From a virus, in the IMG/VR virus record IMGVR_UViG_3300045988_033265, positions 1 through 42,797 of that record: a DNA stretch of 42,797 nucleotides, one strand, 5' to 3'. The position numbers and the translations under genes are program-made. Below, piece after piece: positions 1 to 42,797 of the stretch. The notes beneath the pieces are model-generated. The model did not search any database. It was not told where the DNA came from and was given only the letters and a program-made list of their open reading frames with translations. Each line of letters opens with the position of its first letter. Positions within the stretch are counted from its first letter, which is position 1.

Positions 1-39
1 ACCAGCAGGCGCAGCTTGTCAACGGCACCAACATGGCGA
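1..39 (+). repeat. Terminal overlap copy 1 (circular-assembly signature)
   Basis: accagcaggcgcagcttgtcaacggcaccaacatggcga is identical to 42759-42797. Confidence 0.95.
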
Positions 40-464
40 TGGCAAACGGCTTTGCACAGGCCGAGCTTTCCCGCAGCAACCAGCAGGCGGCGCTGATGCA
101 GCAGCTCAACGCCATGCAGATGCAGGCCGCAAATTGCTGCTGCGAGAATCGCGCGGCTATCGCGCAGGTGAGCTATGACATGGCGGCGCAGGCGTGTGAC
201 ACGCGCAACACCGTGCAGAACGCCACGCGCGACATCATTGACGCGAACAACCAGAACAGCCGCGCCATCCTCGACTTCCTGACGCAGAGCAAGCTGTCCG
301 ACCTTCAGACCGAGAATCAGAATCTGAAACTGGCGGCATCTCAGGCCGCGCAGAACAACTATCTGATCTCTCAGCTGCGTCCGTGTCCTGCCCCCGCCTA
401 CATTACCTGTAACCCGTGGGCGGGTAGCGGCTATGGTGGCTGCGGTTCCGGCTGCAACTGCTGA
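1..464 (+). CDS. C-terminal part of a Gly/Gln/Asn/Cys-rich membrane protein (N-terminal part at 42494-42797; split by contig linearisation)
   Basis: The frame of ORF 33..464 is open back to nt 3 and stays in frame with ATG 42494 through the 39-nt overlap. Contains a CCCE motif and a Cys-rich tail, RPCPAPAYITCNPWAGSGYGGCGSGCNC. Confidence 0.75.
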   Translation, partial: QQAQLVNGTNMAMANGFAQAELSRSNQQAALMQQLNAMQMQAANCCCENRAAIAQVSYDMAAQACDTRNTVQNATRDIIDANNQNSRAILDFLTQSKLSDLQTENQNLKLAASQAAQNNYLISQLRPCPAPAYITCNPWAGSGYGGCGSGCNC

Positions 465-494
465 CAACTGCATAGCATAGCTTTTTGTTGGCGA

Positions 495-514
495 TTTTGT
501 TGACGTCAACAAAA
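495..514. promoter_or_regulatory. Perfect 20-bp palindrome TTTTGTTGACGTCAACAAAA
   Basis: Read directly. Lies in the intergenic space between the split gene and the next CDS. Confidence 0.5.
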
Positions 515-545
515 TGGTCGGCCCCGTGCCGATACTTACAACAAC

Positions 546-576
546 GCGGCGGGGCAATAGCCCTGCCGCTTATTTT
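546..576 (+). terminator. Rho-independent terminator candidate
   Basis: GCGGCGGGG (546-554) pairs with CCCTGCCGC (561-569), including one G-U pair. Followed by TTATTTT. Confidence 0.6.
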
Positions 577-598
577 AACTGAGAAAGGAATGATTTTA

Positions 599-1021
599 AT
601 GGCAGAATTTACTTCTGCGGCAATTCAGACCGTTGCTGCTGGCCAGAACGTTCCCCTGACCGAAACGGCGGTCAATAGCAAACCCTGTATCGTGCATCGC
701 CAGGGCGCGGGCATTGTCACGCTGCGCGGCCTCACCAATCAAAACCGCGCCCTGTTTAGGGTCTCCTTTGGCGGCAACATCGCTATTCCCACCGGAGGCA
801 CGGTTGAGGCTATCACGGCGGCGCTTGCCATCAACGGAGAGCCGCTGACCAGTGCAACGGCGACCGTCACGCCCGCGGCGGTAGGAAACTACTTTAACAT
901 TTATGTTTCCGCACAGGTCTGCGTTCCGAAAGGCTGCTGCCTGACGGTCGCAATGGAAAATACCAGCACTCAGGCCGTCAACTTCGCTAACTCGAATCTG
1001 ACGGTTGAGAGAATCGCGTGA
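599..1021 (+). CDS. BclA C-terminal-domain-like (C1q/TNF-like jelly-roll) protein, stand-alone
   Basis: SD GAGAAAGGA lies 9 nt before ATG 599. Beta-rich pattern, with C-terminus NLTVERIA resembling BclA ...IIIEKVA (from memory). Strong coding frame. Confidence 0.55.
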   Translation: MAEFTSAAIQTVAAGQNVPLTETAVNSKPCIVHRQGAGIVTLRGLTNQNRALFRVSFGGNIAIPTGGTVEAITAALAINGEPLTSATATVTPAAVGNYFNIYVSAQVCVPKGCCLTVAMENTSTQAVNFANSNLTVERIA

Positions 1022-1034
1022 AAGGAGAATGGAC

Positions 1035-1388
1035 ATGAGCAAGAAAGCAATGTATGATCTGCGTAATATGCTGTGCGACGAACTCGACGAGCTGGCACGT
1101 AAGGGCGAGCTTGGCGCGGGCGACCTCGAAATTGCGCACAAGCTGACGGACACCATCAAGAACATCGACAAAATCGAAGCAATGGAAGATGACGGCTATT
1201 CCAGCCGCCGCGATGAGTACGATATGCGCGGCAGAGGCAGACGCGGCACGCACTATGTGCGTGGCCACTATTCCCGTGACGGCGGCATCGACAACATGAA
1301 ACGCCAGTTGCAGGAAATGCTGGACAACGCCGACGATGACAGCATCCGCAGAGCTATCCAGCGCTGCATGGACACGATCGAGGGCTAA
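1035..1388 (+). CDS. Hypothetical charged protein (Arg/Tyr/Ser-rich centre)
   Basis: SD AAGGAG lies 7-8 nt before ATG 1035. ORF-track frame 1005..1388. Confidence 0.65.
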   Translation: MSKKAMYDLRNMLCDELDELARKGELGAGDLEIAHKLTDTIKNIDKIEAMEDDGYSSRRDEYDMRGRGRRGTHYVRGHYSRDGGIDNMKRQLQEMLDNADDDSIRRAIQRCMDTIEG

Positions 1389-1403
1389 AGGGGGTGCACC
1401 CCT

Positions 1404-1724
1404 ATGGTCGACGAGAACGAGGTCAATCGCTGGATAGCTCGCCTCGAGACGGAAGAATCAAGCTGGACAAACTATGAGCGCCTTGCCGTGCTGTATGCCA
1501 TCCGTGACCAGCAAAGCGGTAGCAGAGAGAGGGGTTGGCCAATGGCATACTCCGCAGCGCCCGCGCCAGCCAACATCGAAACATACGGCGACAGCGATTT
1601 TCTGCGCGCAGTGGCAGATGTTCCGCCGGACAAGGCATGGGAGATCATGGATGAGCTGATGGACAGCTTGAAAATTGTAAACGAGCGCGTCTATAATAGC
1701 GTCATGCGGAAACTGGAAAAGTAA
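1404..1724 (+). CDS. Hypothetical protein
   Basis: ATG 1404 preceded by AAGGGGG. 106 aa. Last gene before attP. Confidence 0.65.
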   Translation: MVDENEVNRWIARLETEESSWTNYERLAVLYAIRDQQSGSRERGWPMAYSAAPAPANIETYGDSDFLRAVADVPPDKAWEIMDELMDSLKIVNERVYNSVMRKLEK

Positions 1725-1748
1725 ATTGCAGATGGAATTGCAGATGAG
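1725..1748 (+). repeat. Two tandem 12-mers ATTGCAGATGGA / ATTGCAGATGAG (candidate arm-type integrase sites, left arm)
   Basis: Read directly. Related copies at 1942-1976. Confidence 0.6.
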
Positions 1749-1774
1749 TTACAAAAACCCTTGTAATATCAATG

Positions 1775-1819
1775 CTTTTGCGGATTTGGTTGCGGGTTCG
1801 ACTCCCGCCGCCTCCACCA
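1775..1819 (+). other. attP core: 3' portion of a tRNA gene (T-arm, acceptor 3' strand, discriminator A, CCA)
   Basis: GCGGG-TTCGACT-CCCGC (1792-1808), then CGCCTCC, A, CCA (1809-1819). No matching 5' acceptor strand upstream, so it is a fragment and not a gene. Confidence 0.7.
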
Positions 1820-1828
1820 ATGAAAAAA

Positions 1829-1858
1829 CCTCGCAGTTTCAACGGCTGCGGGGTTTTT
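1829..1858 (+). terminator. Terminator following the tRNA fragment
   Basis: CCTCGCAG (1829-1836) pairs with CTGCGGGG (1846-1853), followed by TTTTT. Confidence 0.6.
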
Positions 1859-1941
1859 CTTGTATTTGCAAGGGTTTTCGGGCTTATCTATTTGCGCATA
1901 ACTTGCGATATTCGCAAGTTATTTTTCGCCAAAACGCGTAT

Positions 1942-1976
1942 TTTGCAGATGAATTGCAGATGGAATTACAGATGAA
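1942..1976 (+). repeat. Three tandem copies of the ATTGCAGATGRA-type motif (right arm of attP)
   Basis: TTTGCAGATGA, ATTGCAGATGGA, ATTACAGATGAA. Overlaps the integrase 3' end. Confidence 0.6.
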
Positions 1977-2979
1977 ATTCGGATTCAAAAAAGCCGTCAA
2001 CGGCGTCTGCCACTGCTACGGCTTTATCATCCATGGTGTGCTGATATACGTTTTTTAGCATGTTGTTTGTAGAGTGCCCCATGCGTTCCATTGCGTATTT
2101 ATCGGGGACATTGAGCCTGAGCATGACCGATGCATTTACATGGCGGAGGTCGTGGAAGCGGAACGGCTGAACTCCGCAGCGGTCGCACGCACGTTGCAGA
2201 TGCTTATACAGAACGTTTCTGGTCGCGTGCACAATGTAGTCATCTGTGCGCGGCGTTGCTTCGATCAGCCCCATAATATACGGCGGGACTTTTAGTTTCC
2301 GGTTGCCGCTGTAGGTCTTAGGTTGCTTGAGCTGCGGGCCGTCCTCACCGTCTACCATCGCTTGCTTAATCGTAAGAATATCGCCGTCAATGCAATCCCA
2401 TGTCAGACCTCTGATCTCTGATGTGCGAAGACCGAGCCAAACGGCCAGCAGAAACGGCAATTCAAAATCCGTGCCTTTGCAATCCTCATGCAGGATTCTA
2501 ATTTCTTCCATGGTAGGGATTTTAATTTTAGGCGCTTCCTTCTGCGGCAAAGATACGCGGAACATTTTATCGGGGCACTCCTCCGACATTGCCGCCGTAA
2601 ACAGGCCGTAAGCGTTGCGGACGTACTTCGGGGACTTTTCCCGGGACATCTTATTCACGGCACGCTGCACGCGATCTTGCGTCAACGCAGCGCATTTAAC
2701 GCTCATCAGCTCCGGGAAAACCACTTTGCGGAGTTTTCTGTACCCGTTAACGGTGGAGGGAGATAGTATCGCGTCCTTGCTGTCGATATATCGGTCGATA
2801 GCATCACCAACCGTGCGCTCAGACGCACGAGCAGCAGACTTCGCGCCGGACTTCAATGCGGCGGCTTCATTCTCCGCCTGCCGCTTAGTAAGCGCTGTGA
2901 CGGACACGCGTTTTCCGTCTACCATGACGCTGACATTCCAGTTGCCGGACGGTAGTAGTTTTGCTTTCGGTATCTTCAT
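1966..2979 (-). CDS. int: Tyrosine recombinase / phage integrase
   Basis: Catalytic pattern LRTSEIRGL ... HDLRH ... MGHSTNNMLKNVYQH (R, HxxR, H, Y). SD GGAGGGGG lies before ATG at 2979 (MKIPKAK). Confidence 0.9.
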   Translation of the reverse strand: MKIPKAKLLPSGNWNVSVMVDGKRVSVTALTKRQAENEAAALKSGAKSAARASERTVGDAIDRYIDSKDAILSPSTVNGYRKLRKVVFPELMSVKCAALTQDRVQRAVNKMSREKSPKYVRNAYGLFTAAMSEECPDKMFRVSLPQKEAPKIKIPTMEEIRILHEDCKGTDFELPFLLAVWLGLRTSEIRGLTWDCIDGDILTIKQAMVDGEDGPQLKQPKTYSGNRKLKVPPYIMGLIEATPRTDDYIVHATRNVLYKHLQRACDRCGVQPFRFHDLRHVNASVMLRLNVPDKYAMERMGHSTNNMLKNVYQHTMDDKAVAVADAVDGFFESEFHL

Positions 2980-3395
2980 CAAATCCCCCTCCAAAACCCG
3001 TAATCTATGCAGTGAAAATCAATGTACACGCACCACACAGCAAGCATAGCAATGATGACAAACATTATAGCAATCACAACGTTGCGGATACGCACTCCAC
3101 GCCGCATGATCTCGATGGTGTCAGTCTTTGCGTCAACGTGTCGTTCCAGCTCGTCGTTACGCGCTTGCAAAGTTTCCTCGGTTGGCGTCAAGTGTTCGGA
3201 AATTCCGAACGATTCATCAAGGGATATGCCAAGCACTTTGCAAATCGCAGCGACCGTATAAACTGATGGGGACTTAGATGCGCGGGAGAAAAAATTTTTT
3301 ACTGTTTGCAACGGTAAGCCCGCTTTGTCGGCAATATCTTGATGCGTTAGTCTTAACAAGTCTTTTTGCTCCTGACATCGTTTCTGAATGTTCAC
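2979..3395 (-). CDS. XRE-family HTH protein with a coiled-coil and a C-terminal transmembrane anchor
   Basis: HTH LTHQDIADKAGLPLQTVKNFFS. C-terminal hydrophobic segment VVIAIMFVIIAMLAVWCVYI. Its stop overlaps the int start (TGATG). Confidence 0.75.
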   Translation of the reverse strand: MNIQKRCQEQKDLLRLTHQDIADKAGLPLQTVKNFFSRASKSPSVYTVAAICKVLGISLDESFGISEHLTPTEETLQARNDELERHVDAKTDTIEIMRRGVRIRNVVIAIMFVIIAMLAVWCVYIDFHCIDYGFWRGI

Positions 3396-3551
3396 TTAAC
3401 ATCATATCCTTTCAGTGCAAATGTTGCACTTTTTTGTAGCAATGAAATATGTCGGACGCTGTCGAAGTGTCGAATCCAAGTCTTGAAAGTGCAGTGCTGG
3501 GTGCTGTACGGTAAAGGCAAGCAGCGGCGACCGCTCCCCGCTGACTGCAAA

Positions 3552-3589
3552 AAGGCACTGCCGTTTGTTGCAGAGGGCGGCAGTGCCTT
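3552..3589. terminator. 12-bp perfect hairpin, possibly a bidirectional terminator
   Basis: AAGGCACTGCCG (3552-3563) pairs with CGGCAGTGCCTT (3578-3589). A-run upstream, TTT downstream. Confidence 0.45.
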
Positions 3590-3673
3590 TAGTTGGAGAT
3601 ATTGATGCTTACACCGTCTTGTGCAATAATCGACATATAGCCCCGTTACTATAATTATTTGGAGGGACACAAA

Positions 3674-3862
3674 ATGTTGTGTAATGGCGTAAAAAATGGT
3701 ACAATAAACGAAATGGATATTGAAATAATGCGAGAGAAAGTGCTTTATTCCGCGCTATCGCTTGCACCAGAAGAAAAAAACCATCTTCTAAGATTTATTG
3801 AAGGAGGCTTATGCCATGAAAGAGCTAACGAAAGCATGGTACATAGACGCGAAAATGGTTGA
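3674..3862 (+). CDS. Hypothetical small protein
   Basis: SD GGAGGG lies 7 nt before ATG 3674. AT-rich island. Overlaps the next ORF by 47 nt. Confidence 0.4.
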   Translation: MLCNGVKNGTINEMDIEIMREKVLYSALSLAPEEKNHLLRFIEGGLCHERANESMVHRRENG

Positions 3863-4070
3863 CGCAGTAAACCGGTGCATGGACGCAATCCGCGCATCTG
3901 GGCTTTCTGCCGACAGCGCGGAATATCTTCCGGCCTGTTTAGATCAGGCAATCAAAGCAAGTAATCAGGTCGCCGCACAGAGCACTCCATTTCGAGAAAC
4001 TCATGTGCAGGTAGAAGAAACAAACGGCGGGTATGATGTCACGCCTTGCGAGCTATTATTTGTTCAATAG
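3816..4070 (+). CDS. Hypothetical small protein
   Basis: SD GAAGGAGG lies 8 nt before ATG 3816. Confidence 0.5.
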   Translation: MKELTKAWYIDAKMVDAVNRCMDAIRASGLSADSAEYLPACLDQAIKASNQVAAQSTPFRETHVQVEETNGGYDVTPCELLFVQ

Positions 4071-4482
4071 CTGCCGATGCAATACCCTTCGATATTGTTT
4101 CAATCACCGCCAAAGAAACCGACCCAAATGACCGCAGTATTTTTGACGTCTTTTCCCATTGCGCTTTTTCGGAAATTGTCGCTATAAACTCATGCCCCTT
4201 TGGGGTGACATAGTAGATAGCCGGCAGTTCGTTATGACGGAAATTCTCAACGGGGTCAAAGCGAAAATCTGTTGCCAGATATCCGCTTTCGGAAAGCTGG
4301 ATAATATGATAAATCAGCGAACCCACGTCGTACTTATTCAATGGAGGGGTAAGCCGCATTGAATCTACATAAAGCACATGATATCTTGCTGCGGTATATC
4401 TTCCAATTTCTTCCGTCTTGATGTAGGTATGTTCCTCGCAGAATAGCATCAAATCGCGGACGCAATCAGGGTCAAGTTTCAT
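4039..4482 (-). CDS. DUF2513-like winged-helix protein
   Basis: N-terminus MKLDPDCVRDLMLFCEE resembles the DUF2513 N-terminus (from memory). ATGA overlap with the upstream gene. Confidence 0.55.
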   Translation of the reverse strand: MKLDPDCVRDLMLFCEEHTYIKTEEIGRYTAARYHVLYVDSMRLTPPLNKYDVGSLIYHIIQLSESGYLATDFRFDPVENFRHNELPAIYYVTPKGHEFIATISEKAQWEKTSKILRSFGSVSLAVIETISKGIASAAIEQIIARKA

Positions 4483-4880
4483 TTCTTCCCCCTCTTGCTT
4501 TTCAAAAAATCAATATAGCGGTAAATCTCATCCAATTCCTCCGCAGATGCAGAGCGAATGAACTGAGCAATTTTACCATCTACGCCCTCGCCCTCTGTGG
4601 CGCGGGCTTCTTTTATGCCCGGGTCGTTATCGAGCAGCCCCTTCACCAGATCAATATCGTCCTGCTCCGTCAGGATTTCTTCCGGCGTGGTTTGCAGCAG
4701 GACGCACATACGAGCGGCTTCTTCTGGGGAAGGGAAGTTTTTACCCCGCTTCCATTCAGATACCCACCCACGCTGTTTTTTCATAATAACTTCGGCAAAA
4801 TACGAGTTGCGCCACCCGTTTGCTTTTATGATAATTTCAATTCGTTCAATATCTACTTTTACGGTAGTCCTTTTAGACAC
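4479..4880 (-). CDS. HTH (XRE-like) protein, candidate lysogeny repressor
   Basis: Region WVSEWKRGKNFPSPEEAARMCVLLQTTPEEIL. Belongs to the operon divergent from the Cro-like gene. Confidence 0.6.
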   Translation of the reverse strand: MSKRTTVKVDIERIEIIIKANGWRNSYFAEVIMKKQRGWVSEWKRGKNFPSPEEAARMCVLLQTTPEEILTEQDDIDLVKGLLDNDPGIKEARATEGEGVDGKIAQFIRSASAEELDEIYRYIDFLKSKRGKK

Positions 4881-4887
4881 AGCAAGT

Positions 4888-5487
4888 TTACCCCTTATAT
4901 TCTATTAAATACGTTTTCCCCTGTTTTGTGCGTTTGATACGTCCATCTTTTGCCATAAAATACAAAATTGAAGAAATATCATTTTGAATAATGGGGTCAA
5001 AAAACTTATATAGTTCGGTTTGCAAGATGGGGCTATTTTCCATAAGAGATTCTTTAATTCTATCTTCTAAATTTTCCGTTTCTGAAATATGCAAGGCTTC
5101 TTTTGCGCACAACTCAATCTTGTTCTCTAAAAGGTATTTAAGCTCTTTTTCGTATTTTTCAATATAACAAAAATCGTCACAATGAGAATTATGCAAATGC
5201 TCCCACATATTAGAAAAATAATCTTGGTATTCAGGGCCAAGAGAAATGCACTTAGATTTCAAATCATAAAATGCCGGGATAATTGCTTTTAATATTTCGA
5301 TTTGATCTTCAACGGAATGCGGCTCTTTTAATGCGACGGCAAATCCAATTACAATTTCTTCAAGGGGCTTAATTTCTTTTGAAATAGTTTGGAAATACTC
5401 AACACCATGCAACGGCTCCGGTCTTCCTTCGAAAGAGCCTTTCTTCTTCGCAGGAACCAATTTCAAAACACTTTTTAGACTTTTCAT
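4888..5487 (-). CDS. Hypothetical protein (AT-rich, no recognisable family; possible C-terminal winged helix)
   Basis: Long ORF in a very AT-rich stretch. I prefer ATG at 5487 (MKSLKS); the track ORF extends to 5616 through promoter-like sequence. Confidence 0.55.
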   Translation of the reverse strand: MKSLKSVLKLVPAKKKGSFEGRPEPLHGVEYFQTISKEIKPLEEIVIGFAVALKEPHSVEDQIEILKAIIPAFYDLKSKCISLGPEYQDYFSNMWEHLHNSHCDDFCYIEKYEKELKYLLENKIELCAKEALHISETENLEDRIKESLMENSPILQTELYKFFDPIIQNDISSILYFMAKDGRIKRTKQGKTYLIEYKG

Positions 5488-5701
5488 ACAATGTAACAAA
5501 AAAACTAAATACAATTCGTACAATCCGACGTTGTAAATAAGGTTGACATACAACAACGGATTGTATATAATAGCCTTACAGAACTTAATTAAGGCAACAA
5601 AAAACCAAGCCCCCAACGGATTTTCCGTTTTGCGGACTTATAACCGATATTTTGTTGGCTGACACTTACATAATAGCGGTGTTGGTTGCGTTTGTCAATA
5701 T

Positions 5702-5716
5702 AAAGTTCTGAACTTT
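5702..5716. promoter_or_regulatory. Palindrome AAAGTT-CTG-AACTTT, candidate operator just upstream of the Cro-like gene
   Basis: Read directly. Lies in the 5488-5734 divergent intergenic region. Confidence 0.4.
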
Positions 5717-5734
5717 ATAAGGAGGGGAGAACGC

Positions 5735-5959
5735 TTGGAATTAAAGGCAATCCGAGAGAATGCCGGTTTGCGTCAGGAAGACGTAGCGAAGAAACTCCGC
5801 GTAAGAGTTTCTGCGGTGTCTAACTGGGAACGCGGTGTGAATGGTATCGCAAGCAAGTACATTAAGCCGCTGACCCGCTTATACGGCGTGACCGAAGCGG
5901 AAATTAGAGAAGCATCGAAATCCGCGCAGACCGCAAGGACGGGAAAGGAGGGCACATGA
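5735..5959 (+). CDS. Cro-like XRE-family HTH regulator
   Basis: TTG start with SD AAGGAGGGGA. HTH LRQEDVAKKLRVRVSAVSNWERG. Confidence 0.8.
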   Translation: MELKAIRENAGLRQEDVAKKLRVRVSAVSNWERGVNGIASKYIKPLTRLYGVTEAEIREASKSAQTARTGKEGT

Positions 5960-6159
5960 AGCGAAAACGTCAAGTTGAAATTGTTTTGGATGCGCTTTCT
6001 GCATGCGGGGTTGATATGACCGATGATATCAAGAATGCAGTCTGTAAAGCCTTAAAACAAATTCGGGCTGAGAAATTTGCCGAAAATCAGCAAAGCAAAT
6101 GGCCGGTAATGAGAAAGCGTGCCGACGAGATCAGAGAGGGCAATAAGGTGGGCACATGA
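5956..6159 (+). CDS. Hypothetical protein
   Basis: ATGA overlap with the previous gene. SD AAGGAGG. Confidence 0.6.
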   Translation: MKRKRQVEIVLDALSACGVDMTDDIKNAVCKALKQIRAEKFAENQQSKWPVMRKRADEIREGNKVGT

Positions 6160-6350
6160 AACGATTTATTAAATTGTTTTTGCTTCTCTGTTCATGGGCT
6201 CTGGTCGCTATTGTATCCGCCACTATCTTAATGCTTGTTTCAGCGTGGATTGCAGGATCAACGGAAAGCGTTTTGTTTAACGCTGTTTTTTTGGTCTTGG
6301 CCATTTTGGTTTGCGCTGCGATTTTGGCGATAAGTGGGGCGGACATATGA
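6156..6350 (+). CDS. Small membrane protein (2 predicted TM segments)
   Basis: ATGA overlap with the previous gene. Hydrophobic throughout. Confidence 0.55.
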   Translation: MKRFIKLFLLLCSWALVAIVSATILMLVSAWIAGSTESVLFNAVFLVLAILVCAAILAISGADI

Positions 6351-6465
6351 AGGCAAAAAAATGCCCCGCCCAATGTTGCAGCATCGAGCGGGGCGGGTGG
6401 GACAAATCTCACCACAAGATATTGTGTCCGTGCTTATTGTAGCACGGAAGAAAGGAAAAGGCAAG

Positions 6466-6711
6466 ATGCTAAAGCCACAACAGTTAACGCGACGGCGAAA
6501 TGACCTTGAGCGAGCCGTGCGCGGCGCGATGGGACGGGCGTTAATTCGCACCGGCAAGGAGCTGGGCGAGGAAATCGGCCTATCGGAAACGCAAATCTGT
6601 AACAGAATGGCGGGGCGTTCCCGCTGGACGTTAGATGAAATTTGGGAGCTTGACCGAGTTTTGCAATTCACGGACGCGGAAAAGCTCATGCTGATCGGAG
6701 GCACGAAATGA
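6466..6711 (+). CDS. Small HTH-like regulatory protein
   Basis: SD GAAAGGAAAAGG before ATG 6466. Segment LSETQICNRMAGRSRWTLDEIWEL. Confidence 0.55.
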   Translation: MLKPQQLTRRRNDLERAVRGAMGRALIRTGKELGEEIGLSETQICNRMAGRSRWTLDEIWELDRVLQFTDAEKLMLIGGTK

Positions 6712-6863
6712 TTGACACGCTGTTTTTCGGCGGCATCGCCGCTACGGTGATCGCGCTCAACGGCTGCGATCTCACGACGGGGCTCGCCGTCATCGGCGCG
6801 TGCGCGGTCGGCAAGTGGCTGTATGAGCTGCTGCCCTACATCGATAGGGGGTGCAGGGGGTGA
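6708..6863 (+). CDS. 51-aa hydrophobic protein (below the ORF-track cutoff)
   Basis: ATGA overlap at 6708-6711 and GTGA overlap with the next gene. Translation starts MIDTLFFGGIAATVIALNGCDL... Confidence 0.45.
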   Translation: MIDTLFFGGIAATVIALNGCDLTTGLAVIGACAVGKWLYELLPYIDRGCRG

Positions 6864-7678
6864 AATGCGAGCTGTACCATGACAACTTCCAGAACTTCAA
6901 AAAATACGGGATCCCCAAGGCACAGCTCGTGATCGCGGACATTCCCTACAACATCGGCGCTGATGCTTACGGAAGCAATCCAACATGGTACATCGGCGGC
7001 GACAACAAAAACGGCGAGAGCAAAAAAGCAAAGAGCAGCTTTTTTAATTCCGATGGCTATTTCAAGATCGCCGAGTATATGCACTTCTGCAACCGGCTTT
7101 TGAAGAAAGAGCCGAAGGAGAAAGGGCAAGCCCCGGCAATGCTTGTTTTCTGCGCGTTCGACCAGATGCAGACCGTCATGGAGTACGGGAAGCAGTACGG
7201 ATTCAAGAACAGCTACCCGATGTTTTTCTGCAAAAACTATTCCGCGCAGGTGCTTAAAGCCAATATGCGAGTAGTAGGGGCGACGGAGTTTGCGGTAGTG
7301 CTTTACCGTGACAAGCTTCCAAAATTTAACAACGGGCGCGAGATCGGCGAAGATGGGAAACCGATTCGCGGCACGGGAAAGATGGTTTTTGACTGGCAGA
7401 AGTGGGAACGTGACGGCAAGGACATTCCCAAGATACACCCCACGCAGAAGCCGGTGAACGTGTTGAAGCGGCTGATTGAAGTTTTTACCGACCCCGGCGA
7501 CGTTGTAATCGACCCATGCGCGGGAAGCGCGACCACCCTCCGCGCGGCGTATGAACTGGGGCGAAATGCTTACGGTTTCGAAATCGACAGGAACTTTTAC
7601 AAGGCGGCGCAAGAGGAAATGCTTGCTCCGCTGCTTGAGAAACCCGCACAAATCACGATGGAAAAGGTGACACGATGA
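6860..7678 (+). CDS. DNA methyltransferase, N6-adenine/N4-cytosine type (beta-class motif order)
   Basis: DIPYNIG (DPPY-type motif IV) comes before VIDPCAGSATT (motif I). GTG 6860 overlaps the upstream stop; GTG 6851 is an alternative start. Confidence 0.85.
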   Translation: MKCELYHDNFQNFKKYGIPKAQLVIADIPYNIGADAYGSNPTWYIGGDNKNGESKKAKSSFFNSDGYFKIAEYMHFCNRLLKKEPKEKGQAPAMLVFCAFDQMQTVMEYGKQYGFKNSYPMFFCKNYSAQVLKANMRVVGATEFAVVLYRDKLPKFNNGREIGEDGKPIRGTGKMVFDWQKWERDGKDIPKIHPTQKPVNVLKRLIEVFTDPGDVVIDPCAGSATTLRAAYELGRNAYGFEIDRNFYKAAQEEMLAPLLEKPAQITMEKVTR

Positions 7679-8205
7679 GACGGCACGACAAGCGCACGAG
7701 AGAGCAGCGCAAGGCCGACGAATCGGCGCTGATTGCGGCGGCGTGTCTGGGCGCGACGATCCTCTTGATCGTGATCTCAATCCTTGCAACCAGCGCGCAG
7801 GCGGTCGATGCGGAACCGGAAGAAGCCCCCATCGTAGAAGAGTATGACCCCGCGTGGGACATTCCCGCGACGGAAAGCGCGGTCTGCAACGACGTGTTTC
7901 TCGGCGAGTTTACGCTCACGGCCTATTGCCCCGGACGCTGCTGCTGCGGCAAGTGGGCGAGCGGCTACACCGCCACCGGCACGCTGGCGACCGAGGGGCG
8001 CACGATCGCGGTTGACCCGAAGGTGATCCCTTACGGCTCACACGTCCTGCTGATCTGGCCGGACGGCACGCAGCACAGCTATATCGCCGAGGATTGCGGC
8101 GGCGGTGTCAATGGCAACCACATCGACGTATTTTTTAACAGCCACCAGGCGGCGCGCTATTTCGGCGTGCAGAGCGCAATGGCGTATTTGGAGGTGGAGG
8201 AATGA
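7675..8205 (+). CDS. Membrane-anchored 3D-domain (MltA/RlpA-like) protein
   Basis: N-terminal TM segment. TLTAYCPG..CCG..ASG, RTIAVDPKVIPYGS and AEDCGG..GNHIDVF resemble the 3D domain. Confidence 0.7.
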   Translation: MRRHDKRTREQRKADESALIAAACLGATILLIVISILATSAQAVDAEPEEAPIVEEYDPAWDIPATESAVCNDVFLGEFTLTAYCPGRCCCGKWASGYTATGTLATEGRTIAVDPKVIPYGSHVLLIWPDGTQHSYIAEDCGGGVNGNHIDVFFNSHQAARYFGVQSAMAYLEVEE

Positions 8206-8420
8206 TCTACCGCTGCACCTGCTGCCACCTCATTTTTGACCAGCCGGACGTCGTCCTGCATCGCGTGAATCTGGACGGGGAGCGGGGATACCAGACCGAG
8301 AAAGAGCTTTTCTGCCCGGACTGCGGCGCAGAGGAAGCCTATTTCGAAAACTACAGGGGAGACGAAGATGAAGATGCAGAAAATATCGACGCGCGGCATG
8401 AGCCGCGAAGAATGGCTTGA
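8202..8420 (+). CDS. Small zinc-ribbon protein
   Basis: CTCC...CPDC pairs. ATGA overlap upstream. 3' end overlaps the exonuclease start. Confidence 0.5.
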   Translation: MIYRCTCCHLIFDQPDVVLHRVNLDGERGYQTEKELFCPDCGAEEAYFENYRGDEDEDAENIDARHEPRRMA

Positions 8421-9354
8421 AGAGCGGCGAAAGAGCCTCGGCGGCAGCGACATGGGCGCTGTGCTCGGTCTGAACCGCTACCGGTCGCCCTACGCGGTAT
8501 GGGCGGAAAAGACCGGCAGGATCGGCGAAGAGCCGGAAAACGAGGCAATGCGCATCGGGCGAGACCTTGAGCCGTATGTGGCAAGCCGCTTTGAAGAAGT
8601 GAGCCGCAAGGGGGTGCGCCGCATGAACTACCTGCTGCGCCGCGAGGATTGCCCTCATCTGCATGCCAACATCGACCGGCAGATCCTCGGCGAAAGCTCC
8701 GGCCTTGAATGCAAAACCGCGAGCGCGCTGAATCTCAAGCGCTACGAGGGCGGGGACTTCCCCGAAAGCTACTATGCGCAGTGCGTGACGTATCTGGCCG
8801 TGACCGGCTGGGCGCGGTGGTATCTGGCGGCGCTGGTGCTGGGAAAGGGCTTTTACTGCTACCAGATCACGACAACTCCCACCGATGACACGCCGGAATG
8901 GTGCGAGAGCAGCGTATATGTCAGCCCGGAAGAGATCGAGGCCGTCAAGCGCTGCGCGGAGGACTTCTGGCACGGCTACGTGGAGGCCGACAGCCCGCCT
9001 CCTATGGACGGGGCGGAGAGCACGACGGAGACGATCGCGACCATCTACGAGGGCGGCGGCGGCGAAGTCGAGCTGTTCGGGCGCGAGAGCCTGATCGAGC
9101 AGTATCAATACCTGATGAGCCGCAAGAAAGCCATTGAGAAGGACGCGGACGCCATCAAGCAGCAGCTGATGACCGACCTCGGTGACAACGAGACTGGGTT
9201 CTGCGGGCGCTACACGGTGAACTGGAAGGGGCAGTCGCGGCAGACCTTTGACGCAAAGGCGTTTGCTAAGGATCACCCCGAGGTGGACCTGAGCGGCTAC
9301 TACAAGACGACAAATTTCCGCAAATTTGCGGTGAAGGAGGAAAAGGAAAGATGA
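8368..9354 (+). CDS. YqaJ-like recombination exonuclease
   Basis: LGGSDMGAVLGLNRYRSPYAVWAEKTG signature. Directly upstream of recT. Confidence 0.85.
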   Translation: MKMQKISTRGMSREEWLEERRKSLGGSDMGAVLGLNRYRSPYAVWAEKTGRIGEEPENEAMRIGRDLEPYVASRFEEVSRKGVRRMNYLLRREDCPHLHANIDRQILGESSGLECKTASALNLKRYEGGDFPESYYAQCVTYLAVTGWARWYLAALVLGKGFYCYQITTTPTDDTPEWCESSVYVSPEEIEAVKRCAEDFWHGYVEADSPPPMDGAESTTETIATIYEGGGGEVELFGRESLIEQYQYLMSRKKAIEKDADAIKQQLMTDLGDNETGFCGRYTVNWKGQSRQTFDAKAFAKDHPEVDLSGYYKTTNFRKFAVKEEKER

Positions 9355-10169
9355 AGAAAGAATTGATTCAGAACGCGCAGGGCGCGCAGGCTGTCAAGGC
9401 GGGCAAGCCGACGATGCAGCAGTACATCAAGCAGATGGAGGGCGAGATCGCCAAGGCGTTGCCGAGCGTCATCACGCCGGAGCGCTTCACGCGAATCACG
9501 CTGTCTGCCCTGAGCGCAAACAAGCAGCTCGCACAGACCACGCCGCAGAGCTTCCTCGGCGCGATGATGACGGCTGCACAGCTCGGCATGGAGCCGAATA
9601 CGCCGCTTGGGCAGGCGTACCTGATCCCGTACCGCAACCACGGCCAGTTGGAATGCCAATTCCAACTGGGATACAAGGGGCTCATTGACCTTGCGTACCG
9701 CAGCGGTGAGGTTAGCATCATTCAGGCACAGGTCGTTTACGAGAACGACGAGTTTGAATATTCCTTCGGCCTTGAGCCGAAGCTCAACCACAAGCCCGCC
9801 TGCGGCGAGCGCGGCGAGCCGAAATTCATCTACGCAATGTTCCGCACGAAAGATGGAGGATTTGGCTACGACGTGATGAGCGTTGAGGACGTTCGCAACC
9901 ACGCGAAGCGCTTTTCCAAGGCCTACAGCAACGGGCCGTGGCAGACGAATTTCGAGGAAATGGCGAAGAAAACCGTGCTCAAGCGCGTCCTCAAGTACGC
10001 GCCGCTCAAGAGCGATTTTGTGCGCGCGGTGGCGCAGGACGAGACCATCAAAACGAAGATCAGCGAGGACATGTATTCCGTGAGCGATGACACGGTGATT
10101 GAGACAGAAAACTACACCGTGGACGAGACGACCGGCGAGGTGCTGGAAAGCGAAGGTGATACACAGTGA
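9351..10169 (+). CDS. recT: RecT-family single-strand annealing protein
   Basis: TPQSFLGAMMTAAQLGMEPN...AYLIPY...QLGYKGLIDLA pattern. ATGA overlap with the previous gene. Confidence 0.9.
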   Translation: MKKELIQNAQGAQAVKAGKPTMQQYIKQMEGEIAKALPSVITPERFTRITLSALSANKQLAQTTPQSFLGAMMTAAQLGMEPNTPLGQAYLIPYRNHGQLECQFQLGYKGLIDLAYRSGEVSIIQAQVVYENDEFEYSFGLEPKLNHKPACGERGEPKFIYAMFRTKDGGFGYDVMSVEDVRNHAKRFSKAYSNGPWQTNFEEMAKKTVLKRVLKYAPLKSDFVRAVAQDETIKTKISEDMYSVSDDTVIETENYTVDETTGEVLESEGDTQ

Positions 10170-10573
10170 TGAATCGCGTGTGCCTGATGGGACGCATCGG
10201 GCGTGACTTAGAGCTAAAAAAGACCAACAGCGGCGTATCCGTTGTGTCGTTCCCTCTTGCCGTTGACCGCAACGGCAAGGAGGGCGGCACGGACTGGATC
10301 GACATTGTTGCATGGCGCGGCACGGCAGAAGTGCTTTGCAACTACGCGGGGCGCGGACGTCTCATCGCCGTCGAGGGTCGCTTGCAAATGCGAGACTGGA
10401 CGGACAAGAACGGCAATAGCCGAAGAAGCTACGAGGTGCAGGCTGACAGCGTGTATTTCGCAGACAACAGGCGCTCGGAGGGTAATGATACCGCCCAGAG
10501 CAGAAACGCCGCAGAGAGCGCCGCAGGCGGCTTTTCAGAAGTCAGCGAGGACGACGGCGAGCTACCGTTTTAA
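10166..10573 (+). CDS. ssb: Single-stranded DNA-binding protein
   Basis: OB-fold N-terminus NRVCLMGRIGRDLELKKT and acidic tail DDGELPF. Confidence 0.9.
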   Translation: MMNRVCLMGRIGRDLELKKTNSGVSVVSFPLAVDRNGKEGGTDWIDIVAWRGTAEVLCNYAGRGRLIAVEGRLQMRDWTDKNGNSRRSYEVQADSVYFADNRRSEGNDTAQSRNAAESAAGGFSEVSEDDGELPF

Positions 10574-10585
10574 GGCGGTGAGCAG

Positions 10586-11335
10586 ATGCCGAACAGAATC
10601 ATCAAAGAGAGCTTATGCTCGAGCGAGAAAATAGCATCGCTTTCGGATTTCGAGTTTCGGCTATGGGTTGGATTGATTACGCAAGTAGATGATGCTGGGC
10701 GCGGAGATGCCCGCCCAGCGATTATAAAAGGACGAGTTTTCCCGTTCAGGGAAAGGCTATCCATCAAAGACATCGATGCTGCGCTCCGAGTTTTGGCGGC
10801 AAAAGGCTGCGTTTCTCTCTATACGGTAGACGGGAAGCCCTACTTTTTGTTCCCCGGGTGGGTCAAGCATCAGCGTGTCAGAGATTGCAAGCCGAAATAC
10901 CCAGAACCGCCAGAAAATCTCAATCTGCCGCAATCTGCGGCGAGTTGCGGCGAGTTGCCGCAATCTGCGGCCTTAATCCAATCCGAATCCGAATCCAATC
11001 CGAATCCAGAATCCAATCCGAAAGAATATTGCGCTGAGCCGCAAGCGGCTGACGCGCCGCCGGTGATTTCTTTGCCGCTGAATGACGGGACTTTTTTCGA
11101 CGTGTCGGAGAATGACAGGGCCAAATGGTCGCAGCTCTATCCGAATGTTGACGTTCTGCAACAGCTCAGAAACATGGCAGGGTGGTGCGACGCAAACCCT
11201 ACCAAGCGAAAGACACGCGGAGGCATCAAGCGTTTCATCACCGCTTGGCTTGCCAGAGAGCAGGATAAGGGCGGCAAAGCGCCGCAAAATAAGCCGTTTG
11301 TCTACGACTACGGCAACACGGAGGGAAGCCTATGA
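10586..11335 (+). CDS. Putative replication initiator / replisome organizer
   Basis: Sits between ssb and the DnaC-like loader. N-terminus IIKESLCSSEKIASLSDFEFRLWVGLITQVDDAGRGD is typical of phage replisome organizers (from memory). Carries internal iterons. Confidence 0.6.
   Translation: MPNRIIKESLCSSEKIASLSDFEFRLWVGLITQVDDAGRGDARPAIIKGRVFPFRERLSIKDIDAALRVLAAKGCVSLYTVDGKPYFLFPGWVKHQRVRDCKPKYPEPPENLNLPQSAASCGELPQSAALIQSESESNPNPESNPKEYCAEPQAADAPPVISLPLNDGTFFDVSENDRAKWSQLYPNVDVLQQLRNMAGWCDANPTKRKTRGGIKRFITAWLAREQDKGGKAPQNKPFVYDYGNTEGSL
10921..11022 (+). repeat. Iteron cluster inside the replisome-organizer gene (candidate origin)
   Basis: CAATCTGC x3. CCGCAATCTGCGG x2 (10928-10940 and 10958-10970), each itself an inverted repeat. 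GGCGAGTTGC x2. Then about 8 AATCCR hexamers (10976-11022). Confidence 0.55.
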
Positions 11336-12156
11336 ACGTTGACGCATTGATCGACAGCATCGCGGAAAAGGCCGAGCCTGTGCGCGATCTGGTCGACTAC
11401 GAGAAAGACGGGCTGCTGTACTGCGGCCATTGCAACACGCCGAAGCAATGTCGGATCCCCATCGGCGGGAGCGTCCGCCTTGTCGGGTGCCAGTGTGCTT
11501 GCGCGGCGCGAGAATACGAGGCCGAGAAAAAAGCTCGCGCTGACCGCGAAAAGCGACTGCGCATCGAAACGCTGCGCGCTGACGGAATCCGCGACAAGAG
11601 CCTGACGGCGTGCCGGTTCGACAAGGCGACGATGAGTGAGGAAATCGTCAAGTGCAAGCGCTATGCCGACGCATGGGACGATATGCGGCGCGAGAACAGC
11701 GGCCTGCTGCTGTGGGGCAATACCGGAAACGGCAAGACCTTCGCGGCGGCGTGCATCGCCAACGAGCTGATTGACCGCGGCATTCCGGCGATGATTACGA
11801 GTTTCCCGCGAATCCTCAACGCGGGATATGACAAGCAGGAGATCATCGAGCAGGTGAGGTACTACCCGCTGTTAGTGATCGACGATCTCGGCGCAGAGCG
11901 CAGCAGTGAGTATGCAATGGAGACGGTTTACACGGTCATTGACGAGCGGTACAAGGCCAAAAAGCCGCTGATCGTCACCACGAACCTGACGCTTGATGAG
12001 GTGTGTAAGCCGAAAAACATGGACTATCAGCGTATTTATGACCGCGTGATCGAGATGTGCACGCCGCTTGTGTTCAGGGGAGACAATCTGCGGCGCGACA
12101 AGGCGAATAAGCGGCTGCGGTATGTCAAGTCGGTGTTGGAGGGCGGTGCGCCGTGA
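11332..12156 (+). CDS. DnaC/IstB-like AAA+ helicase loader with an N-terminal Cys cluster
   Basis: Walker A GNTGNGKT. Walker B LLVIDDLG. CGHC...C.C.C cluster at the N-terminus. Confidence 0.85.
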   Translation: MNVDALIDSIAEKAEPVRDLVDYEKDGLLYCGHCNTPKQCRIPIGGSVRLVGCQCACAAREYEAEKKARADREKRLRIETLRADGIRDKSLTACRFDKATMSEEIVKCKRYADAWDDMRRENSGLLLWGNTGNGKTFAAACIANELIDRGIPAMITSFPRILNAGYDKQEIIEQVRYYPLLVIDDLGAERSSEYAMETVYTVIDERYKAKKPLIVTTNLTLDEVCKPKNMDYQRIYDRVIEMCTPLVFRGDNLRRDKANKRLRYVKSVLEGGAP

Positions 12157-12359
12157 GCGGGTATCGCGGGGGCATTTTCAAGTGCCCGTTTTACTCGCGG
12201 GACTACCGCGACTATCTCAACTGCGAGGGCGCACAAGTCAAACTGCCGAAAGATGAGCTGGACGAATATACACGGCGCTACTGCGCCAACGAAGAATGGC
12301 GGCGCTGCCCGATCGCTCGGGCGCTGCTGCTGCACTACGAAAGGGGAGCAAAACCATGA
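12153..12359 (+). CDS. Small Cys-rich protein
   Basis: GTGA overlap with the previous gene. 68 aa. Confidence 0.5.
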   Translation: MSGYRGGIFKCPFYSRDYRDYLNCEGAQVKLPKDELDEYTRRYCANEEWRRCPIARALLLHYERGAKP

Positions 12360-12736
12360 GCATGAGAAACAGAGACAAGATCAAGCAACTCGAGCATGAG
12401 CTGGGACGCTATGAAAAGCGCTGCGGCGACCGGATGAAGCTGAACGCGCAGCTTTCCCGGCGAGCCGCCGGCGTTGCCGAGATTAGCATTGCAACCGACG
12501 CGCTGCTTGCGCAGGTGGCGATCACCTACGGCGAGGACGCGGTAGATCCCGACACCGGCGCCGCCATCGGCAAGCGCCTGACGCTGCCGAAGTTTGACGC
12601 GAGGGAAACCTACCGCAAGTACGAAGTGCATGCCCGCCGCGACGGGGAGCAGTACATCATCGGCGTGGGGCTGCGCGACGATCCCGCGGACCACAAGGGC
12701 GAAACGGAGGCACACGATGGGGCTGACGTCAGCTGA
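12356..12736 (+). CDS. Hypothetical coiled-coil protein
   Basis: ATGA overlap with the previous gene. SD AAGGGGAG. Confidence 0.55.
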   Translation: MSMRNRDKIKQLEHELGRYEKRCGDRMKLNAQLSRRAAGVAEISIATDALLAQVAITYGEDAVDPDTGAAIGKRLTLPKFDARETYRKYEVHARRDGEQYIIGVGLRDDPADHKGETEAHDGADVS

Positions 12737-13163
12737 CCTCGCGAGGCTCTGCCCTAAAGCGCAGAAGCAGGTGCTTGACAAACTGCTGGGCGAACAGAAG
12801 CCGAAGAAAAGCAAATACGGGAACCGCAAGGTCGTGCGCGATGGCATCAAGTTCGATTCCGAGCGCGAGGCGGAGCGGTTCGGCGAGCTGAAAGTGCTGC
12901 GTGCGATGGGTAGGATCCGCGACCTGCGGCTGCAAGCCAATTTTACCCTTGTGGAGGGCTACACGACCATTGAGGGCGAGAGGATCAAGCCGATGGTCTA
13001 CCGTGCGGATTTCGCCTACGAGCGGGCGACCGAGCCGGACTGCAACGGCGCGGTGTATTGGCTGCGCGAGGTTGAGGACGCGAAGGGTATGAAAACGAAA
13101 GACTACCTGCTGAAAAAGAAGCTGATGCAGGACAAGTACGGCATCACGATTCGCGAGGTGTGA
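12717..13163 (+). CDS. DUF1064-like (nuclease-fold) protein
   Basis: KYGNRKVVRDGIKFDSEREAERFGELKVL matches the DUF1064 pattern (from memory). SD GGAGG before ATG 12717. Confidence 0.65.
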   Translation: MGLTSADLARLCPKAQKQVLDKLLGEQKPKKSKYGNRKVVRDGIKFDSEREAERFGELKVLRAMGRIRDLRLQANFTLVEGYTTIEGERIKPMVYRADFAYERATEPDCNGAVYWLREVEDAKGMKTKDYLLKKKLMQDKYGITIREV

Positions 13164-13164
13164 G

Positions 13165-13359
13165 ATGAGTTTTGAGCACTGCCACAGCTGCAAGCCGCCA
13201 ACGCGGCATGTGGGCTGCCACAGCGATTGCCCGTACTATCAGGCGGATATCGCCAAGTACAACGAGGCGAAGGAAGCGGAAGCGCGCCAAACGCAGGAAC
13301 GCGGTGCCTATTGGGGTGCGCGGCAGTTTAAGACGAGGCGCTATCAACGAACGAAATGA
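13165..13359 (+). CDS. Small Cys/His-rich protein
   Basis: CHSC...HVGCHSDCP. 64 aa. Confidence 0.5.
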   Translation: MSFEHCHSCKPPTRHVGCHSDCPYYQADIAKYNEAKEAEARQTQERGAYWGARQFKTRRYQRTK

Positions 13360-13371
13360 GGGAGCGAAAAA

Positions 13372-13608
13372 ATGAAATACAAGCAGCTGTATGTGGCGCT
13401 TGACCACAAGCATGCAGGCGTTGTTACCTGCGTGGCAGACTCGCCGACAGAGCTTGCCAAAAAGTGCGGCGTTGACCTCAGCGCGGTATCGCACTCTGTT
13501 TCTGCCATGCGGCAGAATCCACAGAAAAAGCGCAGATTCGCAAGCGTCTGGACGGCGTGGAGCGACAGGGAATATGCGAAATATTTCGGGGAGGTGCCGA
13601 CATGCTGA
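13372..13608 (+). CDS. Hypothetical protein
   Basis: SD GGGAGCGAAAAA before the ATG. 78 aa. Confidence 0.55.
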   Translation: MKYKQLYVALDHKHAGVVTCVADSPTELAKKCGVDLSAVSHSVSAMRQNPQKKRRFASVWTAWSDREYAKYFGEVPTC

Positions 13609-13847
13609 GAGTGCATCGGGCAAAGACACCGTTCGAGCGATGCGTTTATCCGGCGCTCAAGGAGGCGCTGGAAAAGACAGACTTGTCGCAGATCCAGCTC
13701 GCAAAGGAATGCGGTGTGGCACAGTCGACCATCATTCGGTGGACGTTCGGGGACTGCGAGTGCACGGTAAAATTCCTGCTCAAGCTGGAAGAGATTACCG
13801 GGAAGCCGTTCCGCGAGCTGTTCGGGGAATGCGAGGGGCGGAGATGA
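13602..13847 (+). CDS. Small HTH protein
   Basis: SD GGAGGTG. LSQIQLAKECGVAQSTIIRW. Confidence 0.6.
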   Translation: MLRVHRAKTPFERCVYPALKEALEKTDLSQIQLAKECGVAQSTIIRWTFGDCECTVKFLLKLEEITGKPFRELFGECEGRR

Positions 13848-14515
13848 AGGTTTTAGTTGCCTGTGAGGAATCACAGGAAGTGTGCAAGGCGTTCCGTGCA
13901 TTGGGGCACGAGGCATACTCCTGCGACATTCAGGAGCCGTCCGGCGGACACCCTGAGTGGCATATCCTCGGAGATGCGCTCAAGGCCATCGAGGGGGGGC
14001 AAGTGACCACTATGGACAGACAGACCCATGATGTGGGGCGGTGGGATATGATTATTGCTTTTCCGTCCTGCACCAAAACCAGCAACGCCGGAGCGCGGCA
14101 CTTGTATAGGGGAGGCAAGCTCAATATCAAGCGGTATTATGAGGGTTTGTGCGGCAAAGCGCTGTTTTTAGCTATTTGGGCAGCGGATTGTGAAAAAGTT
14201 GTGATCGAGAACCCGACGCCGAGTAAAGTCTTTGAGTATCCAGAGCCAACCCAAGCCATACAGCCCTATCAATACGGGCACCCGTTCAGCAAAAAAACCT
14301 TGCTGTGGGAGCGCGGCGTCCAGCCATTGGAGCCGACCAATATTGTTGAGCCAACAGCAACATGGTGTCCGAGTGGCAGTTACAGCCATAAGCATGGGGA
14401 ACAGCACAAAGGTATGTTTACCACGGATAGAGCGAAAAACCGCGCAAAGACCTTCGCCGGCATCGCCAAAGCTATGGCGGAGCAATGGGGAGGAGACATT
14501 AGGGAGGAAGCATGA
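13844..14515 (+). CDS. C5-cytosine-methyltransferase-like protein with a non-canonical motif I
   Basis: ATGA overlap with the previous gene. FPSCTKTSNAG resembles motif IV (PCQxFSxAG) and VIENP resembles ENV. The N-terminus VLVACEESQEV replaces FxGxG. Confidence 0.55.
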   Translation: MKVLVACEESQEVCKAFRALGHEAYSCDIQEPSGGHPEWHILGDALKAIEGGQVTTMDRQTHDVGRWDMIIAFPSCTKTSNAGARHLYRGGKLNIKRYYEGLCGKALFLAIWAADCEKVVIENPTPSKVFEYPEPTQAIQPYQYGHPFSKKTLLWERGVQPLEPTNIVEPTATWCPSGSYSHKHGEQHKGMFTTDRAKNRAKTFAGIAKAMAEQWGGDIREEA

Positions 14516-15084
14516 TGACAAAGAAAATTCTTGACGTGACCTGCGGGAGCAGAACGATTTGGTTCAACAAGAACCATCCGGCCGCGATTTACTGCGACGT
14601 TCGGGACGAGGAATGCACGGGGGTCTGGAAGAGCACCAACAGAGATTCAGAACGGGACTGCATCGTGCATCCTGACGTGCTGTGCGACTTCACAGATCTA
14701 CCGTTCCCCAGTAATTCTTTTGCGCTGGTCGTATTCGACCCGCCGCACCTTCGGCGCGTCGGTGAAAATGCGTGGATGCGGAAGAAGTACGGGCAGCTCG
14801 GCGAGAATTGGCGCGAAATGCTGCATGACGGATTCCGCGAGTGTATGCGCGTATTAAAACCGGACGGCGTGCTGATTTTTAAGTGGGCAGAAACGCAAAT
14901 CCCCGCCGCAGATGTTTGGGCGGCAATCGGAGAACGCCCCCTTTTCGGGCATCATAGCGGAAAAAAATCACAGACCTTTTGGGGCTGCTTTATGAAATTT
15001 GAGGACGCAACCGAGGCGCACCGCTACTTTACGGCGGAGGCAGAGGCAAACGGGATCAGGCTCAGAGAGAGCTTTAAATTTTAA
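14512..15084 (+). CDS. SAM-dependent DNA methyltransferase (DPPH-type, N6A/N4C-like)
   Basis: ILDVTCGS (motif I) and VVFDPPH (motif IV). ATGA overlap with the previous gene. Confidence 0.7.
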   Translation: MMTKKILDVTCGSRTIWFNKNHPAAIYCDVRDEECTGVWKSTNRDSERDCIVHPDVLCDFTDLPFPSNSFALVVFDPPHLRRVGENAWMRKKYGQLGENWREMLHDGFRECMRVLKPDGVLIFKWAETQIPAADVWAAIGERPLFGHHSGKKSQTFWGCFMKFEDATEAHRYFTAEAEANGIRLRESFKF

Positions 15085-15107
15085 CAAAAATCAGGAGGAA
15101 TTTCATC

Positions 15108-15398
15108 ATGAACAACAATCAGGACTATATCGTTCGCTGCGACCGCGCAGGCGTGTTTTTCGGCAAGATCAAGGAGAGAAACGGATCCGAGGTCACTATG
15201 ACTGAGGTGCGTAAGCTGTGGAGTTGGGACGGCGCGTGTGCCGTGGAGCAGTTGGCGCAGGACGGTACAAAAGCACCGGGCAACTGCCGTTTTACCGTGA
15301 CGATTCCGGAAATGACCGTGCTGGGGGCAATTCAGATTATCCCGTGCACGGATGCGGCATCGGTATCGCTTCGCGGTGTAAAGGAGTGGAAGAGATAA
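15108..15398 (+). CDS. Conserved phage hypothetical protein
   Basis: SD AGGAGG. 96 aa. Confidence 0.6.
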   Translation: MNNNQDYIVRCDRAGVFFGKIKERNGSEVTMTEVRKLWSWDGACAVEQLAQDGTKAPGNCRFTVTIPEMTVLGAIQIIPCTDAASVSLRGVKEWKR

Positions 15399-22885: not shown

Positions 22886-22927
22886 TGGGATTTGGAGAAA
22901 ATAATGGGACTTTTGGGGTTGTGAAAG

Positions 22928-24103
22928 ATGAGCAGGTATCCGTTTCCCCCGGAATTACTTGACGCGCTTCCGGAAGAGCTTGCAGAATTGTTCCGTGCGC
23001 TTGAAATCACGCTGCTGGAAGAAATCTGCTCTCGGTTGAAAGCTGCGGATGAGCTGAACGAGGTAACGGTGCAAGACATTCGCACATTACGCTCCCACGG
23101 CATTGACCTAAAAGAGATCGAAAAGGCAATCCGCAAGACAACCGGCATCAGCGAAACAAAGTTAAACAAGTTGCTTGTCGATGTGGTTGAGCGCAATCAG
23201 AAGTATTACATCGACTTGATTGACCTCACGCATATCACGCAGCCGGAAACGCTGGTGAGCATCGAGGACACATGGGCGATATACGAGCAGACGAAGCAGA
23301 CCATGCGTAACCTTACGCGCTCTATGGGGTTTCTGGTGGACGCTGGGCGCACAATGCTGCCCCCTGCCAAAGCGTACCAATGGGCGCTGGATAACGCTAC
23401 AATGCAAATCCAGAGCGGCGCTATCAACTATAATCAGGTTATCAAATCGGCGGTAAAGCAGCTCGCCGACAGCGGATTGAAGGTCGTTGACTACGAAAGC
23501 GGCCACCGTGACCAGATCGATGTAGCCGTGCGCCGCGCGGTTATGACCGGAGTAAATCAAATCTGCGCAAAGTATACAGAGCAGTCGGCAGAATATCTTG
23601 AGACCCCATATTTTGAGGTTTCCGCACATTCTGGCGCTCGCGATAAGCCGGGGCCGTCTCCGTGGTCATCGCATAAAGATTGGCAAGGCAAAGTATACAG
23701 CATCCGTGCGGGTGATATTTACCCGAACATTTACGATGCGTGCGGGCTTGGCGCTGTCGATGGTTTGGAAGGAGCCAACTGTCGGCACAGGCGGTTTCCG
23801 TGGGTCGAGGGCGTGTCAGAACGCACATATACAGATGAGCAGCTTGAGCATATTGATGATGATCTCGGCTGCGAGTTTGACGGCAAGAAATACACCGCAT
23901 ACGAAGCAACGCAGATGCAGCGGCGCGTTGAGCGCCAGATTATCAAGCAGGACAGGCTTGTAACAGCGTATAAGGCAAGCGAGCAAAAGGACGAATATTA
24001 TGCCGCAAACGCGAAACTTGTAAGACTGATCGCCAAATATAAGGCTTTTAGTGAAGCGGCGGGGTTGCCGCTGCAATGGGAAAGGACAAAGGTGCTGTAT
24101 TGA
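22928..24103 (+). CDS. Minor head / head-morphogenesis protein (MuF, SPP1 gp7-like)
   Basis: Follows the portal gene. ...GANCRHRRFPW region is typical of MuF. Confidence 0.8.
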   Translation: MSRYPFPPELLDALPEELAELFRALEITLLEEICSRLKAADELNEVTVQDIRTLRSHGIDLKEIEKAIRKTTGISETKLNKLLVDVVERNQKYYIDLIDLTHITQPETLVSIEDTWAIYEQTKQTMRNLTRSMGFLVDAGRTMLPPAKAYQWALDNATMQIQSGAINYNQVIKSAVKQLADSGLKVVDYESGHRDQIDVAVRRAVMTGVNQICAKYTEQSAEYLETPYFEVSAHSGARDKPGPSPWSSHKDWQGKVYSIRAGDIYPNIYDACGLGAVDGLEGANCRHRRFPWVEGVSERTYTDEQLEHIDDDLGCEFDGKKYTAYEATQMQRRVERQIIKQDRLVTAYKASEQKDEYYAANAKLVRLIAKYKAFSEAAGLPLQWERTKVLY

Positions 24104-24237
24104 ACTGGGAAAAAGTCAAAAAGGCAATCGATGCAATTTTGAAGCGCGGTAACGATGTGGAAATTCGCCGCAAAGGAGACGGGTACATCGTTTTAGAGGT
24201 CAAAAAAACAATAAAATACAACACTTCCGCGCAATAG
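24100..24237 (+). CDS. Possible 45-aa protein
   Basis: TTGA overlap with the MuF stop. Translation starts NWEKVKKAIDAILKRGNDVEIRRKGDGYIV... Confidence 0.35.
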   Translation: MNWEKVKKAIDAILKRGNDVEIRRKGDGYIVLEVKKTIKYNTSAQ

Positions 24238-24257
24238 GGCGCGGGAAAGGGCAATAG

Positions 24258-24305
24258 GAGCCGAACAGTACGCAGATTTTGCGCGTTGTTCGGCTCTTTT
24301 GTTTT
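24258..24305 (+). terminator. Strong rho-independent terminator inside the head module
   Basis: GAGCCGAACA (24258-24267) pairs with TGTTCGGCTC (24287-24296). An inner ACGC/GCGT pairing is present. Followed by TTTTGTTTT. Confidence 0.7.
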
Positions 24306-24318
24306 AGGAGGGCTAAAT

Positions 24319-25155
24319 ATGGCAGATGAAAATGGAGTTTGGCGCACAATCAGTGGGCGGCGCGTTTTCATTCGAGACGGACAGAGCCTAACGGACGCGA
24401 TGCGGGAAAGCGGGAAGTTTGGAGCTAAAAGCAAAATAAAAAAAGAGGAACACGTAGAAGTTGAATACGGAGTTAAGCATCGAGTTTGGGGGAAAGCGTC
24501 TGGCACAAGTTATGAGCTTTTAGAAGGGGACAAATATTCATTGACCGGCGAAAAGCAGGGGCAAGAAATTGATATTCCCAAAAACGAAAGCGGAGAGCTT
24601 GAAGTTTATAAAGCTCCAAGAGTATCCGGTTTTGTTAGCGGCAAGTATGTTGGCGATGAAAATGTAAATGCAATTTTATCGGACGGGCGAATCGTCCTTA
24701 ACGATCACGACTTTAACAATGATTCATTTTACAAGGTGAGAGGAATGATCGAAGCGGAAACTCTACGATTGGCCGGATACCAAAAAGAGGGAATGTTTTA
24801 CAGAGGAACCGATAACCCGAAAGAAATTGAATATCTAAAAGCTGGAACAATGAGAGCTTCCACAAATCACATGACAGGCGAAAAAGAAGATGGCGTATCG
24901 GTTTGGGAAAATCCAAAGTATTCATTCAAATATCAATATCAAGTAACGGGCGAAATTTCTGGCGTCGGGAGTGATGGTGAGCCACTGCTCAATCCTAAAA
25001 GCATCAAACTTGTTAGCTCAAAGTCCTATTCAGTCAAAGATTACAACAAGGCAATGGAAAAAGGGAAACCTCTTTTTTGTAAAGCATACGGGTGGACTGA
25101 ATCGCAATATGACGCAGCCAAGGAAGGCAAAATTAAAAACAAAAAAAGGCTGTAA
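24319..25155 (+). CDS. Hypothetical protein (AT-richer moron between MuF and scaffold)
   Basis: SD AGGAGGG. N-terminus ADENGVWRTISGRRVFIRDGQSL. 278 aa. Confidence 0.65.
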   Translation: MADENGVWRTISGRRVFIRDGQSLTDAMRESGKFGAKSKIKKEEHVEVEYGVKHRVWGKASGTSYELLEGDKYSLTGEKQGQEIDIPKNESGELEVYKAPRVSGFVSGKYVGDENVNAILSDGRIVLNDHDFNNDSFYKVRGMIEAETLRLAGYQKEGMFYRGTDNPKEIEYLKAGTMRASTNHMTGEKEDGVSVWENPKYSFKYQYQVTGEISGVGSDGEPLLNPKSIKLVSSKSYSVKDYNKAMEKGKPLFCKAYGWTESQYDAAKEGKIKNKKRL

Positions 25156-25216
25156 TAAACATTATTTTGTAATACGCAGCGGGGAATAACGCTGTGGAAA
25201 TAAAAGGAGAGCAAAA

Positions 25217-25714
25217 ATGGCAGACGAAATTATGACTTTTGATGAAATACTGGCTGACCCCACTTACAAGGCGGAGTTTGACAGGCGAATCACAAGGGCA
25301 CTTTCGACTGTTCAGAGCAAACTGGACGCGGAAGTGGAGAAGAACAAGCAGTTTGCGGCAAGTGGGAACGCGGAAACGGAAGCGCTCAAAAAGGAAATCG
25401 AGGGCTACAAGTCCAAGATCGCCGATTATGACTACGCAGATGTGATCCGTAAGACGCTTGCTGAAAAGGGCGTGAAATTCAGCTCTAAAGCTGCTGAAAA
25501 GGCGTATTTAGCAGACCTGAAAGCAAAGCACCTTGAAATCAAGGACGGTGCGCTTGATGGGTTTGACGAATGGCACAAGGCGCAAGTCAGCGCCGATCCG
25601 TCCGCGTTCCAAGACGGCGTAAAAATCGACTGGTCTGCCGCTGTTGGCGGCGGCGAAAAGAAAACAGATACCAATGCCGCGATGAACAATCTGATTCGTG
25701 GCGCACTCAAGTAA
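25217..25714 (+). CDS. Scaffolding protein
   Basis: Coiled-coil and charged. Immediately upstream of the capsid gene. Confidence 0.75.
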   Translation: MADEIMTFDEILADPTYKAEFDRRITRALSTVQSKLDAEVEKNKQFAASGNAETEALKKEIEGYKSKIADYDYADVIRKTLAEKGVKFSSKAAEKAYLADLKAKHLEIKDGALDGFDEWHKAQVSADPSAFQDGVKIDWSAAVGGGEKKTDTNAAMNNLIRGALK

Positions 25715-25732
25715 CGAAAAGGAGATTACAAC

Positions 25733-26944
25733 ATGGCAAGTATTGATCGTTCCGCACTTTCCGGCCTTATTCCGGAACCCGTAACCCGCGAGATCATGCA
25801 GGGAGCTATCGCGGAATCCGCTGTCCTGCGCATGGGCCGTCGTCTGGCGAATATGTCCAGCAAGACGCAGACCATCAACGTGCTTGACGCGCTCCCCTCT
25901 GCGTATTTTGTCAATGGCGAAGCCACTGACGGCGGCGCAGGTGAGGCATTCAAGCAGACCACCAAGATGGCGTGGGACAAGAAGAAACTGTACGCCGAGG
26001 AGATCGCAGTCATTGTCCCCATTCCCGAGGCGGCACTCGACGATGCGGACTATGACATTTGGGGCGAAGTTAAGCCGCGCCTGACCGAGGCTTTCGGCAA
26101 GGTCATCGACGCCGCTATCCTGTTCGGCACCAACAAGCCCAGCACTTGGCGCACCGGCGTTGTTCCCGCTGCCATCGCTGCCGGTAACGGCGTGCCTATC
26201 AGTTCTGACATCTACGCCGATGTGATGGGCGATGGCGGTCTAATCTCTAAGGTCGAGTTGGACGGCTTCAACCCCAATGGCGTTATGTCCGCTATCCAGA
26301 TGCGCGGTAAGCTGCGCGGTCTCCGCGACACTTCCGGCCAGCCTATTTTCAAGACCGATATGCAGGGCGCTACCCGCTACGGTCTGGACGGCATGGATAT
26401 GTACTTCCCCATGAACGGTGCGTTTGACCCCGCCCAGGCTCAGATGATCGTCGGCGATTGGAGCCAGCTTGTCTATGCCATTCGTCAGGACATGACCTTC
26501 AAGATCTTCACCGAGGGCGTTATTCAGGATCCCACCACGAAGGCTATCACCTACAACCTCATGCAGAACGATATGGTGGCGCTGCGCGCAGTCATGCGTC
26601 TCGGCTGGGAGATCGCGAACCCCATCAACGCCTACAACGCGGAAAAGGCAAATCCGTTCCCGTTCTCTGTTTACGGCAAGGGCGGCGACATCTCTACTGT
26701 TACCGTCTCGCCCGCTACCGCGACGATGGCAAAGGGCGACAGCAAGTCGTTTACTGCTGCTGTTACCGGCGAGGGCATTATCAACGGCGAGGTCGAGTGG
26801 AGCCAGAATGGCACGAAGTCCAAGATCAGCGAAGACGGCTTGCTGACTATCGACTCCGCTGAGACTAAGACCAGTATCACCGTTACGGCCAAGTCCAAGC
26901 AGGACAGCACGAAGACCGGCACTGCCACTGTTACCGTTTCTTAA
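25733..26944 (+). CDS. Major capsid protein with a C-terminal Big_2 (Ig-like) domain
   Basis: Position and size fit. C-terminus TVTVSPATATMAKGDSKSFTAAVTGEG...VEWSQNG...TVTAKS matches the Big_2 pattern. Confidence 0.85.
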   Translation: MASIDRSALSGLIPEPVTREIMQGAIAESAVLRMGRRLANMSSKTQTINVLDALPSAYFVNGEATDGGAGEAFKQTTKMAWDKKKLYAEEIAVIVPIPEAALDDADYDIWGEVKPRLTEAFGKVIDAAILFGTNKPSTWRTGVVPAAIAAGNGVPISSDIYADVMGDGGLISKVELDGFNPNGVMSAIQMRGKLRGLRDTSGQPIFKTDMQGATRYGLDGMDMYFPMNGAFDPAQAQMIVGDWSQLVYAIRQDMTFKIFTEGVIQDPTTKAITYNLMQNDMVALRAVMRLGWEIANPINAYNAEKANPFPFSVYGKGGDISTVTVSPATATMAKGDSKSFTAAVTGEGIINGEVEWSQNGTKSKISEDGLLTIDSAETKTSITVTAKSKQDSTKTGTATVTVS

Positions 26945-26964
26945 TCTGAAAGGAGCTGACCCGT

Positions 26965-27402
26965 ATGACATACGCTGATTATACATACTACACCGGTACC
27001 TATATGGGCGCCGTGAGCGAAAACGACTTTCCGCGTCTTGTTGTCCGTGCCAGCTCCTTCCTCGACTACTACACGCGCAACATGGCAAAAGACCATGCCG
27101 ATCTGGACGCAGTGAAGATGTGCTGCTGCGCGTTGGTGGATAAGTACGCGGTTATCGAAGCCGCACAAGCACTGGCAATGAAAAATCTTGCCAATGCCGC
27201 GGCAAATGATGCGGAAGTAAAAAGCGAAACGGTAGGCAGTCACTCCAGAACGTTTGCAACAGGTGGGGAATCTGCTTTGTCTGCCCTCAATGCGACGGAC
27301 GGGGCAAAGAAACTGCTGGCAGAAACGTGCATGGAATACCTTGCACATACCGGGTTGCTGTATCGCGGAGGTGGTTGTAGATGTACGCTCCCCACACTGT
27401 AA
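26965..27402 (+). CDS. Head-tail connector (gp6-like) protein
   Basis: Called from synteny and the N-terminus MTYADYTYYTGTYMG..SENDF. Confidence 0.6.
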   Translation: MTYADYTYYTGTYMGAVSENDFPRLVVRASSFLDYYTRNMAKDHADLDAVKMCCCALVDKYAVIEAAQALAMKNLANAAANDAEVKSETVGSHSRTFATGGESALSALNATDGAKKLLAETCMEYLAHTGLLYRGGGCRCTLPTL

Positions 27403-27830
27403 CGATTTACAACGTCGTGCAGGAGATCGACCCGACAACTCTTGATGAGGTTGAAAAGGTATACACCACGATCTTACGCGGTGTGATGCTCCAAGCGTCT
27501 AAAGGCGTGAACGTGCGCGAAAGCGGCCTTGAAGGTGCTGACGCTGTAAATCTGTATATCCCGTTCTCCGTGGAAGCGGTGGACGGGGTAACGGGTAAGC
27601 CGAAATCCTACATCGGCCCGCAATCGTTTTTCAAATCGGCGGACAAGTCTAACCTATGGACGCTCTCATACAAGGGTAACGGCGGCATGACGTGCTTTGT
27701 AAAGGGCGAGTTTGTGTCGGACAACATGACCGTCGTGTTGAGCCATGACGATTGTTACAACGTGACCAAGGTTGACGCTATGGACTACGGTAGCCCCGAT
27801 ATGCAGCACTGGGAAGTCGGAGGTGCGTAA
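27381..27830 (+). CDS. Head-tail joining protein
   Basis: Called from synteny. SD GGAGGTGG. Confidence 0.55.
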   Translation: MYAPHTVTIYNVVQEIDPTTLDEVEKVYTTILRGVMLQASKGVNVRESGLEGADAVNLYIPFSVEAVDGVTGKPKSYIGPQSFFKSADKSNLWTLSYKGNGGMTCFVKGEFVSDNMTVVLSHDDCYNVTKVDAMDYGSPDMQHWEVGGA

Positions 27831-28249
27831 TGGGCATCAAGATTTCCGTGCATACCGACGGCTTTGACGCTGTGAAGGAAGCCATTGCCAAAGCCTGCAC
27901 ACGCGCTGAGCACGTTTTAGCCGAGCAGATGGAAAAGGATACCCAGCCATTTGTACCGGCGCTCACAGGCTCGCTAACGCAGCGCACAAGAGTAGACGGA
28001 AGCGCCGTTATTTACCCCGGCCCGTATGCCCGTTTCCTGTATTACGGCAAAGTGATGGTCGATCCAAACACCGGTAGCACATACGCGCCAAAAGGCGGCA
28101 CGAAGGTCGTAACAGACCGAAATCTGGTTTTCAACAAGACAATGCACCCACAAGCTCAAGCGCATTGGGGTGAAGCATCTAAGGCGCAAAACCTTGATAA
28201 ATGGGTGCGCGTAGCAGAAAAGGCGGTGAAGAAATTTGGAACAGGTTAA
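27830..28249 (+). CDS. Minor capsid / tail-completion protein
   Basis: YARFLYYGKVMVD motif. TAATG overlap with the previous gene. Confidence 0.6.
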   Translation: MGIKISVHTDGFDAVKEAIAKACTRAEHVLAEQMEKDTQPFVPALTGSLTQRTRVDGSAVIYPGPYARFLYYGKVMVDPNTGSTYAPKGGTKVVTDRNLVFNKTMHPQAQAHWGEASKAQNLDKWVRVAEKAVKKFGTG

Positions 28250-28691
28250 AAAAACGGTTTCGGCGGCAGAAGAAGATCAGGTCTCCCGCAAGCTGCTTGC
28301 GTGGCTGAACACTTACCCCGATAAGCCAGTTGATTTGATTCGATTCGAATTCCTTCCCGCTGATACTGCGGCGATGGCGCTGTCTACGATTCAGGCGGCG
28401 TATATCGTCAAGAAATACATTCTCGGCGGGTATCAGGCGGAATACCAATTCAAGGTCATTTACCGCATGAAACCGGGGAATAGCAACGACAAACGGCTCA
28501 AAGCAGACGAAATGCTCAACGCTCTTGGCGATTGGGCAGCAAGCGAAGAACCGCCCAACATTGGCGACGGCCGCCGCGTCATTCGCATCGAGCCGACAAC
28601 GCGATCCTCGCTTTTCGCCGTTTATGAAAACGGTGACGAGGATCACCAAATCCTTATGAAAATGAACTACGAGGTGATTAAAAATGGCTGA
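28236..28691 (+). CDS. Tail terminator-like protein
   Basis: Called from synteny. TTG start. Confidence 0.5.
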   Translation: MEQVKKTVSAAEEDQVSRKLLAWLNTYPDKPVDLIRFEFLPADTAAMALSTIQAAYIVKKYILGGYQAEYQFKVIYRMKPGNSNDKRLKADEMLNALGDWAASEEPPNIGDGRRVIRIEPTTRSSLFAVYENGDEDHQILMKMNYEVIKNG

Positions 28692-29205
28692 TACGACTTT
28701 TAACACCACGGCGGGACAGACCGTAGACCGCGAACTTCTGATCGCGTATCTCAACACGGGCGAAACCGGAACTCCCACGTGGTCCCCCCTCGGTACGCGC
28801 GTTACGGATTCCAGCATGGAATATGACTGGCAGGAGGATTCCTCGAAGGATATTCTTGGCACGACGCGCACGACCATGAAGAAACCCATTATCACGCAGA
28901 CCTTTGACCCGTCCAATCTCGATGCTGGCGATCCTGCCATCGTCAAGGTGTGGAATCTCGCGGTCAAGGAGCAGAACGCGGCGGCGCTGGCAAATCAGGA
29001 CGTGCTGATCGTCCACGCTTATGCAGGCACGGCGAATACGGCAGTATTTGCGGAGCGCTATTCGTCCTGCATGGTCAAGCCCTCTTCCCTCGGCGGCGAG
29101 GGTGGCGGCTTTATCGGTATGCCAATCGACGTGACGCTTGGCGGCACGCGCAAGACGGGCACTGCGGCCATTTCCGGCGGCACTGTCACGTTTACAGAGG
29201 ACTAA
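28684..29205 (+). CDS. Major tail protein
   Basis: Position before the chaperones and tape measure. 173 aa. Confidence 0.75.
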   Translation: MADTTFNTTAGQTVDRELLIAYLNTGETGTPTWSPLGTRVTDSSMEYDWQEDSSKDILGTTRTTMKKPIITQTFDPSNLDAGDPAIVKVWNLAVKEQNAAALANQDVLIVHAYAGTANTAVFAERYSSCMVKPSSLGGEGGGFIGMPIDVTLGGTRKTGTAAISGGTVTFTED

Positions 29206-29250
29206 ATCAAAGAGGGCTGGCATTTGTCAGCCCTCATTTCGGAGGTAAGT

Positions 29251-29676
29251 ATGGAACTCAGCTTTGATTCCGGCGTAAAGGAATACACTATTCGAGGTGT
29301 AAACGGTGTTGTGACCGTGTATTTCAACCCTGCGGACGTAAATTTCGCAAAGAAAGCGTACCGCGTATTTAATGATCTGCGCAAGAAGCAGGAGGAAAGA
29401 GTGGCAAAGCTCGATGTAACCGAGCCGGGCGACGAGCTCTTTGACATGGTGGATTCCATCGACAGGGAGATGCGCGACATCATCAACGATCTGTTCGGGC
29501 AGGATATTGCCGACACGTTGTTTGGCAGCATCAACGCCTATTCCGCTGCCAATGGCGCACCTGTGTGGCAGAACTTTATGATGGCAATCATCAACCAGTT
29601 TGAAGACGCAACGAAGCGCGAACAGGCGCTTGCTGATGAGAAAATCCGCAAGTACACCCAGAAGTACAAAAAATGA
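29251..29676 (+). CDS. Tail assembly chaperone (gpG-like)
   Basis: SD GGAGGTAAG. Called from synteny. Confidence 0.65.
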   Translation: MELSFDSGVKEYTIRGVNGVVTVYFNPADVNFAKKAYRVFNDLRKKQEERVAKLDVTEPGDELFDMVDSIDREMRDIINDLFGQDIADTLFGSINAYSAANGAPVWQNFMMAIINQFEDATKREQALADEKIRKYTQKYKK

Positions 29677-30242
29677 TGTACGAACTCCCGACGTCGCTGA
29701 ACATCTGCGGCGTTGAATATGCTATCCGCTCAGACTATCGCGCAGCACTGGACGTGCTTTCGGTGTTTGCTGCGGTCGAGCTGGACAACGGTCAAAAGGT
29801 TCTGGCCGCACTGGATATTTTCTATCCTGATTTTTTACAAATGCCGGACGAGCATATTCCAGATGCTGTAAAGCAAATGACGTGGTTTCTCGACTGCGGC
29901 GACGACGGCGACAACAGGAAGCGCCCAAAGCTGATGGATTGGGAACAAGACTTCCAATACATTGTGGCTCCTATCAACCGCGTTGTGGGACAGGAAGTGC
30001 GCGCAATGCCTTATTTTCACTGGTGGTCATTTGTATCTGCGTACTACGAAATCGGAGATTGCCTGTTTGCAAACATCGTGCGGATTCGCAGTTTGAAAGC
30101 AAAGGGGAAAACGCTTGACAAATCGGATCGAGAATTTTACCGCGAAAACAGACGGCTCGTTGATCTGAAAAAGCCGATGACGGAAGAAGAAAACGACACG
30201 ATCAATGCGTGGTTGGGCAAAAAAACGCCCGACGCAAAATAG
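29673..30242 (+). CDS. Gp15-like tail assembly protein (gpT-like position)
   Basis: ICGVEYAIRSDYRAALDVL... N-terminus. Lies in the -1 frame relative to the upstream gene. Confidence 0.65.
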   Translation: MMYELPTSLNICGVEYAIRSDYRAALDVLSVFAAVELDNGQKVLAALDIFYPDFLQMPDEHIPDAVKQMTWFLDCGDDGDNRKRPKLMDWEQDFQYIVAPINRVVGQEVRAMPYFHWWSFVSAYYEIGDCLFANIVRIRSLKAKGKTLDKSDREFYRENRRLVDLKKPMTEEENDTINAWLGKKTPDAK

Positions 30243-30258
30243 CATCGGGCGAGGTGGG

Positions 30259-30836
30259 TTACTTGTCTGCAATGAATGTAATTTCGTTTCCAGACCAAAA
30301 GTCGGGAGTGAAGCGAATTTCAATTTCTTTCCAGTCTTTGGGGACTTCGTATCCGACAACGCCGGTCATTTTCTTACCGGCAGCAATAGCTCCGTCTAAC
30401 TGAGTTTTATCGGTTGCGATGGTGGCTGAAATGCTCAGATTTGTCGAGTAGTCATCAACATAGGCGTTGAACGATGCGATAGAACTAACGGCAATATCTT
30501 TATCCGACTGGTTATCAATGGAGAATTCGCAAAGCAGAAACACATTACCATCATCAGGCGTGTTGAACTGCGATCCATTGCTTTCGGTGCAGGAATCAAA
30601 CTTTACACTGATCCCATTTAACTCGGCGGTTTCTCCAACGCCAAACGTTTGGCTCTCTGAGCCAGAATCATCGCCCGTGCCGTTTAATGCGGCGGCGATC
30701 AGGCAAATGCCGAAAATAGCAATGATGATCCCCAACACTGGGTGGCGCTTTTTCTGCTTTGCTCCGCATTGAGGGCACGTTGATGCGGATTTCGCAATAG
30801 ACGCGCCGCACACTTTACAAGTAGTCATCTTATCCA
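30259..30836 (-). CDS. Zinc-ribbon + TM + DUF4352-like extracellular-domain protein (reverse-strand moron)
   Basis: SD AGGAGG lies 7 nt before ATG 30836. CKVCG...CPQCG, then a TM segment, then a beta-rich domain with LCEFSIDN...DIAV. Confidence 0.7.
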
Positions 30837-30908
30837 TATTCATTCCTCCTATAGCCACGTTTTGTGGATATATTGATGATACCATGCGAAAAAACAAATA
30901 GCAAGTAG

Positions 30909-32882
30909 GTGATAGCTTTGGCAGATGGTGAAATCGTAATTGACGCTACAATCAGCGACAAAAAACTACACTCTGACCTGAACAAGGTTAAGTCAAATAT
31001 TGCATCTTTGCAGAAGGAGTTCAACAAGCTTGGAAGTCAAAAAACGCCGATGGAAGAGCAACTTCGCACCATTGGCGCGGAGCTTGACAACGCAAAAGCG
31101 ATCCTTGCGGAAATGCGCAGCGCCCCCAAAGGCACATACGAAAAAACGGACGTATCCGAACAGGCAGAGCGCGTGAGGCTGCTCCAAAGTGAATTCAACA
31201 AGACCGCAAGTGAGGTTGAAAAGCTGAATAGTAAGCTCACCAACACAAGTGAAAAAATCTCAGATGCAAAGACGCAGGCAGCAGACCTCGCGCAGCAGAT
31301 TGAGGGCCGCAATAAAGGCGCTGGCATCCGTGCAGCGACAGAAGCAGCTTCAAAGAGCATGGACAACTTTGGAAAACGCATTAGCTCAGTCGTTCGCAGC
31401 GCTCTTGTATTTACTGCTATCACTCAGGCGCTTGCCAAAGTGCGAGAGTGGGTGAAAAGCGTTGTGATGACCAACTCGGAAACGAGGGAATCTATTGCAC
31501 AGATGAAAGGCGCGTTGCTGACATTGGCGCAGCCGCTTGTAAGTGTTGTGGTTCCTGCATTTACAATGCTTGTGCGCGTAATCACGGCGGTCATCAATCA
31601 AATCTCCCGTCTTGTGGCGCTCATCTCCGGTAAAAGCGTCAAGGCATCTGCGAACGCTGCAAAGTCCTTAAACAAGGAGACCAAAGCACTAAAAGGGACT
31701 GGCGGCGCTGCAAAAAAGGCAGCAAGCGACCTTGCGGCCTTCGATGAGATCAACCAGTTATCCGGTGATACCGCTGACAGTGCGGGCGGCGGTGGCGTAA
31801 GCGCAGATGATATCACCCCAGATTTCAGCTATATGGACGAAATCAGCGACAAACTAAAGAAAATCGCCGATGCGGTCATGCTGATCGCAGCAGGCCTTGC
31901 GCTGTGGAAGCTCGGCAGCTCGCTTCCCGGAGCATTGGGGAAGATTTTGACCAAGCTCGGCGGTATCCTCATCGCGGTCGGCGGGTTAATCCTTCTATGG
32001 GAAAGTCTGTCTGACGCATGGAATAACGGTGTCAACTGGAAAAATCTGCTTGGGGCTCTCGCTGGTACAGCGGCGCTTGCCGGTGGTCTTGCTCTTGCGT
32101 TCGGCAAGGTAGGCGCTGGCATCGGCCTTGTCATTGCAGGCGCGGCAATGATTATTACGGCGTTTAAGGACATTTGCAATAACGGAGCAAATCTCCAAAA
32201 CACTCTGATGCTGATTTCCGGAATTGTAGCCACTGGACTGGGCTTCTTTTTCTTGACCGGAAGCGTCATTCCTCTGGCAATCGCAGGGATTGCCTCCATT
32301 CTTGTAGCGATGATGAAGCTAACTGGGAACTTAGAAGAGTTTGCAAAAAACCTCAAAGAGAACATTCTCGGCGGAATCATTCAGTTTATTAAAGGCGTAT
32401 TTACTGGTGACCTCAAGATGGCTTTTGATGGGGTGAAAAAAGTGGCAAAGGGGATCGTCAACGGCATTCTGATTATTGTTGAAAGTTTTATCAACAATAT
32501 TATCCGAGGGTTGAATTGGCTTATCACAAAAATCAATTCTATTCGCCTCAAAGTTCCGGACTGGGTTCCGGGAGTTGGCGGGAAGGGTTGGTCACCTCAT
32601 ATTGGGCAAATGTCCAGCATTACTTTGCCGCGTTTGGCGACCGGAGCGGTTATCCCCCCCAACAAAGAATTTCTTGCCGTACTGGGCGATCAGAAAAGCG
32701 GGACGAACATTGAAACGCCGCTTGCAACAATGGTTGACGCATTTAAGCAGGCTATGGCGGAATCCGGCGGCGGTGCAACAACGGTCGTTATCCAGCTCGA
32801 CGGTAAGGAGATCGCACGCAGCACCGTGAAGAATATTAACAACATGACACGCGCGGCGGGTAAGCCCGTGCTGCTGTACTAA
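30909..32882 (+). CDS. Tape measure protein
   Basis: 657 aa. Coiled-coil N-terminus and a Gly/Ala-rich hydrophobic centre. Position fits. Confidence 0.85.
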   Translation: MIALADGEIVIDATISDKKLHSDLNKVKSNIASLQKEFNKLGSQKTPMEEQLRTIGAELDNAKAILAEMRSAPKGTYEKTDVSEQAERVRLLQSEFNKTASEVEKLNSKLTNTSEKISDAKTQAADLAQQIEGRNKGAGIRAATEAASKSMDNFGKRISSVVRSALVFTAITQALAKVREWVKSVVMTNSETRESIAQMKGALLTLAQPLVSVVVPAFTMLVRVITAVINQISRLVALISGKSVKASANAAKSLNKETKALKGTGGAAKKAASDLAAFDEINQLSGDTADSAGGGGVSADDITPDFSYMDEISDKLKKIADAVMLIAAGLALWKLGSSLPGALGKILTKLGGILIAVGGLILLWESLSDAWNNGVNWKNLLGALAGTAALAGGLALAFGKVGAGIGLVIAGAAMIITAFKDICNNGANLQNTLMLISGIVATGLGFFFLTGSVIPLAIAGIASILVAMMKLTGNLEEFAKNLKENILGGIIQFIKGVFTGDLKMAFDGVKKVAKGIVNGILIIVESFINNIIRGLNWLITKINSIRLKVPDWVPGVGGKGWSPHIGQMSSITLPRLATGAVIPPNKEFLAVLGDQKSGTNIETPLATMVDAFKQAMAESGGGATTVVIQLDGKEIARSTVKNINNMTRAAGKPVLLY

Positions 32883-32893
32883 GGAGGGATAAC

Positions 32894-33253
32894 ATGGAAG
32901 TCCTTATTATCAACGGCACGGACTACTCGTCTGCAATCGCAACGAAAGGTTACGGGTGGAGCAGAAACGATCTCGACAGCGACAAGACCACACGCACCAA
33001 AGATGGCAAAATGCGGCGCGACAAGATCACCACCAAGCGGAAACTGAGTTATACAACGCGCTCTGTCAAGCGTGACGTGCTGGCAAAGCTTGACGATGAT
33101 CTCAATAAGACCACCTGCACCGTGCAATACCTCGACCTGCATGGCGTGAGAACCAGCACGTTTTATTGCTCGTCGATGGAATGCACGCTCGAAGAAGCGG
33201 CAGACGATAACGAGGTGTGGGGCGGCGCGACGTTTAATTTGATCGAGGTGTAA
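32894..33253 (+). CDS. Tail protein (small, distal-tail position)
   Basis: Called from synteny. Confidence 0.5.
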   Translation: MEVLIINGTDYSSAIATKGYGWSRNDLDSDKTTRTKDGKMRRDKITTKRKLSYTTRSVKRDVLAKLDDDLNKTTCTVQYLDLHGVRTSTFYCSSMECTLEEAADDNEVWGGATFNLIEV

Positions 33254-33254
33254 C

Positions 33255-33932
33255 ATGGGGCAGACAACAAGTGCGCTGTGGCATGATTTGCTCCACAAGC
33301 CAGGGACGGAGCGCGAATTCAAATTTGTCATCAATGACGTAGAGTACGGAAAAGATGCAGAGGTTTCCCACTCCGTTGAATCGCAGTTGTTTGAAGAATT
33401 TGGCATTGGAAACGCCTGTTGCGCGACGTTAAAACTTGCAGTCATTGCAGACAATATCCCGCGCGCCGCGACGATCAAGCGCTATCTCAGACTGGTAAAC
33501 GGCACTCAGGCGACCGCATGGATTCCAAAGGGCGTGTTTTTTACCAATAAGCGCTCTCGCGATGGGGATTATTGGGAAGTCGAAGCATACGACGCAATGC
33601 GCAAAGCAGATGTTGTATGGGAACCGGCTCAGTCTTTGACGTTCCCAATGGCTATGCCTGCCGCCGTGAATCTGTTTTGCCAGATGATGGGGGTAACACT
33701 GGATAAGCGAACTGCATTGAATAGCGCGTATACCATTGACTACCCCGCCAATGATTACACGGTGCGTAATGAGCTTTGCTTTATCGCTGCGGCACACGGC
33801 GGCAACTGGATTATTACAGACGCAGGGGATCTTTTGCTTGTCCCGCTTTTATCCATGCCTGCTGAAACCAATTACCTTATCACCGAGTACGGCGATGCAA
33901 TTACATTCGGGGGGGTGAGAATCCTTGTCTGA
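33255..33932 (+). CDS. Tail/baseplate protein
   Basis: Called from synteny. Confidence 0.5.
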   Translation: MGQTTSALWHDLLHKPGTEREFKFVINDVEYGKDAEVSHSVESQLFEEFGIGNACCATLKLAVIADNIPRAATIKRYLRLVNGTQATAWIPKGVFFTNKRSRDGDYWEVEAYDAMRKADVVWEPAQSLTFPMAMPAAVNLFCQMMGVTLDKRTALNSAYTIDYPANDYTVRNELCFIAAAHGGNWIITDAGDLLLVPLLSMPAETNYLITEYGDAITFGGVRILV

Positions 33933-35379
33933 TAAGTATTTTGTTGGTCAGGACATGACCAGCTTTTCCGACAATGGCCAATACAAGCCCATTTCCCGCG
34001 TGACGCTTTTGCTCGACGATGAGAAGAGTTTGACCGCTGGCGATGATACCGGCATGGAGATCACTGCAAGCTGCCCTCATGCAACACAAGCGATGGTAAA
34101 CGCCTTGCTACAGAAAATAAAAGGGTATCGGTATCAAGCGTATGAAGCTGGCGCGGCTAACATCGACCCCGCCGCGGAGCTTGGCGACGGTGTGAATGTC
34201 GGTGGGGTCTATTCTCCACTCTCTCGCATCGCTGATGATGGGAGAGGGTACGCAGACATTTCTTCCCCCGGCGAGTTGGAGATGGACGACGAATACCCGT
34301 CTGGCGGCTACATCAAGCAGGAGTTTGACCGGAAACTCGCTCAAACGCGCTCTCTTATCACCAAAACGAGCGAAGAGATCGACCTCCGCGTGGAGGGCAT
34401 CAGCGGCGATGTATCGTCCCTGCGCGTGTCCCTTGGCAACGTGCAATCTGAGGTCAGCGGAAAAATTGACGGCAGCACGGCACAAAGTCTTATCGACCAG
34501 AGCATCAACAAAATCGAGCTAAGCGTGTCCAGCGGCAGCGGCGGCAGCACGTTTACTCTCAAGGCAGGAAGCACCGAACTGAGCACAAACACGCTTGATT
34601 TACACGTCAATGCTGTCAACATTGACGGTACGCTCAAGGCAAGCCAGATCCAGACGGGCAGCATTTACGTTGGTGACCTTGCAGATGGATCGAAATACGC
34701 AACTAAGACGTATGTGAACGACAACGCGGGTCTGAGCTCAAGTGAAGTTGATGACCGTATCGACACCTACATCGACAGTACCAGTATTACCGCTGAAACG
34801 TTGCGCGGACGAACAGTCTCTCTTATGGCGAACCGCAGAACTGAAATCGGGACTATCGAGCTGGTAGATACCACTACTGGCTACGGAATCAGCATCAGTA
34901 CGTATGACGGCGGGATTCAGCTCGATTCCGGTGGTAATGTGTACATCACCAGCGCATATAGGACGAGACTCCAATTAGACGACGATGCGGCCAAAATTGG
35001 CCCGACTGTATGGGCGACTGACGGAACGGTCATTTACAGCTCTGACAAAAACGTGAAAAACAGTATCGAATATGACTTGTCCCGGTATCGTCAATTTCTG
35101 CTCGACCTCAAGCCTTGCCGTTTTAAATACAACGAGGGGCAAAGCGGACGATACCATATCGGTATGATCGCGCAGGATATGGAGCAAAGCCTTGCTGACA
35201 ACGGCATAGCTGCATCTGAGTTTTCCGGTTGGTGCAAAATGCCGATACGAGACGAAAATCACAATATCACAGGCTACACCTATGGTATCCGCTACGATAG
35301 CCTGATCCCCCTAAACACGTTGATGATTCAAGAGCTCGTGAAAAGGGTGGAAGCCTTGGAGAAAAGGAGCTGGTTTTAA
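33925..35379 (+). CDS. Tail fibre/spike with a C-terminal Peptidase_S74 intramolecular-chaperone domain
   Basis: SSDKNVKNSIEYDL...LKPCRFKYN...YHIGMIAQDME...YGIRYDSL pattern. TTG start. Confidence 0.75.
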   Translation: MSDKYFVGQDMTSFSDNGQYKPISRVTLLLDDEKSLTAGDDTGMEITASCPHATQAMVNALLQKIKGYRYQAYEAGAANIDPAAELGDGVNVGGVYSPLSRIADDGRGYADISSPGELEMDDEYPSGGYIKQEFDRKLAQTRSLITKTSEEIDLRVEGISGDVSSLRVSLGNVQSEVSGKIDGSTAQSLIDQSINKIELSVSSGSGGSTFTLKAGSTELSTNTLDLHVNAVNIDGTLKASQIQTGSIYVGDLADGSKYATKTYVNDNAGLSSSEVDDRIDTYIDSTSITAETLRGRTVSLMANRRTEIGTIELVDTTTGYGISISTYDGGIQLDSGGNVYITSAYRTRLQLDDDAAKIGPTVWATDGTVIYSSDKNVKNSIEYDLSRYRQFLLDLKPCRFKYNEGQSGRYHIGMIAQDMEQSLADNGIAASEFSGWCKMPIRDENHNITGYTYGIRYDSLIPLNTLMIQELVKRVEALEKRSWF

Positions 35380-35585
35380 TGGATAAGGAAAAACTCAAAA
35401 AGCAGATCGATGGTGCTTACAGCATGATTACAGGCGTCTATGTTAAGGGCGCGGACGCCAAGCGCGTGGCAATGGCAATGCAGCACCTTGAAAACGCCTT
35501 TGCTGAGCTGGACAAGCCGGACGAGCCGCCCGCCAAAGAGGGCAAGACGAAGCTCGAGAAGGAAAGCGAGGTAGCCGATGGCTGA
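35379..35585 (+). CDS. Hypothetical small protein
   Basis: TAATG overlap with the previous gene. Confidence 0.5.
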
Positions 35586-37191
35586 TAAAGCAATTTCCGA
35601 CCTTACCCAAGCGGTACAGATTACCAACGAAGATCTTTTCGTGCTTGAGCAGAGCGGCGAGGCAAAAAAGCTGAAAGGCTCGCAAGTCGTGCAGTATGCC
35701 AAGGATTCTGTCGCGGCAGAGGTGCAGGGCGTGAAGGAATACGCTGACACCGCTAAGGCATCGGCTGATGCGGCGGCAAAAGACGCAACCAGAGCGGAGA
35801 CCGCTGCACAGGGCATCGACGATAAGGTCGCTGCGGCTGATGCGTCCGCAAAGGCGGCGGCATCTTCTGCGGCTGCGGCTGCTGCATCTGCGACCGGTGT
35901 TGACGAGAAGGTACAGGCCGCGCAGACTGCGGCAACTAATGCCGCAAAGTCTGAGACGGCGGCAAAGGCCGCACAGACCGCTGCCACCAACGCGCAGAAA
36001 TCGGCGGAGAGTGCGCAGACCGGCGCACAGAACGCTAAAACGGCGGCGGAATCGGCACAGGAAGCCGCTGAAAGCGCAAAGGACGCGGCGGCGGGTAGTT
36101 CGACCGCTGCGGGGCAGAAAGCGACACAGGCCGCTCAGAGCGCCGAGGACGCTGCCTCCGCCAAGTCTGCGGCAGAGACGGCAAAAACCGATGCACAGGC
36201 GGCGCGCGATTCCATCGTCAACATGATCGTCGAGGCGGTGACCCTTGCAAGCGGTTCCGACGCGACGGTAAGCAAGAGCGTTGTTGACAACGTATTTAAG
36301 CTTGTGTTTGGCATTCCGCGCGGCAATCCCGGTGCAGATGCGCCTACTATCACAAGCATCACGATCCGGCAGACAGACTATCACATGATCGTGTCCCTCT
36401 CTGATGGCACAACGTATGATGCAGGCTATTGCCGTGGCGCTGCCGGTGCTGGCTCGGGTGATATGCTTGCCGCAGTGTACGACCCACAGGGCAAACAGTT
36501 GGATATTTACAAATACGTCGATGACGCGTTTTCTAACATTCCCGCCGGCAACGTTAAATTTGCCGATGGCACAACGTTCCAGCAGAAACTTGACAGCGGC
36601 GCGCTTAAAGGAGACCCGGGGAAAGATGGTGCCCCTGGTGAGAAGGGCGATCCCGGCGAGAAGGGCGCGGACGGCGCTCCCGGCAAGGACGGAGCCAAGG
36701 GAGACAAGGGAGACACCGGCGATCAGGGGCCGCAGGGCTTGCAGGGCCCGAAGGGCGACACCGGCCTGCAAGGCCCGATTGGCCCACAGGGGCCGAAGGG
36801 CGACAAAGGCGACACCGGCCCCGCAGGCCCCGTCAACGTCCCCGCCACCACCTCCCTCATCAAGGGCGACGGCTCGGGCGGATTGGCGGCGGCGACGGCA
36901 GACGTGGACTACGCGATGGTGCCTCACACGCGCAAGGTGACGCTGACCGTCTCGGGCTGGAACAGCAGCACCAAGCAGCAGACAGTGACGTGCAGAGGCG
37001 TGCTCTCGGACGCGACAAAGCAGCTGCTGATTCCCACGCCCGTTAACACGGCGGCGGGGAGCCCATACGACGAGGCGGGCATTCAGATGGTTGCACAGGG
37101 TGCGGACAGCGTAACATTCTACGCCGACACCGTGCCGACGGTGATCATTGGGGTCTATGTGACCATTTACCCCATCAACTATCTCGGGTAA
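35578..37191 (+). CDS. Tail fibre with an Ala-rich coiled coil and a collagen-like (G-X-Y)24 segment
   Basis: 24 uninterrupted G-X-Y triplets at 36610-36831. Long AAxxA-rich region at 35750-36210. Confidence 0.8.
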
Positions 37192-37203
37192 GGGGGCAAG
37201 GAC

Positions 37204-37527
37204 ATGATCTATAACATGAGACGGCGGAAAAAGAAAGTAAGTCTGAAATGGTATTTCAATTCACGACTAAGCATTCTGGAGGATCGCACATATACTGCAA
37301 ATTTTACATCTAATGGAAGAACATTTATCGAGCTAATCACTGATACATCTTCCTGGTCGGGGGGATTTGCATACGGTTTTTATGCGTATGGTGGCAATAG
37401 AAAGGATATTGTCTATAGTACCAAGACACGCACATGGAAAGCCGAAGCGTATCGAACCGTCGAATTTGACGAAGCACCCACCGGCGAGCTGCTGGCGTTC
37501 CTGCAAGCTAACGCCACACCGCTATGA
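37204..37527 (+). CDS. Hypothetical protein (AT-richer)
   Basis: 107-aa ORF after the fibre gene. Confidence 0.5.
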   Translation: MIYNMRRRKKKVSLKWYFNSRLSILEDRTYTANFTSNGRTFIELITDTSSWSGGFAYGFYAYGGNRKDIVYSTKTRTWKAEAYRTVEFDEAPTGELLAFLQANATPL

Positions 37528-37540
37528 GAAAGGAGCACAC

Positions 37541-38332
37541 ATGAGCACTGTTCTGAAAGCAAATAACACCGAAACGCCGTGCGAGGCGGCGGAACACTAC
37601 CGCGACAGCGCGTGGGGACGCTCCACCTGCACTGTGACGATCAAGGGCAGCGCGGCAGACATCGCCGCCCTGCTGCCAAACGGCGCGGCGTGGTCGCTCA
37701 TTGAGCGCGAGGACGTGCTGGACGAGAGCGGCATGCCCACGGGGCAGACCGTCGACCACGAGCGCGATATGAGCGAGTACAGCATCAGCGGCGACATCAC
37801 CGACCACCGCGACGGCACGGTCAGTATCAAGATGGGCAAGCCCACGGAAACCGAAAGCGCCAAAGCGACCGTCACCGCCCTTGCGGGTGAACCGGTCACA
37901 TACGCCCGCGCGGTGAAGCTGCGCCCCATTATCGAACGGGCAGCGGTCAGCCTGAGCGACGGCGAGGCGGCGACTGTGCCCGAGCTCATCACGGCATGGG
38001 CGTATCCTGTTGCTTACGCGGAGGGCGACCGCAGGAGCTACGGCGGCAAGGTGTACAAGGTACGCCCCGGTAAGGGTCATACCTCGCAGGCCAACTGGAC
38101 GCCGGAAAAGACGCCGAATCTGTGGGCGGTCATCGACGCCGAGCACGCGGGCACGCAGAATGACCCCATACCCGCAGCGCGCGGCATGGAATACGAGTAC
38201 GGCAAGTATTACCTCGACGGCGAGGACGGCAAGGTGTACCTCTGCGAGCGCACGGGCGAGCAGGCAGGCGGCAAGATCACGCTGCAATATCTGCCGCATG
38301 AGCTGGTGGGGAATTATTTTAAGGCGGTGTAA
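37541..38332 (+). CDS. Protein with a CBM5/12-like carbohydrate-binding motif
   Basis: SD AAAGGAG. YGGKVYKVRPGKGHTSQANWTPEKTPNLWAVI resembles the CBM5_12 core. Confidence 0.6.
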   Translation: MSTVLKANNTETPCEAAEHYRDSAWGRSTCTVTIKGSAADIAALLPNGAAWSLIEREDVLDESGMPTGQTVDHERDMSEYSISGDITDHRDGTVSIKMGKPTETESAKATVTALAGEPVTYARAVKLRPIIERAAVSLSDGEAATVPELITAWAYPVAYAEGDRRSYGGKVYKVRPGKGHTSQANWTPEKTPNLWAVIDAEHAGTQNDPIPAARGMEYEYGKYYLDGEDGKVYLCERTGEQAGGKITLQYLPHELVGNYFKAV

Positions 38333-38356
38333 TACGCCGCAGAAAGGGAGCGGGAT

Positions 38357-38662
38357 ATGGAAGATTTGGCAAGGGTCGCGTCGGCGTGCTCAGAGATCAC
38401 GGTTATTCTCGGCGCGCTGGCGCTGCTCATCAAGCCGCTGCGCAACAAAGTCCTCGGCCTTGACAAGCTGGTGGATGCGCTCAAGTGCGAGCTGCGGCAC
38501 GATATGCTGCATACATACTACCGGCATAAAGAGGACAAATTCATTCGGCAGTACGAGCTTGAGGACTTTTTGTACCTTTACAGGGGCTATAAGGCGCTGG
38601 GCGGCAACAGCTTTATTGACAAGATTAAGTCCGAGATCGACGAGTGGGAGGTCAGGACGTGA
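38357..38662 (+). CDS. Hypothetical protein with an N-terminal TM segment (lysis-module associated)
   Basis: 101 aa, immediately upstream of the holin candidates. Confidence 0.55.
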   Translation: MEDLARVASACSEITVILGALALLIKPLRNKVLGLDKLVDALKCELRHDMLHTYYRHKEDKFIRQYELEDFLYLYRGYKALGGNSFIDKIKSEIDEWEVRT

Positions 38663-38895
38663 AGCGCACAAAGAAGCTCAAAACACGCAACCGTATCCTC
38701 TGCGCGGTTGCTGCGTTTATGAGCGTGTTCATCGTGTATACCGTCGTGTTCTACAGCATCAAGGGGTGGCAGTGGGATTCCATGTTTCCCTATGTGCTGG
38801 GAGTGGGCGGCATTGTAGACGTGATGACGGCGGGCGTCGCCATCGCGGACAAACTATCGGGACGAAAGGAGAAAAACAATGGAACTAATCCATAA
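38659..38895 (+). CDS. Holin candidate (2 TM)
   Basis: GTGA overlap with the previous gene. Basic N-terminus and two hydrophobic segments. Confidence 0.55.
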   Translation: MKRTKKLKTRNRILCAVAAFMSVFIVYTVVFYSIKGWQWDSMFPYVLGVGGIVDVMTAGVAIADKLSGRKEKNNGTNP

Positions 38896-39094
38896 GAGAC
38901 TGGCAAATCTCATGAGCGTCAAGAGCATCGTGACGCTGGTGCTGACGGGCGTATTTGCGTACATGGCGATCACGGGCAACATTTCGCAGGACTTTATGAC
39001 GATCTATGCAGTTATCATCGCGTTCTACTTCGGCACGCAGAGCCAGAAGGTGCAGGACGCGGTGGGAGGTGACAACAATGTATCACAGCCGTGA
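38879..39094 (+). CDS. Holin candidate (2 TM)
   Basis: 71 aa, two TM segments and a polar tail. Directly before the endolysin. Confidence 0.6.
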   Translation: MELIHKRLANLMSVKSIVTLVLTGVFAYMAITGNISQDFMTIYAVIIAFYFGTQSQKVQDAVGGDNNVSQP

Positions 39095-39686
39095 CATTGC
39101 CGACCTGCGCGCCGACGTGCGGGCAAACTGCGTCATCTTCCTCGACCTCTGCAAGGAGGCGGGGCTTCCGGTGCTTGTGACGGAGACGGTGCGTGATGAC
39201 GAGTATCAGCGCTATCTTGCGCGCATGGGCTACGCGGCCAAAAACGCGACGCGCCCGACGTTCCACTCCGTCAAGGCGGGGCTGGCGTTTGATATCTGCA
39301 AAAACGTCAAGGGGCATGAGTACGACGATCCGTCGTTCTTTGCCCGCTGCGGGCAGATCGGCAAGCAGGTTGGCTTTTCGTGGGGCGGCGATTGGAAGAA
39401 ATTCCCGGACAAGCCCCACTTCCAGTGGGACGATCACGGGAGATACGGAGGCAGTTCTATCTTGGTGGGACACTACCCGCCGGAAATGGAGGAATACATG
39501 ACACCAACCGAATTCAACAAGATGATGGACGCTTACCTTGCGCAGCTCGGCACGAAGCCCGTGGCAACTTGGGCAAAGGCAGACTGGGACAAGGCTGCCT
39601 TTGAAGGCATCACGGACGGCAGCGCGCCGCAGAGACTGATCACGCGGCAAGAAGTCGTGACGATGATCCAGAGAGCGACAAAATAA
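39078..39686 (+). CDS. Endolysin, peptidase M15 (VanY-like) with a C-terminal SLH-like wall-binding segment
   Basis: FHSVKAGLAFD (H..D) and SWGGDWKKFPDKPHFQW motifs. SD GGGAGGTG. Confidence 0.8.
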   Translation: MYHSRDIADLRADVRANCVIFLDLCKEAGLPVLVTETVRDDEYQRYLARMGYAAKNATRPTFHSVKAGLAFDICKNVKGHEYDDPSFFARCGQIGKQVGFSWGGDWKKFPDKPHFQWDDHGRYGGSSILVGHYPPEMEEYMTPTEFNKMMDAYLAQLGTKPVATWAKADWDKAAFEGITDGSAPQRLITRQEVVTMIQRATK

Positions 39687-39763
39687 CGGTGTCCTAATCG
39701 GGCACAGGAAGGAGCGGGCGGCGAAAGCCACGCGAAAGCGCTCTGCAACGTCCCACACGGGGC

Positions 39764-40009
39764 ATGGACGGTCAGCACAAGCGTATCCGGGCGGAGTTAT
39801 CCGCAATGGCTCCACGGCGAGCCGTCGAATATATCTTATCCTTCGAGCTGCCAGCGGACGAGGCGGCGTGCATCATTGAGTGCGACGTGCGGCGCAAGAG
39901 CTACGCGCAAGTGTGCGAGGCACTGCACCTGTCGCCGGAGGCGGTCAACCGCTGCCGCAGGCGGGCATACCAAAAAATAGCAGACGGGCAAAGAGAGCAC
40001 CGAGGTTAA
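39764..40009 (+). CDS. Sigma-70 region-4-like small HTH protein
   Basis: SYAQVCEALHLSPEAVNRCRRRAYQKI. Weak SD, so the start is uncertain. Confidence 0.5.
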   Translation: MDGQHKRIRAELSAMAPRRAVEYILSFELPADEAACIIECDVRRKSYAQVCEALHLSPEAVNRCRRRAYQKIADGQREHRG

Positions 40010-40030
40010 TCGGTGCTCTCTTTTTTGTTT
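39992..40030. terminator. Bidirectional terminator shared by convergent genes
   Basis: AGAGAGCACCG (39992-40002) pairs with CGGTGCTCTCT (40011-40021). Followed by TTTTTGTTTT. Both stop codons lie in the loop. Confidence 0.75.
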
Positions 40031-40515
40031 TCCACTGCCGCAAGCGTCCAGCCCTTATAGGTTGACACGGTGTACGGGGCCCCGTTTTTTCGGCGTAGTT
40101 TGCCCTCCATCGACCGCTTGAGCTGGCGGAAGCCGGCGGCGATCCTCTCGGCATTCTCGTCGGTCGGCTCCACGTCAAAACAATCGGCGGCATGCTCCCT
40201 CGCCCAGTCCAACAGATTGACCGCGACGACAGGATCCCCTTCCGGCGAGCGCAGGTGCCAGATCTTGGCGCTGCGGTTTTGCGGTCCGCGCTGCCCTCCC
40301 GGCAGAGCCATAGCGGCAGCCGTGCCGTGGGCAAGGTTTCCGGTTTTCTTCGCTGCCGCAGCGGCGTTTTGCTTGGCGGCGGCGCTCCAAGTGTTGTGTC
40401 GTCCCTTGTGCTGTCTGCTGCGCCATACGGCGGAGCAAACCGGTGAGCAAGTGCGCTTGTTGTTGGACGGCGGCGTAGAAAAATCCGCGCCGCAGACCAC
40501 ACAGTGCCGGATCAT
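40006..40515 (-). CDS. Zinc-finger protein (CxxC...CxxxC N-terminus), function unknown
   Basis: ATGA overlap with the upstream XRE gene at 40512-40515. The track ORF upstream of M58 is an out-of-frame overlap with that XRE gene. Confidence 0.6.
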   Translation of the reverse strand: MIRHCVVCGADFSTPPSNNKRTCSPVCSAVWRSRQHKGRHNTWSAAAKQNAAAAAKKTGNLAHGTAAAMALPGGQRGPQNRSAKIWHLRSPEGDPVVAVNLLDWAREHAADCFDVEPTDENAERIAAGFRQLKRSMEGKLRRKNGAPYTVSTYKGWTLAAVENKKESTD

Positions 40516-40793
40516 AACAGCTCCCGCACGTCCACGCCCAGCGCGTCGGCAATGGCAAGCAGATTTTTGGCGGTCAGGTTGCCCGCCTCCGCCTCGCCCA
40601 GCTCCACGCGCTGGATCTGGCGGATATTGACGCCGGACTTTTTGGCCAGCTCGGCCTGCGTCATGTTCGCCATGCGGCGCGACCACTCCAGCTTGGTGAT
40701 CGGGCGGTTATGGCAGTCTCTGCCGTAGTTGACCATCGAGCACACGGTGCAGTCCCCGTCCTCGCGCTGACAGTCGTTGTACTTCCTCCGCAT
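40512..40793 (-). CDS. XRE-family HTH protein with a Cys-rich N-terminal extension
   Basis: MTQAELAKKSGVNIRQIQRVELG. N-terminus has C..C..C...C. Confidence 0.75.
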   Translation of the reverse strand: MRRKYNDCQREDGDCTVCSMVNYGRDCHNRPITKLEWSRRMANMTQAELAKKSGVNIRQIQRVELGEAEAGNLTAKNLLAIADALGVDVRELL

Positions 40794-40807
40794 CTTATCT
40801 CCTCCTC

Positions 40808-41134
40808 TTAGCAGATAACCTTAACGACCTCGGCGTCACGGATGATGAGCTCGCCGTCGTCCTCGCCGTACTCGGCCTCGTTGCCGCAGATGATAGCGAC
40901 ATGGTCGCCGTAGTACTGATTAACGCCAAGGCGATCCAGCTTGCAGGTGCAGATGCCGTCCAGCTCAACGCCGGTATCGTCACCGTTGTCCCAGACATGG
41001 GAGAGGTGCTCGATCGTGCCAAGCTCAAAGTCCTGCTCCTGCACGCGCACGCCGACAAACTCGTAATCCCAGCTCAGGTCCATTTCCTCGGCGACCTTCT
41101 TAATGTTTTTGATCATCTCGGCGTTCATCATCAT
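40808..41134 (-). CDS. Strongly acidic small protein
   Basis: SD AGGAGG lies 9 nt before ATG 41134. About 25 D/E against about 8 K/R in 108 aa (hand count). Confidence 0.65.
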   Translation of the reverse strand: MMMNAEMIKNIKKVAEEMDLSWDYEFVGVRVQEQDFELGTIEHLSHVWDNGDDTGVELDGICTCKLDRLGVNQYYGDHVAIICGNEAEYGEDDGELIIRDAEVVKVIC

Positions 41135-41181
41135 TTTTTGTTTCCTCCTGGGGTGCCCCTCTTTTGTTTACATGCTTAGTA

Positions 41182-41199
41182 TACGCTAATATTAGCGTA
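41182..41199. promoter_or_regulatory. Perfect 18-bp palindrome TACGCTAATATTAGCGTA in the divergent promoter region
   Basis: Read directly. Confidence 0.5.
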
Positions 41200-41225
41200 A
41201 TGTCAAGACTTTTTTAAAATATTTT

Positions 41226-41256
41226 TTGACCAAATATTGACCAAACGATGACCATT
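41226..41256 (+). repeat. Three TGACCA boxes at 11-nt spacing
   Basis: TTGACCAAA (41226), TTGACCAAA (41237) and ATGACCATT (41248). Confidence 0.45.
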
Positions 41257-41307
41257 TGTAAGGCGCGATCCACGGTATGATTAAGGCAACAAAAGGAGGT
41301 GCGCAAA

Positions 41308-41430
41308 ATGTACGAACGACTTTTAGCTTGTGGATTTACCGAGCAAATGGCGTTGGACATTTTGACTCTGTTCCCTGATCCTGACGAGCTGCGCACTTAC
41401 GTCTATTTCGCAGAGCTTTTCCATGTATAG
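41308..41430 (+). CDS. 40-aa protein (below the track cutoff)
   Basis: SD AAAGGAGGTG lies 7 nt before the ATG. Overlaps the next gene by 8 nt. Confidence 0.5.
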   Translation: MYERLLACGFTEQMALDILTLFPDPDELRTYVYFAELFHV

Positions 41431-41806
41431 CTACTTTAACCCAAATCCCGCTGGGCGTAATGTGTCCGACTGCACCGTGCGCGCGATCTGCAAGGCGACG
41501 GGGGAGGACTGGGGCGAGGTGTATTTGTCCCTCTGCATACAGGGTTACCTTGACGGCGACTTACCCAATGCAAATGCCTGCTGGGGCGCGTATCTGCGGT
41601 CTTTGGGCTACCGTCGCTATATCATGCCGGATACCTGCCCCGACTGCTACACGGTCGGTAGGTTTGCCGATGAGCACCCGCGCGGGACTTATATCCTCGC
41701 GCTCTCCGGTCATGTGGTCTGCGTGGAGGACGGGACGATTTATGACAGCTGGAACAGCGAGAACGAAATCCCGCTTTATTACTGGGTCAAAGAAACGGAG
41801 GAATGA
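41423..41806 (+). CDS. Hypothetical protein, possible papain-like Cys-His fold
   Basis: NVSDCTVRAI ... LSGHVVCVEDGTIYDSW. The fold assignment is inference only. Confidence 0.6.
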   Translation: MYSYFNPNPAGRNVSDCTVRAICKATGEDWGEVYLSLCIQGYLDGDLPNANACWGAYLRSLGYRRYIMPDTCPDCYTVGRFADEHPRGTYILALSGHVVCVEDGTIYDSWNSENEIPLYYWVKETEE

Positions 41807-41808
41807 AC

Positions 41809-42234
41809 ATGGCATATCCCTATTTCAATCCCTATTATCCGCAGCCGATGCCGGACAACCTCATGCAGATGCGACAGATGCAGCAGCCACAGATGCAGCC
41901 CATGCAGCAGCCAGTGCAACAGAACCCCATCGCACAGGGCGGCGTGCAGTGGGTAAGCGGCGAGCAGGAGGCAAGAGGGTATCTCATCGCGCCCAACTCC
42001 GCTGTTGCTCTGTGGGATTCCAGCGCGCCGACGGTGTACCTCAAGCAGTCCGACGCAAGCGGCAAGCCGACGCTCAAGATTTACGATCTTGTAGAGCGCG
42101 CAGAAACGCCCCGTACAGCGTCGCAGGAAAAGGGCGTGGAATTTGTCACCCGTAAAGAGTTCGACGCGCTGGCGGCGCTTGTGGGCGAGCTGAAAAGCAA
42201 GAAGAAGCGCAAGGAGGACGATGACGATGAATAA
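41809..42234 (+). CDS. Protein with a P/Q/M/Y-rich N-terminus and a Lys/Asp-rich tail
   Basis: SD GGAGG lies 7 nt before ATG 41809; ATG 41803 is an alternative start. Confidence 0.6.
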   Translation: MAYPYFNPYYPQPMPDNLMQMRQMQQPQMQPMQQPVQQNPIAQGGVQWVSGEQEARGYLIAPNSAVALWDSSAPTVYLKQSDASGKPTLKIYDLVERAETPRTASQEKGVEFVTRKEFDALAALVGELKSKKKRKEDDDDE

Positions 42235-42427
42235 TCCCTTTTTCGGTGCGCTCGGCGGCGGGAACGGCTTCATACAGATGATGCAGCAGTTCCAGCAATT
42301 CAAGGCAAATTTTCAGGGCGACCCCAAAGCGGAGGTCGAAAAGCTCTTGCAAAGCGGCAAACTCTCGCAGGCGCAGCTCAACCAGCTACAGCAGATGGCG
42401 AAGCAGTTTCAAAGCCTGATGCAGTAA
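42227..42427 (+). CDS. Small Gln-rich protein
   Basis: SD AGGAGG lies 9 nt before ATG 42227; ATG 42221 is an alternative start. Confidence 0.55.
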   Translation: MNNPFFGALGGGNGFIQMMQQFQQFKANFQGDPKAEVEKLLQSGKLSQAQLNQLQQMAKQFQSLMQ

Positions 42428-42493
42428 TTATCAACACAAATCAACATCGTGGCCACGATTTGATGAATAAAAATTTTCCAAAGGAGTGATACT

Positions 42494-42797
42494 ATGTCTC
42501 TTTCTGACGGCGGCGTTCAGGCCACTATGCCTGTTGCGCCAACCGGCATGATGAACAGCGGCTTTGGCGGCTTCGGCGGCGATGGCGCGTGGTGGATCAT
42601 CATTCTTTTCTTGTTTGTTTTCTGCGGCTGGGGAAACAACGGATGGGGGAACAACGGCAATTCCGGCGGCGTGGTTGACGGCTATGTGCTGACCTCTGAT
42701 TTTGCCAATGTCGAGCGCAAGATCGACAGCGTAAATCAGGGCCTTTGCGACGGATTTTACCAGCAGGCGCAGCTTGTCAACGGCACCAACATGGCGA
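42494..42797 (+). CDS. N-terminal part of the Gly/Gln/Cys-rich membrane protein (continues at nt 40 after the junction)
   Basis: SD AAGGAG lies 7 nt before ATG 42494. GFGGFGGDGAWWIIILFLFVFCGWGNNGWGNNG (Gly-rich plus TM). The frame runs off the window end. Confidence 0.75.
   Translation, partial: MSLSDGGVQATMPVAPTGMMNSGFGGFGGDGAWWIIILFLFVFCGWGNNGWGNNGNSGGVVDGYVLTSDFANVERKIDSVNQGLCDGFYQQAQLVNGTNMA
42759..42797 (+). repeat. Terminal overlap copy 2
   Basis: Exact 39-nt match to 1-39. Confidence 0.95.

Follow-up and report, generated by a model that had tools for sequence, protein, structure and literature searches.

The window (the whole 42,797-nt stretch of phage DNA analysed here) carries seven genes (g2-g8) that form a tightly conserved, co-inherited phage module, apparently an undescribed system. 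We tentatively propose, as a possibility that falls short of being probable, that this is a self-contained accessory module, horizontally mobile between phages, whose products form an assembly on the cytoplasmic membrane of the host in lytic growth, rather than a trait of lysogens or spores, and that the assembly is possibly lysis-linked.

Location and organization of the module

The contig is circular, since bases 1-39 are identical to 42759-42797; given this 39-nt end overlap, the true length of the genome is 42758 nt. Eight ORFs (g1-g8) lie between the M15 endolysin gene and the attP/integrase region, and the module accounts for approximately 8% of the 42.8-kb genome. The following features were distinguished:

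39078..39686, + strand, endolysin (Peptidase_M15_4), upstream of the module, at the end of the late region
39764-40009, sigma-70 region-4-only ORF (81 aa), after the endolysin
39990-40023, strong terminator after the sigma-70 region-4-only ORF, upstream of the module
40006..41262, - strand, block with a 226-aa treble-clef-like ORF, a 93-aa XRE HTH ORF and a 108-aa ORF
41206-41178, strong promoter of the minus-strand block
41227-41254, three operator-like TGACCA repeats, 11 nt apart, in the divergent spacer
41308-41430, + strand, g1 (40 aa)
41423-41806, + strand, g2 (127 aa; phrog_3754)
41803/41809-42234, + strand, g3 (143/141 aa; phrog_21718)
42221/42227-42427, + strand, g4 (68/66 aa, Q/M-rich, helical; phrog_22984)
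42494 across the junction to 464, + strand, g5 (242 aa; phrog_16490)
42494..42797, + strand, 5' part of g5 (reading resumes at base 40)
1..464, + strand, 3' part of g5 (bases 1-39 duplicate 42759-42797)
466..598, + strand, structured RNA directly 3' of g5, ahead of g6
495-514, hairpin P1 of this RNA, followed by an AUGGUC linker
518-532, hairpin P2
546-569, hairpin P3, a terminator-like stem with a U tract, followed by the ribosome-binding site of g6
599-1021, + strand, g6 (140 aa; phrog_20016)
1029/1035-1388, + strand, g7 (phrog_28802)
1404-1724, + strand, g8 (106 aa, helical)
1712..1987, no strand assigned, attP region of the tRNA type
approximately 1780-1823, tRNA 3' end, flanked on both sides by AATTGCAGATGR arm-type repeats
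1824-1858, terminator hairpin of the attP region
1966..2994, - strand, tyrosine integrase, downstream of attP

An earlier description made from the letters of the window (the sequence-only reading) had recognized eight + strand ORFs at 41308-42797 continuing to 1724, and these were confirmed, including a 40-aa peptide (g1), a protein with a P/Q/M/Y-rich N-terminus (g3) and a Q-rich protein (g4). It had placed them after the lysis module and before attP. The position is correct, but the genes are not contiguous with the lysis genes, from which they are separated by the strong terminator and 1.1 kb of the minus-strand block (40006-41134). No sigma-70-like promoter was found upstream of g1, and inspection by eye of the region ahead of the module gave no defensible candidate for a mother-cell sigma promoter.

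None of the eight proteins had a significant match in Pfam or NCBIfam, and the PADLOC defence models returned only noise (E>0.01). PHROG families, all of unknown function, were matched by g2-g7 only, with no significant PHROG match for g1 and g8; the earlier statement that none of the products belongs to a standard phage function is thus supported. Inspection of the module ORFs revealed no lipobox or signal peptide (g5 has a hydrophobic anchor only). The sequence-only reading could name no described system with this gene set, and the literature likewise yielded none: publications on prophage exosporium/BclA cargo, on Clostridium perfringens phages and on the crAss "spike protein" included no study of these genes.

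Conservation and distribution of the module

The comparison covered 88 related loci, from prophages of Oscillospiraceae, Lachnospiraceae and other Clostridia. The order g2-g8 is kept in approximately 60-80 of them and is held down to 30-50% identity across host families, and neighbouring genes overlap or abut within g2-g3-g4 and within g6-g7-g8. The g1 gene is restricted to close relatives of the window phage (tblastn matches, 6/88 loci). The lysins, integrases and structural genes that accompany the module differ between phages, which points to its mobility, and the alleles of g5 and g6 reassort freely among loci. At 90% identity, the numbers of clusters are at least 7,610 for g2, 7,938 for g5 and 4,985 for g6.

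The hosts of the window's phage group are Clostridia; overall, the distribution is limited to phages of the gut and rumen, whose hosts belong to several phyla. The complete module occurs in Butyrivibrio virus Ceridwen, which lacks an integrase and has been reported only as lytic; its Butyrivibrio host is non-sporulating. Homologues of g5 were detected in the crAss-like phage cr116_1 (HMM E 4e-34), in the lytic Bacteroides phage C3_41T2LP and in predicted Methanomassiliicoccales viruses. Depositors labelled crAss-like g5 homologues "spike protein/glycoprotein" or "outer capsid protein/viral fiber". The sequence-only reading had asked whether the genes co-occur outside phages; in the contexts found, they occur only in phages or prophages.

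The genomic neighbourhood of the module varies. It lies beside lysis genes in the window, Dulem virus 33, CPD1, Ceridwen and cr116_1, and other loci have lysins or holins among the upstream neighbours. Lachnospiraceae prophages carry it between the gene of an SPP1-gp7-like minor head protein and a scaffold gene, interleaved in locus L045 with Ant, Lar and PAPS-reductase-like accessory genes. It precedes scaffold and capsid genes in cr116_1, while g5 follows replication genes in C3_41T2LP and tail and DGR genes in vir215. Many prophages have integrases, serine recombinases or host genes just downstream, and one module-bearing Lachnospira prophage interrupts a sigG/sigF-like gene. The moron position proposed from the sequence therefore applies to the window, where the module is att-proximal, and is seen again where prophage modules abut integrase or host genes, but it is not general, given the head-gene and lytic contexts. 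In part, the results that had been named in advance as counting against the proposal were obtained, such as homologues in a structural context (Lachnospiraceae).

Phage vB_CpeS-17DYC, which is 94% identical to phiCP13O over 70% of the genome (PMC10353432), carries g5. Since its close relative phiCP13O was not among the matches, the module is dispensable for making virions.

Proteins encoded by the module

The g5 protein begins with an acidic N-tail of approximately 31 aa, followed by a Gly-flanked hydrophobic anchor, AWWIIILFLFVFC, whose hydrophobic core is kept in 50/53 homologues. Its body is Q/N-rich and helical, with a near-invariant CCC (CCCE in the window), and the Pro-rich tail contains a conserved RPxPxPAY motif. 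The C-terminal peptide is LRPCPAPAYITCNPW, and five Cys lie in the last 28 residues of the protein; the length of 242 aa, the CCCE and these five Cys are as given by the sequence-only reading. The N-flank of the anchor has 14 K/R vs 100 D/E and the C-flank 35 K/R vs 58 D/E. This charge bias is weak and points weakly to a C-in topology, in which the long helical domain is probably cytoplasmic. An alignment profile of g5 retrieved nothing from the PDB sequences. Two composition resemblances, of the g5 N-terminus to YjcZ and of some g5 N-tails to exosporium leaders ("LSAS"), gave no model match and were dropped.

The g6 protein is confidently modelled as a stand-alone TNF/C1q-like jelly roll (AF2 pLDDT 96.9), and structure prediction and fold search thus agree with the stand-alone BclA-C/TNF-like protein proposed from the sequence. 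The top Foldseek matches (9h38, 7r1m, 8d02, 9h3d and 1wck) have a probability of 1.0 and TMq of 0.67-0.76, and the closest solved folds are the F-BclA CTD, ExsFA, BxpB and BclA (E 2e-6 to 3e-5, TM approximately 0.7); phage fibre and spike knobs were matched as well. No Pfam match at E<=1 (BclA_C included) and no PDB sequence match were obtained for g6. Its homologues share the motif VPxGCC. Clustering at 50% identity leaves 579 representatives; the best 150 of these are all 72-196 aa long and show no collagen stalk or other fusion. Over more than 100 clusters the identity reaches 82-94%. The idea that g6 duplicates the fibre tips of the same phage was rejected, as it has no homology to those genes. 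Beta-rich proteins encoded after g5 in the crAss-like phage and CPD1 were also rejected as g6 homologues, since hhalign detected nothing.

The g2 protein fits a minimal papain-like enzyme, as predicted from its model (AF2 pLDDT 94) and its invariant residues (D16, C17, R20, H97, D108, W110 and S112). C17, H97 and D108 are invariant in 57/57 aligned sequences; in the model, C17 is placed at a helix N-terminus and H97 and D108 on adjacent strands, i.e., the papain order Cys, His, Asp on a helix-plus-sheet core. The possible Cys-His fold noticed earlier fits these residues and a papain-like topology. Foldseek gave weak, sub-threshold matches to Josephin, BpJOS, FMDV Lpro and Tae4 (best E 0.11-0.12, TM 0.44-0.51), and the g2 alignment profile retrieved nothing from the PDB sequences.

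The remaining proteins are small and partly of low complexity. The g3 protein starts with the P/Q/M/Y-rich MAYPYFNPYYPQPMPDNLMQMRQMQQPQMQPMQQ and combines a small conserved beta-rich core, whose consensus is WVQGExGAKxYLVAP...YxKSADASGxP, with a helix and an acidic tail. Relatives were found neither in Pfam nor in the PDB (profile search of the alignment vs PDB sequences), and a Pfam scan of 46 homologues gave weak DUF4912 matches only. Its resemblance to GerQ concerned composition only, with no model match, and was dropped. The reading frame of g4 overlaps g3. The g7 protein has an R/G/Y/S/D-rich low-complexity linker between two conserved helical ends, and g8 carries the motif GDSDFL...MDELM...VYxSVMRK; in CPD1, a single protein joins g7-like and g8-like halves, as judged by eye.

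A conserved structured RNA between g5 and g6

The spacer between g5 and g6 exceeds 60 nt in 74/78 loci and contains a conserved structured RNA supported by covariation. With the three-hairpin structure, 86% of cells are paired vs 41-61% when the structure is slid. Compensatory changes occur in 20/22 pairs, which was equalled by 0/500 shuffles. Covariance-model matches were found once per locus and always 3' of g5. No Rfam model was matched at its gathering score; the best match, with E 0.24, fell far short of that score, and the cis-acting motif is apparently undescribed. The sequence-only reading had treated the eight genes as one operon. A single simple operon is improbable, since the conserved, terminator-containing RNA element parts g5 from g6-g8.

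Possible functions of the module

According to the proposed membrane assembly, g5 would be an abundant scaffold, with its acidic N-tail, one anchor and the long Q/N-rich helical domain with Cys clusters. The RNA element may act by partial termination or 3'-end stabilisation, giving g5 in excess over g6-g8. The g6 protein, presumed to be trimeric, would be an adaptor docking on g5 or another partner, as ExsF/BxpB docks Pro-rich leaders in inter-subunit grooves, and a candidate for the ligand is the g5 tail with its conserved RPxPxPAY motif. The g2 protein may process or cross-link one component, while assembly or chaperone roles could fall to the Q/M/P-rich g3 and g4 and to g7 and g8, which are helical and have an RGYS-rich linker. 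Use outside lysogeny and across envelope types is indicated by the full module of Ceridwen and by g5 in cr116_1, C3_41T2LP and the predicted Methanomassiliicoccales viruses, and the late or structural neighbourhood in L045 and cr116_1 also counts for the proposal. Since the site right after holin and endolysin genes is repeated in unrelated lineages, such an assembly would most likely act late in infection at the envelope and time or complete lysis and release; exclusion at the membrane would be its next-ranked role. The lysis link is weakened by (i) the monoderm Clostridia, which need no spanin-like step, and the holins that are already carried, (ii) the terminator and opposite-strand block that, in the window, part the module from the lysis genes, with no sigma-70-like promoter found, and (iii) the varying position, at head genes (L045), replication genes (C3_41T2LP) or tail/DGR genes (vir215). 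The assembly of g5 with g6 is weakened by their free allele reassortment, unexpected for tight partners, and by the crAss-like and CPD1 partners downstream of g5, which are not detectably homologous to g6.

It is unlikely, in our estimate, that the module instead encodes a virion-associated accessory, in which g5 would form a trimeric coiled-coil stalk and g6 a TNF-like knob, serving as a dispensable fibre or decoration, or as cargo packaged in the capsid and ejected, with maturation by g2 as a processing peptidase and directed at a host-independent target, e.g., gut glycans. This reading draws on the best fold matches of g6, which are fibre tips (F-BclA and BclA) accompanied by fibre and spike knobs, on the depositors' spike, capsid and fibre labels, and on the head-gene neighbours in L045 and the scaffold and capsid genes that follow in cr116_1. 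The high conservation of g6 (82-94%) would suit a conserved target better than a host receptor. The restriction to phages of the gut and rumen, with hosts in several phyla, also counts for this reading. However, a strongly hydrophobic, Gly-flanked anchor is unusual at a fibre base, the genome position varies, g6 is not homologous to the fibre genes of this phage, and in the window the module stands behind the late-operon terminator with a divergent regulator. Its dispensability for virions, as judged from vB_CpeS-17DYC and phiCP13O, argues in the same direction.

We consider quite unlikely a superinfection exclusion or other conflict function in defence or anti-defence, i.e., a membrane complex blocking the DNA entry or replication of competing phages, which would suit temperate and lytic phages alike. 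Moron-like sites at prophage ends (by att, integrase and host genes), the Ant, Lar and PAPS-reductase-like genes interleaved in L045, the membrane anchor of g5, the divergent XRE regulator with operator-like repeats in the window, and the mobility between phage backbones are all consistent with it. However, PADLOC gave no match, and known exclusion proteins are the products of single small genes, whereas here seven to eight genes have the composition of structural proteins; moreover, conflict systems usually diversify fast, while g6 and g2 are very conserved.

A broader reading, which we regard as speculative and rather remote, is that an undescribed membrane machine of two parts is common to tailed phages of Clostridia, of Bacteroidales and possibly of methanogenic archaea. 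It would combine a spike-like stalk (g5) and a small beta-rich head (TNF-like in phages of Clostridia) with a dedicated peptidase, low-complexity helpers and a terminator-coupled RNA of a new class tuning the subunit ratio. If true, this would be a new functional module in the phage life cycle, e.g., for membrane remodelling or fusion at exit or entry.

A lysogenic-conversion cargo remodelling the spore or cell surface, as suggested by the sequence-only reading, is highly improbable as a general role. Here g6 would be exosporium-like, g5 cross-linked, the Q-rich proteins GerQ-like and g2 similar to YabG or Tgl. The fold of g6 is indeed closest to exosporium proteins (PMC12357932), compositions rich in Cys, Q and Gly-Tyr are in keeping with it, the window phage has the module close to att, most hosts are Clostridia, and the gene interrupted by the Lachnospira prophage is sigG/sigF-like. 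Against this stand the full module in the lytic, integrase-less Ceridwen on Butyrivibrio, g5 in phages of Bacteroides and predicted archaeal hosts, and the head-gene sites in Lachnospiraceae prophages. By sequence, no module protein belongs to the BclA_C, GerQ, YjcZ or exosporium-leader families, and no collagen stalk is fused to g6 in the best 150 of 579 homologue clusters. The module is found in thousands of gut phages, lytic ones among them, which makes a cargo for spore coats or for lysogens alone improbable.

It is scarcely credible that there is no system and that unrelated small phage genes adjoin by chance: none of the genes has a known function, g1 is confined to one lineage and g5/g6 alleles reassort, but the order is kept to 30-50% identity across host families, reading frames overlap and the module includes a conserved RNA element.

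Of the function-unknown blocks in human and animal gut phages, the module is one of the most recurrent, and its core protein crosses host phyla. Once its role is known, it would annotate a large part of the gut-virome dark matter and could reveal a new phage-host membrane step. It also offers a phage TNF/C1q-like stand-alone protein, a very small papain-like enzyme (predicted) and the RNA motif described above. Culturable test systems include Ceridwen on Butyrivibrio fibrisolvens, the C. perfringens phages and the Bacteroides phage C3_41T2LP.

Comparison with known systems

Spanins and the T4-type holin T, lysis proteins with one TMD and a large domain containing Cys, resemble g5 in having a single N-proximal anchor, a long helical domain and conserved Cys, and g5 lies just downstream of holin/endolysin genes in several lineages but not in all. 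However, g5 is Q/N-rich rather than a charged coiled coil, shows no sequence similarity to them and has a predicted topology that is weakly C-in; unlike spanins, the module encodes no lipoprotein partner or lipobox, most hosts are monoderm and canonical holins are already present.

Moron or lysogenic-conversion cassettes are similar in their att-proximal position (in the window), mobility between backbones and neighbours such as Ant and Lar. The module differs from them in occurring also in an integrase-less lytic phage and within late-gene clusters, and its seven to eight co-evolving genes make it far larger than is typical.

Class I viral fusion or spike proteins (gp41, HA2 and retroviral TM with CX6CC plus an SU head) share with g5 a Gly-rich hydrophobic N-proximal peptide, a long helix and a Cys cluster, together with a separate head-like beta protein with adjacent Cys, a likeness that concerns layout only. 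Tailed phages, by contrast, have no envelope, and g5 lacks a further TM segment at its C-terminus.

Papain-like minimal cysteine peptidases (Josephin, FMDV Lpro and Tae4-type amidases) have, like the g2 model, the Cys at a helix N-terminus and His/Asp on the following strands, but g2, with 127 aa, is below the size of known members.

With ExsFA/BxpB (ExsF) and the BclA/F-BclA C-terminal domains of the Bacillus exosporium and F-ENA fibres, g6 is predicted to share the TNF/C1q-type jelly roll, and ExsF is likewise a stand-alone domain of approximately 140-170 aa. The N-terminal, Pro-rich leaders of collagen-like proteins are bound by ExsF as a trimer (PMC12357932), and g5 has its conserved Pro-rich motif at the C-terminus. 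The g6 protein is only 10-14% identical to these domains and lacks a Pfam BclA_C match, the module contains neither a collagen stalk nor exosporium partners such as ExsY and CotY, and g6 is encoded by phages, including lytic ones and those of non-sporulating hosts.

Organization of the module and its surroundings

Bases 1-39 of the window are an exact repeat of bases 42759-42797; the assembly is therefore circular (true length 42758 nt), with module coordinates wrapping round the contig ends. Reading across the contig junction bore out the plus-strand ORFs listed in the sequence-only reading.

Features of the module and its upstream region
39764-40009, sigma-70 region 4-only ORF, 81 aa (Sigma70_r4_2, 30 bits; cut-off, 25.7)
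41308-41430, + strand, g1, 40 aa
41423-41806, + strand, g2, 127 aa
41809-42234, + strand, g3
42227-42427, + strand, g4
42494 across the junction to 464, + strand, g5, 242 aa
466-598, three-hairpin RNA element directly after the g5 stop, supported by covariation
599-1021, + strand, g6, 140 aa
1035-1388, + strand, g7
1404-1724, + strand, g8

The flanking genes agree with the setting described earlier, i.e., a position after the lysis module and before attP. Upstream lie tail-fibre genes (encoding Peptidase_S74, collagen-repeat and CBM_5_12 proteins) and the Peptidase_M15_4 endolysin; downstream, a tRNA 3' end between AATTGCAGATGR arm repeats is followed by a tyrosine integrase and an HTH repressor. 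The lysis genes are separated from the module by the sigma-70 region 4 ORF, a strong terminator and a 1.1-kb minus-strand block with an XRE regulator. The sigma-70 region 4 ORF, placed directly after the endolysin and ending in the terminator (39990-40023), is missing in the closest related loci (L003, L006 and L008). The minus-strand block is driven by a strong, near-consensus promoter (TTGACA-17-TATACT) diverging from the module, and the spacer facing the module contains three TGACCA repeats, 11 nt apart, which look operator-like (promoter and repeats within 41178-41262). No sigma-70-type promoter for the module itself was found in the window.

Elsewhere, the phage encodes a tRNA-Trp (CCA; 19286-19362). 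The stretch 4001-6000, with minus-strand ORFs including a DUF2513 protein (4039-4482), has a GC content of 0.42 compared with approximately 0.55 elsewhere; this is probably accessory DNA, acquired recently, beside the lysogeny genes.

Predicted proteins

None of the g1-g8 proteins matched Pfam, NCBIfam or PADLOC, and g2-g7 matched PHROG families, all of unknown function. The g6 family comprises at least 4,985 clusters at 90% identity and 579 at 50% identity, the best 150 of the 579 all being 72-196 aa long. The g6 model, built with a diverse alignment, has a pLDDT of 96.9. Among solved structures it is matched best by the F-BclA tip domain, by ExsFA/BxpB/ExsF and by the C-terminal domain of BclA, followed by TNF ligands and C1q heads; the BclA-C/TNF-like fold assigned in the sequence-only reading was therefore right. 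At the sequence level, searches of Pfam and PDB sequences did not place g6 in the BclA, ExsF, TNF or C1q families. Judged from the model, the closest form to g6 is ExsF, a stand-alone trimeric protein onto which collagen-like proteins dock through their leader peptides (PMC12357932). Since ExsF-type proteins have such partners, a 537-aa tail-region protein with collagen triple-helix repeats (35578-37191) is noteworthy; it has no homology to g6.

In g2, residues C17, H97 and D108 are invariant among homologues. In the model (pLDDT 94) the Cys lies at the N-terminus of a helix, with the His and Asp on successive strands, a predicted layout in the same order as in papain; in the fold search, Josephin, BpJOS, FMDV Lpro and Tae4 matched, all below significance. 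Protein g5 has an acidic N-tail (about 31 residues), a Gly-flanked hydrophobic core, a helical Q/N-rich body with a near-invariant CCC, an RPxPxPAY motif and a Cys-rich end (median of 11 Cys per homologue). Charges on the two sides of the anchor are biased in a way that weakly favours an N-out, C-in topology. The remaining proteins (g3, g4, g7 and g8) are helical or of low complexity with conserved cores, and no relative of known structure or function was found for them.

RNA element in the g5-g6 spacer

The element is composed of hairpin P1 (variable sequence), an AUGKUC linker, hairpin P2 and a GC-rich, terminator-like hairpin P3 with a U tract. Over an alignment of 32 sequences, 86% of cells are paired, compared with 41-61% when the structure is slid, and 20 of the 22 pairs show compensatory changes; no shuffle reached the observed values. 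A covariance model found a single copy of the element in each of more than 40 related loci, always directly after the g5 stop, and no further copies elsewhere in these phages. It stays behind g5 also in loci with an extra gene inserted ahead of g6. Nothing resembling it was found in Rfam, and it may be an attenuator, an antitermination site or a 3'-end stabiliser.

Conservation and distribution

A genome scan with g6 gave 80 loci in Oscillospiraceae, Lachnospiraceae and other gut Clostridia, including some mis-binned phage contigs. In tblastn searches over 88 loci, g5 was found in 81, g7 in 67, g3 in 65, g2 in 63, g4 in 58 and g8 in 37, with the gene order unchanged, down to 30-50% identity. 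Genes g2-g3-g4 and g6-g7-g8 abut or overlap, and the median distance between g5 and g6 is 134 nt. In loci L003-L008 g5 is 100% identical to that of the window, yet g6 is 69-100% identical; in MT835513.1 the values are 43% (g5) and 93% (g6). The g5 and g6 alleles reassort, and the g5-g6 spacer thus looks like a recombination junction.

An identical g5 protein occurs in prophages with differing lysins (M15_4, Amidase_2), integrases and structural genes. Upstream neighbours of the module include holins and lysins; on its downstream side, tyrosine integrases, serine recombinases or host genes are frequent. In Clostridium perfringens phages, e.g., CPD1, g3, g4, g5 and a g8-like gene lie between holin and replication genes. 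The g5 family extends to viruses assigned to Methanomassiliicoccales (archaeal host as stated in the records), to the lytic Bacteroides phage C3_41T2LP and to crAss-like phages (cr116_1, HMM E-value 4e-34), the cr116_1 homologue being located after a holin and an L,D-carboxypeptidase and before scaffold and capsid genes. In crAss-like and Bacteroides phages a different small protein follows g5, which in cr116_1 is beta-rich and Cys-containing; no relationship to g6 was detectable for the proteins after g5 in cr116_1 and CPD1.

Three further observations concern module boundaries. A gene for a DUF7841 protein comes shortly after the module both in C3_41T2LP (L092, 8357-8755) and in two Firmicutes (Clostridia prophage) loci. 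In locus L007 (12115-20729), g8 is followed by the same tRNA-type att core as in the window and, beyond it, by inverted phage-like genes (RVT_1, DUF6273), suggesting that this one site holds either tandem prophages or a diversity-generating retroelement region. In Lachnospira intestinalis CLA-AA-H89B (L039, 5427-6000), the module end of a prophage abuts a sigG/sigF-like sigma gene beside ylmC; this gene is cut short around the 'PMIIGEIKRYLRD' region and preceded by stop codons. The prophage insertion therefore appears to have split a sporulation-type sigma gene, one half of which was located.

Putative function

A function that temperate and lytic phages have in common, across monoderm, diderm and perhaps archaeal hosts, must serve the phage cycle itself. 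The module lies beside lysis genes repeatedly, in unrelated lineages, and in crAss-like and Lachnospiraceae phages its neighbours are late genes; we therefore lean, tentatively, towards a late role near the envelope, e.g., in lysis or release. In the mechanism proposed, (i) g5 would be a membrane-anchored scaffold produced in excess, (ii) the terminator-coupled RNA element would fix the ratio of g5 to g6-g8, (iii) g6 would be a TNF-like adaptor, (iv) g2 a processing enzyme and (v) the low-complexity proteins helpers.

In one group of Lachnospiraceae prophages the module is located between an SPP1-gp7-like minor head protein gene and a scaffold gene; that it encodes a virion fibre or ejected cargo is the next, rather unlikely, explanation. 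Module genes in this group are interleaved with Ant-like, PAPS-reductase-like and Lar-like genes, and an exclusion or other conflict function ranks lower again in probability. Butyrivibrio is not known to sporulate. In Butyrivibrio virus Ceridwen the complete g2-g8 set follows the lysin gene; this phage has a genome without an integrase and has been seen in lytic growth only (PMC7372960). Occurrence of the complete set in a lytic phage, and of g5 in phages of diderm and perhaps archaeal hosts, removes lysogenic conversion or spore-surface remodelling, proposed from the sequence, as a general function, and spore or cell-surface cargo is now improbable. That these are neighbouring genes only, forming no system, is very improbable.

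Comparison with known systems

The core of the earlier proposal, a coherent, accessory and undescribed gene set, is retained. No description was found of the gene set in the family databases or the literature reached, or of the RNA element in Rfam or that literature. The module as a whole is classed as an undescribed system of putative function, in which one component is of known fold and another shows a recognisable catalytic layout.
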